Of a DNA stretch of 61,059 bases, positions 1-61,059 are shown piece by piece (the first letter of the stretch is position 1; each line of letters begins with the position of its first letter). Below the pieces are notes generated by a model. That model had not been told where the DNA came from. It searched no databases and worked only from the letters and a program-made list of their open reading frames with translations. The stretch covers positions 46,671,752 through 46,732,810 of the forward strand of contig NC_068986.1 in the NCBI RefSeq assembly GCF_001194135.2. The letters run 5' to 3'. This DNA is from Octopus bimaculoides (lineage: Eukaryota). A program made the translations under genes and the position numbers.

Positions 1-180
1 ATGGAGACAACATGATCGATGGTCTCATTTTGTTGTTGGCATATACGACATAATGGGGAGCTGCCGTTCTTTAATATGTTGGCCTGGTAGTTCTTTGTAG
101 GTAGGCATTGATCTTTGGCTGCTATGATAAACCCCTGTTTCTGATTTCAAGCCAGAGGCCATTAGCCATTGATGGGTAAG
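1..180 (-). mobile_element. R4/Dong-type (RLE) non-LTR retrotransposon fragment, CCHC zinc-knuckle region
   Basis: Minus strand, across one frameshift, reads LTHQWLMASGLKSET/GFIIAAKDQCLPTKNYQANILKNGSSPLCRICQQQNETIDHVVS, the typical pre-RLE ETEGFIIAAQDQ...CRxC...ETxxH segment; runs off the window start. Confidence 0.85.
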
Positions 181-182
181 GG

Positions 183-183
183 C

Positions 184-254
<71 letters not shown>

Positions 255-255
255 G
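183..255. repeat. (TAT)n/(TAA)n microsatellite
   Basis: Perfect trinucleotide run. Confidence 0.98.
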
Positions 256-552
256 TGAGAACACATGGTCTAGTGGTTAGGGCGTTGTATTCTCGATCGT
301 GGGATCGTGGTTTCAATTTCTAGACCACGTGGTACGTTGTGTTCTTGAGCAAAGCGCCTCATCTCATGTTGCTCTGCGATCACATCTGCACCTGATGCGT
401 GGCTCATCGTGTACCTGTTCAGACAACGTCAATTTGATAGAGAGAATAAGCTTATGTATAGTACATACATCTGATCACTATAAACAAGTCATTTGTGCTA
501 GTCATTCAGCTAAACCTGAACACTTATATGCCGTCTTCGACGGGAGAGACCG
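254..552 (+). mobile_element. tRNA-derived SINE (family C, older copy)
   Basis: A-box-like TGGTCTAGTGGTTAGG and B-box-like GGTTTCAATTTC head; head resembles that of the 34361-34747 copy. Confidence 0.7.
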
Positions 553-554
553 TT

Positions 555-1626
555 GTTATTATCTAAGACGTCACACAGTATCCAATATAGTGATATAAAG
601 TCACAAGAGCTTCATACAGGCAGCGCTTTATACAATATGCACTGTTCCAAGTAAAGCCGATGTTTGCAATATTCTACGATTATATGTAAGGTATTTCTAA
701 GGGATCCAGATGTTTTCTTCGACAGTATCTCCTGGCACTACCGGTCAATTATTAAACACTCTTTCTTATCCCTTTTAATGGCTACTATATTCGGTCTGGA
801 AGCCAAACTCCAAGAGTTTGCGTTCCCGTTTTCAGCCATTATCTTTTCCGATATATGTTGGTACCAAGCGCCCGTTATCTCATATCTATAATTCCAGCAC
901 AGTGGCGAGTGATGTTTTAGGGCTAACTCGTCGTATCTGCGCTTGTACTCTTTCTGCATAAGACTTTCATGTGCGCTAACTATGTGAGTCACGCTTTCGA
1001 CATTCTTTCCACACATTCTGCAGAAGTTCGTTGCATTTGTGTGGTACATATTCCCTTTTCAATGAGTTGGTATTCAATGCCTAGACCTGGGCAGCGATGA
1101 TCAAGCTATCAATTCTCTTTTTAACATCACCTTTACTGAGCTACATCCATGATGATTCTTGGTCTTTTAAGTTGTTAGATTCGCGGTGGAACTGACCTCA
1201 TGATTCCATGCGGAATAGTGTTTCTTCTCTTTCGTTGGCTATTTGTTATCGGAATACATTAGCACTCTCAACTCCATTGTTATTAGATCGTTCTGCCTTA
1301 GCTGCATATTGTAGTAGGTCTTGTTCCCTGTTTACTTAATATTCTGTTAAGTGTTTTCTTTTACTGTCGATGCAGTGCTATACGTTTATCTGGTAACATC
1401 CATCTTCACCCCTCTTTGTATATAACCTTAGGGTGGTGCACACCATGCATTATCATCGTCTTTCGAGAAGTGCGATCGAGTTAGTCAATCTCTGCTCGTG
1501 TCCATTTCAGAATGGATACACTTTAGCGAACTACAACAATACCACATATGTTGATGGTAGTCACAAGCGCAGTTTTGACTCCAGGAAAAGTATGAGGCGT
1601 TTCAAATATGCAGTGGTGACTTTGTC

Positions 1627-1627
<1 letters not shown>
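555..1627 (-). mobile_element. R4/Dong-type LINE, 5'-truncated 3' portion (RT C-terminus, CCHC, RLE, 3' UTR)
   Basis: Minus strand: AYLKRLILFLESKTALVTTINICGIVVVR..LKWTRAEID; CRMCGKNVESVTHIVSAHESLMQKEYKRRYD; RPNIVAIKRDKKECLIID; ends SALLGTVHI then short UTR and GATAATAACAAC tail; many stops and frameshifts. Confidence 0.88.
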
Positions 1628-1721
<94 letters not shown>

Positions 1722-1750
1722 TCCTTTATTGCTATTGTTATTATTATTAA
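1628..1750. repeat. (TAT)n microsatellite
   Basis: Long trinucleotide run abutting the LINE 5' junction. Confidence 0.97.
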
Positions 1751-2271
1751 CATTATCATCATCGTCAGTATTATTTCTATTGCCATTATGAACATATAAT
1801 GTTCAATATATTCTTTCTATCTTAAGCTGTTAATCCGAAAAGTTTGAATATTAAATATCTATAACTAATATATAAAAGATGGCAGCTAAAAATCGACCTA
1901 TAGTCATTCTTTTACATTTCAATGTAGTTGTGCGTCTAGTAACATGGATCAATTCATTGATCAGGATTGACAAGTTATTATGCAGAAAAGATATTAGGTT
2001 GAAGTTGAAACTCGATAAAATGTGCTTAGTGTTTTACAATTGTAAAATAAAAACAAAATAGAAAAAATGTCTTTCGATAAAGGTCTTTGTGAAACGAAGA
2101 TATTATATGTTCCCAAATAAACAAAAACAAGTTGCTTAGATAAATAACAAAATCGATATCAGACAAGAAACGAGTATTCCCCGCTTCATTGCTAAATCTA
2201 TTTCGGGATAGAAACCCAAAGAATATTCATGAACTGGAAAAGAAATAGAACGTGATGTTCTCATGTTTCCA

Positions 2272-2415
<144 letters not shown>

Positions 2416-3974
2416 TATATATATATTTATTTACACACATATATTAATATATATATTATACATTATATATCATATATAGATGTATGTACATCTATATATG
2501 CGTTTATATAGGAAGAGGGAGAGATAAAGTTAGAGAGGCTGAGAAAGAAAAGGATAGATAGAGAGACTCGAAGAAAAAGACAGAGAGAAAATCTTTTCTT
2601 ATAAGTAGTTATTGAAGATATTAACTTTTGGTTGCAAGAATGAATAATGTTTTATAGTGAAGAATAACAAGCTAAAAATAAATAGATGGGCATTACATAT
2701 CATGCTCCCAAATGGAATAGCGATATGTTTGAAGTTCAAATATTCATTCATCGAAAGAGAACGACAAACCCGTGAGACTAGGAAAGTCTTTGAGAATATT
2801 ACTTCTCACCTATATATTTGTAATTCAACAGCCAACGTTCTTATATCATATTATAGCAGTGTCGTAAAACTGATAGCCTCATACTGGAGATAAAATTCTC
2901 TTGAACCTATGTATCTATACGTATGAAAAACGGTTTTCTGATACTGATAACATAGTTATTTACTATCTTAGCTCATAGGCCTTCCACTGTCACACGTAGC
3001 TTGTAGTTAAACCTCTGATCATGATTTAACATTACTGTATAGCTAATACAACAGAATGCAATATCGACATTCGTCAGAATTTTTTACATTACCCTACACT
3101 TTGTGTCATGAAGCGAAATAACTTCGGTTATAAATTGTTATATATACAACCAGAATAATTCTTCTGTACAATTTTACTACTGATTTTGGAGGTTATTTTC
3201 AGGTATCTAATCCAGATATACAACAATAACAGTTAAAATATTTTATCAAAATGTAACCAAAATTTGTATTTTTTTTTATCAACTCGTTTGTTTCATGCAG
3301 TTAGAAATATATATACAACAGACTGTGTTCTCTTTTGTGACAAATCGGAAGGAAGTGAGTGTTCTATATATTTATGCAATAACTTCGTGTGAAAGAAAGT
3401 ATTTTAGGTATGTAATATACTTTTGCCTCAGATATCAAATTATACACGATCTAAAATTAATTACGCTGTGAATATTTGAATACGAGTGACAGAAAGACAT
3501 AGACATACACAAAGCCCAAATAAAATTGAAATTGTAATATATTTTATATTACATTCGTAGTTTGGCTTTCTCTCTCTTGTTTGGATATATCTCATACTCC
3601 CTATAATTTTTTCTATACGGAATTATGAGAGTTACACACAAACAGATATACAAACACACACAAGTACAGTAAATACAGGGATAAATATTTTGTAGTCAAG
3701 GAAAAGGCAAGAAAGGACAATAAAACAGAAAACAATTACATTTAGAGCGATAATATAAGAACGGATAAGTTCAGGTAAAAGTAATAGGCACTTGAAAAAT
3801 CATTTAATAGGTTTACGCACACACGCACACACATATTTGTGTATATATGTGTGTGTATATATATCTGCTATATATACATATATACATATATATATTTAAA
3901 TGAAATATAATTGATTATAAATTAGAATGCTTAGTCAAAATTGTACCTCTCCTAATTTTTAAAGGTCACAATTA

Positions 3975-4461
3975 GTATTGACAGCCTTTGAGAAAGAGGG
4001 AAAAACCTCCACGTCGAAACAAAACTGCAGAAGAAAACCAAAACTTTCAGCTAGGGACCATTGATCTCTTATGCGAATTGTTAGAAAGGATCACAAAAGT
4101 ACAGATCCCAAAATTACTGCAGAGCTTAATGGCCACCCCGAGAACCCAGTTTCCCCATAAACTGTTCAGCGGGAGCTGCACAAAGCCGGATTTCACGGGA
4201 GGGCTGCAATCAGAAAACCACTATTTTCAAAAACAAACGTTGCAAAGCGTTTAGAGTGGAGTAAAAACCTACCAATTTGGTCCCTAAAGCAGTGAAAAAT
4301 ATTATTTTCTCGGACGAGTCATCCTTTATCTTATTTCCGACCACCGGCCGAATATACGTGTGGAGACAGTTTTAGCTGAAGAATGGACAAAAATCCCTTT
4401 GGAAACAATTCAAACTTTGTACGAGTCTATGCCTCGTAGAATTGAAGCTGTAATTACTGCC
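3975..4461 (+). mobile_element. Tc1-family transposase remnant with large internal deletion
   Basis: TAFEKEGKTSTSKQNCRRKPKLSARDH*SLMRIVRKDHK...TVQRELHKAGFHGRAAIRKPLFSKTNVAKRLEWSK...IIFSDESSFILFPTTGRIYVWR fused directly to the C-terminal ETVLAEEWTKIPLETIQTLYESMPRRIEAVITA; then runs into an N gap. Confidence 0.92.
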
Positions 4462-5423
4462 NNNNNNNNNNNNNNNNNNNNNNNNNNNNNNNNNNNNNNN
4501 NNNNNNNNNNNNNNNNNNNNNNNNNNNNNNNNNNNNNNNNNNNNNNNNNNNNNNNNNNNNNNNNNNNNNNNNNNNNNNNNNNNNNNNNNNNNNNNNNNNN
4601 NNNNNNNNNNNNNNNNNNNNNNNNNNNNNNNNNNNNNNNNNNNNNNNNNNNNNNNNNNNNNNNNNNNNNNNNNNNNNNNNNNNNNNNNNNNNNNNNNNNN
4701 NNNNNNNNNNNNNNNNNNNNNNNNNNNNNNNNNNNNNNNNNNNNNNNNNNNNNNNNNNNNNNNNNNNNNNNNNNNNNNNNNNNNNNNNNNNNNNNNNNNN
4801 NNNNNNNNNNNNNNNNNNNNNNNNNNNNNNNNNNNNNNNNNNNNNNNNNNNNNNNNNNNNNNNNNNNNNNNNNNNNNNNNNNNNNNNNNNNNNNNNNNNN
4901 NNNNNNNNNNNNNNNNNNNNNNNNNNNNNNNNNNNNNNNNNNNNNNNNNNNNNNNNNNNNNNNNNNNNNNNNNNNNNNNNNNNNNNNNNNNNNNNNNNNN
5001 NNNNNNNNNNNNNNNNNNNNNNNNNNNNNNNNNNNNNNNNNNNNNNNNNNNNNNNNNNNNNNNNNNNNNNNNNNNNNNNNNNNNNNNNNNNNNNNNNNNN
5101 NNNNNNNNNNNNNNNNNNNNNNNNNNNNNNNNNNNNNNNNNNNNNNNNNNNNNNNNNNNNNNNNNNNNNNNNNNNNNNNNNNNNNNNNNNNNNNNNNNNN
5201 NNNNNNNNTATATATATATGTACTTACATACAGAAGACCAAAAGTGTACGTACGCCGCTATATGGATATATAAAAAAAGAAAACAAATATGGAACAAGAT
5301 CGTAACAGGCGACAAAACACCCGGACAGTTAGACGATACAAAAAAGCACAGGAAAAGCAATATAAATGTATACATATGTGTGTGTGTGTGTGTGCGTGCG
5401 TGTATCTGCGTGTGTGCATACAA

Positions 5424-5455
<32 letters not shown>

Positions 5456-5921
5456 ACACATACATATATACATACACACACACAGATGTTTGTTGCAACG
5501 CCAATTTGATATTTGCTCGTGAGATGCAATCATGCACACACGAAGCTCTTCGATATGGAAATCTAAAGAAAAACTAATCAGCGCGAAATACCCCAACAAC
5601 GTCTACTGTTCAAGGGCATTTCCACAATTTCAGTAACGATTTCGTGTGCCATGATTTATTTTAGACATTCGATGACACAGTCATGAAAAATGGTAACATT
5701 CACAATATCGATGATGAAACATTGTAAACACCTCTAGCAATTAAACGGGAAAATGTCAATATATATATATAAACATACAAATCCATGCATATATTCATAT
5801 ATACACGTATACATTTGTATGAATACTTACACTCTCGCACACACGCACTCGCACACACACTCATACACACATATGTATACATATACATATGTATGTATAA
5901 ATATATATATCTATATATATC

Positions 5922-5965
<44 letters not shown>

Positions 5966-7159
5966 TATNNNNNNNNNNNNNNNNNNNNNNNNNNNNNNNN
6001 NNNNNNNNNNNNNNNNNNNNNNNNNNNNNNNNNNNNNNNNNNNNNNNNNNNNNNNNNNNNNNNNNNNNNNNNNNNNNNNNNNNNNNNNNNNNNNNNNNNN
6101 NNNNNNNNNNNNNNNNNNNNNNNNNNNNNNNNNNNNNNNNNNNNNNNNNNNNNNNNNNNNNNNNNNNNNNNNNNNNNNNNNNNNNNNNNNNNNNNNNNNN
6201 NNNNNNNNTATACATACATACATGTATGTGCATGTGTGTGTGTGTGTATTGCTTACAACATTCGTTGACTTAAAGAGAGATAACAGCGGTTGATTTCTAC
6301 TATAGCATTTAGCAGGCTGCTGAATTGTTAATGACTATTAAGTAGCAGGGACTATTAACTAGAGCATGATTGGTTGGTTTGCTGGTCTATGTCTAACATG
6401 CCGAGATCGCATGTTACCATTATTATAGAAAATAAAAGCTCTGTTTTCGAGAAGATGTATAAAAGGATGAAATACTTTTGATACAGACTATTTGTTTATA
6501 CAATATAACTTGCTATGTTTCAGAACATACCTTGGGATTTATGTCCAAGATAATTAATCTTTGTGTTCGAGTATTTAGCTTTGAGAAAAATACTCTGTCG
6601 AATGTTATCACTGATTCTTATCAATTTGATCAGTTCACTGAATTTTACTTGTTATGTCATATTCATTAACAACTGACAAATCTGCAAACCATGAATGGTT
6701 TTCTATCTGAATGGTTTAGGTCTGAGTTTATTGCAATATCGATTGATCGTATCTTTCCATATCAATTGCCATTGTTTCATGCTTTAAATCATTATATTGA
6801 GTGGCTGTTGCAGATGTATTGCTAGAACTGAAATTATGAATTATTATTTCGCCTTTCTTACTCCTCATATGTACGTATTTTTCAGAAAGCTTTATTACTC
6901 TTACGTTGAAATACCTATTCTTAACACCTACTAAACCATTATCCAATTTTCTCCTTTTCCTCATTATATTTTATAGCATTGCATAGAACTCATAAATTTG
7001 AAACAAATTAATACATGTCTATTATTATTTATTGGTTATATTGATAAACATGTGGCTTATGATGCATACACGTACATTTATACATATGAGCATACTTAGA
7101 TGTATATGCATATATATACATGTACATGCTTAAATACCTTATACAGATGTATATATATC

Positions 7160-7160
7160 T

Positions 7161-7238
<78 letters not shown>

Positions 7239-7336
7239 GTCTGTCTATCTGTCTCTGTCTGTCTGTTTGTTTGTCTGTCTGTCTGTTTGTTTGTCTGTCT
7301 GTCTGTCTGTCTGTCTCTGTCTCTCTGTCTCTCTGT

Positions 7337-7379
<43 letters not shown>

Positions 7380-7380
7380 C
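7160..7380. repeat. Compound (TCTA)n/(TCTG)n/(TA)n microsatellite
   Basis: Adjacent tetra- and dinucleotide runs. Confidence 0.95.
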
Positions 7381-7594
7381 ATGCATAAACGCATCTTCGT
7401 TAGATTCTATCAACTAAAGATTAAACTCATTGAATTATAATACAAGTGGAAAGCTATCCTATATAATTACCTAAAATGACATTTAGTCGGAAGAAAGACG
7501 GGACCTCGTGATCATAAAGTGAACTTCTTAACTCTTCGTCCACGCGCGCACACACACACACTATCACACAAATACACATATCTTTCCATATCAA

Positions 7595-7890
7595 TTAAGC
7601 AAGAAGGGTTCGACCATGATCCAGTCCAATGGGTAACATATAATGAATGTAAAAAGAAAATCCACTGCTTGTATTTTGCCACTTTTTCCAACTAGTATGG
7701 TAGTAAACATAAGAGTTAAAAAAAATATTGCACGGTAAACCTAACAAGTAGGGCGATGAATCCTTGAAAGATTTGAACCAGGTATAGTTATCAACTGTAC
7801 TCCAAGGTGTTCGAAAACGAACTGAAGCCAGAATGTGAATAGCTTTCCGAAGGTCAGATCGAACAATATGCAGAAAGCCAAATATAAATG
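7595..7890 (-). CDS. Candidate terminal coding exon of an unidentified gene
   Basis: Pyrimidine-rich acceptor TTTTTTTTTATGTCCAG, then a phase-1 frame open for 98 codons: AFIFGFLHIVRSDLRKAIHILASVRFRTPWSTV...GRTLLA*. No family recognised with confidence; a frame this long can arise by chance. Confidence 0.22.
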
Positions 7891-8216
7891 CTGGACATAA
7901 AAAAAAATAGAAAGAAAAAGTATTGACCTTTAATGGAAATGCTCAACCAAGTCTTTCGTGGAAACTAGTATCTCATGGAAAGAACAAATCACTGCTACGT
8001 GTAGTTTTCGTACTATGCTTAACTTCGCCTAAGAGCCTTGAAAAGTTTCACTATACTTAAGAGCCAACTAGTGTAAACTAATTGTCTTGGCCTTCCTTGC
8101 CATTGAATGCGAAATCTGGTCCTGGTCCTTTGTGGCGAGTGAATATTTTGTGGAATCAACCAACTGATGAATATTGTTCTTATCCATGTATTTTTACTTC
8201 AATATATGTACATGCG

Positions 8217-8430
8217 AAGGCAGCGAGCTGGCAGAAATGTTAGCACGCCGGTCGAAATGCTTAGCAGTATTTCGTCTGTCTTTACGTTCTGAGTTCAAAT
8301 TCCACCAAGGTCGACTTTGCCTTTCATCCTTTCGGAGTCTATAAATTAAATACCAGTTGCGTTCTGTGGTCGATCTAATCAACTGGCCCCCTCCCCCAAA
8401 ATTTCAGGCCTTGTGCATAGAGTAGAAAAG
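8217..8430 (+). mobile_element. tRNA-derived SINE (family A) with 16-bp TSD
   Basis: Head GGCAGCGAGCTGGCAGAA...GAGTTCAAATTCC; flanked by AATATATGTACATGCG at 8201-8216 and 8431-8446. Confidence 0.93.
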
Positions 8431-8806
8431 AATATATGTACATGCGGTTGAGCGTGCTTATTTGCGTATGTATGCGCTTGTGTGGGACAGCAATTCATTC
8501 GAAATTATTAAATAAACAGTTTGTAATGGTGTACTAGAAACAGTTTAATTACTTAACCTATATTGTCAACACTTGAAGTGTAATATAATTTAGACAGTTG
8601 AGATTAGTTTAGCATTTCTGATAACAGAGTTTGGTTAGTCTTTTTATGAAACAAGAAACGAGGCCACATACAGGTTTGACCATTGCATTTATCTTTTGAT
8701 CACAAAAGGATAGAATATCTGTTTAAACAGCTTTGACTACTTTTCGCCGCAAGACAATATTGTACGTTTATTAAAAGCGTATACAATACATTTCATATTC
8801 GTACCC

Positions 8807-8869
<63 letters not shown>

Positions 8870-9014
8870 ACAGACACACAGACACACACACACACACACA
8901 CACATACACACACAAATGTTTCTATCTATATGTATATATACATGCACTCATGCAAATATTTAAGCGTATATAAATACTACATTTTTATAAATACAACACA
9001 CACGTTAAATTTGA

Positions 9015-9600
9015 TTGTCCATTACTTTAATTTTATGCATGACAGACGTTCCTCAGGTGGTATAACCATATTTCCAATGCTTTTCAATGCTGCTATCAGC
9101 ATGTTGCAAGCTTCCGGGTGGTCTTGTTCTAGCTTGATCAGTACCTATTTTGCTGTTATCGTTGCCAAGTAGAAATTGTTTTCGTGACGGCATTTTGTAT
9201 ATCATCTCCATTTTTTTTCTTTTGTTTATAAAATCTGCTTGATTTGTTTATTTAAAATGTTTCGGTAGTACATTGGTTGCATTGTATTACTCTGTTTATG
9301 TTGGCATATCGATATGGTTACAATACCTTTACTTTAAATTTCATAAATGTTTAGAAAAGTGTTCTGTTTTCTTTATTGGTAATTGCTGAAGGTGGATATA
9401 TATAATTGCTACAACGGCTTTTAAGGTCGTCTTCTCTCACACTTGTGTAATATTTTATCCCTTATACGCTGCTAATTTGAGATTTTACTTCTTTCGAATA
9501 TAAAATTTTACGAGAAGCATTTCTATTAAGGGGAAATATCTCTTTTGTCCTGAAGTTTCATTACTTCCTTGTATGTTGTCCTAGCTGGTCATTCGATAAT
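9015..9600 (-). mobile_element. Penelope-like element 3' remnant (GIY-YIG endonuclease C-terminus plus downstream terminal repeat)
   Basis: Minus strand encodes decayed ...QCNQCTTE...TKCRHENNFYLA, matching the PLE C-terminal CxLCxxEK...KCRHENKF motif. Confidence 0.65.
9019..9060 (-). ncRNA. Decayed type I hammerhead ribozyme relic
   Basis: CCAC-CTGAGGA-ACGT ctgtcat GCAT-AAAA-ttaaag-TA-ATGG: perfect CUGANGA box; GAAA and stems eroded. Confidence 0.4.
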
Positions 9601-9684
9601 TTCTTAATATCATGCTGATATCTTTTATTAAACTTTAAAACGGTGGATAACTCATTATAGGGTTAACCAATATACTTAAGATTG

Positions 9685-9735
9685 AATTTTCAGTGCATAT
9701 TGGATTTTCAGTGCATATTGGATTTTCAGTGCATG
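9685..9735 (+). repeat. 18-bp minisatellite x3
   Basis: (GATTTTCAGTGCATATTG) three times. Confidence 0.9.
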
Positions 9736-9961
9736 TTCTTTGGGATCTAATAAGTTGTTGAATGTTTCTTGTTTGAGTTTTCATTTGATCCCATTACTTA
9801 ATTTTAATTCAGCTGTTATGAGCATTATCTCACTTTGTAAATATTAGCTTACCCATCACTCCCTAATTACATATCTTCTATGTGTACTCGTGTGTATGCA
9901 CGCGCGCACACACACACACACACACACTAACACACATACATGCATAAATAGATAGATGGAT

Positions 9962-9996
<35 letters not shown>

Positions 9997-10197
9997 ACGC
10001 ATATATATGTGTATGACGTATACGTATGGATAGATAGACAAATTACTCTATGCAAGTTAATGTCATTTGGGCCTTTATTTAAAGTGCGTTTTATCAATTA
10101 CAATTTCATTCTGTTAATTCAATTTCTATTTCTACTTATTCGGTTTTTGCCCGAGAAAGTATCCTTGACTAAATATTATTGGGCATAGATCAGTTAC

Positions 10198-10245
10198 CTA
10201 AATATCTTCCACATTCAGTTACAGGTTTCCTAGAACAAGACAATT
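10198..10245 (-). CDS. Candidate 48-nt symmetric phase-1 exon
   Basis: Acceptor TTTTACTTTCAG, donor TAG|GTAACT; only the phase-1 frame is open (xLSCSRKPVTECGRYLx); phase-compatible with the 7890 acceptor. Confidence 0.3.
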
Positions 10246-11193
10246 CTGAAAGTAAAATTGTTACGGCATGTTTTGTTACTGAACAGTTTTCAATTAGCTA
10301 ACAGCTGAATACAATATTTATTAAGCAGCATTCACTGAAATTCCCCAGTCAACACTCTCTAATACAAAAGTATATTATGTTCTGTAAATGGTTTTAAAGT
10401 TTCTAATTATGACACCGCTTGTTAAACAATACTTTCCTTCTGAATTGATGAAAATTTCAGAATTAACTTAATTATTTATTAATTAATTACTAACAGAAAG
10501 CCAGCGTAGGTGTCAAATTACATTTTTACACCTTCTCCCAGTGTACTGAGAATGCCGAGCTCATGTTAAGACAAAAATCATCTGTCATAGAAGTCAAACA
10601 CTGAAATTAGTCTTGTGAAATATACCCTCGAAAAGTTAAAACGTCTTCAGCAGTGAAAAATATATTTGTGATTAATAATTACTAACATCGACTCTGTAAA
10701 ATATTTTAAGTGTTAGAGCTCTCAACTAAGTAGCTTTATTATTTAGTTTTCATCTCTATGATTTCAAATCCTAAACCGATGCTAATGCAAATAATCAATA
10801 TCCAACAATGGAGTGGTAGAACTACCCCAAGCACTAAAGCACTTGTTTATTTAGTTTACATTATTTAGTTTCGTTCTTAATCTTCTGTTTTAAAACTTTC
10901 GAATGTTTAGATATCTTTAGTTTTTCTGAGATTGACAAACAGCATACCGTTATAGATTACAAAGATTGTACAGTACAACTCGAAAAATCTTTTTATCTAA
11001 TAAAAATTGCAATATTTCTTAATTTACAGAAATCTAGGAAGACATTTATAACTATGACACTCGACCTCATTAATATTTCTTAACCACTAAATCTTCTAGA
11101 AAATAAAAGCTGCAGCGAATACTTATTTAACGTTATATTTACTCGTCCATATACACGTCATTACTTGTGAATACATATGTTTTTATGACAAAT

Positions 11194-11397
11194 GAAGCCA
11201 GCAACCTGGCAGAAACGCTGGACAAAATGCTTAATCCATTGCGTTCGTTTTTACGTTCTGACTTCAAATTCCGCCTACTTTGCTTTTCATCTTTTCGGGG
11301 TAGATGAAAAAAGTAACACTTGAGCACTAGAATCGATGTGATCGACTAGCCCGCTTCCCGAAATTTCTGACCTTGAATCTGTAGTTTAAAGGATTTT
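11194..11397 (+). mobile_element. SINE family A, diverged
   Basis: Similar to 8217-8430 along its length. Confidence 0.85.
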
Positions 11398-11514
11398 TAT
11401 GACAGATTGCGTCATATTACTGATTAAGCTTGATCCTGATGTATATTATTTGGTTTATATGTTTACAGTTAAAATTCCCTTGGTATAGTTCTTTAGATAG
11501 TATATTCTAACTTT

Positions 11515-11860
11515 TATCTTTTACTTGATTCAATTATTAGACTGCGGCTTGCTGGGGCAGAATTTTGAAGAAATTTTAGTCGAATGAATCGACCTTAGTA
11601 CTTATATTTTCTTTAAGTGTGGCACTTATTCTATCAGTTTCTTTTATCAAACTGCTAAGTTATGAGGACTTAAACATACCAACACCGGTTGGAAACAAAC
11701 ACACGCATGCATGCATACACACATACACACACACATAACGGATTGCTTTCAGTTTCCGTCAACAAATTCACAGTTGCCCAAGCTTTGCCACGAAGTAGGA
11801 CTGAACCTGGAATCTTATGGTTGGAGAGCAATCTTCTTACCACACAACCACACCTGTGCC
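11515..11860 (-). mobile_element. SINE family B (tRNA-like head, internal microsatellite, conserved tail)
   Basis: Colinear in reverse with 60085-60485. Confidence 0.82.
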
Positions 11861-12123
11861 TTATTAATATTGACTTTAATTACGAGTAACTTTTTGATGT
11901 GTAAATATATGAATTGATGTGAAACAAACAAATTCTTTAAATGTTACTCTTTCAATGTAATTAATTACGAATTCTTTGAATTTCAATTACTATTTTAAAA
12001 ATAGCTCATAATTGCCTGTCTACATCTTCACACACGTCAATGTTTCTTTAGATTTTCTCGTTTCAACAATTTTCCGTCCAATTTTAAACATTTCATTTAG
12101 GAATATTCTGGTAAGGCATATAC

Positions 12124-12270
12124 ATGGCTGTGTGCTTAAGAAGCTCACTTTGCAGACACGTGGTTTCGTGTTCAGTCCCATTGCACAATCTTTTGACCAA
12201 ATGTCTTCTACTGCAGCCTCGGACGACCCATGTCTTGCAAGTGAATTTCATAGCTGGAGCGTGTGGGGAT
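12124..12270 (+). mobile_element. SINE family B head
   Basis: TGGCTGTGTGCTTAAGAAGC...GTTCAGTCCCA...GTCTTCTACT. Confidence 0.78.
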
Positions 12271-12355
12271 GCCTGTCGTGTATATATATATATTTATATA
12301 TATATACATGACATATATATGTATACACGCACACACACACACACAAACACACACA

Positions 12356-12391
<36 letters not shown>

Positions 12392-12499
12392 CATGCACAT
12401 GTATAGTCTGTATGTATTTATACGCAAAGGGTACCCACACACGTTCCATCTACCGAATCTAGATACATACATACATATATACATACATATATATACATA

Positions 12500-12710
12500 T
12501 TCGCCATGATAGATCGCTGACCACTACATTTATATTTTTTTTCTCCTTGTTTCTCTCCTTATTTCTTTCTGTGTTCCTTTCAGTTTAAGAGTGTAGCTCG
12601 AAACGTCAAAGACTTTCTCTATTCCCGAGCGTTAAACTAATACATCCATTTGTTTACACCACCTGTCTTCGTCTGTATTTTTCGTAATTTTTCCAATATA
12701 CATACATACA
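12500..12710 (+). mobile_element. Probable Penelope-type terminal-repeat fragment with decayed minimal hammerhead at 12577-12611
   Basis: CTTT-CAGTTTA-a-GAGT gta GCTC-GAAACGTC-AAAG within a pyrimidine-rich repeat bounded by microsatellites. Confidence 0.5.
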
Positions 12711-12987
12711 TACATACATANNNNNNNNNNNNNNNNNNNNNNNNNNNNNNNNNNNNNNNNNNNNNNNNNNNNNNNNNNNNNNNNNNNNNNNNNNNNNNNN
12801 NNNNNNNNNNNNNNNNNNNNNNNNNNNNNNNNNNNNNNNNNNNNNNNNNNNNNNNNNNNNNNNNNNNNNNNNNNNNNNNNNNNNNNNNNNNNNNNNNNNN
12901 NNNNNNNNNNNNNNNNNNNNNNNNNNNNNNNNNNNNNNNNTAATATAATTTAATATAAAAATAAGTGTTCGAGTAGTAGTAGTAGTA

Positions 12988-13057
<70 letters not shown>

Positions 13058-14149
13058 TAATAATAATATACCGTCTTCATTGATGTGTTAACCTATAGCA
13101 CGTTTGTTTCCAAATACCAAAATTTCTTGTCAGTTATTTCATGAATACGTTGAAAGCCCGGGATCTATGATATCAAATAACTGAAAATTAAGGCAGTTAT
13201 GAATGTGTAACCTCAACTCTTTATCTGCTTGAGATTAAATTGCCGGATGTCTGCAAGAGGAAAAGCAAACTGTGTAGTATTTCCAGTATGTTGTAGTTCT
13301 CGGGAAGAAGAATTGAAAGTAGTGTCTATTGCGGAATCTGCAAGATGAGACGCTCTTCTAGAGGATGGTGACGTTAAATGCATAAACTGGTGAGGCGGGG
13401 GGGGATGCAGAGGGTGTAAATCAAGCTAGTTAAGAGTATTAGGAATTTGTATCCATATTTTTATCAATTTACCTTCAAATTCTGATCGGTAACACTAATA
13501 AAGAATGAAATGTTTCTGAACAACATATGTTATCTTATTACTGCTGACGTGTTAGGCAATAACATGACATGCTATGTTGCCGAACAAAATATCGAGTCTT
13601 TTTATTGCTGGTCTGTTAACGCTTCTTATTGCATTCTGTGCATCTATGTTCAAGATGATTAATTTTTACCTTGTAAAAGGATATATATCTAACTGATGTT
13701 GACTCTAATATATCTGACAGCTTATCTTTGTAATCAATTTACATTTATTATATTTGTTAGTTTTAATAATATGAGAGTAAAGGAACGTATTGTAACTGCC
13801 TTTAACCATATAATATTATTATTTGTTCTGACATATAGACAAATGAGACTATCTATAGAGGCGACTTTAATTTTTAAATTGTTATTGGTTTGGTTGAAAT
13901 ATTCATATAAGACTTCATATTACAGTCAAAGAGAACTCAGTGATTACGAACAAAAAAAATTAGCAAAAGGTAATATACGGAAAATATATATTAAAAAAAC
14001 GAATTTGCCATTGTATCTGTGAAAAAATTATGGATCTTTATTTCATCTAAACCGCATCTAAAAACCGAAAGCTGAAAATCGCTGCTGAAAGCTTGCTTTG
14101 AAGATACCATTCTTTTTAATCAGATACCCAAAGACAGAGGTGCAGTCAT

Positions 14150-15750
14150 GACTTAAGTAAGTACATCATAGCCTAATGAAAATATTGTCGATAGAGGAAA
14201 AACTGAAGAGTGAGAAATTCTGAGGGGTTTCTAGTTATCAGAAGGAAACATTGAAATCATGCTGTATCTAGGAAATGAGACACACTGGGCTCAACGTAAA
14301 AAGTATAGACTGGTGGTACAGGTGGGCCTTGACACACTGGGTATAAAGCTAGCTAGCTGGAGGATTAGGAGCGGGTGTATTCATGTAATAATGGTCAGAG
14401 CACGGAGAGAGTTCCCATGACATGACTCAGTGTTTGAAGTTCTTTATTGGGTGAGTCTTTGTAAGGTATACTTCTTTTGAAATCTAGTATACATTTAGAT
14501 GTAGCATTGTCTGGTATATGTGAGTAGTATTCTAATGTGTATTTTATTTGAGTTTATAAAAGTAAAAAGCTGATTAGATATTAAGCAGGTTTCAGCGCTA
14601 CAGAGAATTCCTAGAACTTTGGGATACAATGTTATCAGCATAAAGGTGTATACATTTAGAAATGACAACGCACAGGTCATTATTGTATGAAAGGAAGAGT
14701 GTAAGAGACATACGTTAGGTTTCAGAATTGAGAGTGAGGTTTGAAGTGAGGTTTGAATAAAAAGTTACTAGTTCAACAGAACTCATACTCACTTCTTGCT
14801 GATGGAGAGCGACTCAAAATAACGATGGGGAAATTTTTAAAAATGATTTAATCACATGTGAAATAGTGACAGTTTTAGATCTTTGGTTGGCAGAACAGAG
14901 AAATTTCCTTCCCTTTGATGAAGGAGACACAAGGTAGTGAGCTTTCAAAGGATTGGTAAATCCGGTTGAATACAGAGAAATACAAGGAGAGACAACCAGC
15001 TGAGGAGCTAACAGTTTTAGGGAAAATAGGATATAGGGGCTGATTGTTTTGATAAATTGAGTGATATAAGAAGTTTCTAATGTGTTGAGGAGTGAACATT
15101 TTATGAACTACTCAATTTGTATTCATGTTCATCAATGTCAGCAGATAATGGTGAAGTTGTGAAGTTGAAGTTGAGAAAAGGTTTTGTTGAGTTGTTAATG
15201 CGTGATACAGGAAGCGAAAAGCTTATGTGGTAGACTTTTTTGAACATGAGTATTAACTTAGCCAACAATTTTATGTGATGGTATAAAGAAGAATTCTACA
15301 AAACTGGTAAACTTCTCGATAAGCGAACAGAAGAGTTTCCTTTTGCTTTTAGGCTGTGCAAAGTTTGAAGAAGTCATTCGTTTTTCTTTTCTGATGGTAG
15401 ACGTTGCGATGGTGAATATGAATTTCCTAGTTGGTTGTGTTGGGTGTCATTCTCCAGATTTTATACACAGTATTATTTTGCTGTATTGCTGTCTTACAAG
15501 TGCTAGAAAATCACTTTTGGTTTAGCAGTGGTGAGATTTGGTTTGGTTAAAGGCGCGAAGAAACAAGCCAAGAAAGAGGGTTTCAATCACTCAATACCAA
15601 AATACATTTGCATTCAAGATCAGAGAGGATGAATAGGTAGAATTCCTGGTGATTTAACTGACTGGTGATTTAACCGAAAAAGTTCTTGCTAAAGGTCTTG
15701 AGATTTCACGACACTAATAAACCTTTCACTTTCAAGTCCTTCAATATAAA
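14150..15750 (-). mobile_element. Highly decayed CR1/L2-type LINE (RT region)
   Basis: Minus strand NDLCVVISKCIHLYADN (14631-14682) followed by KVLGIL and an LEYYSHI-like segment. Confidence 0.7.
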
Positions 15751-18700
15751 CGCAATGAGTTAGTTCAATTCTTAAAGTGTTCTGGTTCTGCTATGCGTGA
15801 AAATGCAAAATTGCATTTCAGAACGATTATTAGTGAAATTATTTTAACATTACAGCGTAGCATAAAATGGTGTAACTTTCTGACAGTATTTTTTGTCTTT
15901 ATATAAAAGCTTTAAGCAAAATTATACGTTACAACGTTTCTGAGAAAAAGGGATGAAATTAAACATCATAATTCTATAATCATTAGAATTCTATAAGAAA
16001 ATATCAATTTCCAAATTAATCAATGCCTAACAATATTGTTATCTGCTTTGCACGGTGCGGTAAAACAGATAAGGATTTTACAAAATAGTTTTACGGTAAA
16101 TTCACGAATACAATACCTCTAGTAATTGTAGATTGAAGTTGTAGCTTTGTAAATGTAGGATAAACATTTAAGAACTGGACTAAATATTCAAAGTGTTCAG
16201 TTTTGTCCGTCTCACGTTTGAGTTCAACGCAGTTATGCCTAATACTAGAACATGAATGTAATGTATAGTTCTGTGATGCTTCTGATCTGATTCTCCATCA
16301 ACATCAATGGATTTAACCTAATATCAAACCATATAACCTCATCAATTCTATTCGTCATAAATATCAAACTTTCTGAATGACACTTCATCTAACTCCATTT
16401 ATTTCATCTTTATTCGGAGTGACTAAGCATACCAAATTCTCTCGTCACTGAAACAAGCCAGATTCAATAATATCCCAACGCAATCATTTGTAACACTCTC
16501 TCTTAAAATTTGTTTTCTTATACTTATTTTTCAAATTACCGAATTGCTGGAACAGTGATTTGGAAGAATAGATAATGCTTACATATTTAGAATAGATAAA
16601 ACTTACATATTTTGCAAAATTTATTTACAGTACTTTGTGTTTAAATGCATATGATGTCGAATTTGCCTTTTATTTTTTCTGATATCAACAAAAACGTACT
16701 AGTCGGTTAAAATTCCTATGATTTCTGATCTATTGCCTATATTAAGAAATATTTGTTTTCACTTTTGGTCGTTTGATACTGTCACATACATGAAAGCTAA
16801 GTACATATTTAAAATCATTATATTCTTAGTAAAGAAGACTTTCAGAGATACTACAACCGAGACATGATAATTTAATCATATTTAACTGCATTGGAAGAAT
16901 AATTCTAGATGATTGAAAGAGTCAATGCTATTCTACAAATCATTTATATTTACAGAAATATATATCACAGTTTTAGAGATACTCTCCACTACCTCAATGT
17001 TTACGATAGTAACGGATACTGAATATTATCACAATTTCAGCAACAACACTCCTTATCAGAATTTTTTATTAAGCGAAATACATCTATTACAAGCGAATAA
17101 CTATTTCGCCCATAAAATTTCAGAGACTGTCTAGAAAACATAAATGCACTATATAAATAATACTGATTAACCAGTTCGTTGGCTGATGAGGGAACATACT
17201 TATCAAGTGTGCATTTAAGGCCTTAACTACATATTTTCTCGATGCCTATTTCACCAGTACTATAATAGTGTCTGTTACAATATGCACCCTGCCTAAACTC
17301 AGTTGGATGCCTATACCTTTTCTTGTTTTATCTTATTTTGTTTTGCCATCCTGTAATAAACTTCTCCAAAATTTTTCTCGTTATTGGTGTATCATTCTAG
17401 AGCCCTGGTATTATTGATATGCTTCCCTCAAACTAAAGCTCAATCATATTTATTTTTTAAGCAAATAAATTATGCAAACCACGATACTGACTACTCAAAC
17501 GAAAATAAAAATAGAAATGAGATGATTTGAGAACGACAAATCTTTAGAAAAATAGAAAGAATAAGCATATCTTTTTAAGAAAAACACAATGAAATCAATG
17601 CCAAATCTCTAAAACATCATATGTATTTTGACATAATCAATATTTTGATATAGACAATTATATCAACTACGAAGTTTACATAAAAATATACTCATATTTA
17701 CATATAAAATTACATAAAAATGGTGGTCTACTTTTCTTCAGAACACTTTACGCTTTTAATGTTTAATAATTGCTGTATTGTCCACAGATGATAAAATTCC
17801 ATTTTACTTTTCTAAAGAGTGATCAAAGTTGAATTGTAATTCAACACCAGTTGGCAACATCATTGAGCATGAAAACCGAAAAGAAATTTATAGCTTTCAG
17901 TTGTAATTGAGTATGAATGTTTTATCGGAAAGTTTCCATAATTCTGTATTAAAGTGAAGTTGAACTATGCTAGGTCTATTTCATTAATATGTTTGAATGT
18001 ACGAATAAAAAGAACTCTGTTACTGGCTTCTGAAATAACATCTCAAACCAAATGTAATAGATTCTAACTGCAAAAACATTATTATGATATCAATAAACAA
18101 TATTTTAAAGAATGTAGTGTAATCAAGTGCAGATTTTGTGATCGAAATATAAAAAAAATTCTTTTCAATATATTTTACTTTATGAATAATAATTTTAAAT
18201 GTTTAGGGAGATTTTTCAAAGATCTATACAATAATTTATAAAGCTGTGTCAATTAATAAAAATTCTGTGTATATAGATTTATTCACTTCAACCTGAAGCA
18301 CCAATTTCTATTCAACTTGTTCTCCTATGGAACGTCATTAATGTTTTATAGGCAATTTCCGAGATTAGAGATACATGTTAAACTGCAATAATTCCTAAAC
18401 TGATATATGAAAACTGTTGAAAAAAATCCACAGCTTTACAATAATGGCTAATGTTAAATGTGAAACAAAAACTGTGATCATTTCGAAAACATCAAATACT
18501 CTTTGACAAAATTTATTGGCTCTGTGCGTTTTCCCCTCTTTATTAGAACAGTATTTTAAAACAAATCTATCCATTTATCGCGCGGTAAGTTAATTCAATC
18601 GTCCTTCAGTTTCTTCGGATGCAGTATAGCCAATTTCAATACAATAATTTCAATACAAAGAGCATATGACGTAGTGCAATATATGTTATAAATATTCTTT

Positions 18701-19479
18701 GGTAGATAAAACGTAAATTTACAGATATATATACCGTTTTATCATATATGGGGTTACTGTCTTATCCAGAAAATTAATCTGCTACATAAAATATTCCTAA
18801 CAAAGATATAATCAATGTTAAAATTTAGTTTTAGATTATCTAATTTAGTTTTAGATTGTAAATTATGAATGTAATTAAAGAAGTGCCAATCAAAAGTTTC
18901 ATATGTTTCATGAATTAAAATTAAATTGTGTTGACCACGCGATATTCAGGACATTGTGCAGAACAATGCTTGTGTATTGTCTGATAATTAAATCACTGTC
19001 TTTTACTATTTAAAAAAATTTCTTAGCTTCTATGGAATCTCATACAAAGCCGAAAAGGAGTTTTATAAAATAATACCAACTTCGGTTTCTCTAGTGTCAA
19101 TAAATAAAGTGTGAAGCTAAGATCCTATCATAACTATTTCGAAACCATGCCGCCTTCTTCAATAAAACTTTATCATGATGAAGCTATTAGTGCCACAGAA
19201 TTACACACCACTTTTCTTATCAAATGAAAACTATCACAAACAGTTGAATCAGTAAGCTACGAGATAATCATGACGAAGAGTAGTACCCTGTCATTGACAG
19301 TGTGCAAATCCTGCCTGTAGTCTTTCATTGAATGGGGAGACGTAAGTTCAACAAAATGAGAGTGCAGAGAAAAAGAAGAGAGAATACAGCAATGTAAACT
19401 CAAATGATAAGTTAATGTATATATATAAACAAATAGTAAATGAGTATATGCATATATACGTACAGGTATGTGCATACCG

Positions 19480-20160
19480 ACATCCACCTGTATGTATAGG
19501 TGCATATCTGGGTACAGGACATTGCAAACAAACGTAGACGAGAACACACGAGCCACATAGAGAACATCTCCTTCATCAGCCACCCACGTTTTAACACCGG
19601 CGTTTCGACGAGCTTGGGCAGGACGCATCGCTAAAACGGCTCGTCCCATGGATCGCAGATTAAATTTGTATACGCAAATTAAATCTAGCCATGGAGGAAT
19701 GTAGTGGCGGACAAAAAACAAGACAGGAANNNNNNNNNNNNNNNNNNNNNNNNNNNNNNNNNNNNNNNNNNNNNNNNNNNNNNNNNNNAACAGAAAAGGC
19801 TTTACGGCCAGACGAGAAAAATTATGTGTGTAGGAACGCGATGAGGCACGGACCCGAGAGGGACAAAGTGGTGCGTGCGTTGCTTGGCGAAAGCCAAGGA
19901 GGGAAAGGATTATTGACCGGAAGCATGTGACCATGCCGGTGTAAAGGGAAGAGAGAGAAACAGAGGGAGGAAGTAGAAGAATAGGTGAGCAACGAGAGGA
20001 AAAGAGAAAGAGAGGAACAACGAGGGGGGAAAAAGAGATACGTAGTAGTAACAGAGGGGAAGAACGAGAGGGGTAAAGCGAGATACGTAGTAGTACAGAG
20101 GAAGAATGAGGGGGGGGGAAGGAAAGAGAAAGAGATAGAGTAGCGTCGGAGGATATGAGT
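19480..20160 (-). mobile_element. Interspersed repeat (probable Penelope-type terminal repeat), related to 53960-54625
   Basis: Shares GGGACGA.C.GTTTTA...TAAAAC...C.GATGAAGG and a long pyrimidine tract with the 54 kb copy; starts at (TA)n. Confidence 0.45.
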
Positions 20161-20423
20161 TACGAATATATATATATATATATATATTTGAAAGAATTTA
20201 AACCGACCTTATCTGGCCCAAATATTCTACTTGTTTTATGTTCAAACTGGCCAGATTCAGCCTCTCACACCTACTCTTCATGACATTCTGAAAATAAACA
20301 ATCATATTATTGAAATCTTGAAGCTAGAAGACAATGCGTGATTAATTCAAAACAATATAAGTTAAGTATTGCATTTGATAGAGAAATCCGAATGCTAAAC
20401 GGTTAAGTTGAAGTTTATTGATC

Positions 20424-20640
20424 AGGCAGAATCGTTACAGCGTCGGAAAAATTGCTTTCTAATATTTGTTCCCAAGTTTAATATTCTAAATTCGAGTTCT
20501 GTCACGGCCAACTTCACCTCTCATCCTTCTCGAGGTTGATAAAATTATGTAGGTATCAAGCACTGGGGTCGGTCGATGGTATCGGTTAATTGTCTCTCCT
20601 CAAAATTATTGACCGTGTAGCCAGATCAGGAACCAGTACT
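20424..20640 (+). mobile_element. SINE family A, diverged
   Basis: GGCAGAATCGTTA...CTCTCATCCTTCTCGAGGTTGATAAAAT...GCACTGGGGTCG. Confidence 0.75.
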
Positions 20641-20824
20641 ATTATTATTAGAATCACTTTTGTCAAACAGTGAGAATCACTGAGCAGCCAATTACTGTAT
20701 ATAATGAATAAAAAATATACACACATAAAAACAAGAGTAAATAAGTGAAGCAGAGGACGCAAACAACTAGAGTGAATGAACAGTTCTAAAATTGATTATA
20801 CTATTATTATTGTTGCTGTTGTTG

Positions 20825-21365
20825 CTGAGTGAGAGAGCAGTGCATGCTATTAAAGCGACACTGAGGTAAAATATACGAAGCCCAGCATACCCATCATGAC
20901 TACCCATCTGATAAGGGTACACCAGACACATGCATCACAACTATATGTGTGCGATATGATGATCTCATATCAAGATAAACAGCACATGACCTTGCAAGTG
21001 GAGCCCAGTTTAGGTCGAGTGGTCCATCCTGCTCAAAAGGTCCCTGAATAAGGGTTGTTTAAGGATATTGAACGAAACACTCATGTTTCAAGAGGTGAAT
21101 TATCCAAACGCCAAAGAATCCTTCTCGACACATGGCTATGATGCTCTCCTACTTCTGCTCGTGATCAGAGACGCATATATCGTCAGCACTAAGGGACATG
21201 CTCAACTGGTTAAGGTCAAACAATTGACAAGTAAATCTGTTGTACTGAGCAGAATATTTGCTGTAGCCCATCATTTATACCGAGACAAAACAATGTACAT
21301 GATAACACATCCAGTCAGTTAAGATCAGAAGCCATGAGAGTCACTGTCTGTTACTACATCAGAGC
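20825..21365 (-). mobile_element. Interspersed repeat, probable retroelement 3' end
   Basis: Non-coding, moderate-GC block ending in an (AAC/AAT)n tail on the minus strand, with (AAT)n at the other end. Confidence 0.45.
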
Positions 21366-21372
21366 ATTGTTA

Positions 21373-21451
<79 letters not shown>

Positions 21452-21474
21452 CATTATTATTATTATTATTAAGA

Positions 21475-21650
21475 AAGGCAGTGAGCTGGCAGAATCATTA
21501 GCACCCCGGACAAAATGCTTAGCGACATTCCCTCTGTCTTCACGTTCTAAGTTCAAATTATGTCATTCTTTTGAGTGTAATGAAATAAGTACCAGTTGAA
21601 TAGTGGGGTCGATGTATTCGATTATCCACTTAAAATGCTGTCCTAGAAAA
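21475..21650 (+). mobile_element. SINE family A
   Basis: AAGGCAGTGAGCTGGCAGAATCATTAGCACC... Confidence 0.85.
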
Positions 21651-22764
21651 AAGTTATACATATTTGTTAAGAAATATGCTATTACCACAATCATCATCCA
21701 TATATTCTAAATAATTGTTGGGTCATTAAATCGGGAAGAACTCCATAAAATTAAAATGTAATGAAAAACAATTTAAAGAATTTAAAACTTATAATTTGCA
21801 ATTAAATCAGGAATATTTTTCTAGGGGTAATGATATTGAACGAATAAAGCATTTAAACCATTTACAAATTAAAACAGAGTAACAAATGAGGAATTAATCG
21901 TGATCTGAATTCAAATTGTAAAGGTTATTTCAAGCTATATTGTCTAGTGTTGAACGGAGAAAGAATTTTAAAGTGAAATTTAAATTGAATTTTATTTTTA
22001 AGAATTGTACGACGAAAATATGAAATCAACATTTGATAATAAAGACAATTAAACAAAAGGTATGTATATGAGAAGATAAAGTAACGACGTTAGAAACAAC
22101 AGCAACAACAACAGTACCAATATCAACGATTAAACTATTACATTATTCAATCAGAATAGCTGATGAGGAATGAATTCTAATTTGCACTTTCATTTGTAAG
22201 CTTTTTGAAGATATGCCGCCTAGCGTTGTTCATGGAATAAATTACAATCTGGAATCTAAATCTTCGGAAAATATTTAAAAATGTAAAATAGATATTATAT
22301 ATTATATTGCTGCAGAAATCATAATAACAAATTTAGAGAAGAAAGGCAAGTATATGAAACAGTAAAGATAGCAACAGTAACAATATTCATACCAGCACCA
22401 GCCACGTTTTTTAAGTTGTGAAATAATGTACGAAGACATACTAGATATGGAAACGCAGGAGGAAGTTCTCTTCTGCGACAGAATAAAATTATTTACAAGT
22501 TCGTGATATTGAGGGAACTGCTGTAGATAGAGAAGCGATGTGGATTAATTAGAAGGAGACTAATTGTGGGAAATACAATTTTGATAAAGATTGGGGGAAT
22601 ATACCGTTATGGGGTATAGGGAATACATAAGAGGCAGAAGTTGTAAGTTATAAGATAAGAAGATATGATAAAGTTATAAATGCGCGCGTGCGTAAGTATA
22701 TATATGTTCTTTCCTCAGTTGTACTTTCCTTTGCTTCTACATGATTTCGTTGATCTCTAGTGTG

Positions 22765-24005
22765 TCAGGGACTGTACCTTCCTCTTTCTAGAGTCTGTAT
22801 ACCACATTTATTGAGTCCGAATTCCATCTTAATATCAGCACTAAAACGGTGCGCCATGTTGACTGAGGAACTCACGTATGTCTCGTCCTTGCCATTCAGG
22901 TTCAAATCATCCAGGAAGAGGAGATGGTTGATTCTTTGAGTTTTTGCCTTTAACTGATATCTCAGATCCACTTACTTCAGCTCCAAGATCATGCAAAATA
23001 CAAAAAGCAACGGAGATGAGCTATTTCCTTGGAAAAACCCTCTCTCGATGCCCTGGGTGCTCAAGCCTTGTCCACACGATGTCAACTCAGTTTTCCAACC
23101 CGCCATACTTCTCATCAGAAAACATATTACGTTCCTTGCAATTCAAAACATATCTAAGCACTCAAGGATACACGAATATGGAATGATATCGTAAGCTTTG
23201 CGATATCAATCTAAGCTTACATTCTTGCATTACCATTTTGTCTATCAATAATTGGCCTTTGGTACCTCTGCATTTCCTACTACAACTGTTCTGTTCCATT
23301 GATAAAATAAGGTCGTTATCGTTTTCCTGTAGTCTTGCTTTTATTCTGTCGTAGATTGCCTTTTGTTCATCTGTCATGTCACCATTAGTTTTATTGTCTT
23401 CTTTGAGATCTATATGTCTCTCATAAAGTAAACTACCACTGCTCCTTTCCTGTGCTATGAGATTGCTTCTATTAGTAAGAACTGTATTTTCATAGTTATC
23501 TCTGCTGCTATTTTTCAAGACCCGCTTTTTGATAGCTTTGAGCTCTACTTCTGTGAACCAACAATTTTTCCTTATTGCTCTAGCTTGATCACATAGTCTC
23601 TGTTCCGTGAGTTGAAACAATTCCTTTTCCCTCCAATGATCAATACACACGTTGTCGGTAACCCCTAATTTGAGCACCATTTTCATCTACCAGGTTGCTC
23701 AGGTAGTAACACTCCATGACCACAGCATTAATCTGCTTGCTCCATCTACGCCGTGCGTGGTGGCCCCTTTCTGGATATCGACAGGCTGGAGCCGGTCCAG
23801 AATCTCTGAGCCTGCCGGGTGCAACACTGTTACCATCAATGGCTTCAGTTTCATCACCACTGTTATTCACAATGTTTTTTTTTTTTTCATCGTCACTCAT
23901 TTGAGGTAGCGATTATCAGGTTGCACAATTACCAGTGTTTTTATTGTGACACCATCATTAGATCTATCATTAATCAGGACACGGAGAGGCTCCACCCGCT
24001 TTCAC
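22765..24005 (-). mobile_element. R4/Dong-type LINE with 5' end retained, internally deleted and 3'-truncated
   Basis: N-terminus RRRWSKQINAVVMECYYLS...RGYRQRV..HWREKELFQLTEQRLCDQARAIRKNCW; jumps to RT KCRGTKGQLLIDKMVMQECK, GIFQGNSSSPLLF and RINHLLFLDDL...MEFGLNKCG. Confidence 0.9.
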
Positions 24006-24006
24006 A

Positions 24007-24116
<110 letters not shown>

Positions 24117-25000
24117 TGATAGTATTGCTTTTATTTTTTTTACTATTTGTCATTATTATATTAACAGACTCAGAGGTTACACAGGCCTATGCAAGGCAAG
24201 GGTGACACCAATTTCCAGCGCTGTTCACATAGACAGCCGCATAAAAAATTATACTATTTGATCTGGCCTTCTTCAGCGATGTTCTGTCATGTTGAAAGAC
24301 TTTCAAGGGAGTCCATTGCTCACTTGTAATCTTCTTCGGTGAATAGGCTCTTCTTCGGTGAACAGGCTCTTCTTCAGTCTTCTATCGCCGTTGTCAATTA
24401 CTGCCTTTACTGTAGCAATTGTATCTATGTGTAGTAGCAGCAGAGGTGGCAGCAGCAGCAGCAATAGTAGTAGGGTGGGGGTAGCAGTAGTAGTGGTAGT
24501 TGGACCTCAGATTCCCGGGCTATCAGAATAGTAGTAATTATAGTATTAACAGTTGCAACATATTATCATTATTTTTTTATTTTTATCATTATTGATATTT
24601 CCATTTATTATTAAAAGATTTTATCAAATGTTTTTTTATCTTTTATTTTCAACGTTTGTCCTCTACTTGAGATAATCGTAAATATGTAGTTGTTGAAGGA
24701 AACAGTTGGGAGAAGAGTAGCAGCTTGATGAATAGATCAAATCCTACAGATATACAAATAGACGCTTCAGCATAGCGATACCAATAACCTGGTGCCAGAA
24801 GTCAATATACATATGCTAGTCGGGTACAAAGAAGTAATAAGAAATTAAAATGACAAAGGAATAAGAAATTATGTCCTGAACTGCGTTAGCTTACAACTGT
24901 TCTGCTATAGGATGCAATGCACTCATAACTAAAAGCTTGTGTATCACCTTACAACTTCACCAGAGCTTCAAAATCGAAGTGCAATTTTACTTGGGAAAGC

Positions 25001-25063
<63 letters not shown>

Positions 25064-25083
25064 NNNNNNNNNNNNNNNNNNNN

Positions 25084-25136
<53 letters not shown>

Positions 25137-25775
25137 AAAGATATGTATATGAAGGACCTCCTATGTAAAGAAGTAAAAAAGAATACATAAAAATCTAGCT
25201 GTGAATGGAAATAGAAAGTGACAGAATCCAAGACAATGAGAAAAAGAGAAATAGAAAGCGTTTATGAGGTACATAAAACATTTTCTACATAAGGATCCTT
25301 GCCGGATTGACAATTAACAGACCGAAGAAAGGATGGACTTGTTACAGATAACGCATAATTCTTTTCTTACCATTATAAAATCAGGTGATAAAGAAGCGTT
25401 GCCGCATGTATGTATACGCGTCCTGTTTCTCAAATTTCTTCAGTTCAGTTCTGTGCACTATTATATTAATACCCTATTGGTATCAAAAACTACATTTCAT
25501 GAAAAATTATCTATCGAAGGAAAATTCATAGTCTGATCGTAAAATTTGTAATATGTATATAACAGTAAAAACTGTGCGGCGTTCTTAGTGAGAGAGTTTT
25601 TATTAGACGAATATCATATTAAAGAGGAATAAAATTGCAAGGTTACTTTTTATTTTCTGCAGTTTTGTTCTTTTTGGTGGCTCGCTCAAGATTAAATGTC
25701 TTTGCTGCTGGTCAATGTTCAGTTGGAGGACCTGATGACGTGTATTTATCTGACTTTCCTTAAAGCAGAAATGTT

Positions 25776-25941
25776 CTTTTCTCCTCTAGACACAAGGCAC
25801 AAAATATTTGGGGAGCGGGGGGGGGGGACCGGTTAAGTCAAAGTTGACCTCGGCGGAATTTGGACTCAGAGCTCAAAGACAGACGAAATATAACTAAGCA
25901 TTTCGCCAGGCGTACTAATGTTTCTGCTAGGTCACCACTTT
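25776..25941 (-). mobile_element. SINE family A with 16-bp TSD
   Basis: TTAAAGCAGAAATGTT at 25760-25775 and 25942-25957. Confidence 0.88.
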
Positions 25942-26841
25942 TTAAAGCAGAAATGTTGATGTACTTATGTGTGTGTGTGAGGTAGACTGCATTTTAACCT
26001 GTTGCCCAAAGGTGTAGAAAAGAATAGGAGAGAGCGAAAAATGGAGTGTGTCCTTGGACTGAACATACACAATATTTTCTCAATATAGAATCACGATAGA
26101 GCAAAGTACTTAGTTTTAATAATTCATTCTTTAATATACGTATACGTACGTTTCACTGTCTTAAGCTTCTGCAGTAGAGATGCGTGTCAACTCCCTATTA
26201 ACAGTCCATCGAATTCACTGAAGAATTTAGTCTGTGTGTAGATGTTGTGTATATCAATTGCAAAAATTAATCTCTTTTTCTTTGCTTTGGCTCAAGGCAG
26301 AACGTTGAAAATTTCTTTATCTGCGTCTCTCCTCCATTTGCTGCCATTTCCAACATACTCTTATGATTAAAGGCAGACAAAGAAGTGCAATCGCAACCTA
26401 CTGTAAATTTCGATTTACAACTGTCTGAACATTCTATCCATCTGATTTAATTCTCTCTGACTTCTAAGCAACATAGCTTTGACCATTTCATATACGATGT
26501 AACAACTACGAACAGACTGTAAAGTTTTATTTATTTATTTCTTTTGTTTTGAAATACAATGCTTCTTGAAATGTAATTCTTCGTTGTATATATGTAGAAG
26601 TGCGAAATAAAAAGAGAGAGGGAGAGAGATAGAGAGAGATAGAAATCGAGAGAGAAAGAGAATCAGTTGCTCTCTCCTTCTGCATTATATGCCAGACCCA
26701 TACGGAAATCAGTTAAAATTTACTCTATCAGCTTATTCGTTATTAAATAGGAATTGAGTATAATTCTTCATAATACTGTTACTCGAATAATTGCATTTCT
26801 CCATTTTTTATCCCGTATATAATTACCTACAAGCCTACATA

Positions 26842-26911
<70 letters not shown>

Positions 26912-27613
26912 GCAACCTACCTATATACACACTCGCATACACGCGTACTCACAAAAGCACACTCAAATACATACTCAAACACATGCACACATACACACAT
27001 ACACAAACACATATAACATACGATCATGCATACAATTGTCCTATCTGTGAAGGAGAATGGAGAAACATTGTAGATTTCGATTTGCAACAGTCAAATTGGA
27101 ATTTACTCCTGGACAACGCACCAACGCACCGAGGAGAAAATAAAAATGGGATGAAAAGGGTACAAGAGCTTCATGTCATCGATTTGGTAATCATATTAAA
27201 TGGTACCGATCATATCGACATTGGGTTGGGTTATGTGATATTATACGTAAATCACATAAAGTATGAAGAACATAGATTATTAATGTTCCTTGTTTCTTAA
27301 AATGCATTCGCATAAGAATTGTATTCGATCACGGGTATACTTCTAATACATTCGTATAGGCCTACATAGGCTGTGCTGGAATTCAGTCAACACTTGGTTC
27401 TTCTTCAAATATCTCATTATCCTCATTGATGCATCTTTCATTTAATTAATTTTGAAAATTGCATACACTTTTCAAGATGTCGACAAGGTAACAACGATAT
27501 CCTATCAATGTCAGTACTCAATATCTTCACTTTGAAAGCTTCAATATCACATGCTTGAACAGTTTCCACACTATACAGGTTATATGTTTTGAGGTTGCAG
27601 AAAACGAGCGATT

Positions 27614-27659
<46 letters not shown>

Positions 27660-27697
27660 ACATGCACATTCACACACACACAAACACACGTACGACG

Positions 27698-27729
<32 letters not shown>

Positions 27730-29029
27730 TGTATGTATTTTCCTGCAATTTATCATACACTAAATGGCAATGAAATGACGTATGCAAGTGCTAAAGGCTT
27801 ATTGACACGCTATTTCAGTCCACAAAACAATTTGATTTACGTTAGAAAGGTGTTCCGGTCCGTTTCATCCCAAGGTAAAGGGTGCGCTGTTAGATACATT
27901 ATACGACCAAAAACAAATGCAAAAAGTTGTGATTAGTATGCCAGTAACAGTGCAACAGTTGATTTATTCACTGAAATTACAAACCATACGACGAGAATAT
28001 AACTGTCACAGTCACCTTACGTCACACCTGAAAAGTTGATACAAATTCGTCAGATATATGATACAGGAAGGTTGTAAATTTTGTAAAGTGAGCACGGCTT
28101 ACAGTATGAAATTTACAATCAATTAACAGTAACAATTAAAATACCATTCATCTGTTTTAGAGAAAGCCTTTCTTTAAAACTGCCATTATCAACATTCATC
28201 CTACCATTGAGAATCACTCTAAGATAAACTGCACGTCATTTTTCAAACGCATACGGGTTAGGTTAACAGTTACTCAAACTCCTTAAAATGATAGCCAACT
28301 TTACGCGAAAATTTAAAACAAATTCTAGAAGCGTGTGTTTTCAAAAAGACAGAATACAAAGTATATCTAATTAATTCTAAAAGAGCAAAGTTATCACGGC
28401 TTGAACAGCTTTGATTAAAGGTTTTCTTGATCAGTGCCATTATTGGACTAAGTAAAAGCAACAGTTATATGGTTAAAGACAAGGTATTGGAGAAGAGACC
28501 AAAGTTTTGTGGGAAATACTGGGCATTGTATATTTTTTTCTCAGGAATGCAGTGAACATCAACAATCTTTGTAATTTTCAGAGAGAGGTTTCGTTTACTT
28601 CTTTTTCAAACTAATCCTCACAAGGTGATACGATTTTTATTGGTTTGTCTCCAGTCGTATTTTGATTTCTAAACTATACTAAGAATTGAAACTGGATCCG
28701 TTATACACCTACTTCATTTGCTATTCTAATTACTACGATGCTATCCGGGTATTAGTAGTATTATAATTTTGAGTTACTGAAATATGTGATACCATCAATA
28801 GCGATGAAGATCAAAGGTGAGGAAAATAAATAAAAGAGCATTTCTGCTTTAAGGAAAGGCAGATAAATACATGTCAGGTCCTCCAACTGGACATTGACCA
28901 GCAGCAAAGACATTTAAATAAACTATCAACAGAAGTATTTCTTCTAAAATAAACTGAATCAACGACGGAATCTCTATACCACCTCTTGGACTGCTAGAAA
29001 TAGTTAATAAAGACCCCTCACTTCTCAAA

Positions 29030-29300
29030 ATACTGTCATGAAATAATGGAACGCATCTCAAACACATCTCATCGCCTCCTTTCCGCCTCTCTCAGCCCCC
29101 ACGTCTATGCACCATATAACATTGTCGGCGCAATCACGCCCTCATACACACCCCTTTTCGCTTTCATACTCAAGCTTTTATCTCTCAGCATACCTTTCAC
29201 AACTCCAAGTAACTCCAACTTTCCTCCTCTCACACACTCTTCCAAACTCTGTCACCAGTCTCCTCAGTTGCTGTCCCGAATCCGCCACCAGTGCTGTATC
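29030..29300 (-). mobile_element. RTE-clade LINE fragment
   Basis: Minus strand ...GVYEGVIAPTMLYGA*TWGLREAERRR.DVFEMR. Confidence 0.85.
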
Positions 29301-29937
29301 ATCAACAAACAACAGAGTGAAAAATAATTACAAGATGGCCACTGTATGAATACCCTTGGTCATGATTTTGCTCGATAATGCTGAGCGTATGTTAAGCAAT
29401 AACAACAACAATTCATCTCGAAAATACGCAACAAATTATTTAGCGGTAACAAGCAGTTCCAAGGTCAATCGTTAGTCTAGCTCTGGAAAAGACATATCAG
29501 ACACTCAAACACACACACGCACACACACACACACACACACACATACACACACGCACACACATGCACACACACACACACACGCACACATACATACACACAC
29601 ACACACACACATAGACACACACACGCTCGCGTGAGCGCGTGTGTGTATGGTAGTAAGACGATTGAAGACAAACCTATTAGGATGTTATATTTCTATCTGT
29701 AACGAACATCAAAGCTGAGGAAAATAGACCGAAAGTTCTCAAACGAATAATCATATGATGCAACCTTTCACATAATATACAATCCAACACCGACCTTAAA
29801 CAAAAGGTCAGTGTTGTTCGTATCAATAAAAGTTTGTAACAATAGAAGCGTCTGCCTATGATGGCTGACACTTTCAATGATACGAACCAACGAAGTTTAT
29901 ATAAAAATATATTAACAATTATATATAACGAAGGATC

Positions 29938-30065
29938 ATTCCGCCGAGGTCGAGTATGTCTTTCATCCTTCGGGTTAGAAAAAATAAATATTATTTAAGC
30001 ACTGGGATTGATATAAGCGACAAGTCACCTTCCCCAATATTTCAGGCCTTGTGCCCATAGTAAGA
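29938..30065 (+). mobile_element. SINE family A, 5'-truncated
   Basis: TTCCGCCGAGGTCGA...TTTCATCCTTCGGG...TTTCAGGCCTTGTGCCCATAGTAAGAAGG. Confidence 0.8.
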
Positions 30066-30957
30066 AGGGTATATGATAAAGGAACCATTGCCTGACCGCT
30101 TGATTTGTTACAAATAGCAGCTAAGTCTCCCTCAAATCACACTCTAGAGCTTAAAAATTGTGAGAAACACATTGGCTAATATAGTTCTAGGTAAGAATCA
30201 CCCGAGTGAAGAGCAATTCTGATTATAGATATATTCTGTCGAAACTGACTTTAACTCAATTCGTACATGTTATTGATAAACGAAATATATTTACCCCACC
30301 CCACAAAACAACTTATAATTGATAAACCAAAAATAATCAAAATTAATTGACAGCAGCACTCCGTTATAAATGGCTGACGTTACACATATGAACGGTCAGC
30401 TATTCACCACAATTGTTTCGATTCCTAACTGTCTTTCATATTAAATTTGGATCACTAGCATGCACTCACATTACTGCACGAGACCATGGAGCGAAAATTA
30501 AATACATACTGCCTTACACACGCTTAGAAATGCACACACACGGACACTCACGCACACAAACACACATGCATATGTATATATATGTGTGTGTGTGTGTGTG
30601 TGTATGTGTGTGTCTGTGTGTGTGTGTGTGTGTGTGTATAACTTTTATACAGAAGGAAGATGAAAGAGAAGTAGAATAGATGTATAGATTTGTTGACATA
30701 TCGTCTTTGTATGATAATTCATATCGTTGCTTTTGCATATGTGCACACCAATATCAGTTGTTATATTTATGACAATCTGAGTTACTTTTGTTACTATATA
30801 TGCAAACCAATTTGACTTACTGTAAAAGACGATTTGACAGAAATATTTGGTTAGATGTTTCCTTGTGTCTTAATTTTCTATTTTGCACATGACTCTATGC
30901 TAAATGTACAAGTTTTTTCTTTGATGTGTCAGAAAAATTGAAATGGCTTTTAACGTA

Positions 30958-31007
<50 letters not shown>

Positions 31008-31042
31008 AAATATATGTGAGTATGTGTGTGTATATATGTATT

Positions 31043-31320
31043 AATAAATTATAGGGCAGCAACAAAAATTTTAGAAATTTTATTTACCACCAGTGGTCTA
31101 GCGAGAATAAAAATCAGTCAATAGGCTATATATTATTCATTTAAAATACAGAGATGCCTATAACAGGACATCTGACCCGCTAGAAAGAGCAGCAAAAGAC
31201 TACATACCACAAAAATAGGGATAATTTCGAAATTATCCTTATTTTTGTGGTATGTAGTCTTTTGTTGCTCTTTCTAGCGGGTCAGATGTCCTATTATAGG
31301 CATCTCTGTATTTTCAATGA

Positions 31321-31322
<2 letters not shown>
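31043..31322. repeat. Foldback fragment of the 466-nt hammerhead repeat family
   Basis: 94-bp arms (31135-31228 / 31229-31322, 4 mismatches) with no spacer, centred on TTCGAA; sequence matches 58558-58757. Confidence 0.92.
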
Positions 31323-31351
<29 letters not shown>

Positions 31352-31369
31352 CACCCTCCTAGACCTATT

Positions 31370-32850
31370 CCCCATTTTTTAGGAGGAGCTCACCACAAGA
31401 CACACATCAGGGGTTCCATTCATTTCCCAGCTCAAAGAGGCGAGCCATGTTCTATACTCAGGTCAAGGCGTAGAATGCAACGCCCGATATCAGCAGCGGG
31501 GCCCGACAGCATCCGCTAGTTTACCCCCGCCGCATCATGCAACATCAATTTCACTCATCCAGCCACAAACACTCTCCAAGATTTCCTATCATTTGTAAAC
31601 TACCTTGCCTCTCTCACTCCTACACCTCTAACCACTAAAGCTTTCCTCATTTCATCCATCCACACAAACCGAGGTCTGCCTCTGGTTCTGCTGCTTACCA
31701 CTTCTGCCTTCATCATCTTCCTTACCATCCGCTCCTCATCCATTCTCTTCAGTCGACCAAATCTCATCAACATTCGTCTTTTCTGAAACAACTGACTCTC
31801 CTGTAATTTCTCTATTTTTCCCACCATTTGGGCTCTCCTACTAAAGAATCTAGCATTTACCTCTCTCACCACATCATCCATATATAAATTAAACAGCCAA
31901 GGAGACATCACATAACCATGTCTTAACCCCATACTTACATCAAACCACTTACTTCGCCATCCACCCTAACGCACGCCCTACATTCTCTATAAAAATTTTA
32001 CAACACTCAACAATCTACCTTCTACTTCATGCAATCGCAACACATGTTACACTGCATCTATGTCTACACGGTCATATACCCTCTGTAGGTCTATAAAGGT
32101 CTAATACACCTCCCTCCTTTTTGCCCAAAACTTCTCACACATTGCCTTACAACAAATATTTGATCTGCACACCCACTTCCTCTCATAAAACCGCACTGTT
32201 CCTCCCCTAGTACACTCTCTGCCTGGTTCTTTACCCATACAGTTTACCAACCACACACAACAGACTTGTACCCCTAAAATTTCCAAACTCACACTTATCC
32301 CCATCCCCCTTGCACAGTGACACTATACAGGCACTGCACCAGTCCTTTGGTACTCTTCCAGCCATATTACAACCATTCACAAGTGCCACTAACCATTCAA
32401 TCACTGTTACTCCTCCTTTCTTTAAGCATTCTACTGTACACACATCTATATCTGGCACCCTCCGATTTGCAATCTTCCACAAGGATTCCTTCACCTTCTC
32501 CCTTCCAATTGCACCATAGTTCCATTCCCCAACAACAGGCATTCTTCTCTTTCCTCCCACAGCCACCATACTTGCCTCCCTAACATCCTCCACATTTAAC
32601 AGCTCACTAAAATACTCTGCCCATCTCCTTTGTGCACCCTCACTTCCTTTCAGCAAATTTCCATTTACATCTTTCATCCTTTCTTCCCTTCTACCAACCC
32701 TCCTTGTTACAGTCTGTACCTCTTTCCAAAACATCTTTTTATTTTTTACAAAATGTTCACTCAACTTTTTCCCGAACCTTTTACTCGCCTCTAATTTCGC
32801 CACCCTCACCACTCTCTTTAATCTCCGCTCCACATCTCTTTAGCGATCAT
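31370..32850 (-). mobile_element. RTE-clade LINE, 5'-truncated and internally deleted
   Basis: ORF 32231-32833 (KKMFWKEV...RRWAEYFSELLN...VPKDWCSACIVSLCKG...NFRGTSLLCVVGKLYG), then GLRHGYVMSPWLFNLYMDDVVRE...SQLF fused to the C-terminal RGRPRFVWMD and a 3' UTR. Confidence 0.93.
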
Positions 32851-34065
32851 AAGACTCTCCATCCCCTTTTCAGAAAAGTCTCCGGAGTCTCCGAAATGAA
32901 AAGGGAATGTCCGCCTCCGTTAGGATGAGGGGAATTTTTTTTTTACAACCATTCGTGTGCCATTACAGAATCGCTGTGGTTCCAGATTCCTAACCAGCAT
33001 TATCGGAGTTCCTTCCTTGAGTCCCGATGCATGTGTAGACGGTGAATTTATCTATATATATTTGATTTGTTCTATCTCTCAAAGGGAGATNNNNNNNNNN
33101 NNNNNNNNNNNNNNNNNNNNNNNNNNNNNNNNNNNNNNNNNNNNNNNNNNNNNNNNNNNNNNNNNNNNNNNNNNNNNNNNNNNNNNNNNNNNNNNNNNNN
33201 NNNNNNNNNNNNNNNNNNNNNNNNNNNNNNNNNNNNNNNNNNNNNNNNNNNNNNNNNNNNNNNNNNNNNNNNNNNNNNNNNNNNNNNNNNNNNNNNNNNN
33301 NNNNNNNNNNNNNNNNNNNNNNNNNNNNNNNNNNNNNNNNNNNNNNNNNNNNNNNNNNNNNNNNNNNNNNNNNNNNNNNNNNNNNNNNNNNNNNNNNNNN
33401 NNNNNNNNNNNNNNNNNNNNNNNNNNNNNNNNNNNNNNNNNNNNNNNNNNNNNNNNNNNNNNNNNNNNNNNNNNNNNNNNNNNNNNGTGTGTGTGTGTGT
33501 GTGTGTGTGCGTGTGTGCATCTACGCACACACACATATATATGTGTATATATAAAATGTTTTTTTTAAATTTTGAAAAGCCAAAAGAATAAAGAATGCAA
33601 ATTAAAAGAAAAAATATTGTGGTTTGTACATGTATATTTTATTTCGATGTTAAGATCCTTCCCTGGGCAAATTTTCGCATATTTTATATCGTCAATTGGC
33701 TTTTCTGCTTTGCAATGTGTCGATGTGTGTGTGTGGGTCTGAGTGTGTGTGGGTCTGTGTGTGTATCGGGGGGTGGGGGTAGAGGGCTGTTTTACCTGTG
33801 CTGGATGACATTGATATAACAGCCAACCGGCTGAGTGTTGCTCGATTCGCTTGTTAATGTGTGGTCTTACTGATGATGATAGCCTCTTTTGTTCTTATGT
33901 TCCTGTGTCTTATTCTATGTGTTATTGGGAGAACTGAGTGTTTTGAGTGTGACAAATGTTTTTCGGTGGAGGAAAAGCTCTTACCCTAGGCTCGGACTGG
34001 TAAGGACAGTAGAGATATATGTTAATGTATTTCTTTAGTTTTCACAAATAAATATTTCTTCTGAA

Positions 34066-35134
34066 AATCGATATTGATTAATTTATGTAATGTATTCTCT
34101 GTTTGAACTGTTAGCACTGCTTGAGTAAACCCATGAAACAATCAAAGGAATAGGTAAGTCGATAAAACGATGTGTTCAACTGACATTTTTGGCTGCTCAG
34201 CTTTTATTTAGTCTTCAACTTGATTCATATGATTCATGTTTTAAGGGTAACAAAAAGTTTGTATATAGATACGTGGTTGTTATATTGAGTATGTCCATTA
34301 ATGATATTGAAGCTTTTCTTTAGTTTCATTGGGTAAATATTTACAGTAGCAAAGTTTATTGTTGTTGTTGGCACTCCGTCACTTACGACGTCAAGGGTTC
34401 CAGTTGATCCAATCAACGGAACAGCCTGCTCGTGAAATTAACGTGCAAGTGGCTGAGCACTCCACAGACACGTGTACCCTTAACGTAGTTCTCGCGGATA
34501 TTCAGTGTGACACAATGTGACAAGGCAGACCCTTTGAATTACAAGCACAACAGAAACAGGAAGTAAGAGTGAGAGAAAGTTGTGGTGAAAGAGTACAGCA
34601 GGGTTCGCCACCATCCCCTGCCGGAGCCTCGTGGAGATTTAGGTGTTTTCGCTCAATAAACACTCACAACGCCCGGTCTGGGAATCGAAACCGCGATCCT
34701 ATGACCGCGAGTCCGCTGCCCTAACTACTGGGCCATTGCGCCTCCACAGCAAAGTTTATTAGTCACTACTATAAAAACTGGATATGATATTAGAAAAAGA
34801 GAAATTGTCCAGATAGAAAATGAACAAAATATTTAAAGTACATACTTAATACGATTATCATTTTTGTTTTAGAGTGCCAACTTTGTCAGTGGTGTGGCGA
34901 ATATATATATAACAACCACGTATACATATACAAACTCTTTGTTACCCTTAAAACATGAATCATATGAATCAAGTTCTAAACTTGAAGACTAAATAAAAGC
35001 TGAGTAGCTAGAAATGTCAGTCGAACACATCGTTTTATCAACTTATCTATTCCTTTGATTGTTTCATGGGTTTACTCAAGCAGTGCTAACAGTTCAAACA
35101 GAGAATACATTACATAAATGAATCAATATCGATT
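34066..35134. repeat. ~220-bp inverted repeat pair (foldback/MITE-like or inverted terminal repeats)
   Basis: 34066-34285 is the near-exact reverse complement of 34906-35134. Confidence 0.92.
34361..34747 (-). mobile_element. Young tRNA-derived SINE (family C) with 13-bp TSD
   Basis: A box TGGCCCAGTAGTTAGG, B box GGTTTCGATTCCC, (AAC)n tail; TSD AGCAAAGTTTATT at 34348-34360 and 34748-34760. Confidence 0.95.
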
Positions 35135-36449
35135 CATAGCTACTCCCACTTTTGAAATTGAGATTTTTAGTTAATATTATGTGCAGGAATAAGATATCTG
35201 GTGATAACTGGAGAGTGAACCGACAAAAAAGTAGTCATTATAAAAAAAATCTTTGCTATTAAATGAATTGACTAATCGGAATATTACGGTCGTATTATCA
35301 ATAACTCAGTTCAGATATTTATATGCTAAACATGTTTTACTATTTATCAAAGGTAGGCATAGGCTTTATTAAAAATATAACCAATTTAGTTTATGCAATA
35401 AAAAAGGTTGTAGCTGGGAAACAAACAACTGTCAGAGAGCATGTAATAGATAATACCGTAAATTAAAGGATGTCACAACGTTTAGCATCTAATTTGTTGC
35501 CAGGCCAGCGAATGAAATATATAAATGTAGGAATAAATTACTAATCTATAATAGATTGAAATGGTGAACGATTTAAACATAGCTGTAGACTTCAAGCAAT
35601 TAAGCTAATGAATTATATGTTGATAAGTCATTAGACCAATTAAGGTACAGAAACGTAGTGCATTAAGGAAGTAAAGCTAGGATGGAAAATAATAACGGTC
35701 AAGGCGAACCAAACAGCTCAGGGATTTGAGATCAGACATATGCATTATTGGAGTTCTATTTATTAAAAAATGAATATATAAAAAGGATTACAAAATAACA
35801 GTTTGTTGAAAGATACAAGCAATATTTCGATGGAAACCATGAATATGAGTACATAGTAGAGCAATTACTAAATTATAAAACGTCATAGATAAAATCAGAA
35901 ATGAATAAGAAAATCTAAAATATTAAGTGTAACGATTGGATCATGAATGTATATGTCTCTGGTTTGATAAGAGTAATATCAATAAAATGTTAGGTGGCAC
36001 TGGATGTATTTGTAGACAGCATAAAACAAACAAACCGCATTTACTAAGTACAGGAAACTCTCTTGAATTTAGTATTGGTTATGTAACTTGGAGAAACAAG
36101 CTGATACAGGATTGAGCTATATGAAGAAAGAAATGTCAAAATGACACATAATCTGTTTATTGATGACCCCAAATATACTAAAAATATTGCTTTTAGATGG
36201 AAGTAGCTAATAAAATTATTTTGCAAATTAATTATGTCATACGAGCATGATAGGTGTCAAGGAATTTACAGAGATTGCTATAAAAGAAGAAAATAGTGAA
36301 AACAGAAAAATTAGACATAGTCTTAGAAATAATAAAATTATTCAATTTTGAAAAAGGAATAAAAAGGTGAAAAGATCGACACAATATTCAAGTGTATTCG
36401 AAATCTTTGCTCAATCAATAACTAGCTAACAAAACTCTAAGTAAAAAAA

Positions 36450-37520
36450 AGCAAAAAACAAAATAAACAAAAACAAACAAAAAAACATGAACTGGCTTGG
36501 AATGTGATGAATGTGGTTCAGCTCAGAAATGTTCAGAGAAGAGGAATCACTAAAGAGATTCCTGAACGAGCTTTCTCAACTCTGTATGATAAGCAAATAA
36601 CAAGAAAAGCTGGAGACGGGTGGATATCAAAAATGTGATATATTTATATAAGGAAATAAAGGTTAGAGTTGCATGAATAGATAAATAATAGAAGAAAGAG
36701 TGAAGAGAAGGGACAAGAAGAAATTGTTCTATCTAGAGTGAATAAAAAGGATTCAGTGATGACCGTAAAACAAACCAGCTGGAGTTATATGAACTAATGC
36801 TTATCATAATAAAGATAAACTCATGAAAGTACAGTGTGTAATAGCTTTGGCAAAAGAATACTATGGATGGCTGAGCTGTAACAAACGCTCTAAGATGATT
36901 TGTTCTATTCTAACACTGGGAAACAAATAGCAATACAAGATTGTATTAGGAATTGAAAGGGGTGAAAATTAAATCAGACTTGCAGAAGCTATGCAAGGAA
37001 AACAGATAAACAATTCATTACCATCTGTCTCTATCAAAAAAACATTGTGAATATTTATCTCAAAAGCAAAAAAGTAATATGTTTTCTTTGCAATGGTTTT
37101 GTGTAAGTCGAGGAGTGTTGATTAAATAAATCTAGTGTAGCATGAAGTCAGATGAAATAAAGGGACAATTGTGAAAAACTAGAAAAAATAACTGTATTAA
37201 GATTTTGAATATCGCTTTCAAAAGGCATTCTCTAATTTTAGATAAAACTCACGTAAAGCACATGATAATTATTGAGATGGCCTGTCCTAGCGCCAAAAAA
37301 AAATAACCAAAAAGTAAACAAGACAATGTTAAAAGATGCCAACAACTAGCATTTGGTTGCGTAAGAAAAAAAATAGGAACTGTGTGAAGATTCCATAAAA
37401 AGAAAGAGAACAGTCTGACGGTTGTGTCAAAGAGTTAGTTGTGACTGGTTGCTGTGTCAGAGGAATAACTAAAGTTGACTGATATGAGAGCAAGGTATTA
37501 TTGAAGAAAATTCGCTGATA
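36450..37520 (+). mobile_element. Very old RLE-type LINE remnant
   Basis: A-rich strand with residual IIIEMACP and KRCQQLAF, resembling the RLE motifs IIDxACP and KYQxLAFE. Confidence 0.45.
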
Positions 37521-39236
37521 ATGTGCGTACACAAATCTTGTTTTTATCTGGTCCAAAGACTTGAAGGAACAGATATATGTTCAAATACGTTCTGGTAATA
37601 ATCGCCCCATCGTTTATTCAGCCATAGTATATCTATCATTTTTCCTTGGCAGAATTTGAAAGAAGTTTGACTACTATTATTATTATTAGCCGACCAAACG
37701 ATTACATAGCGACATTCCAGTTGTCTTGTACATGTGCAGATGCAGAATATTATGCTGTATCAAGTAAAATAATGTTGAAAATTCTGATAAAAATTATACC
37801 AATTCCTTTCAGACTCCACGAATTACAGTTCAGACTCTAGGTAAAAACAAGTATTCTCTCCTATCAGAGTCAGGGAAAGGATAATTCAAACCAACCAATC
37901 AGATATTAAGCTATTTATCGGCTAAATAGTTATGTAAAGAATGAAAATGGTATAATTTCCTCGAACATTTCATTTCTGTGTAGTTGGTTTTGTTGTTTAG
38001 TCATAAGTCAGATCCGGTTTAGCATATCTATGATCAAAATCATTCCAGTAGTGACCATACCGTCCTTTCTAGAGACAAAATATGTAGTAATGCATTATTC
38101 AATGTATTCTGCTTTTAAGACATTAGAGCTTGATTTGAAGGAAATTTAACTGCTATTTCTAGTAGATTGAGTGACCACATGGAGGTCATTTCGTTGGCAA
38201 GACGCTGTGAGCTCATTTTAAGTAACACTCATATAGGGATCGGAAATCATTACTGTAAGCAATCGTCAATTCGGCAACATACCTGCTATTTACATAAGTG
38301 AAGTGTAAGATCCTCGCTAAATATTCATTACTAAGTGTTCCCTATCATGTAAGGGCTGAATTGCAGGTGTTGTATTTGAGCCCCAATTCAGCACTGATTA
38401 AGCATATCTATGGCAAATGTGTTCCGCTCATGGACATCTTGTTTCATCTTCAATTTATTCAGGATTGTATTATCCTAACTTTTCTTTTTAGATGCTAGTA
38501 TGTAGTTTGAAAGGTGTTTCTGAGCAAAATACTTTATTCTCAGTTGACTGAGTTTTATCGTTGATAGTAAAAGTAAATTCAGGGACCAAAACATAGCAAG
38601 TTTAATTGCAAATATTATGGGGAGAGTTGCTTTACAAATAATAAAATATTTTAAAAAATATACTCTTGGTTAGTTATTTGAAACATGCAACTTGAGTTTC
38701 AATGATAAGGTGACGAAAACTGAAATATGTAAATAAATAGCAAATATATTTGATGAGAATCTGGTTGATATGTTTATTTAATCGAATGACCACGTAAAGG
38801 CTCCTTTGCAAATTTGTTACAATAAGAACAGACGTAGCATAAGACCCTCTTCGTACGAATATATGAACTCTACAACCGGCAATCTTTCACGGCATTAACT
38901 TGGCCACTGCAGTTTTTCTAAATATCAATTAATTATATCAGTAAAAATAGATAAATATCTCAATAGCTATTGATCATATCATTGAGTAATTTATTTGGAG
39001 AAAAAGTTCAAAAGGAAATAGTGATAATTAATTTTATAATTGATTTTTTATTACTTTTGCCATTTATATATTTATCAATATCTTTGTAGCCTCAATTGCA
39101 ACAAATAAAAAATTGTTATTCAAACAAATTTTACCAAATCTGAATGGCTACATATAGTGTGTAATTTTCTTTCGTTCTCGCCTTGAAATTGATCTTATAT
39201 TGTGAGTTTATTCTTTATTATAACACTTTCCTACAT

Positions 39237-39452
39237 GAAGTCGGCGAACTAGCTGAATTGTTAGTACGACTAGCACAATGTTAGCGGCATTTCGTCCATC
39301 TTTATGCTCTGAGTTTATATTCCGCTGAGGTTGACTTTGCCTGTCATCCCTTCGGAGTCAATAAAATAAGTACCGGTTGATTACTGGGAGCCGATGTAAT
39401 CAACTTACCCCATCTCCCTAAATTGCTAGCCATGTGCCAAAATTTGAGACCA
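39237..39452 (+). mobile_element. SINE family A
   Basis: GGCGAACTAGCTGAATTGTTAG...GAGGTTGACTTTGCCTGTCATCCCTTCGGAGTC. Confidence 0.85.
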
Positions 39453-40374
39453 ATATTTTCCTAAATTGCATATATTGAATTATATATAATATTCCATTTC
39501 GTGCAACATTTGGATATATGTTTTTCTAAATTTCGATTTTCCATGGCAAGTATAATATAAGAATCATATTAGATTAAGTAGGAAACTTTCGTGACGAAAC
39601 ATTACATTTTGAAACTGCTATCTAGTTTATATTGTTATAACTTAGCAAGAAATTACTGTAACAATTAAATCATGATAATGGTTTCCTGTTGCAATCTTCC
39701 CACAAATCAGTATTAATGAATCGGATTTATGATCAACAGCATTTCAACAGTACCGTCCCATCCTATCATCAAATAGTTATTCACTTTTAAGATGGTAAGG
39801 TGTGATATGATGGAGATAGATTTGGCTATTTCTATCAAGTCTAGAGACCACGTAGTTCACCCTACTTTTGTTTCAAGTACATTTGTTTCAATATTTAACT
39901 AAAATAATGCCATCGAAACTTTAGCTTCAATTTTAATAATATTCCTCTGAACTTCCATGAATTTTTCCCCTTCCAATTGGCTTTCACGAGCCCAGACTTT
40001 TTCTGCTGAAAAGTACATTCAAACTTATTTCAGAAATATGGTTATTGTGTTCCTATAATTAATATTACCCACCTGCTTATTGGCTCATCGAATTCATTCT
40101 TTTTATTTTTTTCGTTTTTCATCGAGAACCGCATACAATTATTCTCATGTAGTTTGTACAGTGACAATTCGGATTTGACAGCAGTTTCGAAATTAAGGCA
40201 ACCTGTCTCATTTAATTAAGTCTCTTGTGCCAAAACGAAAACCTCATTTTTTATGTCTATTTGAAGCCAATTTTCTTTCCGTTGTAGCACATCGGTTTTA
40301 TGTAATGTGTGTGTGTGTGTGAGTGCGCATGAAGTGTATGTATACATATATATATATATATATGTTGACCACGA

Positions 40375-40630
40375 CAAGATCTGAACTCAGAAGGTTAAGA
40401 GTCGGAACAAATATCAAAAACTATTTTATCCGCTAATCTACTGCCCGAGATAAAAAACAAATAATTCTTTCTACAAGGTCTGAAATTTCGCTATTTACCT
40501 TATCAAGCTCGAAAGTCATGAAAGGCAAAGTCGACCACAGTAGAATTTGAACACAAGATGCTTAGTCGGAAGAAATATTGCTAAGTATTTTTCCCGGTGC
40601 TGTAACGATTCTGCCAGGTCACCGCCTCAT
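40375..40630 (-). mobile_element. SINE family A, two partial copies
   Basis: Reverse-complement heads at ~40375-40450 and ~40470-40630. Confidence 0.72.
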
Positions 40631-41270
40631 ACAGTCAACTAACACAAACTTGTATATCAACTTTGTTCAAGAAAACACGTTCTGGTAATTGAATTTAGTT
40701 TAGGAATGAAACATTTTACCAAAATCTGTCTCTCCATAATACAAAATAAAAGATCAATAAAATGTAGATTTTGATCTTTTAGTTTACTTTCAAATATAAT
40801 TAATTCCCTTTTACGAAAATAGTTTTCAGCACCTGAAGATGCTGAATAAATTAGGTGAAATTGAATTTTATTGTTAAAGCATTTCGTTCAAATACTAACA
40901 ATGCAGAAAATCTTTTTAAATCTCAGTCCTAATTGCATAGACTTGACCCGAATGTTGGCTACACAATTAACTGCAATGTCTGCTCTGGTAAAAAGATTTC
41001 TTTTGTTACATATACCTTAGAACTGTAGATAACAAATCAAATAACAACAAAAACAATTTATCGGTAACAAAAAAATGAGTAATGCCTGTAATCCTTAGAT
41101 TAATCAATAGGTTGGTCAATATTTGAGGAATTAATGTACTGATCGATCTTTAGTAGCACTATTGTAACATTTACGTTAGACCTCCTGTGTCCGGAAATGA
41201 TTATTTTATCTGGGCTTCCTCTGCTCACAAGACATTCATGTCTTTATTAATGTTTCTCTATACGCACAAA

Positions 41271-41343
<73 letters not shown>

Positions 41344-42229
41344 NNNNNNNNNNNNNNNNNNNNNNNNNNNNNNNNNNNNNNNNNNNNNNNNNNNNNNNNN
41401 NNNNNNNNNNNNNNNNNNNNNNNNNNNNNNNNNNNNNNNNNNNNNNNNNNNNNNNNNNNNNNNNNNNNNNNNNNNNNNNNNNNNNNNNNNNNNNNNNNNN
41501 NNNNNNNNNNNNNNNNNNNNNNNNNNNNNNNNNNNNNNNNNNNNNNNNNNNNNNNNNNNNNNNNNNNNNNNNNNNNNNNNNNNNNNNNNNNNNNNNNNNN
41601 NNNNNNNNNNNNNNNNNNNNNNNNNNNNNNNNNNNNNNNNNNNNNNNNNNNNNNNNNNNNNNNTATGTAAATACGCATTCTTATGAGCACATGTGTACAT
41701 AACACTGTACATAAAATTGTTATATGTATAGTATAAACACACATTCTATTCATGAAAACATAAACGAAGTATACCACAACGGGTCAACTCTATCTTTTTC
41801 TGTAAGAATAATTGCTACATAAATCAGTTAAGTACACTCATGCATTTATCCAAACTTTTAGCCACACACACACACATACACACGTACGACATACACACAC
41901 GCGCGCAACACACACGGATGCACAAACACACATATGCGCGTGCACACACACATGCACATGTATACACACATATTACACCAGAGTTTAGCATGAAATATCG
42001 AGTAAGTAGCGTTATACATAGTACCATCGGTTTACAGTCTGAAATTAGCATACCTGATGCTGGTTGTCATCATTCACTCTATATCCAACAATTGATTGTA
42101 AACATACATACGTGGGCAGGACGCGTGGTTGAGAGTTCTGCTTCGTAAACATGAGGTTCAAGACTTGAAACTACAGTGTAGCACCTAAAGATTTAGGTTG
42201 GACAAACAACTCGTGAGTAGAATTTAGAA

Positions 42230-42273
<44 letters not shown>

Positions 42274-42274
42274 T

Positions 42275-43040
42275 ATATAAATACAGTGTACATTTAAACA
42301 CATAAGATGTATCCGTCATATGATTCCTTGTACGCTAGAATGAACAGCTAAAATCCAAACCACTATTTAGGAATAAACGTCGAAGGGAATGAAAAATAAA
42401 AACATTTACCATCTATCTCCTTTTAGCAGGTCCTTCTAGCGTGCAAGGAATCCTATGACGGATACCTCTTATGTGTTTAAATGTACACTGTATTTATATG
42501 AATAATATATAGTCTATTGACTAAATTTTTTTACACGCTAGGCCATTGGTAGTAGAAATTTCTAATATTTCTTATCTTGATATTATTAATTATTGATAAT
42601 TTTTTCAGGAAAATTTTCGATTGAAAAAGCCGGCATTTTTATTTACTACCGACAAGGAGCTGTGCTTGCGCGGTAGATTTGAAAAATTAGAACGTTAAAA
42701 TTAGAATGTTAAAAATTAGAATGAAAAATTAGAATTAGAAGCACGGGGCATATGCTGGATTGCCTCGTACTTATATGTTTAATCTAGGTGTACCTGCAGA
42801 CGAAGACATCGTCTGACAAATTATTTTACTTGCTAAAAAATGTCTGAAACCATGGTCCAGGAGATAAATGGTAAATGTTTTTATTTTTCATTTCCTTCGA
42901 AGTTTATCCCTAAATAGTGGTCTGGATTTTAGGTGTTCCTTCTAGCCTGCAAGGAATCCCATGACGGATACCTCTTATGTGTTTAAACGTACAGTGTATT
43001 TACATGAATAATATAGTCTATTGACTAAATTTTTTTACAC
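42275..43040 (+). mobile_element. Hammerhead-bearing repeat (retrozyme-like): ~506-nt period plus 5' inverted arm
   Basis: Direct repeat 42421-42535 ~ 42927-43037; inverted arm 42275-42421; related to 58116-58757; internal (AAAATTAGAA..)x4 expansion at 42682-42738. Confidence 0.82.
42793..42861 (+). ncRNA. Type I hammerhead ribozyme with one core substitution (U4A)
   Basis: CCTG-CAGACGA-AGACA...TGTCT-GAAA-C-CATG-GTC-CAGG. Confidence 0.78.
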
Positions 43041-43108
43041 ACATATATATGTATATGTATGTATGCATGTATGTATGTATGTATGTATGTATGTATGTAT
43101 GTATCTAT

Positions 43109-43140
<32 letters not shown>

Positions 43141-43151
43141 ACACATACACC

Positions 43152-43760
43152 CACACCATCCTACTCTTACCTTTCTCGAGATCTCATTTTCCATCTTTCG
43201 CCTCATAGTCAATTCTTGACTGAGATACACATAGCTGCTCACCTCTTCAATTTCATCGCCGACTGTTAGGTGATCGATCGGTACACCTTCAGACCGTATG
43301 AAATTGGTTTTCGGTGAAAGGTGTTCTAAATGCGAACCTAGACAAGGCAACTCGCGACAATCTCTTCAACAGCACAGTCTCGCTTCTAATATTATACGCA
43401 TGTGAGACTTGGCCCTTGATGAAGAGAGAACAGCATCTACTGACGGCGCAGAGAGCCATGGAAAGGTCGATTTTGGGAATCTGGCTAAGAGATTACATCT
43501 GGAACAAGGAGATCATGGATAGAACTGGAGTGAAGGACCTCGTCACAGAATACCATCAGGCAAAGCTACGATGAGCCGGTCATGTCACAAACTTCACAGA
43601 CAATCAGTGGATGCATGCAGTTATCGTGTGGTGCCCGCGCGAACGGAAGAAACCACTCGGAAGACTTCCAATGAGGTAGGAAGATGATTTAAGAAAGATG
43701 TTTGGAACAACGTGGAAGGGAGATAACACGAGGGGAATGGAGGGAATGTTGTGGCCAGCG
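43152..43760 (+). mobile_element. RTE-1-like LINE 3' end with inverted 5' segment
   Basis: 43152-43315 minus encodes PKTNFIRSEG...SYVYLSQELTMRRKMENEISRKVRVGW; 43316-43760 plus encodes the continuation KGVLNANLDKATRDNLFNSTV...LYACETW...AGHV..FTDNQW...PLGRLPMR. Confidence 0.9.
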
Positions 43761-43808
43761 GAGCCGACTCGGCACCAGACAGCTTAGCCGATCCAGATAA
43801 TCCAGGTG

Positions 43809-43849
<41 letters not shown>

Positions 43850-43924
43850 GAAGTTAAGCAACACAAATTCAATAGGTTATAGCAGTACGTACGTTTCGTA
43901 CAAACTCCATTTATTCATGTAGTG

Positions 43925-44096
43925 AGAACACTACAGAAAATACAATGAAAATGTGCTCCTCAGCTAGCAGCATAATCGAGATGTGTTTTCTTCTCTTACT
44001 CTTGTTTTTTGCAAACATCTTCAAAATGACTTTCTAAAATGAAATTCCTTTATGCAGCTGAGGAGTACATTTTCATTGTATTTTCTGTAGTGTTCT
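43925..44096. repeat. ~50-bp inverted repeat (hairpin) running into a gap
   Basis: 43925-43975 is the reverse complement of 44050-44096 with one substitution and a small indel. Confidence 0.88.
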
Positions 44097-44320
44097 NNNN
44101 NNNNNNNNNNNNNNNNNNNNNNNNNNNNNNNNNNNNNNNNNNNNNNNNNNNNNNNNNNNNNNNNNNNNNNNNNNNNNNNNNNNNNNNNNNNNNNNNNNNN
44201 NNNNNNNNNNNNNNNNNNNNNNNNNNNNNNNNNNNNNNNNNNNNNNNNNNNNNNNNNNNNNNNNNNNNNNNNNNNNNNNNNNNNNNNNNNNNNNNNNNNN
44301 NNNNNNNNNNNNNNNNNNNN

Positions 44321-44367
<47 letters not shown>

Positions 44368-44499
44368 TATAGATTATATATACCAATAACATGGTGTTTG
44401 AACTCAATATACATATGCTTCAGATGAAAGTGTTAGCCGAGTACAAAGAGTAGTAAAGGATTATGTGAATGACAATGGAACAAGAAATTATAGAATGAA

Positions 44500-44864
44500 C
44501 CTTACAGGCTATTTCTGCTATACGATGCAATGCTCTCATAGTTAATGCTTCTGTATCACCTTAAACTAAAAAATGAAGTGCAATTGCTTGGGGGAAGGCG
44601 TTTATATATATGAAAAACATCACCAAAATGTAATATCGAGTTTAAATGGAAAAGCCACTCCTAGAAAGATGAACATTTACATAAGTTTGTGAATATATAT
44701 GAGTATACAGATGGGCTTACGATTAACCCCTAAATAAATAACTATTTATTGTTTGTAAGCCTGGTACTTATTCTATCGGCTTCTTTTGCCGGACCGTTAG
44801 TTTACAGGGCCGTAACCACACCAGCATCAGTTATCAAGCGATGGTGGAAGGACAGCCACAAAAC

Positions 44865-44906
<42 letters not shown>

Positions 44907-45030
44907 CACACACACACATATAAAATGCTTCCCAAATAAAATTATACTTCGTTTTTGAAGCTCCTTTAAAGCTCCAAGGTGACACGGAAGCACTTAATTA
45001 TGAGTGCATAGCATCTTCTAGCATAAACAG
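44500..45030. mobile_element. MITE-like unit with ~110-bp diverged inverted ends; a further copy of the left end at 24885-25005
   Basis: TGCTATACGATGCAATGCTCTCATA...GTATCACCTT...GAAGTGCAATT..TTGGG..AAGGCGTTTA at 44500-44605; reverse complement at 44920-45030. Confidence 0.55.
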
Positions 45031-45188
45031 CAATAATCTAATGAGGTTCATAGCCTATTTTTTTCTTCCCTTCTCTCTCTGTCTCTTTCTCTCTTTATCT
45101 CTTTCTCTCTCTCTCTCTCTCTCTCTCAGTCTCTATCAGTCTCAATCAGTCTCTCTCTTACTCTCTTTATATGTGTGTGCGTGTATGC

Positions 45189-45249
<61 letters not shown>

Positions 45250-45905
45250 TATGACACAATTACTTTCAGAAATTTCTTTCACGAGGCTTCGGCCAACCTG
45301 AATTTTCAGTAATTATACATTTGCTTAAGACGCTGCTATCGCAAAATTTTACCCTTTTTTCACATATAGACCATTAAAGTTATTATACATGGTGTTATTT
45401 GTCAGCAGTATATTGTCTCATGCATAGTCTAACATAATTACAAAGCTGAAACATTTCTATGTAATAAACCGTGTATCTCTTCTTTTATTGACTGTTATAA
45501 TATCTACAACGAACTAGGATTCCAAAGTAGAATTGATCAGGTTTGACAAGCCTATATATACACAATTGATTGTTGCAGTCAAACATTTAGAAAAAGAATC
45601 TTTATAAGTAGAATGCTGTATGTAATTTAAAATATACTGATTTCGTTTATTTACTTATCTTAATAAGCTGCTTTATTTTTATTTGATAATACGACAGCAT
45701 TTATTGGCAACATAAAATTGTGTGCATGTGTGTATTTATGTATACATGTACGCATGAACGTATGTATATACCATGTCAATTGTTTTTTTGCTAGTAGAAG
45801 AGGTCTCATATATAACTGTTTTAAAGTTAGGTTACATGTATGAAATACGTTATATTTTATTTGATAATACGATAGTGAATATTGGCAACATGAAATTGTG
45901 TGTGT

Positions 45906-45936
<31 letters not shown>

Positions 45937-46052
45937 CATGTATACATATACATTTGTGTGTGTATGTGTATGTGTGTGTGCGCGCGCATGCATACACACC
46001 TGTATCTACTTTGTCAACACAAACGACGGCTTTTTGATCACAGAGAAGGGTT

Positions 46053-46092
<40 letters not shown>

Positions 46093-46115
46093 AACTACGT
46101 TACGTNNNNNNNNNN

Positions 46116-46152
<37 letters not shown>

Positions 46153-46660
46153 AACTACGTTACGTTTGTTCAAGTTAATGCTATATACACATACATATAT
46201 ATATTATTATTACTATTATTATTATTGAACTGAAATAAAAGGAATAATTTTAACGCATGCGTACAAACGCGCACACATATACATACACATATAATAAACA
46301 TATCTATATATATTCTGAGGATTCCAAACGTATCCTAATTTAATCCTCATTGTCCTTTGTACGCCCTGATGATTTTCCATATAAGGTATTTAAAATGCAA
46401 AATTATATAGTTATATATGTTGTGTAATTTTAATTTTGTCTGTGAAATGAAACAATTGTAGGTGAATATGTTGATTAATTAATAAATTAATTTATATCCA
46501 TTAGATCTCTCTGTTTTCTAACTCGATAATAATGCTTGATACATTACGATATTTTATATAATATATTCATTCAAGAAATAACTCTTCAAAATATAATATG
46601 AATAAATATCTTGGATAAATATCCCTATAAGAGACTTAAACATCCTCATTGGGACTATAT

Positions 46661-46810
<150 letters not shown>

Positions 46811-46984
46811 ACATATATATATATATATAAGCAATGTTAATTCTCTAAATGAAGTATTAACAGTAACTGCCATCGTATGAATATGTATGTATGAATGCAT
46901 GTATGTATGTATTTCAAGCAAGTATGCACATAAATGCAAAACAAGGTGGAAAGTACATAGTACTTGAATATATATATTCTTTTA

Positions 46985-47151
46985 TATATTCATTTGTTTC
47001 AATCATTTGAACGCGGCCATACTGGAGTACCGCCTTTAGTCAAACAAATCGACCCCCAGAATTTATTCTTTGTAAGCCTAGTACTTATTCAATCGGCGGT
47101 TCTTATGGGGACGTAAACACTAACATCAGTTGTCAAGCGATGGTGAGGTGA

Positions 47152-47187
<36 letters not shown>

Positions 47188-47385
47188 GACATATATATAT
47201 ATATATATATACATGCACGCATACATATATACATACGACGGGCTTTTTTCAGTTTCCGTCTAACAAATCCACTCACAAAGCTTTGGTCGGCCCGAGGCTA
47301 TAGTAGAAGACATTCGCTCAAGGTGCTATGCAGTAGGACTGAACCCGGAAGCATGTGGTTAGGAAGCAAGCTTCTTACCACACAA
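46985..47385 (-). mobile_element. SINE family B, full length
   Basis: Head 47232-47385, internal (CA)/(TA) microsatellite, tail 46985-47155. Confidence 0.88.
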
Positions 47386-50300
47386 ATGCGCATACAAGTA
47401 ACAGAACAAAACAAAGACCAGCAAAAGTGCAAAAAACGTTTACAGGTTAGCGCGCTCAGGAAGAATGGAAATAATAGATGATATTACTTGAAGCTGTTAT
47501 ATTAAAAAGTATGCACCTGCTACAAAGGATTTGCTCAAACTTTAAAGAAACAGGAAATGCAAGAGAAAATCAAAATCGCTTCCAATTAAGAAAACCTATT
47601 TTGTAAATACAAATTCAGAAAAAGGAATCTAATATATCGTGAAATTCAATAACTGGGAATTTACTGGAATTCCAGTCGATGAGGAATTAAAGCATGGGTT
47701 TTGAATATGTCTTAGAAGAATAGTTTATTTAGCTTTGTATTACATTACGCCACTTTAGCGAAATGTCAATTAGCTTATTTATCAACTCATTAAACCGTGT
47801 AATAGCATTCGAGTAACCATCAATCAATCATAATTATATATCGACATGGCTCACTACCTGTTTAGCACTGATATAACTATTCATAGTTGTAACTACATGG
47901 TATTTATGATACTGCAATTTGGGGGTAAATTTGAATCTGATCGAAGTGGGTAACCATTATCTACTGTGAAAATATTTCGAAGTCACAGTGAATGTTTACT
48001 AGATGCTGGCCGAGTCATTCCTCTATACTTTTCAATATTATATTTCCAGAGAGAGCCAGGTGCAAAAAAATATTTGTTAATAGGTTACAAATGAAATGTC
48101 ACTACGCCGACGACGAATATATACATCTTTACACCTAGTGCGTCACTCCGTGTTTGTGAGAAGTGTGTTATCAATGATAATGGATTGTAGTATTCGCTGA
48201 TATCTGCAGTGGGTGGCCTAAGTTACTCCAGTAATTGTTCGTAGCTTTGTTACGACCACTAATCAGTTACCAGGCAAACCATATACATATATATNNNNNN
48301 NNNNNNNNNNNNNNNNNNNNNNNNNNNNNNNNNNNNNNNNNNNNNNNNNNNNNNNNNNNNNNNNNNNNNNNNNNNNNNNNNNNNNNNNNNNNNNNNNNNN
48401 NNNNNNNNNNNNNNNNNNNNNNNNNNNNNNNNNNNNNNNNNNNNNNNNNNNNNNNNNNNNNNNNNNNNNNNNNNNNNNNNNNNNNNNNNNNNNNNNNNNN
48501 NNNNNNNNNNNNNNNNNNNNNNNNNNNNNNNNNNNNNNNNNNNNNNNNNNNNNNNNNNNNNNNNNNNNNNNNNNNNNNNNNNNNNNNNNNNNNNNNNNNN
48601 NNNNNNNNNNNNNNNNNNNNNNNNNNNNNNNNNNNNNNNNNNNNNNNNNNNNNNNNNNNNNNNNNNNNNNNNNNNNNNNNNNNNNNNNNNNNNNNNNNNN
48701 NNNNNNNNNNNNNNNNNNNNNNNNNNNNNNNNNNNNNNNNNNNNNNNNNNNNNNNNNNNNNNNNNNNNNNNNNNNNNNNNNNNNNNNNNNNNNNNNNNNN
48801 NNNNNNNNNNNNNNNNNNNNNNNNNNNNNNNNNNNNNNNNNNNNNNNNNNNNNNNNNNNNNNNNNNNNNNNNNNNNNNNNNNNNNNNNNNNNNNNNNNNN
48901 NNNNNNNNNNNNNNNNNNNNNNNNNNNNNNNNNNNNNNNNNNNNNNNNNNNNNNNNNNNNNNNNNNNNNNNNNNNNNNNNNNNNNNNNNNNNNNNNNNNN
49001 NNNNNNNNNNNNNNNNNNNNNNNNNNNNNNNNNNNNNNNNNTATATGCCCAATGATATGTCCAACAAAATGCACCAAGGACAAAGTCGCTAATAACATAC
49101 CAAAATGTTGTCTCTCCCGAAACGATTATTTGCACCAACTTAGACGATCAACCCAGCTACTGAAATGATAAAAAACAATTTCTTAACATGCTTACCAGGA
49201 ATTTGCGTGGTTAGTTGCATGCTGATGTGATTAATCTCTGAAAAGATTCTGTCTTGATGTTTAAAATTATTTTCACGCCTAACCACAAATTCAGGTCTTA
49301 GATATTGGCGTTTAGAACTCTGCCAATGTTCTTGCTAAAATTCCTTCGACATTGCTTTCATCCCAATACATATAAAATAGAGATATAGAAACTTGCATAA
49401 AATGAATAGTGGCCTTTCAGTAAAATATTTCTTATCTTTTATTTCTTTTGCTTCCAAAATCAATATTACGTACTAAATGTAATAGGAAATTAAAAAAAAA
49501 ATCCAATCACATAATTATAAAGAATCTAATTTTAAGTAATAAACTAAAATAATTATGTTAGATTGCTAATGTGATTTAGTTAAGGAATATTAAAATCTAT
49601 ATTAAAAATCTAGAATTAAAGTTGCTGTGTGACTGGGAAATTATCTGATTATGAAAATAATATCATTACTTAAAATTTCTAATAAAGTCTGGGAACTTTA
49701 TAATCTCTTACAGCTTGATAGGGTGAATAGTTGAGAAACTGTACAGAATAGCATGTGTGGTATTCTACGAGCGTTCTAGAGAAGAATGTATGGTTATAAA
49801 ACAAACTCATCAATTTGATAAAATGAGGATAAGGTTGAAATTAAAAGAGATAGAGAAAACCTATTAAAAATGGTAATTCTATTATGTGTGGAGTACAAAA
49901 GGATATTCGTAAGAAGGAAGAAGCTTGAGACAGATGAATATATAAAATAATTCCTTCTCAGTGTAGAAAATTCTTCCAAATGTTGTATCTGTAAAATTTC
50001 ATCAAACCAGCAATTATTACTTTTTATGAGAGAATAATTTGCTGTCCCAACCACCACCGTAAATTCTAAACCTAAATGCCTAAATCCAAAAAGACATACC
50101 CATGGAATGCAATGGAATTTCAATACGGTGGTTAGTTTGATCATATGCGCTAAGTCTACAAGGACACAATGAAACATCCACATTTCTGCTTCCTCTCTCA
50201 TACACATATCCGTGTATGGACGTAAGTACGTACGTACGTATGTATGTATGTATGTATGTATGTATGTATGTATGTATGTATGTATGTATGTACGCACGCA

Positions 50301-50729
50301 CGTATGTATGTATTGTATGTATGTATGTACGTATGTATGTATGTATGTATGTACGTACGGATGTATATATGTATGTTGATTTCTTTGAATTTTATATAAG
50401 TCCTTTTTAAGAGAGTTCAAACTAGTTGCTAACAAAACGACTTTTTGAGTTATGAGAGTTCTCAGTGTTTGTAAATATTTGACTGAGTTGGTGGGTTTGT
50501 TGGGCTGCCGATGTACACACCTAAATGTGCGTTTATTCATCTAAAGAATCTCAGATTGAGAATTTTTGGAATGTCTTACAAATCTACACGGTGCCACGAG
50601 CAGACTGGATTTTCAGAAACCGCGTCTATTTCCTTTGCTTTTCGAAAACCTTTGTAGCTGTAGTTTTTCTACTGCGTAAATTTATAGGTACATACCCTAA
50701 TGCTTCTATGATGATAGGTACAAAGGAGA

Positions 50730-52045
50730 ATTAATAACCAAGGTACTGGGGTTGTAAGTTCCACATTAATTCACCATAGATGTTCTCTTTTACCTGAACT
50801 TTTACTTGGGGCATTCACATCCGCTGTGTAGCTAACCTCTGTCACAGTGCATGACTTTTGTTTCATGTTTCAATATCGCGTCTGTTGTGTTTGCACCGAA
50901 TTGCTGTTTTTATTGAAATGTTCCACCTGTATTCCTTGTTTTTATAGGTTTGAATACATTCTGGTTCTGAAATGCCTCTCAAGTATACCTCAGGACAATC
51001 CTTCCTGCGGATAGCGTTATAAATGGTCTTTGCAACTATATCATGTGTCAAAGGCAGGTATTGGCTTGTAGGCGTTTTGGGGAAGATGCTGATGATGTGG
51101 GTGATATCTTCCACATGGGTATAACAGAGCCGACCTTTTCTATCACAACGTGAAAATTTTGTGGTATCTTTGTCTCTCTTGTTTATCAGATATTTAGCTG
51201 CTTTCTCTGTTCCTGGATAGCGAAGGCATATGTTTCTATGTGGGATGTAATGTATCTGTCACAGATCCAGGAGAGGCTATTCTTCCCGTCAATGCTGTCG
51301 TTATCCTTTAGCTTACAGATATGTCGCCATGCATGGCTTTTTGCTGGTATGCTTCTTGTCCAAGCTTCTCTTTAGGTAGGCCAGTCCAGCCTCTTTGGGT
51401 TGAATGAGAGAGAATACCTGCTGCTCAATAGTTCTTCTCCACCGCTGAAGATGCTGCACATGCACGGAATGTACTTATTTCTTTCTTTAATATTTAGCAG
51501 GTGTTGTCTGAGTGATACAATGCGACATACAAAGGCTGTTTTGACTGACCTCGTACCTCTGCCGCCATCACTTCGTCTCATATACATTCTGTAGGTGTGG
51601 CTGTTGATGTGGAAGTTGCCAGTGGTGGTCAGTACCTTTCTAGTTTTGATCTCCAGGCTGCGGATCTTATCAAGTGTCCAGTCCAATGTCCCAAATATCG
51701 ATACTAACATTGGCACTGCAAAAGCATTGTGAGATGTAGTCTTACTTAATGCAGACAGCTCTGAGTTCTTTATTTTCAGGCATCTACAGAAGTACTCTTT
51801 TGCTATTCAGGCTTTAGTTGATGCACCTACGTATGCAACATTCTCATCGATTCCGAGATACTTATAGTTTTCGTGGTTGGAGAAAGGAGAGGCACACAAG
51901 TCATTTATGTACATGTTCTCTATCTGGTCTATGATATTTCCTCGGTTGACTATCAAGTATTAGCATTTATTTTGTCCAAATTCCATTTCTATGTCTCGTG
52001 AGAATGTTGTGACTAGTTCTAGTTGTCTCTTGATGTTGTTATCAG
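50730..52045 (-). mobile_element. R4/Dong-type LINE, 5'-truncated
   Basis: RQLELVTTFSRDIEMEFGQNKC; FGTLDWTLDKIRSLEIKTRKVLTTTGNFHINSH..YMRRSDGGRG; EDITHIISI...YLPLTHDIVAKTIY; WNISIKTAIRCKHNR. Confidence 0.9.
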
Positions 52046-52398
52046 AATATAATTTTAGGTATCAACAAAAAATGCCTTGGTGACATTAATTTTATTCTGT
52101 TCTGCATATCCCAGCATGTAGCCTTGGCATTTTGTTAAGAGGGACGACAAGGGTTTCACTGCCAGTATGTACCTACGTACGGATATATGTATGTAAGTAT
52201 GTATGTATGGCATGTATGTATGGATGGATGCATGGATGCATGCATGCATGCATGCATGTATGTATGTTAGTATACATATATATCATATATACACGCACAA
52301 ATACACACAACGCATACATCGCATACCTAAACACACATACACAAATGTACACTTGCACACATTAAAACTCATATATACATGCGTGTTTGTATGTGTTT

Positions 52399-52442
<44 letters not shown>

Positions 52443-53959
52443 ATGTTTCTCATTCTTGATCCTTTATATGTAAAAAGAGCGATTGTTTTCTATCGAAGAA
52501 ACATAATATCAACATTGCAAATCAGACGTCAACAACCGTTTAGAGTTACATGCTGAACTTTAGAAACATTTTACACATTTGCACTGTTGTACCGTCGCAT
52601 ATACAAATTGAATTTAAATGATATGGGTTAGATTTCTTTCTTTGAAAATAATTTTAAAGGTTATTACTTAGAGTCACTCTTAGTAACATGACTAAGCGGT
52701 ATCCAGCGAAATTAAAGGTTTCAAAACAGTTTCCTATAAATGTTTTCCTACAAATTTTCAATGAACTGTTCACATCCTTTCTCAACTGACTTCTGCATAC
52801 GTTTGTTTTTCTGTCTCAAACAATTCTTTCAGCCTTGAGTTTGTATTTGGAGGAAGTTTTTCAGTGAAACGTTCCATCATTATTCTATCTGCTGAAAAGG
52901 GTGAATGTACATTCGCTATTGTTCGTGTTTATCAGAGAACTGTCTTGACTATTGATAGCATTCTATATTATTTTAGCAGCAACATTACTTCGATAATGGA
53001 AGTAATGTTGTTCTCGTCGCGGCTGCTAATCACGTACCTAATGCTTCACACAGAAATGCAACATAGTAGGTGCTTTTGTTCTCTTTTTGTTTTGAGGCTT
53101 TCACAGACTCTTCTGTTAAACACGTTTTTTAATGGATGTCTTTTACTGATTGACTGTAACGGCAAAACTTTCAGAAATGGGACGTAATACAACAATCAAA
53201 AATCTTTGTCAGTTATAACATAACTTTTAATTGATGTACTGATTCGGTCTCTTCCACATGTTTATTAAAATACATCCATCCAGAAGATATGAGGTCCCAT
53301 AGAACGTTTTTCAGTATTGGGTGACTCGCCAGATTTTCACATGGTTTATGTATTTTCAGAGTGATACTAAATGACGCACGCCTGGAAGAATTTTGGGATT
53401 TTTTCCTTTCATTTGTTCTACAATATATCGGTTCAAAATCAACATTTCCATACAAGATTCTACGTTGTGATATTTGTTTTCACACCAATGGAGCATAACT
53501 TCATACAGATGAGATAAATATCCTGAATTTTTAATCATTACTAATGCTGCAAAACACGTAGTAGGATATTGTTTTATTGTAAGTGGAAACTTCCCTGTGG
53601 CATAGTATAGTATGTAAGATGTAATATACATTATTCACTCTAACTTCCTTCAGAACACTTAAGTGTGTGTTTTGATGCTATTTTTTCATCTTCACCCCAC
53701 TGGAGAAAGTGTCGGTTTCTAATTCAGAAACAAAAACTTTTCATTGGAATCAACAAGGTAGTCATATATATATATATATANNNNNNNNNNNNNNNNNNNN
53801 NNNNNNNNNNNNNNNNNNNNNNNNNNNNNNNNNNNNNNNNNNNNNNNNNNNNNNNNNNNNNNNNNNNNNNNNNNNNNNNNNNNNNNNNNNNNNNNNNNNN
53901 NNNNNNNNNNNNNNNNNNNGTGTGTGTGTGTGTGTGTGTGTGCGTGTATGTATGTATAT

Positions 53960-54625
53960 GCATACGTGGGCACAGGACGTCACGAAAGGTTTACAGCAAA
54001 AATACGAAGTACGAATACATAGAATATGAACTATTTTTTCGAACAAGGAAAGACATAAATTGAAAACAAGACAAACAACGCAAAAAACTACCCTTCATCT
54101 GTTGTTGGCTGTTTTTATACTCTCGTATTTTGAGCATTTAACAACAAGATGCGCTTTCAATAAAACAGTTCGTCCCGCAATGCAAGTTATTTAAAATTTG
54201 GGATTTTGCGGAGGGTAAAAATTGATAATACAAACAGGACAGTGAAAACAAACAGGAAGGGCGGCTAAGCCTCAACAAGGCTGTGGTGGTGAACGCGTAA
54301 AGCAAGCTAGGACAGGAGACTGACAAGAATACATCTTCCTTGATCCAGCTACAATGGAGAAAAAAAAAAGAAATCCAGGTTCGGAGAAGAAAGATGGCCG
54401 GTGGTCACGACGGAGCCACGTGAGTAAGGGAGGAAGAGTGAGGGAGAGAGAGTGACAGACTGAGAACTGTGAAGGGGAGAGGAAAAACTGGAGATAGGAT
54501 AAGGGAGAAAAACAGGAGGAGGAAAGGGAGAAAAGAAGAGAGGAAAAACGGGAGTAATAGGATATAATAATGGGAGAAGAGGAGGTAAAAAAATAAGAGA
54601 GAGAAGGAAAGAAAAGCGAAAGAGT
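53960..54625 (-). mobile_element. Interspersed repeat (probable Penelope-type terminal repeat) with hammerhead-like relic at 54109-54168
   Basis: Homologous to 19480-20160; bounded by microsatellites. Confidence 0.45.
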
Positions 54626-54626
54626 A

Positions 54627-54659
<33 letters not shown>

Positions 54660-54664
54660 CATAC

Positions 54665-54725
<61 letters not shown>

Positions 54726-56507
54726 TGTGTGTAAAAGTAAGATCCAAGTATCAAGATGTAGGAAGGTAGTAAGCTTCGGGCAGTCTATAGAAGGTATAAA
54801 AAACAACTTTCAGGAATAATAGTGGTTTATTGACTTAGAAGGTTATAAATTTTTCCCATATCGAAGTTCGATAAGCTGAAAAAAGTTGTTATAGTTCACG
54901 GTTAGCAGCTGGGGTTGCTGTGTATTTTCCCTCTACTCTCCCACATCTCTTTTTTTTTTATTCGTGTTCTTATTCTTTTCCTCAACAAATTTAGACATTT
55001 ATCCACTCCCATATATTATTTCTTCACAAATATATTTTCCCTTTTGTTCTCTCACTCTGTGCTTTCCACGCATTTTCGATCAAAATCTCCTGCAAGTTAA
55101 TGTGGGATTCTTTGACGACAATATTGCATTCATTTGACTTAGGTATCTTTGGCCCCTTGTATGGGTAATCACTATCTCCGAGGTTCTGCTAGCAAAGAAA
55201 CATATGTAGCCTAGATTTAAAATATTCCGTTCCCTAATTTTGCGTGTCTCTCTCTCTCTCTCTCTNNNNNNNNNNNNNNNNNNNNNNNNNNNNNNNNNNN
55301 NNNNNNNNNNNNNNNNNNNNNNNNNNNNNNNNNNNNNNNNNNNNNNNNNNNNTATATAATAGAGTCAATGTTATCTTCGCAAATATTTTCTCCTGAAATA
55401 TCTGCTCCGTATTGAAACTATTTTCACACTCGTGGCCGCCATGATTCGGCACAAAATGAATCCTTTGCTGCGCAGACTTCAGCGTGATTGTGGCTTTCCA
55501 TCATGGTAACGCGTGCTGAGGAAGGTGAGGTTATAATGCCAGTCTAAAAACCGGTCCACGTGAGTCCAAATACTTGAATGTATGTTGAGAGATTGTCCTA
55601 GCCCGTTTGCCAGCAGACGGCTGATTTCTGCAGTATTTATCAGTGTTTTTTTTTTCGGTGATTGAAAACAGAGTTTTGACTTCTAATCCTTCAGCTATAT
55701 TGTATACATATGTATGCATGTGTCCATATGTATACATGTACCCATACGTATGAATATATGTATACATGCATCTAAAAATGTATTTACACGTTTCTGCACA
55801 TACACATGTACATATTTATACTTGTATGAAATGCTTGCATATATATGCAATTGTTATATGATATACTTCTTAAATCATTCACATATATTCACGATGCTTT
55901 CAATAGATTATGACTGTAATCTATAATTAGCCATGTCACTTCCGGTTTTATGAAACCGAGTTTCCCAAGATTGGTGCTAAAGTTCCTCAGTAAATATAGA
56001 TATAAATCTAAAGTTGTAAACCAGGTTGAACAGATTTCTCATTTGCTTAGCATTGATAGATGTGTGCATGTGTTTCTGTGTGTGTCTGTTTGTCCCTCTG
56101 TCTGTGTGCCAGTGAGTGTTCATATGAGTTCACAGATTGATGATGAACATTGATTACTCAAGTGTTTCAATAAAGTTGAACAATAAGTACAATCCAGTGT
56201 ACAGTTTTATTCAGTAATTCCTACAGAAATATCTCTGCTGATTAAGTAACATCCGACTCACCAATGGATAAACACATTTATATTTGATAAAGAAAACAAA
56301 AACCTATCTTGGATGCTAGCATGGCTTACTGGCTTTCTTTCAAATACGTCCAATGATGTTTATTCTAAAATACGAGAATTTAGGTCAACATGAACTAATT
56401 GACCTTCAAAGAACGATATTAGTTCAATAGTTCAATAATCAAAGCACGCAAATACAAAAGGTTCTGTGCAATAAAATGATACTATTAAAATATCGGATAT
56501 TTTAATG

Positions 56508-56844
56508 ATATTTGAAATGCCAGTAAACAAGTGTGCTATCTCGCGTCCAACAGAATTTCATCGTTTTTTATTTAATTAATCTTATAATTGATTATTTTTT
56601 TACCATTTGGATTAGAAATAGACGAAATTGTATACCGGGTATAATTATATATATATGTCTACCGTTCAGCCTTGGGTATACATAGCTAGCTAGCTAGATA
56701 GATAAATAGATACATACATACATACATACATACATACTTACATACATATATGCATACATACACACATATGTACATATGTATGCTCATATATACATATATA
56801 CATACTTACAAACATAGATACAAACGTACATATATGTGTATGGG

Positions 56845-56893
<49 letters not shown>

Positions 56894-57390
56894 GATGTAT
56901 GTATGTATGTATGTGTGTATGTGTGTATGTATGTAAGTATGTATATGCGCGTGTGAATGTATAAATAATATGGGTGGCTAATTCGCAATTTTACAACCTA
57001 AAGGTAGAAGTATATACGTCAATAGAGTGACAAAGGACACTAATCAGCACCAGTATTGCTAGAAATAAAAGCCAAAACAACTCAGCAGCCACAGAAACAC
57101 TATCTTAATGTCTGACAAAGGAGGCAATATATCTACGGCTGCAGATATAGCCAGATCATCGATGATTTTGTATGTTGATACTAACGCATCTCAATACTCA
57201 TCTTAATGACTGACAAGGGAGGCAAGGTCCCTAGTGATAGTTTATTAATATTTGAAATGCCAGTAAACAAGTAAGCTGTCTAGCGTATAACAGAATTTCG
57301 TCGTTTTTATTTAATTAATTTTATAATTGATTATTCTTTGACCATTGAGATTAGACATGGAAGTAGTGGTATGTCTGCCATAATTATATA
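56508..57390 (+). repeat. ~140-bp direct repeat Y (56508-56650 and 57248-57390)
   Basis: ATATTTGAAATGCCAGTAAACAAGT...ATAATTGATTATT...ATAATTATATATA occurs twice, each copy ending in (TA)n. Confidence 0.85.
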
Positions 57391-57830
57391 TATATATATC
57401 TTAATGACTGGCAAAGGAGGCAATCTCTCCACGGCCGCAGATACAGCCAGATCATCGATGATTTCGCATTTTGATGCTCACGCATCTTAATGCTCATCAG
57501 TGGCTCGCACCGCACCTTGGGTTAAACTCAGCTCACCTTGTCAGCTTATAAGATTTCCCTTGAAATTACACGCTGATTGCATAAACGGTTAAAGTGAAAA
57601 TTATAAATGATATGGGTGGTTAATTCACAATTCTACATTAAGATGCATTAGCATCAAAATGCGAAATCATCGATTTAACTATATCTGCGGCCGTGAGGCG
57701 TTTTGCCTCCCTTGTCAGTCACTAAGATAGTGCTTTTGTGGCTATTGAGTTGTTTTAACTCTTATTTCTAGCAATACTGGTACTTATTAGTGCCCTTTGT
57801 CACTTTAGTGATGTATATATTTCTGGCATT
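56960..57830 (-). mobile_element. Rearranged cluster of a ~346-nt hammerhead-bearing repeat (retrozyme-like family H1)
   Basis: Copies at 56960-57203 (decayed HHR), 57399-57637 (intact HHR) and an inverted partial copy at 57636-57830. Confidence 0.82.
57445..57505 (-). ncRNA. Intact type I hammerhead ribozyme
   Basis: AGCCA-CTGATGA-GCAT taag ATGC gtga GCAT caaa ATGC-GAAA-TCATCGATGA-TC-TGGCT; all core residues present; predicted AUC cleavage between 57450 and 57449. Confidence 0.9.
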
Positions 57831-58115
57831 TTATATATANNNNNNNNNNNNNNNNNNNNNNNNNNNNNNNNNNNNNNNNNNNNNNNNNNNNNNNNNNNNN
57901 NNNNNNNNNNNNNNNNNNNNNNNNNNNNNNNNNNNNNNNNNNNNNNNNNNNNNNNNNNNNNNNNNNNNNNNNNNNNNNNNNNNNNNNNNNNNNNNNNNNN
58001 NNNNNNNNNNNNNNNNNNNNNNNNNNNNNNNNNNNNNNNNNNNNNNNNNNNNNNNNNNNNNNNNNNNNNNNNNNNNNNNNNNNNNNNNNNNNNNNNNNNN
58101 NNNNNNNNNNNNNNN

Positions 58116-58757
58116 GTATAGAGTTTTTTGCTGCTCTTTCTAGCGGGTTAGATGTCTTATTATAGGCATCTCTATATTTTAAATGAATAATATATATGTA
58201 GTCTATTGAGTAATTTTTTATTCTCGCTGGACCACTGGTGGTAAATTAAATTTCTAAAATTTCTTTTCCTTCCCTATGATTAATAATGATATTATATTTT
58301 TTGGCTAATTTCTGAAAGAAAATCGGCATTTATTTTACATTTACTGCCGATTAGTTAATGCGCACATGCGTGGTTAAGTCTTGAGAAATTAAGCATGTAA
58401 ACTGGAGTCAGGTTCTTTCCTTGGCTCGTGTTTACACGCTAATCCGGCACTCTGCTGACGAAAGCGCCCGAGTTAGATATACTTTTATCTTACTAAATAG
58501 CTTGAAACCATGGTACAGAGTATAGACTGGTAAAAATGTTTTTATTTTTCATTCTCCTTCGAAATTATCCCTATTTTTGTGGTATAGAGTTTTTTGCTGC
58601 TCTTTCTAGCGGGTTAGATGTCCTATTATAGGCAACTCTATATTTTAAATGAATAATATATATGTAGTCTATTGACAAATTTTTTATTCTCGCTGGACCA
58701 CTGGTGGTAAATTAAATTTCTAAAATTTCTTTTGCTGCCCTATGATTAATAATGATA
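58116..58757 (+). mobile_element. 466-nt tandem hammerhead-bearing repeat (retrozyme-like family H2), about 1.4 units visible between gaps
   Basis: 58116-58290 repeated at 58582-58757 with near identity; begins at an N gap, ends in (TA)n. Confidence 0.85.
58449..58521 (+). ncRNA. Intact type I hammerhead ribozyme
   Basis: ACTCTG-CTGACGA-AAGC...GCTT-GAAA-C-CATG-GTA-CAGAGT; 6-bp stem I; predicted GUA cleavage after 58515. Confidence 0.88.
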
Positions 58758-58760
58758 TGT

Positions 58761-58811
<51 letters not shown>

Positions 58812-58813
58812 TA

Positions 58814-58860
<47 letters not shown>

Positions 58861-60084
58861 NNNNNNNNNNNNNNNNNNNNNNNNNNNNNNNNNNNNNNNN
58901 NNNNNNNNNNNNNNNNNNNNNNNNNNNNNNNNNNNNNNNNNNNNNNNNNNNNNNNNNNNNNNNNNNNNNNNNNNNNNNNNNNNNNNNNNNNNNNNNNNNN
59001 NNNNNNNNNNNNNNNNNNNNNNNNNNNNNNNNNNNNNNNNNNNNNNNNNNNNNNNNNNNNNNNNNNNNNNNNNNNNNNNNNNNNNNNNNNNNNNNNNNNN
59101 NNNNNNNNNNNNNNNNNNNNNNNNNNNNNNNNNNNNNNNNNNNNNNNNNNNNNNNNNNNNNNNNNNNNNNNNNNNNNNNNNNNNNNNNNNNNNNNNNNNN
59201 NNNNNNNNNNNNNNNNNNNNNNNNNNNNNNNNNNNNNNNNNNNNNNNNNNNNNNNNNNNNNNNNNNNNNNNNNNNNNNNNNNNNNNNNNNNNNNNNNNNN
59301 NNNNNNNNNNNNNNNNNNNNNNNNNNNNNNNNNNNNNNNNNNNNNNNNNNNNNNNNNNNNNNNNNNNNNNNNNNNNNNNNNNNNNNNNNNNNNNNNNNNN
59401 ATATATATATATATATATATGCAGACTATAGATGAGACCGGGGTATACTCAGTAGAGAAACCCCTTGTTCAGACTGAATAAGAGGTTTGTTTATTTCATA
59501 TTTTATATTTTACATTTTAATTTTCATTAAATTAATTTTGGTATTTTTTATCATTTGCATCACTTTGTATTTCCTTGGAGATCTTTGTCAAGAATTCTAA
59601 AGATAGAATATGGGTTCAAAGCATTGAGAGACTATAAATGATCCAGCAGTGCTTCCGAATCCACTCACTTGAAGGTCTTCATTTATGCAACTACAGTTGG
59701 ATTATATTAATGCAATAATCTTTTACATATGTGTACCACTCATCAGTTCATACTTAGTTGACACTAATGCACAAAACCATCTGTAGTGATTTAGATTAAG
59801 CCCTGCTTTTTTCCATCTGTATTAAAATTCTATTGTTTGAATTCTACGGGTATTAACGGAACTCCATATGTATATCCTGTAAATGGAGAATTGTTGCAAT
59901 ATGATAGGCGTATTACAGCCGGTACTTACAGAGGAGCTTTAGAAAGCACGCTCTAAGATTATTACTCAGATAATATATCTATATCAATAATGGTATTTAA
60001 ATAAGTTTTAAGCGTGTATACATACCATTATTATTATTTACAGGATCGTAAAATTTTGTACTGTATAACAAAACCATGTATATA

Positions 60085-60485
60085 GGCGCCGGCGTGGCTG
60101 TTAAGAAACTTTCTTCTCAACCACGTGTTTCCTGGTTCAGTCCCACGTTGTGAGACCTTAGGCAAGTGTCTTCTACTATAGTTTAAGGGTCAACAAAGGC
60201 TTGAAAGTGAATTTGGTTGATGAAAACTGAAAGAAGCCCGTCGCATATATATATACACACATATATATATACTTGTGTATATATAAATATATATATATTT
60301 GTGTGTGTGTCTTTGTTTTTGTACTTGTCACCCACCATCGCTTGACATGTTTTCACGTCCCTGTAATAAGTAATAAACTTTAAAAATTAACTCCTGGGGT
60401 CGATTCATTTGACTAAAATTATTCAAAGTCATGCTCCAGCATGGCCGCTGTCTAACGACTGAATCAAGTAAAAGATAAAAGATAC
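60085..60485 (+). mobile_element. SINE family B, full length
   Basis: GGCGCCGGCGTGGCTG...GGTTCAGTCCCA...GAAAGAAGCCCGTCG, microsatellite, tail ending CAAGTAAAAGATAAAAGA. Confidence 0.88.
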
Positions 60486-60879
60486 ATACATACATACATG
60501 CATACATATCTTATATACATATGTGTTTTATGTATATGTATGGATGTTTGTGAGTTTGTCTTTCCTGGCACGTTATTCTGTAGCAGCACTTTTAAATGTT
60601 TCTCAGGTGTCGCAATGAGACAATTAAATCTACTTCAATAATAAATGTAATAATAAATTTTCAACTACTATCGATGTAAAAGCTCTCTACGAAATGTGAT
60701 GCTGATTTTGTCGACCACAGACACGTGGTATTCAAATGTAAATAAGTCTAGAGCAGCAGGGGTATACATTTTGAAATTACATAAGCAGTTTTATGGAAAT
60801 GACTTCACCAAATTTTAAGGACACACACATGTACACATTACATTACGTTATCACAGGAACACACATGAATAATTTGAAC

Positions 60880-61020
60880 AGGCGTTCCTGTGTCGCAAGA
60901 GGTTTATTTTCCAACCATATGGCTTCGGGTTCAGTCATACTGTCTTCTACTATAGCCGGTCCAAAGCCTTGTGGGTAGGTTTGGCAAACACAAATTGAAA
61001 GACGCCTGTCGTATGTATAG
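60880..61020 (+). mobile_element. SINE family B head
   Basis: AACCATATGGCTTCGGGTTCAGTC...GTCTTCTACTATAGCC...AAAGCCTTGTG. Confidence 0.78.
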
Positions 61021-61024
61021 ATAC

Positions 61025-61059
<35 letters not shown>

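What the first reader, a model, noticed from the sequence alone, without database searches (positions are those of the whole stretch)
42275..43040. Diverged H2 subfamily: compensatory stem changes and an inverted arm ending at the cleavage site
Relative to the 58 kb ribozyme, stem I changes ACTCTG/CAGAGT to CCTG/CAGG, stem II changes AAGC/GCTT to AGACA/TGTCT, and the triplet changes GUA to GUC, while GAAACCATGGT is kept. Covariation like this indicates selection on the HHR fold. This copy has U4A (CAGACGA) and is probably inactive. The inverted arm (42275-42421) reads AGGAGATAGATGGTAAATG..., starting within 1-2 nt of the predicted cut (GTC|CAGGAGATAAATGGTAAATG). Inference: reverse transcription ran to the 5' end of a self-cleaved RNA and switched template, the inverted-terminus layout known from Penelope insertions. 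That would be genomic evidence that the ribozyme cut in vivo.
Basis: partly seen in the sequence, partly recalled or inferred. Interest (0 to 1): 0.85.

Follow-up and report, generated by a model that had tools for sequence, protein, structure and literature searches.

The report
Dead hammerhead retroelement with inverted arm
This is an old, decayed insertion of a small non-coding, hammerhead-ribozyme-carrying retroelement of the Penelope-dependent kind; its inverted arm does stop 1-2 bases from the ribozyme's predicted cut, which hints at, but does not prove, reverse transcription of a self-cleaved RNA.

Summary
Every sequence statement in the finding checks out. There is a type-I hammerhead motif at 42793-42861, with core CAGACGA (U4A) and a predicted cut after C42857. 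It differs from the 58.5 kb copy by 3-4 compensatory stem changes. A 147-nt inverted arm (42275-42421) has its inner end at position +2/+3 after the cut.

The arm abuts a 5'-truncated direct copy, so the locus reads rc(a+b) | b+c | x | HHR | a+b+c. That is one inverted arm plus a 1.36-unit partial tandem of a 504-nt non-coding unit, sitting between microsatellites.

This inverted-plus-partial-tandem layout, including a 35-nt "tail", is the known signature of Penelope-like elements and animal non-LTR retrozymes. The three copies of segment b are equally diverged, about 5% each. That points to a single old insertion event, and it means U4A may have arisen after insertion.

The inference that the ribozyme cut in vivo rests on one junction. 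Chance would place a junction that close about 1% of the time, or about 3% for the three junctions in this window. At least four other cut sites in the window were read through by a cDNA. The family-wide test could not be run because no further copies were retrievable.

Verdict: a new member of a known kind. The run-off idea is plausible (about 0.45) but unproven.

The parts
42233..42274 (.). (TA)n microsatellite, left target flank
   Evidence: TRF reports period 2, 25.5 copies. No target-site duplication can be discerned.
42275..42421 (-). Inverted arm, the reverse complement of unit segments a+b (unit positions 2-148 counted from the cut)
   Evidence: 90% complementary to 42859-43005; nhmmer hmm 2-148. 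The outer end lies in the TA-rich patch TATTTATAT. The inner end is AGGAG..., which is +2 after the cut.
42421..42536 (+). 5'-truncated direct copy (segments b+c), starting at unit position about +70 and abutting the inverted arm head to head
   Evidence: 91% identical to 42927-43040. No target DNA lies between the arms, and there is a 1-nt overlap (T42421).
42537..42792 (+). Segment x, the rest of the unit upstream of the ribozyme. It includes an H2-specific 14-nt tandem at 42682-42735.
   Evidence: Homologous to 58291-58448; TRF.
42793..42861 (+). Type-I hammerhead motif with U4A (A42798). Helix I is 4 bp and helix II is 5 bp closing a 32-nt loop. Helix III lies within the ACCATGGT palindrome. 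The predicted cut is after C42857.
   Evidence: Descriptor scan; shuffles; pair counts; folding.
42797..42815 (+). Competing 7-bp hairpin CAGACGA/TCGTCTG that sequesters the catalytic core. The U4A change completes it.
   Evidence: It dominates the MFE fold at -13.1 kcal/mol, against -4.4 for the hammerhead fold.
42858..43040 (+). Second direct copy (segments a+b+c). Its 3' end lies 35 nt beyond the point where the inverted arm starts, giving a tail-like asymmetry.
43041..43140 (.). (CA)(TA)n(TATG)n(TATC)n microsatellite, right flank
58116..58757 (+). H1 relative: a partial tandem (b c d | x | HHR 58449-58521, cut after A58515 | a b c d) with a 468-nt unit. Its left end is lost in an N gap.
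   Evidence: The left and right copies are 96.5% identical. The predicted dimer is a textbook double hammerhead.
31042..31330 (-). H1-like relative without a ribozyme. It is a near-perfect palindrome: long arm 31042-31228 (minus strand) and short arm 31229-31330 (plus strand). The centre lies in TTC|GAA, about +45 from the cut-site equivalent.
   Evidence: The arms are 96% identical.

Best explanation
What it is. 42275-43040 is a single, old, now dead insertion of a roughly 500-nt non-coding retroelement. Each unit of that element carries a type-I hammerhead whose helix III works through dimerisation. The element is of the kind mobilised by Penelope-like-element (PLE) reverse transcriptase/endonuclease, that is, an animal 'non-LTR retrozyme' or a derivative of a PLE pseudo-LTR (pLTR, the PLE flanking repeat).

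How it most likely formed (inferred):
- A (TA)n microsatellite was cut on both strands, and each 3' end primed reverse transcription.
- On the bottom strand, the cDNA copied a multimeric or circular RNA from the 3' end at 43040. It passed through an uncut or religated ribozyme site and reached unit position +70.
- On the top strand, the (TA)n end annealed to the TA-rich patch at the end of segment b and copied 147 nt.
- That second cDNA stopped at +2 of the ribozyme cut. The most economical reason is that its template was a self-cleaved linear monomer and the enzyme ran off the 5'-OH end.
- It then jumped onto the 3' end of the other cDNA. This explains why one side of the junction sits at a defined site and the other at an arbitrary one.

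What is shown: the anatomy, the homology, the ribozyme-type fold with compensatory changes, and the single-event age pattern.

What is inferred: priming on both strands, run-off at a cleaved end, and the template jump.

My confidence is about 0.85 for the identity and layout, and about 0.45 for the run-off step.
For: - Layout. The locus reads rc(a+b)|b+c|x|HHR|a+b+c, with head-to-head abutment and no target DNA between the arms.
- Single event. The three copies of b carry 6, 4 and 2 private changes in 79 nt, a star-like pattern expected from one event.
- Non-coding. No ORF of at least 30 aa starts within the element, and the longest stop-to-stop frame is 38 aa.
- Ribozyme. The hammerhead motif is non-random and is kept by changes on both sides of 4 pairs. 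The H1 dimer MFE is the double hammerhead with an 8-bp ACCAUGGU helix III, at -46.4 against -33.0 kcal/mol for two monomers.
- Flanks. Microsatellites flank all copies.
- Published PLE features match. These are partial tandems plus an adjacent inverted 5'-truncated copy, a 30-40 bp tail at one end and (TA)n targets (PMC8557442). A purified PLE protein cleaves and extends both strands and uses two RT start sites (PMC11167929). Metazoan type-I hammerheads have a 1-2 bp helix III with a palindromic loop and act as dimers (PMC4209133).
- In vivo precedent. Retrozyme hammerheads self-cleave, and their RNAs accumulate as circRNAs in animals (PMC7229834).
- The junction. It sits at +2/+3 of the cut, with a chance expectation of about 1%.
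Against: - There is only one junction, and no further family copies could be retrieved.
- In this window at least four cut sites were read through by a cDNA: 42857, 58515, 57450 and the family-B inverted arm.
- For a PLE studied in vitro, ribozyme cleavage was not needed for insertion, and no RNA-seq reads ended at the cut (PMC11167929).
- The only ribozyme copy at this locus has U4A, A10.1-U11.1 instead of G-C, and a weak predicted hammerhead fold.
- No Rfam hammerhead model matches it.
- No PLE RT or GIY-YIG ORF lies in the window.
- The first base after the cut (C42858) is missing from the arm.
Confidence: 0.5

Rival explanations
1. Same element and same two-strand insertion, but the junction position is a coincidence. 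The converging cDNAs stop wherever synthesis or repair ends and are joined there, so the locus says nothing about ribozyme cleavage.
For: - Other junctions in the window lie elsewhere. The 31 kb relative is at about +45, inside a TTCGAA palindrome. The family-B inverted arm ends about 45 nt upstream of its cut.
- Most cut sites were read through.
Against: The prior chance of a junction within +/-2 nt of one specific site in a 504-nt unit is about 1%, or about 3% over three junctions. The other side of the same junction is at an arbitrary position, as expected if only one cDNA met a defined end.
Confidence: 0.38
2. The cDNA stopped because the folded ribozyme, or its helix III dimer with bound protein, blocked the reverse transcriptase at the three-way junction. 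There was no cleaved RNA end.
For: The 8-bp ACCAUGGU duplex and helices I and II form a compact junction exactly there. PLE hammerhead activity is protein-assisted.
Against: A block would be expected before helix I, at +5 to +7 or further downstream. Instead the arm contains helix I residues 1.2-1.6. Other cDNAs passed the same structure.
Confidence: 0.08
3. The layout comes from DNA-level rearrangement after insertion, such as a fold-back duplication or a palindrome with an asymmetric central deletion. Alternatively it is a mis-assembly of a draft scaffold.
For: - The scaffold is a draft with 4025 N.
- PLE structures are known to confuse short-read assemblies.
- An original perfect palindrome centred on the cut that then lost 68 nt from one arm would give the same picture.
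Against: - The three copies differ from each other by 8-10%, so they are not collapsed or duplicated reads.
- The palindrome-with-deletion variant still needs an arm ending at the cut.
- The same layout recurs at three loci.
Confidence: 0.04

Closest known systems
Animal non-LTR retrozymes (Cervera & de la Pena 2020, PMC7229834; Li et al. 2026 bioRxiv 10.64898/2026.07.22.740005)
   Same: Non-coding, AT-rich units arranged head to tail, each with a type-I hammerhead whose short palindromic helix III favours dimers. They are proposed to depend on Penelope-like elements.
   Different: The units here are 468-504 nt, against about 300 nt for typical retrozymes. Only 1.3-1.4 units are present per locus, not long arrays. 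Helix II carries a 32-34-nt insertion, and pair 10.1-11.1 is A-U. Neither circRNA nor cleavage has been tested. The host is probably a cephalopod, for which I found no report.
Penelope-like element insertions: pLTR partial tandems with an adjacent inverted 5'-truncated copy and a tail (Craig et al. 2021, PMC8557442; Frangieh et al. 2024, PMC11167929)
   Same: Partial tandem, inverted 5'-truncated copy abutting the upstream copy, a 35-nt length difference between the two outer ends, microsatellite/(TA)n target, and a hammerhead inside the repeat.
   Different: There is no RT/GIY-YIG ORF between the repeats or anywhere in the window. The outer ends lie in TA-rich patches that could anneal to the (TA)n target, whereas PAc (the Anolis PLE studied in PMC11167929) initiates at a site not homologous to the target.
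L1 twin priming inversions (Ostertag & Kazazian 2001; from my own knowledge)
   Same: An inverted 5' segment joined head to head to a direct 3' segment. This is explained by priming from both target strands with microhomology at the internal priming site.
   Different: Different enzyme class. Here the direct arm overlaps the inverted arm in sequence (segment b is present in both), so two RNA molecules or a multimer are needed.
R2 HDV-like ribozyme that defines the 5' end of the RNA template (Eickbush & Eickbush 2010, cited in PMC4209133; details from my own knowledge)
   Same: A self-cleaving ribozyme sets the 5' end of a retrotransposon template and so shapes the 5' junction of new copies.
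   Different: Different ribozyme and element class. In R2 this is the rule for every copy, whereas here it is at most a minority outcome.

Membership tests
Hammerhead ribozyme, type I | Conserved core C3 U4 G5 A6 N7 G8 A9 ... G12 A13 A14 | tested here: not met
   The H2 copy reads CAGACGA, with A42798 at position 4. The rest of the core is intact. The H1 relative (58455-58461 CTGACGA, GAAA 58504-07) meets it.
Hammerhead ribozyme, type I | Three helices around the core, open helix I, and cleavage triplet N-U-H followed by the helix I 3' strand | tested here: met
   Helix I is 4 bp, helix II 5 bp, and helix III is A-U, C-G, C-G within the ACCATGGT palindrome, with GUC|CAGG. 92.9% of pair cells are standard, against at most 35% in slid controls.
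Hammerhead ribozyme, type I | G10.1-C11.1 pair closing helix II (near-universal; from my own knowledge) | tested here: not met
   Both H1 and H2 have A10.1-U11.1.
Hammerhead ribozyme, type I | Match to curated covariance models (Rfam clan CL00010) | tested here: not met
   No hammerhead hit at gathering score or at E<=10 on 161-nt stretches. The neighbouring family-B motif does hit HH9 (22.5 bits, E=0.0012). The miss is therefore specific to this family, probably because of the long helix II insertion.
Hammerhead ribozyme, type I | Self-cleavage | not testable with these tools
   Folding only. The H1 dimer folds as a double hammerhead. H2 prefers a competing hairpin.
Animal non-LTR retrozyme / PLE-dependent non-autonomous element | Non-coding unit with one hammerhead, repeated head to tail | tested here: met
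   Units are 504 and 468 nt, with 1.36 and at least 1.37 units present. No ORF of at least 30 aa starts within the H2 element; the few in H1 are 31-35 aa and are not conserved in H2.
Animal non-LTR retrozyme / PLE-dependent non-autonomous element | Inverted 5'-truncated copy abutting the upstream copy | tested here: met
   42275-42421 abuts 42421-42536. Analogous structures occur at 31 kb and 57.6 kb.
Animal non-LTR retrozyme / PLE-dependent non-autonomous element | 30-40 bp tail at one end only | tested here: inconclusive
   The outer end of the inverted arm corresponds to 43005, while the direct arm ends at 43040, a 35-nt difference. At 31 kb the difference is about 100 nt. There are too few copies to judge.
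Animal non-LTR retrozyme / PLE-dependent non-autonomous element | Insertion into AT-rich or (TA)n targets | tested here: met
   (TA)n or compound microsatellites flank every end that can be seen.
Animal non-LTR retrozyme / PLE-dependent non-autonomous element | Autonomous PLE (telomerase-like RT plus GIY-YIG) in the same genome with a related pLTR | not testable with these tools
   None in the window. Pfam gives only a weak RVT_1 hit on a LINE-like fragment.
Animal non-LTR retrozyme / PLE-dependent non-autonomous element | Expression as self-cleaved linear and circular RNA | not testable with these tools
   No RNA data are available.

The most novel reading that the evidence does not exclude
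In Penelope-type insertions, the inner ends of inverted arms preferentially mark the 5'-OH ends of hammerhead-cleaved RNAs. If so, genomes carry a fossil record of ribozyme cleavage in vivo. It would also mean that cleaved linear monomers, not only multimers or circles, serve as templates. The run-off followed by a jump onto the opposite cDNA would then be the step that creates the unexplained inverted termini of these elements.
Probability: 0.3. Interest if true: 0.6.

Novelty: new member of a known kind. Interest (0 to 1): 0.35.

Why it matters
The role of hammerheads in Penelope-like elements is unsettled. Cleavage was not needed for insertion in vitro, and no RNA-seq reads ended at the cut (PMC11167929). 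The origin of the inverted termini is also unexplained. If junctions cluster at the cut site across a family, ordinary genome sequence would show that the ribozyme acts in vivo during retrotransposition, and it would give a concrete mechanism for the inverted arms. A single locus cannot show this. As it stands, the finding is a well-preserved example of a known element type, probably from a cephalopod, a group in which such elements have not been described.

Tried and rejected
1. Rfam. No hammerhead hit for H1 or H2 at gathering score or at E<=10. The whole-window E-value search returned only spurious miRNA hits on microsatellites and on the 31 kb palindrome.
2. More family copies by DNA pattern. 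It gave 120 chance hits, none with homology beyond the seed. Two viral-contig scans gave 29 unrelated hits and 0 hits. Two scans of prokaryotic genomes gave 0 hits and one chance hit in a Bacteroidales coding region.
3. Protein route to the host genome. An exact look-up of a 31-aa element ORF found nothing. The neighbouring LINE-like ORF found at best 67% identity to an Octopus bimaculoides protein, and that protein is not on record with DNA. The low identity and the lack of close hits show that the collection holds little of this genome. I therefore did not spend a second large search on element pseudo-peptides.
4. nhmmer with both units found no further copies in the window.
5. Independent insertions as the origin of the two arms. 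I rejected this because the arms abut without target DNA between them and show a star-like divergence pattern.
6. Mis-assembly. I rejected this because the copies differ by 8-10%.
7. A tRNA-derived SINE reading of the left flank. ARAGORN found no tRNA in the window.

Full report
**Context**

The window is a eukaryotic draft scaffold. It has about 34% G+C, 4025 N in gaps, and is dense in microsatellites. The neighbouring ORFs are decayed retrotransposon fragments. Pfam gives only a weak RVT_1 hit at 31600-31932. The LINE-like ORF at 32231-32833 is at best 67% identical to an Octopus bimaculoides protein. A cephalopod is therefore likely but not shown.

**Checking the observation**

- The 42.8 kb motif reads CCTG CAGACGA AGACA [32 nt] TGTCT GAAA CCATGG T C42857 | CAGG (42793-42861).
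- The 58.5 kb motif reads ACTCTG CTGACGA AAGC [34 nt] GCTT GAAA CCATGG T A58515 | CAGAGT (58449-58521).

The two regions align without gaps. On the hammerhead structure, 92.9% of pair cells are standard pairs, against 18-35% when the 3' partners are slid. Four pairs change on both sides, two each in helices I and II. With only two sequences this is suggestive rather than statistical. It is still what selection on the fold predicts.

A simple descriptor finds three such motifs in the window. It requires helix I of at least 4 bp, the core, helix II of at least 4 bp, GAAA, a short helix III and U-H. Dinucleotide shuffles give 0.015-0.03 per window.

The inverted arm 42275-42421 is 90% complementary to 42859-43005. 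In unit coordinates counted from the cut it spans 2-148. Its last base, T42421, is shared with the next segment, so it ends at +2 or +3.

Immediately after the arm comes a direct copy (42421-42536) of 42927-43040, at 91% identity. The locus is therefore rc(a+b) | b+c | x | HHR | a+b+c. That is an inverted arm joined head to head to a 5'-truncated, 1.36-unit partial tandem of a 504-nt unit.

The element lies between (TA)n on the left and a compound (TA)/(TATG)/(TATC) microsatellite on the right. No ORF of at least 30 aa starts within it.

The three copies of segment b carry 6, 4 and 2 private substitutions in 79 aligned bases. This star-like pattern fits one insertion event followed by about 5% decay per copy. 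With 13 or so core positions, one core hit such as U4A is roughly an even-odds outcome of that decay. U4A therefore says little about the source element.

**Relatives in the window**

- The 58 kb locus has the same partial-tandem layout with a 468-nt unit. Its left and right copies are 96.5% identical, and its left end is lost in a gap.
- The 31 kb locus is a near-perfect palindrome with arms 96% identical. The centre lies in TTC|GAA, about +45 from the cut-site equivalent. One arm reaches the same 3' end as the 58 kb copy.
- The short, inverted arms at 42 kb and 31 kb both begin in the same TA-rich patch (TATTTATATGAATAATATAT) next to (TA)n. This suggests that the microsatellite 3' end primed there by annealing (inference).
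- A third, unrelated hammerhead family lies on the minus strand at 57445-57505: AGCCA CUGAUGA ... GAAA UCAUCGAUGA UC|UGGCU. It weakly matches Rfam HH9 (22.5 bits, E=0.0012). It sits in its own inverted-plus-direct complex at 56960-57842.

**Is it a functional hammerhead?**

H1 looks competent on paper. Its dimer MFE is the classical double hammerhead with an 8-bp ACCAUGGU helix III, at -46.4 against 2 x -16.5 kcal/mol. This matches the description of metazoan type-I hammerheads, which have a 1-2 bp helix III with a palindromic loop and are active as dimers (PMC4209133).

H2 as found does not look competent.
- It has U4A.
- Its hammerhead fold is worth only -4.4 kcal/mol.
- Its MFE (-13.1) is a 7-bp hairpin, CAGACGA/UCGUCUG, that buries the core.

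Both copies have A10.1-U11.1 rather than G-C, and neither matches any Rfam hammerhead model. Activity is untested.

**What kind of element**

The layout matches published Penelope-like-element insertions.
[quoted passage not shown] There is a 30-40 bp tail at one end, and (TA)n is a preferred target (PMC8557442).
- Here the outer end of the inverted arm and the 3' end of the direct arm differ by 35 nt.
- A purified PLE protein cleaves and extends both DNA strands and starts reverse transcription at two sites whose spacing equals the tail (PMC11167929).
- Non-coding tandem units with type-I hammerheads are the animal non-LTR retrozymes (PMC7229834). These were recently argued to be PLE-dependent (bioRxiv 10.64898/2026.07.22.740005).

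I file the element there, with the caveat that no PLE ORF is in the window.

**Mechanism and the cut-site claim**

The head-to-head abutment is best explained by two cDNAs converging from the two target strands.
- The direct-arm cDNA read through a cut site (42857), so its template was an uncleaved multimer or a religated circle. It had reached +70.
- The inverted-arm cDNA copied 147 nt and ended at +2.
- If that template was a self-cleaved monomer, the enzyme ran off the 5' end and continued on the 3' end of the other cDNA. This accounts for one defined and one arbitrary side of the junction.

A stall at the folded ribozyme is less likely, because the arm includes helix I residues 1.2-1.6.

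The chance of a junction within +/-2 nt of the cut is about 1% per junction, or about 3% for the three in the window. Against this:
- The 31 kb junction stops before the cut, so it is uninformative.
- The family-B inverted arm runs through its cut and ends in helix II, about 45 nt upstream.
- All direct arms read through their cut sites.
- So one of at least five cut sites met by a cDNA shows a stop.
- In vitro, PLE insertion did not need ribozyme cleavage, and no RNA-seq reads ended at the cut.

The decisive family-wide breakpoint map could not be made. DNA pattern scans and protein look-ups returned no further copies.

**Verdict**

The identification as a hammerhead-bearing, Penelope-type complex insertion is well supported (about 0.85). 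The reading that this is genomic evidence of in vivo cleavage is plausible (about 0.45) but rests on one junction. In vivo cleavage of retrozyme hammerheads is already known from circRNA work, which limits the surprise. What would be new is using cut-site junctions as a genomic read-out of cleavage, and using them to explain the inverted termini.

Noticed in passing
window 57445-57505 (minus strand), complex 56960-57842: A third, unrelated type-I hammerhead: AGCCA CUGAUGA GCAUU...AUGC GAAA UCAUCGAUGA UC|UGGCU, with the cut between 57450 and 57449. It has a 10-nt palindromic helix III and a weak Rfam HH9 hit (22.5 bits). It sits in its own inverted-plus-direct arrangement, with a second, degenerate ribozyme copy near 57150-57200. 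Its inverted arm (57636-57824, plus strand) runs through the cut site.
   Followed up: partly
window 31042-31330: A near-perfect palindrome (arms 96% identical, no spacer) made from an H1-like copy, centred on the element's own TTCGAA hexamer. It produces a spurious mir-2513 hit of 78.9 bits on both strands. Two converging cDNAs annealing through the 6-nt palindrome would explain it.
   Followed up: partly
window 42797-42815: A perfect 7-bp hairpin, CAGACGA-agaca-TCGTCTG, that includes the U4A base. With U at position 4 the stem would carry a U-U mismatch. It could be chance decay or an alternative 'off' conformer of this lineage.
   Followed up: partly
window 57843-58115 (N gap) between family B and the H1 copy: Two different hammerhead-bearing elements lie back to back across a 273-nt gap, with (TA)n at its edge. 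This looks like repeated insertion into one microsatellite hot spot. The gap may hide the 5' structure of the H1 copy, including any inverted arm.
   Followed up: no
window 42682-42735: A 14-nt tandem (AAAAATTAGAATGTT, 3.8 copies) inside segment x of H2. It is absent from H1 and accounts for most of the difference in unit length (504 against 468 nt).
   Followed up: no
whole window, e.g. 25015-25126, 5373-5463, 30534-30613: At E<=10, Rfam returns 253 hits. All of the 150 listed are microRNA or snoRNA models matching microsatellites, mainly (CA)n/(TG)n and (TATG)n. They are artefacts, not genes.
   Followed up: yes
window 31600-32833 (minus strand) and 43129-43574: Decayed LINE-like reverse-transcriptase fragments flank two of the hammerhead-element loci. 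The best database identity is 67%, to an Octopus bimaculoides protein, and the other hits are 42-54% identical, from marine metagenomes and a mantis shrimp.
   Followed up: partly

What the first reader, a model, noticed from the sequence alone, without database searches (positions are those of the whole stretch)
57399..57637. Intact type I hammerhead ribozyme inside a ~346-nt repeat unit (family H1)
The minus strand folds into a complete HHR. Stem I is AGCCA/TGGCT and the CUGAUGA box is perfect. Stem II is GCAT/ATGC, extended past a 4x4 internal loop by ATGC/GCAT closed by a GUGA (GNRA) loop. GAAA is followed by a perfectly palindromic stem III, ATCATCGATGAT, and an AUC cleavage triplet. Joining overlapping local copies gives a monomer of about 346 nt (158 nt cleavage-to-Z plus 188 nt Z-to-cleavage, a mosaic estimate). 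A decayed sister (57149-57203) keeps stem II paired as GTAT/ATAC. Established: 170-400-nt tandem repeats with type I HHRs (non-LTR retrozymes) produce circular RNAs in other metazoans. Inference: this is a cephalopod retrozyme family, and the palindromic stem III may allow cleavage as a dimer.
Basis: partly seen in the sequence, partly recalled or inferred. Interest (0 to 1): 0.92.

Follow-up and report, generated by a model that had tools for sequence, protein, structure and literature searches.

The report
Hammerhead ribozyme in a short retroelement
The window really contains a complete self-cleaving hammerhead ribozyme motif, carried by a small non-coding mobile element inserted in the way Penelope-like retrotransposons insert; this is a new example of a well-known kind of animal repeat, and neither a tandem array nor ribozyme activity has been shown.

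Summary
On the minus strand (57514->57436) every invariant hammerhead core base is present: CUGAUGA, G10.1-C11.1, GAAA, A15.1-U16.1 and C17. Helices I, II and III surround the core in type I order. A strict descriptor finds two such motifs in the window, against 0.007 expected per shuffled window.

Three details need correcting. Helix II is 5 bp + a 2x2 A/A loop + 5 bp + GUGA, and it arose from a 16-nt tandem duplication. Rfam scores the motif only 22.5 bits, below threshold. There is no 346-nt tandem array here.

The locus holds:
- one copy slightly longer than a unit, whose first 36 nt recur at its 3' end;
- a 98-nt internal duplicate whose ribozyme is dead;
- a later 172-nt insertion;
- a head-to-head inverted 5'-truncated copy;
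- microsatellite flanks.

That layout is the published insertion signature of Penelope-like elements (PLEs). My best reading is a small non-autonomous hammerhead element (a non-LTR retrozyme or PLE derivative) mobilised by PLE machinery, with one intact ribozyme that probably works best as a dimer.

Tandem organisation, circular RNA, cleavage and genome-wide conservation remain untested. A cephalopod origin is only weakly supported. I rate it a new member of a known kind, of modest interest.

The parts
57436..57514 (-). Complete type I hammerhead ribozyme motif (H1 copy A). Distal stem I 57514-57510 / 57440-57436; proximal stem I AGCCA 57505-57501 / UGGCU 57449-57445; CUGAUGA 57500-57494; helix II 57493-57466; GAAA 57465-57462; helix III palindrome AUCAUCGAUGAU 57462-57451; C17 at 57450. 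Predicted cleavage lies between 57450 and 57449.
   Evidence: Sequence; descriptor scan and shuffles; Rfam HH9 alignment, 22.5 bits; folding.
57465..57496 (-). Tandem duplication of a 16-nt unit (UGAGCAUYAARAUGCG x2). It turns a canonical 4-bp helix II with a tetraloop into a helix of about 12 bp while keeping CUGA|UGA and G|AAA in register. It is present in all three local copies.
   Evidence: TRF: period 16, 2.0 copies, 87% matches; alignment of copies. The ancestral form is an inference.
57602..57637 (-). 36-nt segment at the 5' end of the sense copy (C'). It recurs at 56960-56995, beyond the 3' end.
   Evidence: the repeat finder D3: 89% identity, spacing 642; local alignment.
57499..57601 (-). 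Unique leader (Z) between the 36-nt segment and the part of the element that is repeated locally. Its 3' end already carries stem I (57514-57501) and the first two bases of the CUGAUGA box (57500-57499).
57398..57423 (-). 26-nt motif (m) ending unit A. The copy at 57200-57225 is probably the other half of a target-site duplication made by the 172-nt insertion. A third copy at 57102-57127 ends unit B.
   Evidence: the repeat finder D2: three copies, 92% identity, spacing 98 and 198.
57226..57397 (+). Later insertion (B') of an unrelated repeat of about 160 nt with a (TA)7 end. It splits unit A from unit B. A second copy of this repeat lies at 56496-56656.
   Evidence: blastn: 83% identity over 161 nt; flanking 26-nt direct repeats. 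That it is an insertion is an inference.
57101..57202 (-). Unit B, a 98-102-nt internal duplicate of unit A (86% identity) that begins inside the core, after CUGAU. GAAA has become AAAA and there is no CUGAUGA. Helix II pairing is mostly kept (one compensatory C:G to U:A, one G:C to G:U, one broken pair). The helix III palindrome, the cleavage triplet and UGGCU are intact.
57006..57100 (-). 3' body (X) of the element. It is shared with the inverted copy.
   Evidence: blastn and the repeat finder I1: 82-86% identity; alignment.
56960..56995 (-). 36-nt terminal redundancy after X plus 10 nt, repeating the start of the unit. Read as a PLE-type 'tail', or as the start of a next unit. The alternative is that it is one half of a 36-bp target-site duplication.
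   Evidence: D3; definition of the tail in PMC8557442 and PMC11167929.
57638..57824 (+). Inverted 5'-truncated H1 copy, abutting the sense copy head to head. It starts inside helix II (CAUUAAGAUGC...). It lacks CUGAUGA, has a 3-nt deletion in helix III, and stem I 3' is mutated (UAACU). It runs through X and then into (TA)n and the N gap at 57840.
   Evidence: (I1-I6).
56683..56944 (.). Compound (ATAC/GTAT/TA)n microsatellite flanking the insertion on the left. The right flank is TATATATA followed by the gap.
   Evidence: TRF.

Best explanation
H1 is a small non-coding retroelement that carries a hammerhead ribozyme. Its inferred unit is about 346 nt at 41% GC. It is of the kind called a metazoan non-LTR retrozyme, and current work regards these as non-autonomous derivatives of Penelope-like elements (PLEs).

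Shown:
- one sequence-intact type I hammerhead on the minus strand;
- one sense copy whose first 36 nt recur after its 3' end, so the copy is slightly longer than a unit;
- a 98-nt internal duplicate whose ribozyme is dead;
- a 172-nt insertion flanked by a 26-nt duplication;
- a head-to-head inverted 5'-truncated copy;
- microsatellite flanks.

Inferred mechanism: a multimeric or circular H1 RNA was copied by a PLE-type reverse transcriptase and GIY-YIG endonuclease at a (TA)n-rich target. This left a unit plus a 'tail' and an inverted truncated partner.

In the RNA, the ribozyme would cut after C17 (57450). It would do so preferentially when two copies pair their 12-nt palindromes into one long helix III (a double hammerhead), because the lone monomer prefers a fold that sequesters the GAUGA core. 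[quoted passage not shown]

At this locus the element is an old, damaged insertion. Only one of three ribozyme copies is intact, and its activity is untested.
For: - Motif is complete and non-random: (2 hits against 0.007 expected).
- Features beyond the descriptor: G10.1-C11.1, a 10-bp helix II, a 12-nt perfect palindrome at helix III and an extended helix I with an internal loop.
- The dimer fold is favoured by about 9 kcal/mol over two monomers and is exactly the double hammerhead.
- The repeat map comes from two methods: the 36-nt terminal redundancy (D3), the inverted 5'-truncated copy (I1-I6), the 98-nt duplicate (D1) and the 26-nt direct repeats around B' (D2).
- There is no ORF in the unit.
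- The published PLE insertion signature is 5' truncation, partial tandems, an adjacent inverted 5'-truncated copy, an optional 30-40-bp element-derived tail and a (TA)n/microsatellite target bias (PMC8557442 section 6; PMC11167929).
- Published retrozyme features are a type I HHR, 150-450-bp units, GC <45-50%, no LTR/PBS/PPT and co-occurrence with PLEs (PMC7229834). A link between retrozymes and PLE pLTRs is proposed in bioRxiv 10.64898/2026.07.22.740005.
- A second hammerhead-bearing family 1 kb away (H2) shows the same head-to-head and longer-than-unit architecture at three loci in the window, and has compensatory changes in helices I and II.
- 6 of 7 visible ends of these loci lie within 60 nt of a microsatellite, against 13% of window positions.
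Against: - Only one locus of H1 is available. Nothing related was found outside the window.
- No tandem array is present.
- The 346-nt unit is a join of pieces from damaged copies.
- The 36-nt repeat could be a target-site duplication rather than a tail. In that case the unit length is undefined and the copy could be a 5'-truncated end of a longer element.
- The mosaic monomer is not unusually self-paired as a circle (z = -0.2), unlike described retrozyme circRNAs.
- Three-copy covariation is not significant (113 of 500 shuffles as high).
- The Rfam score is far below threshold.
- The monomer's minimum-free-energy fold is inactive.
- No PLE RT/EN ORF was found in the ORFs tested in the window.
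- There are no expression or cleavage data.
Confidence: 0.6

Rival explanations
1. The H1 copies are 5'-truncated 3'-terminal (pLTR/UTR) fragments of an autonomous Penelope-like element, not a dedicated small non-autonomous family. The 36-nt repeats would be a target-site duplication flanking one truncated insertion placed next to an older truncated copy.
For: - The PLE-type architecture and microsatellite target.
- The ribozyme shares PLE-variant traits: a short proximal helix I (5 bp), a long helix II and a palindromic helix III (PMC4209133).
- That paper reports that most PLE hammerheads are dispersed single motifs from truncated copies, with pairs 100-700 bp apart on opposite strands. This locus looks the same.
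Against: - If the 36-nt segment belongs to the element, the template repeats every 346 nt and has no room for an ORF.
- No RT/EN coding sequence adjoins any copy.
- Helix III is a full 12-nt palindrome rather than missing.
Confidence: 0.2
2. A true tandem non-LTR retrozyme array once stood here, or still does. It has been broken by microsatellite expansion, an insertion and the collapse or misassembly of a short-read draft (N gaps at 57840-58115 and beyond). On this reading the locus is a degraded piece of a classic satellite-like array.
For: - The unit-plus-36-nt structure is what the edge of an array looks like.
- The window has 14 N gaps, and one gap abuts the inverted copy.
- PMC8557442 notes that such structures break WGS assemblies.
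- The neighbouring H2 family shows 1.4 tandem units at 96% identity.
Against: - Beyond the 36-nt segment the sequence runs into a 262-nt microsatellite and then an unrelated repeat. It does not run into Z and the HHR.
- The head-to-head inverted partner is not a feature of satellite-type arrays.
- TRF finds no long-period array.
Confidence: 0.1
3. The motif is a sequence fossil or a coincidence inside an ordinary repeat. It has no ribozyme activity and no role in the element's life cycle.
For: - The two sister copies lost the core.
- The Rfam score is sub-threshold.
- The inactive alternative fold is more stable in the monomer.
- At 0.007 descriptor hits per 61 kb, a genome of gigabase size would hold hundreds of chance hits (extrapolated).
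Against: - Two descriptor hits lie within 1 kb, both inside repeats with the same transposon architecture.
- Features not required by the descriptor are present (G10.1-C11.1, long paired helix II, perfect palindrome, extended helix I).
- The 16-nt duplication kept the core in register.
- There is one compensatory change in the sister copy and three in the H2 paralogue.
Confidence: 0.08

Closest known systems
Metazoan non-LTR retrozymes (Cervera and de la Pena 2020, PMC7229834; coral, mussel, axolotl)
   Same: Type I hammerhead; non-coding unit of a few hundred nt (346 nt inferred, published range 150-450); low GC (41%); no LTR, PBS or PPT; a palindromic helix III that allows dimeric cleavage; expected co-occurrence with PLEs.
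   Different: No tandem array at this locus. Helix II is about 12 bp instead of 4 bp, so the canonical loop 1-loop 2 contact geometry is not evident. The mosaic monomer is not unusually self-paired. No circRNA evidence.
Hammerhead variants in pseudo-LTRs of Penelope-like elements (Cervera and de la Pena 2014, PMC4209133; Lunse, Weinberg and Breaker 2017, cited from PMC7761336)
   Same: Short proximal helix I, enlarged helix II, G10.1-C11.1, a palindromic helix III region implying dimers, dispersed single copies and pairs on opposite strands. The locus has the PLE insertion architecture (PMC8557442).
   Different: [quoted passage not shown] Helix III is a full 12-nt palindrome (4 bp plus tetraloop as a monomer) rather than absent. 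No RT/GIY-YIG ORF is attached.
Newt/salamander satellite 2 hammerhead (Epstein and Gall 1987; Forster et al. 1988, as cited in PMC4209133 and PMC7229834)
   Same: Unit of about 330 nt, type I hammerhead, and activity expected mainly as a double hammerhead through a palindromic helix III.
   Different: The newt helix III is 1 bp plus a palindromic tetraloop and the repeats form huge tandem arrays. Here the palindrome is 12 nt and the copy is solitary.
Schistosoma Sm-alpha SINE-like repeats with hammerheads (Ferbeyre et al. 1998, cited in PMC4209133; details from my own knowledge)
   Same: A short non-autonomous retroposon-like repeat that carries an active type I hammerhead and occurs as dispersed copies as well as arrays.
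   Different: The Schistosoma ribozyme has a canonical 4-bp helix II and defined loop-loop contacts. There is no sequence similarity.
Rfam Hammerhead_HH9 (RF02275), intronic amniote hammerhead
   Same: Best-scoring Rfam model. It has the same type I layout, with a two-part helix I interrupted by an internal loop.
   Different: 22.5 bits against a gathering score of 52. There is a 16-nt extra insert in helix II. The context is a repeat, not a conserved intron. Not a member.

Membership tests
Hammerhead ribozyme, type I | Conserved core C3 U4 G5 A6 N7 G8 A9 ... G12 A13 A14, A15.1-U16.1 pair, H17 not G | tested here: met
   CUGAUGA 57500-57494, GAAA 57465-57462, U 57451, C 57450.
Hammerhead ribozyme, type I | Three helices around the core, with helix I open (5' and 3' ends leave through helix I) | tested here: met
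   Helix I AGCCA/UGGCU plus a distal 5 bp; helix II hairpin; helix III hairpin or palindrome. With the core held unpaired, ViennaRNA returns this fold at -29.3 kcal/mol.
Hammerhead ribozyme, type I | Reaches the Rfam gathering score for a hammerhead model | tested here: not met
   No hit at gathering scores. Best is HH9 at 22.5 bits against 52. The 16-nt helix II insert costs score.
Hammerhead ribozyme, type I | Site-specific self-cleavage 3' of H17 | not testable with these tools
   Needs in vitro transcription and PAGE.
Metazoan non-LTR retrozyme | Head-to-tail tandem repeats (dimers to multimers) of a 150-450-bp unit, each with a type I HHR | tested here: not met
   TRF and blastn find no long-period array. 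There is only one unit plus 36 nt. The rest of the genome is not available.
Metazoan non-LTR retrozyme | Non-coding, low GC (<45-50%), no LTR/PBS/PPT | tested here: met
   GC 0.41. No ORF within the unit apart from a stop-free stretch of 68 codons on the + strand at 57284-57487. PBS and PPT were not searched for specifically.
Metazoan non-LTR retrozyme | Monomer RNA predicted to be highly self-paired | tested here: not met
   Circular MFE -83.3 kcal/mol, z = -0.2 against 200 dinucleotide shuffles. Caveat: the sequence is a mosaic of decayed copies.
Metazoan non-LTR retrozyme | Expressed as linear and circular RNAs of unit length | not testable with these tools
   No transcriptome data are available.
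PLE-type insertion (Penelope-like element machinery) | Inverted 5'-truncated copy immediately adjacent to the 5' end of the sense copy | tested here: met
   The + strand copy at 57638-57824 abuts the minus-strand copy that starts at 57637.
PLE-type insertion (Penelope-like element machinery) | Optional 30-40-bp element-derived tail at one end, or a partial tandem | tested here: inconclusive
   The 36-nt segment at 56960-56995 repeats the unit start at 57602-57637 (89% identity). It could equally be a 36-bp target-site duplication.
PLE-type insertion (Penelope-like element machinery) | Insertion into (TA)n or other microsatellites | tested here: met
   Microsatellite 56683-56944 on the left and TATATATA plus the gap on the right. 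6 of 7 ends of H1 and H2 loci lie within 60 nt of a microsatellite, against a 13% background.
PLE-type insertion (Penelope-like element machinery) | RT plus GIY-YIG endonuclease ORF between pseudo-LTRs (autonomous element) | tested here: not met
   No ORF in or next to H1. Pfam scans of 20 window ORFs gave only a weak RVT_1 hit at 31603-31965, in a decayed retrotransposon fragment whose neighbouring ORF (32231-32833) looks LINE-like by eye. This is consistent with a non-autonomous element.
PLE minimal hammerhead (min-HHR) | [quoted passage not shown] | tested here: not met
   A9 is followed directly by G10.1, which pairs with C11.1. Helix III is a 12-nt palindrome.

The most novel reading that the evidence does not exclude
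H1 is a living cephalopod retrozyme family. It would have a unit of about 346 nt that is transcribed, cut by an obligately dimeric hammerhead whose helix II was lengthened by an in-register 16-nt duplication, circularised, and re-inserted by Penelope-like RT/EN. That would leave unit-plus-tail copies with inverted partners. It would give direct structural evidence, in a mollusc, that retrozymes use PLE machinery.
Probability: 0.2. Interest if true: 0.45.

Novelty: new member of a known kind. Interest (0 to 1): 0.3.

Why it matters
Hammerhead-bearing repeats are a known and abundant class in animal genomes, so one more family is not a surprise. I found no paper in the searchable library that describes hammerheads in cephalopods.

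The useful point is architectural. A small hammerhead element of about 346 nt with no ORF shows the insertion scars described for Penelope-like elements: an inverted 5'-truncated partner, a 36-nt terminal redundancy and microsatellite targets. A second family beside it shows the same scars.

If this holds genome-wide, it supports the recent proposal that animal retrozymes are non-autonomous PLE derivatives. That proposal was made for vertebrates, and this locus would add an invertebrate with a testable pair of families. The helix II duplication is a small, clean example of how a ribozyme helix can grow without disturbing the core.

Tried and rejected
1. Relatives outside the window. An exact 20-mer scan of JGI metagenome contigs (AAATCATCGATGATCTGGCT) gave 3 loci. 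All are chance matches in unrelated, mostly GC-rich sequence with no hammerhead upstream. No eukaryotic genome collection is searchable by DNA with these tools.

2. Source organism. Exact-protein look-ups of two window ORFs found nothing on record. One homology search with the LINE-like ORF 32231-32833 gave its most identical relative in Octopus bimaculoides (67%). The other hits were about 50% identical, mostly unnamed metagenome sequences plus one mantis shrimp protein. This is suggestive only.

3. A PLE ORF in the window. Pfam scans of 20 ORFs gave only a weak RVT_1 hit in a decayed retrotransposon fragment at 31.6 kb. I did not scan all six frames.

4. Homology between H1 and the neighbouring H2 unit. 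The best local alignment scores 24, against 21 +/- 2.5 for shuffles, so it is not significant.

5. A remnant of Z after the left microsatellite, which would indicate a second tandem unit. The alignment is no better than about 5% of shuffles, so I rejected it.

6. A rod-like or highly paired circular fold of the 346-nt mosaic. z = -0.2, so it is not supported.

7. Covariation among the three local copies. There are too few sequences: 2 compensatory pairs, and 113 of 500 shuffles do as well.

8. Cephalopod hammerheads in the literature. There is no mention in the main text or the held supplement of PMC7229834, PMC4209133 has no held supplement, and PMC5785218 is not held.

Full report
**1. What is in the sequence**

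The minus strand 57517->57427 reads AGGUGCGGUGCG-AGCCA-CUGAUGA-GCAUUAAGAUGCGUGAGCAUCAAAAUGC-GAAA-UCAUCGAUGA-UC-UGGCU-GUAUCUGCGGCC. All invariant hammerhead positions are present.

| Element | Coordinates (minus strand) |
|---|---|
| Distal stem I, UGCGG / CUGCG | 57514-57510 / 57440-57436 |
| Proximal stem I, AGCCA / UGGCU | 57505-57501 / 57449-57445 |
| C3-A9, CUGAUGA | 57500-57494 |
| Helix II (G10.1-C11.1 closes it) | 57493-57466 |
| G12-A15.1, GAAA | 57465-57462 |
| Helix III palindrome AUCAUCGAUGAU | 57462-57451 |
| U16.1, C17 | 57451, 57450 |

- The ends of the motif leave through helix I, so the topology is type I. Cleavage would fall between 57450 and 57449.
- Helix I has 5 proximal pairs. 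After a G.G pair and a 3x3 loop, it can continue into the 5-bp distal stem, which is how the Rfam HH9 model aligns it.
- Helix III is the 12-nt perfect palindrome. As a monomer it can form 4 bp plus a UCGA loop.

**2. More than chance?**

- A descriptor of my own requires CUGANGA, helix II >=4 bp, GAAA, A15.1-U16.1, H17 and helix I >=5 bp. It finds two hits in the 61-kb window, against a mean of 0.007 per dinucleotide-shuffled window (2 of 300 shuffles with one hit, none with two).
- The second hit is a different repeat 1 kb away (section 7).
- Rfam gives no hit at gathering thresholds. With permissive filters the best match is Hammerhead_HH9 at 22.5 bits (threshold 52), E = 0.0013 in a 181-nt search and 0.011 in a 1.5-kb search. 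The alignment is correct over all helices and the core, and it loses score on a 16-nt insert in helix II.

**3. A detail that explains the odd helix II**

TRF reports a 2.0-copy tandem repeat of period 16 at 57465-57496. On the RNA strand this is UGAGCAUUAAGAUGCG|UGAGCAUCAAAAUGCG. One unit alone would give CUGA-UGA GCAU UAAG AUGC G-AAA, which is a canonical 4-bp helix II with a tetraloop. The duplication kept both halves of the core in register. Because each unit is itself palindromic, the two units pair with each other into a long helix. All three local copies carry both units, so the duplication predates them. The ancestral form is an inference.

**4. Monomer or dimer**

- The unconstrained fold of the monomer pairs the core's GAUGA with UCAUC of helix III. 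It scores -32.8 kcal/mol, against -29.3 for the hammerhead fold in a 91-nt context.
- Two copies co-folded give -63.3 kcal/mol, against 2 x -27.0. The structure is exactly the double hammerhead, with a 12-bp intermolecular helix III and swapped helices I.
It matches what is established for newt and axolotl repeats and for PLE variants (PMC4209133, PMC7229834). Activity itself was not tested.

**5. The repeat map**

blastn and the repeat finder agree. In the sense of the ribozyme (minus strand, coordinates descending) the order is:

| Segment | Coordinates | Notes |
|---|---|---|
| C' (36 nt) | 57637-57602 | Start of the sense copy |
| Z | 57601-57499 | Unique leader; its 3' end carries stem I |
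| Unit A | to 57397 | Intact ribozyme; ends in 26-nt motif m (57423-57398) |
| B' | 57397-57226 | (TA)7 plus a ~160-nt unrelated repeat; a second copy lies at 56496-56656 |
| Second m | 57225-57200 | Probable target-site duplication |
| Unit B | 57202-57101 | 86% identical to unit A |
| X | 57100-57006 | 3' body |
| Spacer | 57005-56996 | 10 nt |
| C (36 nt) | 56995-56960 | 89% identical to C' |
| Microsatellite | 56944-56683 | 262 nt |

On the other strand, abutting 57637 head to head, an inverted copy runs 57638-57824. It continues into TATATATA and then the N gap at 57840.

- Removing B' and one m makes units A and B contiguous with a 98-nt period. I therefore read B' as a later insertion with a 26-bp target-site duplication, and unit B as a 98-nt internal duplicate that begins after CUGAU.
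- Unit B has AAAA instead of GAAA and no CUGAUGA box. The inverted copy starts inside helix II, has a 3-nt deletion in helix III and has a mutated stem I. Only one of the three ribozyme copies is therefore intact.
- Unit B keeps helix II with one compensatory change (C:G to U:A), one G:C to G:U change and one broken pair. With three sequences this is not significant.

**6. The 346-nt unit, and what kind of insertion this is**

- No 346-nt unit is seen twice, and TRF finds no long-period array.
- What is seen is one unit whose first 36 nt recur after its 3' end, plus an inverted 5'-truncated partner, all embedded in microsatellite.
- This matches the published description of PLE insertions. [quoted passage not shown] The tail is element-derived and is explained by two internal start sites for reverse transcription (PMC11167929).
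- Non-LTR retrozymes are defined as non-coding, low-GC tandem units of 150-450 bp with type I hammerheads, and PLEs are suspected of mobilising them (PMC7229834). A 2026 preprint argues from vertebrate data that they are PLE pLTR derivatives, and finds that the share of solitary monomer copies varies from 0 to 1 among retrozyme families.
- H1 fits that combined picture. It is a small non-autonomous hammerhead element, here as an old, damaged, slightly longer-than-unit insertion.
- The main uncertainty is whether the 36-nt repeat is a tail or the start of a next unit (which defines the 346-nt period), or a 36-bp target-site duplication. In the second case the copy could be the truncated end of a longer PLE. 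One locus cannot decide this.

**7. Context: a second family (H2)**

- At 58449-58521 on the + strand: ACUCUG-CUGACGA-AAGC...(34 nt)...GCUU-GAAA-CCAUGG-UA-CAGAGU. Helix III is again palindromic (ACCAUGGU).
- It sits in a direct repeat of period 466 nt. 58116-58297 matches 58582-58764 at 96%.
- Related copies lie at 31010-31335, where two inverted arms both start at H2 position 58558. Others lie at 42333-43034, where there is an inverted fragment plus more than one unit with a period of about 506 nt.
- The 42.8-kb paralogue has CAGACGA (U4 to A). It keeps helices I and II through three compensatory pair changes at 78% overall identity.
- No Rfam hammerhead model matches H2, even at E <= 10.
- H1 and H2 are not detectably similar.
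- 6 of 7 visible ends of the H1 and H2 loci lie within 60 nt of a perfect microsatellite of at least 20 nt, against 13% of window positions (a rough count).

**8. Checks that found no support**

- The mosaic monomer folded as a circle is no more stable than shuffles (z = -0.2).
- No relatives were found in JGI metagenome contigs.
- No PLE ORF was found among the window ORFs tested.
- The organism is not established. The window is a gapped, AT-rich draft with 14 N runs. One LINE-like ORF has its most identical relative in Octopus bimaculoides at 67%.

**9. Verdict**

- This is a new member of a known kind. It is not a new kind of system, and it has not been shown to be active or tandem.
- Interest is modest. 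The PLE-type scars on a 346-nt hammerhead element, and the in-register helix II duplication, are the points worth following up genome-wide.

Noticed in passing
58449-58521 (+); repeat 58116-58297 ~ 58582-58764: A second complete hammerhead-like motif (H2): ACUCUG/CAGAGU stem I, CUGACGA, a 42-nt helix II arm closed by AAGC/GCUU, GAAA, a palindromic helix III ACCAUGGU and a UA cleavage site (58515/58516). It lies in a direct repeat of period 466 nt whose overlapping parts are 96% identical, bounded by N gaps and a (TA)n(CA)n(TCTA)n microsatellite. No Rfam hammerhead model matches it, even at E <= 10.
   Followed up: partly
42333-43034 and 31010-31335: Other H2-family loci. At 42.8 kb a paralogous motif (42792-42861) has CAGACGA (U4 to A), yet it keeps helices I and II through three compensatory pair changes. 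That locus has an inverted fragment plus more than one unit in tandem (period about 506 nt). At 31.2 kb two inverted arms meet head to head, and both start at the same H2 position (58558). Both loci are flanked by microsatellites.
   Followed up: partly
57226-57397 and 56496-56656: An unrelated short repeat of about 160 nt (83% identity between the two copies). Each copy ends in (TA)n on the + strand. The copy inside H1 is flanked by 26-nt direct repeats, which looks like a long target-site duplication. It has no ORF and its family was not identified.
   Followed up: partly
31603-32839 (-): A decayed retrotransposon, probably a LINE. It comprises a 200-aa ORF (32231-32833) with a LINE-like sequence upstream of the RT domain, and a weak Pfam RVT_1 hit (E = 2.8e-4) at 31603-31965. 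Its most identical database relative is an uncharacterised Octopus bimaculoides protein (67%). The H2-like inverted pair at 31010-31335 lies just downstream and may interrupt it.
   Followed up: partly
whole window: The window is a gapped draft assembly with 14 runs of N (10-747 nt), about 20-39% GC per 2-kb bin, and many (TA)n, (CA)n and (TATC)n microsatellites. Several listed 'ORFs' of more than 100 aa are artefacts that run through N gaps or microsatellites. Sub-threshold Rfam 'miRNA' matches at 56700-56965 are microsatellite artefacts.
   Followed up: yes
57154/57153 (-): The dead sister copy keeps an intact helix III palindrome, AUC triplet and UGGCU. On one transcript the single intact core (copy A) could, in a double-hammerhead pairing, cut at the sister's site 296 nt downstream. 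This is pure inference from the pairing rules.
   Followed up: no

What the first reader, a model, noticed from the sequence alone, without database searches (positions are those of the whole stretch)
58116..58757. Second, unrelated retrozyme-like family (H2): 466-nt tandem repeat with an intact hammerhead
The near-identical tandem unit (period 466) carries ACTCTG-CTGACGA-AAGC[..]GCTT-GAAAC-CATG-GTA-CAGAGT: 6-bp stem I, 4-bp closed stem II, palindromic ACCATGGT stem III and a GUA site. It lies about 1 kb from the H1 ribozyme on the opposite strand and shares no obvious sequence with it outside the core. The array starts at an N gap, so more units may be hidden. A head-to-tail transcript would self-cleave into 466-nt monomers, slightly larger than the retrozyme size range I know.
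Basis: partly seen in the sequence, partly recalled or inferred. Interest (0 to 1): 0.9.

Follow-up and report, generated by a model that had tools for sequence, protein, structure and literature searches.

The report
Hammerhead ribozyme in a retrozyme-like repeat
A complete self-cleaving hammerhead ribozyme motif sits in a 466-base non-coding mobile repeat of an animal (probably cephalopod) genome; this is a new family of an already described kind of element (animal retrozymes / non-autonomous Penelope-like elements), not a new kind.

Summary
Segments 58116-58292 and 58582-58758 are 97% identical and 466 nt apart, inside one ungapped contig. A complete type I hammerhead motif lies at 58449-58521 (+), with cleavage predicted after A58515. 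My descriptor finds two such motifs in the window (this one and H1), against 0.01 expected per shuffled window.

A 64%-identical relative at 42421-43040 (506-nt unit) has the same 73-nt motif without indels. GAAA and ACCATGGT are invariant, and four helix pairs changed on both sides, but its core carries U4->A and is probably dead. A third copy lies at 31044-31335.

All three loci are non-coding, AT-rich and next to microsatellites. They are built as partial tandems and/or inverted 5'-truncated copies, the known signature of Penelope-like element integration. I read H2 as a non-LTR retrozyme, that is, a non-autonomous Penelope-like element.

Caveats:
- Only 1.38 units and one ribozyme are assembled, so release of a 466-nt monomer depends on what the upstream gap hides.
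- No Rfam hammerhead model detects it.
- It has an A10.1-U11.1 pair and a 34-nt helix II insert.
- Folding predicts it works as a dimer.
- 466 nt is within published size ranges.

It is a new member of a known kind, of moderate interest.

The parts
57840..58115 (.). Assembly gap (276 N) at the 5' side of the H2 locus. An upstream ribozyme copy, if the unit continues, would fall at about 57983-58055.
   Evidence: the position is arithmetic (58449-466 to 58521-466)
58116..58292 (+). First copy of the repeated segment. It is the 3' part of an upstream, partly hidden unit and is analogous to a pseudo-LTR.
   Evidence: family D2: 177 nt, 97% identity, spacing 466
58292..58757 (+). One complete 466-nt unit in element register (head TATATTTTTTGG..., tail ...GATTAATAATGATAT). 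It is non-coding and 33% GC.
   Evidence: The 3' terminus is shared with the independent copy that ends at 31044.
58444..58447 (+). Closing stem of helix I, 5' strand (CCGG). It pairs with CTGG 58527-58530, beyond an internal loop.
   Evidence: MFE and centroid fold
58449..58454 (+). Hammerhead helix I, 5' strand (ACTCTG)
58455..58461 (+). Catalytic core C3-A9 (CTGACGA)
58462..58503 (+). Helix II: AAGC/GCTT (4 bp, with A10.1-U11.1), closed by a 34-nt insert that folds into a 5x5 internal loop plus a 3+5 bp hairpin
   Evidence: base-pair probability 0.76-0.88 in the whole-locus transcript
58504..58507 (+). Core G12 A13 A14 plus A15.1 (GAAA)
58507..58514 (+). Helix III plus loop: the 8-nt palindrome ACCATGGT (2 bp plus a CATG loop in cis; an 8-bp duplex between two copies)
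   Evidence: invariant in the divergent copy
58515..58516 (+). Predicted self-cleavage site, GUA|C (after A58515)
   Evidence: position in the motif; not tested experimentally
58516..58521 (+). Hammerhead helix I, 3' strand (CAGAGT)
58582..58757 (+). Second copy of the repeated segment (the end of the complete unit)
58758..58860 (.). Compound microsatellite (TA)n(CA)n(TATC)n abutting the 3' end of the element; the likely target site
42275..42421 (-). H2-family locus 2: inverted 5'-truncated copy. Its 5' end corresponds to A42859, 1-2 nt after the predicted cleavage site.
   Evidence: inverted pair I1: 147 nt, 90%
42421..43040 (+). H2-family locus 2: 1.22 direct units of 506 nt, about 64% identical to H2, flanked by microsatellites on both sides
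42791..42863 (+). Homologous hammerhead of locus 2: CCTG-CAGACGA-AGACAT...ATGTCT-GAAA-CCATGG-TC-CAGG. The core carries U4->A, so it is probably inactive.
31044..31335 (.). H2-family locus 3: head-to-head pair of 5'-truncated copies lacking the ribozyme. The centre is at TTCGAA 31228/31229, and microsatellites lie on both sides.

Best explanation
H2 is one insertion of a non-coding, non-autonomous retroelement of the animal 'non-LTR retrozyme' kind. These elements are now viewed as non-autonomous derivatives of Penelope-like elements (PLEs). The unit carries a type I hammerhead ribozyme.

Proposed mechanism, with the status of each step:
1. Copies are transcribed through more than one unit (inferred).
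2. The ribozyme cuts after GUA58515, giving 5'-OH and 2',3'-cyclic phosphate ends (inferred from the motif).
3. Helix III is only 2 bp in cis but is an 8-nt palindrome. Cutting is therefore expected mainly when two ribozymes pair as a double hammerhead in multimeric RNA (folding shown here; activity inferred).
4. Unit-length RNA is circularised by a host RtcB-type ligase (literature, PMC7229834).
5. Circular or multimeric RNA is copied by a PLE reverse transcriptase/GIY-YIG endonuclease supplied in trans. Integration is into microsatellite DNA, with internal initiation. This gives longer-than-unit partial tandems and inverted 5'-truncated copies (the genomic layout is shown here; the enzyme is inferred).

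The 58-kb copy has a consensus core and may be active. The 42-kb copy is a decayed relative.
For: Motif and statistics:
- Two hammerhead motifs are found, against 0.01 expected per shuffled window, and 0 of 400 shuffles reach H2's quality.
- The geometry is helix I 6 bp, helix II 4 bp, helix III 2 bp plus a palindromic tetraloop. This is what PMC4209133 describes for canonical metazoan type I hammerheads.
- The local MFE and centroid fold is the hammerhead three-way junction.

Family comparison:
- The 64%-identical copy aligns over the 73-nt motif without gaps. GAAA and ACCATGGT are invariant.
- 4 of 14 pairs changed on both sides and 89% of cells are paired. Structures with the partners slid by 1-3 columns give 18-42% paired.

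Dimer mode:
- Two copies cofold as a double hammerhead at -51.4 kcal/mol, against 2 x -19.0 for monomers.
- In a modelled tandem dimer the 8-bp inter-copy helix has probability 0.9-0.99. Cis helix III has probability 0.

Element features:
- No ORF longer than 35 aa.
- 33% GC, and a circular monomer fold with z = -2.5.

Integration signature:
- Three loci within 57 kb of sequence: partial tandems of 1.38 and 1.22 units, an inverted 5'-truncated copy abutting the 5' end, and a head-to-head pair.
- 4 of 5 visible ends lie within 15 nt of a microsatellite, against a 12% background.
- Two independent insertions share one 3' terminus.
- PMC8557442 lists the same features for PLEs, including the assembly problems they cause.

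Literature: retrozymes are AT-rich non-coding repeats with type I hammerheads (PMC7229834). They are related to PLE pseudo-LTRs and their consensus lengths span 51-972 bp (10.64898/2026.07.22.740005).
Against: - Only one ribozyme per locus is assembled, so no monomer can be excised from what is visible.
- No Rfam hammerhead model reports H2, even at E <= 10 on a 121-nt stretch.
- The 10.1-11.1 pair is A-U rather than the usual G-C. From my own knowledge of hammerhead mutagenesis, this is expected to lower the cleavage rate.
- Helix II carries a 34-nt insert whose distal hairpin is not conserved in the relative.
- In the actual single-ribozyme transcript, helix I has a probability of only 0.12.
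- The covariation rests on two sequences, and 33 of 500 shuffles reach the observed count.
- No PLE reverse transcriptase was recognised among the few ORFs I screened. Of those, only one short RT-like fragment matched, and I judged it LINE-type from its motifs, which is my own reading.
- No relatives could be fetched from outside the window.
- No expression or cleavage data exist.
Confidence: 0.68

Rival explanations
1. The element is real, but the ribozyme no longer works here. The family descends from a hammerhead-bearing PLE pseudo-LTR, and the loci in this window are dead-end insertion relics that make no circular RNA.
For: - There is one ribozyme per locus.
- The 42-kb copy has U4->A and folds otherwise.
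- The 31-kb copies lack the ribozyme entirely.
- H2 has A10.1-U11.1 and gets no Rfam hit.
- Helix I has low probability in the single-copy transcript.
- In vitro, PLE hammerhead cleavage was not needed for insertion, and no reads ended at the cleavage site in vivo (PMC11167929).
Against: - The 58-kb copy keeps every invariant core nucleotide, all three helices and the palindrome, while 48% of the motif's columns differ between the two family members.
- The two repeat copies are 97% identical, which suggests a young insertion.
- The inverted copy at 42 kb begins 1-2 nt after the cleavage site, as expected if a cleaved RNA was the template.
Confidence: 0.2
2. The hammerhead-like motif is a chance match inside an ordinary interspersed or satellite repeat.
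For: - No Rfam hammerhead hit.
- The local fold z-score is only -1.1.
- The permissive 34-nt helix II insert makes the descriptor looser.
Against: - 0 of 400 shuffled windows yield a motif of this quality, and the mean is 0.01 even for the looser form.
- The core and palindrome are the best-conserved part of the motif in a 64%-identical relative.
- There are four double-sided pair changes and no indel over 73 nt.
- A second, unrelated hammerhead with the same palindromic helix III design lies 1 kb away.
Confidence: 0.04
3. The 466-nt duplication is an assembly artefact, for example two haplotypes or collapsed reads placed in tandem next to gaps.
For: - The locus is bounded by two N gaps and is only 745 bp long.
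- PLE-type insertions are known to upset short-read assemblies (PMC8557442).
Against: - Both copies lie inside one ungapped contig and differ at about 3% of positions.
- A gap-free second locus shows the same partial-tandem layout with a 506-nt period.
Confidence: 0.04
4. H2 is the pseudo-LTR of an autonomous Penelope-like element whose coding region is hidden in the gaps.
For: - Hammerheads sit in PLE pseudo-LTRs (PMC4209133).
- Gaps flank the locus.
Against: - The gaps are 276 and 540 N, too small for a PLE body, which is 3.4-4.4 kb in the Naiad clade described in PMC8557442.
- The second repeat copy runs directly into a microsatellite.
- The gap-free 42-kb locus has a 506-nt unit with no ORF longer than 27 aa between its repeats.
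Confidence: 0.03

Closest known systems
Metazoan non-LTR retrozymes (Cervera & de la Pena 2020, PMC7229834; Li, Clavereau & Pollet 2026 preprint, 10.64898/2026.07.22.740005)
   Same: - A non-coding, AT-rich unit of a few hundred nt arranged head to tail.
- One type I hammerhead per unit.
- No LTR.
- Several unrelated families can coexist in one genome.
- The monomer is predicted to be more structured than shuffled sequence.
   Different: - Only 1.38 units are visible here, whereas arrays run from dimers to 62-mers in the coral example.
- Helix II has a 34-nt insert and an A10.1-U11.1 pair.
- No RNA evidence is available.
- The host is probably a cephalopod, for which my literature search found no retrozyme report.
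Penelope-like elements and their pseudo-LTR hammerheads (PMC4209133, PMC8557442, PMC11167929)
   Same: - Partial-tandem insertions.
- An inverted 5'-truncated copy at the 5' end.
- Ends in microsatellites.
- A hammerhead with a weak, palindromic helix III suited to dimers.
- Hammerheads on opposite strands within 1 kb.
- A defined 3' terminus that is not the RNA end, consistent with internal initiation.
   Different: - No RT/GIY-YIG ORF in the unit, so H2 is non-autonomous.
- H2's ribozyme has full-length helices I and III, unlike the 'minimal' PLE variants.
- No 30-40-bp 'tail' was identified.
Dimeric satellite hammerheads of newts and the axolotl (HHR_Amex1, described in PMC7229834)
   Same: - Type I topology.
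- Helix III too weak in cis, with a palindromic loop.
- Efficient cleavage is expected only as a double hammerhead in multimeric transcripts.
   Different: - The sequence is unrelated.
- H2 has 2 bp plus a tetraloop, like HHR_Amex2 and invertebrate ribozymes, rather than 1 bp.
- The loop 1 / loop 2 tertiary contacts conserved in amphibians cannot be recognised in H2.
H1 hammerhead element in the same window (57445-57505, minus strand)
   Same: - The same design: CUGAUGA...GAAA plus a palindromic helix III (ATCATCGATGAT).
- It sits in a locus built of a direct partial tandem (period 296) plus an inverted copy.
   Different: - No sequence similarity outside the core.
- The unit is shorter.
- H1 is weakly recognised by Rfam HH9 (22.5 bits, below the cut-off of 52), whereas H2 is not recognised at all.

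Membership tests
Hammerhead ribozyme (type I) | Conserved core C3-U4-G5-A6-N7-G8-A9 ... G12-A13-A14 ... H17 | tested here: met
   CTGACGA 58455-58461, GAA 58504-58506, A17 at 58515
Hammerhead ribozyme (type I) | Three helices around the core, with an A15.1-U16.1 pair, open at helix I | tested here: met
   Helix I 6 bp, helix II 4 bp, helix III AC/GT with A58507-T58514. The MFE and centroid fold give helices I and II. 0 of 400 shuffles match.
Hammerhead ribozyme (type I) | Helices supported by covariation among relatives | tested here: inconclusive
   4 of 14 pairs changed on both sides and 89% of cells paired, against 18-42% for slid controls. Only two sequences were available, and 33 of 500 shuffles reach the count.
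Hammerhead ribozyme (type I) | Scores above threshold with a curated Rfam hammerhead covariance model (clan CL00010) | tested here: not met
   No hit at gathering score, none at E <= 10 in 1961 nt, and none in 121 nt. The likely causes are the 34-nt helix II insert, A10.1-U11.1 and the 2-bp helix III.
Hammerhead ribozyme (type I) | Loop 1 / loop 2 tertiary contact | not testable with these tools
   Internal loops follow helix I (6 bp) and helix II (4 bp) at the canonical distances. The contact cannot be assessed from sequence.
Hammerhead ribozyme (type I) | Site-specific self-cleavage | not testable with these tools
   Needs an in vitro transcription assay.
Metazoan non-LTR retrozyme | Head-to-tail repeats of a unit of a few hundred nt, each with a type I hammerhead | tested here: inconclusive
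   A 466-nt period is shown, but only 1.38 units and one ribozyme are assembled, and the rest is hidden by the gap. The second locus has 1.22 units.
Metazoan non-LTR retrozyme | Non-coding, low GC (below 45-50%) | tested here: met
   Longest ORF 35 aa; 33% GC
Metazoan non-LTR retrozyme | Monomer RNA predicted to be stably self-paired | tested here: inconclusive
   Circular fold -102.5 kcal/mol, z = -2.5, 59% paired. This is better than shuffles but is not a compact rod.
Metazoan non-LTR retrozyme | Expressed as linear and circular unit-length RNA | not testable with these tools
   No transcriptome is available here.
Penelope-like element (integration signature / non-autonomous derivative) | Partial tandem (pseudo-LTR), often with an inverted 5'-truncated copy at the 5' end | tested here: met
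   58116-58757 (1.38 units); 42275-42421 inverted plus 42421-43040 direct; 31044-31335 head to head
Penelope-like element (integration signature / non-autonomous derivative) | Insertion bias for microsatellites | tested here: met
   4 of 5 visible ends lie within 15 nt of an array, against 12% of window positions. The binomial P is about 0.001 (my calculation).
Penelope-like element (integration signature / non-autonomous derivative) | RT plus GIY-YIG endonuclease ORF | tested here: not met
   No ORF in the unit. Of five window ORFs screened against Pfam, only one short RT-like fragment matched. I read it as LINE-type from its motifs, and the rest of the window was not screened. H2 can therefore be at most a non-autonomous derivative.
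Penelope-like element (integration signature / non-autonomous derivative) | Sequence homology of the unit to the pseudo-LTR of an autonomous PLE in the same genome | not testable with these tools
   No eukaryotic genome collection is on hand. External scans found nothing homologous.

The most novel reading that the evidence does not exclude
H2 is an active, previously undescribed retrozyme family of a cephalopod that produces circular RNA. Its hammerhead (A10.1-U11.1, 34-nt helix II insert, obligate dimer) escapes every curated hammerhead model, which would imply that animal ribozyme censuses based on those models undercount. In addition, the inverted copy that begins 1-2 nt after the cleavage site would be a genomic footprint showing that ribozyme-cleaved RNA serves as a template for Penelope-type integration.
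Probability: 0.3. Interest if true: 0.5.

Novelty: new member of a known kind. Interest (0 to 1): 0.35.

Why it matters
If active, H2 adds a retrozyme family in a lineage where my literature search found none reported. It would be a natural hammerhead that tolerates a long helix II insertion and an A-U pair at 10.1-11.1, and that curated covariance models miss.

The three loci in one window also make a compact case study. They link hammerhead-bearing non-coding repeats to Penelope-type integration: partial tandems, inverted truncated copies, microsatellite targets and a fixed 3' terminus. This supports the recent proposal that animal retrozymes are non-autonomous Penelope-like elements. None of this changes the current picture. 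It extends it.

Tried and rejected
- **Rfam scans.** Neither the gathering-threshold scan nor the permissive scans gave a hammerhead hit for H2. The mir-297, mir-1277 and mir-466 hits are microsatellite artefacts.
- **TRF.** It did not list the 466-nt repeat, because there are fewer than 2 copies.
- **Exact-protein look-ups.** I tried the 34-aa ORF over the ribozyme, a LINE ORF and the Octopus protein P0022, hoping to fetch more genomic DNA of the host. None was on record.
- **Family-specific DNA pattern scans.** Scans of metagenome and viral contigs gave 0 hits.
- **Looser ribozyme-only pattern.** This gave 3 metagenome hits and 1 bacterial-genome hit. That is about the number I estimate by chance. 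None is homologous outside the forced bases. Only L001, a 51% GC bacterial contig, has a helix I, and its helix II is non-canonical.
- **Family covariance model R1.** It found only the two known ribozymes. The hit at 39531-39599 (E = 0.65) lacks the core and has no flanking homology.
- **PBS-like string.** TGGTATAGAG at 58579-58588 resembles a tRNA-Met primer-binding site (my recollection of plant retrozymes). It is not conserved in the other copies, so I dismissed it.
- **RT fragment beside the 31-kb copy.** It matches RVT_1 only weakly. Its motifs look LINE-like to me, not PLE-like.
- **H1 and H2 as parts of one element.** Rejected: H1 sequence is absent from the other H2 loci.

Full report
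**Setting.** The window is eukaryotic scaffold sequence: 34% GC, 14 N gaps, 85 microsatellite arrays covering 8% of the bases, and LINE and SINE debris. A LINE-type ORF at 32231-32833 has its highest-identity named relative (67%) in Octopus bimaculoides. The SINE-like repeats at 60060-60240 and 60880-61010 resemble octopus SINEs as I remember them. A cephalopod host is therefore likely but not proven.

**The observation.** The segments 58116-58292 and 58582-58758 are direct repeats of 177 nt, 97% identical and 466 nt apart (blastn). Both lie in a single ungapped 745-bp contig between the gaps 57840-58115 and 58861-59400. The copies differ at about 3% of positions. This argues against a scaffolding artefact.

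The second copy stops at 58757, where a (TA)n(CA)n(TATC)n microsatellite begins. Only 1.38 units are visible.

The hammerhead motif is exactly as described:
- Helix I: ACTCTG 58449-58454 with CAGAGT 58516-58521
- Core: CTGACGA 58455-58461
- Helix II: AAGC/GCTT around a 34-nt insert, 58462-58503
- GAAA 58504-58507
- The palindrome ACCATGGT 58507-58514
- A17 at 58515

**Is it more than chance?** I wrote a hammerhead descriptor and ran it on both strands. It finds two motifs in 61 kb: H2, and H1 at 57445-57505 on the minus strand. In 400 dinucleotide-preserving shuffles of the window, the strict descriptor gave 0.01 hits per window. A looser one gave 0.035. None of the 400 shuffles matched H2's helix lengths.

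The local minimum-energy and centroid folds form helices I and II of the hammerhead junction, plus a closing stem (CCGG 58444-58447 with CTGG 58527-58530) beyond an internal loop. Helix I of 6 bp, helix II of 4 bp, and helix III of 2 bp capped by a palindromic tetraloop is the geometry given for canonical metazoan type I hammerheads (PMC4209133).

**Relatives inside the window.** BLAST and nhmmer found two more family loci.

*Locus 2 (42275-43040).* It has a 506-nt unit about 64% identical to H2. It is again present as a partial tandem of 1.22 units, 42421-43040. An inverted 5'-truncated copy (42275-42421) abuts its 5' end, and microsatellites lie on both sides.

Its hammerhead homologue (42791-42863) aligns to H2 over all 73 nt without a gap:
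- GAAA and the ACCATGGT palindrome are invariant.
- The cleavage triplet is GUC instead of GUA.
- Helix II reads AGACAT/ATGTCT instead of AAGC/GCTT.
- Helix I reads CCTG/CAGG instead of CTCTG/CAGAG.

Four of the 14 pairs changed on both sides. 89% of cells are paired, against 18-42% when the partners are slid by 1-3 columns. With two sequences this is supportive rather than conclusive, since 33 of 500 shuffles reach the same count.

The relative's core is CAGACGA. A change at the invariant U4 should inactivate it (my knowledge of hammerhead mutagenesis), and its predicted fold is no longer a hammerhead. It is a decayed copy of a lineage whose ribozyme was once maintained.

*Locus 3 (31044-31335).* This is a head-to-head pair of 5'-truncated copies without the ribozyme. 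The pair is centred on TTCGAA at 31228/31229, between microsatellites.

A covariance model built from the two ribozymes finds nothing further in the window.

**What kind of element is it?**
- The unit has no ORF above 35 aa and is 33% GC.
- As a circle it folds at -102.5 kcal/mol, z = -2.5 against shuffles, with 59% of bases paired.
- Four of five visible element ends lie within 15 nt of a microsatellite, against 12% of window positions. I calculate a binomial P of about 0.001.
- Two independent insertions (58757 and 31044) end at the same unit position, about 242 nt after the cleavage site.
- Two other ends (31335, 42275) fall in the unit's internal AATAATATATAT stretch and continue as (TA)n.

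Partial tandems forming pseudo-LTRs, an inverted 5'-truncated copy at the 5' end, microsatellite targets and resulting short-read assembly breaks are the features listed for Penelope-like elements (PMC8557442). Hammerheads lie in their pseudo-LTRs (PMC4209133), and reverse transcription starts internally on the RNA (PMC11167929).

Animal non-LTR retrozymes are AT-rich, non-coding, head-to-tail repeats with type I hammerheads, expressed as circular RNAs (PMC7229834). A 2026 preprint relates them to PLE pseudo-LTRs and reports consensus lengths of 51-972 bp (10.64898/2026.07.22.740005). H2 fits this kind, and 466 nt is inside the published range.

**How it probably works.** Helix III in cis is 2 bp and is never predicted to form (probability 0).
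- Two copies of the motif cofold into a double hammerhead through an 8-bp ACCAUGGU duplex, at -51.4 against 2 x -19.0 kcal/mol.
- In a modelled tandem transcript, that inter-copy helix has probability 0.9-0.99 and helix II about 0.8.
- In the transcript of the locus as assembled, with one ribozyme, helix I reaches only 0.12.

I therefore expect cleavage mainly in multimeric RNA, as for newt and axolotl ribozymes and PLE ribozymes. The later steps are taken from the literature and are not shown here: ligation by a host ligase, copying by a PLE enzyme in trans, and integration at microsatellites that yields longer-than-unit copies.

The insertions at 58 kb and 42 kb run continuously across the cleavage site. 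Their templates were therefore uncleaved multimers or religated circles. The inverted copy at 42 kb begins at the equivalent of A42859, 1-2 nt after the predicted cut C42857|C42858. This is what a cleaved template would leave, but it is one case noticed after the fact.

**Reasons for caution.**
- No Rfam hammerhead model detects H2 at any threshold tried. H1 gets only 22.5 bits against HH9.
- The A10.1-U11.1 pair, shared by both family members, departs from the usual G-C.
- The distal hairpin of the helix II insert is not conserved.
- The visible locus has one ribozyme, so release of a 466-nt RNA requires a second one. That would sit at about 57983-58055, inside the 276-N gap.
- No PLE coding sequence turned up among the ORFs I screened.
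- I could not obtain any sequence of this family from outside the window.

**Verdict.** The finding is real and correctly recognised. It is a new family of a known kind of element, with some atypical ribozyme features, and its activity is untested.

Noticed in passing
window 57006-57824 (H1 ribozyme at 57445-57505, minus strand): The H1 locus has the same layout as H2. There is a direct partial tandem (57101-57202 and 57397-57498, period 296) plus an inverted arm (57636-57824 against 57006-57195). Only one copy keeps CUGAUGA...GAAA. Helix III is the 12-nt palindrome ATCATCGATGAT. The Rfam HH9 hit is weak (22.5 bits, cut-off 52). H1 sequence occurs nowhere else in the window.
   Followed up: partly
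window 42421 / 42857-42859: The inverted 5'-truncated copy at the 42-kb locus starts at the equivalent of A42859, 1-2 nt after the predicted hammerhead cleavage site (C42857|C42858). This would be expected if a ribozyme-cleaved RNA had been reverse-transcribed to its 5' end. It is a single case, noticed after the fact.
   Followed up: partly
window 58757, 31044, 31335, 42275: Two independent insertions end at the same unit position, about 242 nt after the cleavage site. Two others end in the unit's internal AATAATATATAT stretch and run on as (TA)n. This suggests preferred start sites for reverse transcription, or microhomology with (TA)n targets.
   Followed up: partly
window 31600-31932 and 32231-32833, minus strand: Reverse-transcriptase ORF fragments lie 265 nt from the 31-kb H2 copy. 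They match RVT_1 only weakly, and I judged them LINE-type from their motifs. The highest-identity named relative (67%) is an Octopus bimaculoides protein, which hints at a cephalopod host.
   Followed up: partly
window 60060-60240 and 60880-61010: Two copies of a SINE-like repeat (GGTTCAGTC...CTTCTACTATAG...GAAAGA.GCC.GTCG). Each is followed by a microsatellite. They resemble octopus SINEs as I remember them.
   Followed up: no
window 4360-4461: A short ORF fragment (ETVLAEEWTKIPLETIQTLYESMPRRIEAVITA) looks like the C-terminus of a Tc1/mariner transposase and runs into a gap.
   Followed up: no
L001 1144-1234 (metagenome contig Ga0153915_10552576, 51% GC): An intergenic stretch of a bacterial contig holds CTGACGA...GAAACCATGGTT, with a 5+8 bp helix I but a non-canonical helix II. 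It was found only because the search pattern forced these bases, and it is not homologous to H2.
   Followed up: partly
window 56903-56965 and 58753-58829: Rfam mir-297, mir-466 and mir-1277 matches (about 42 bits or less, far below cut-off) fall on TG/TA microsatellites. They are composition artefacts.
   Followed up: yes
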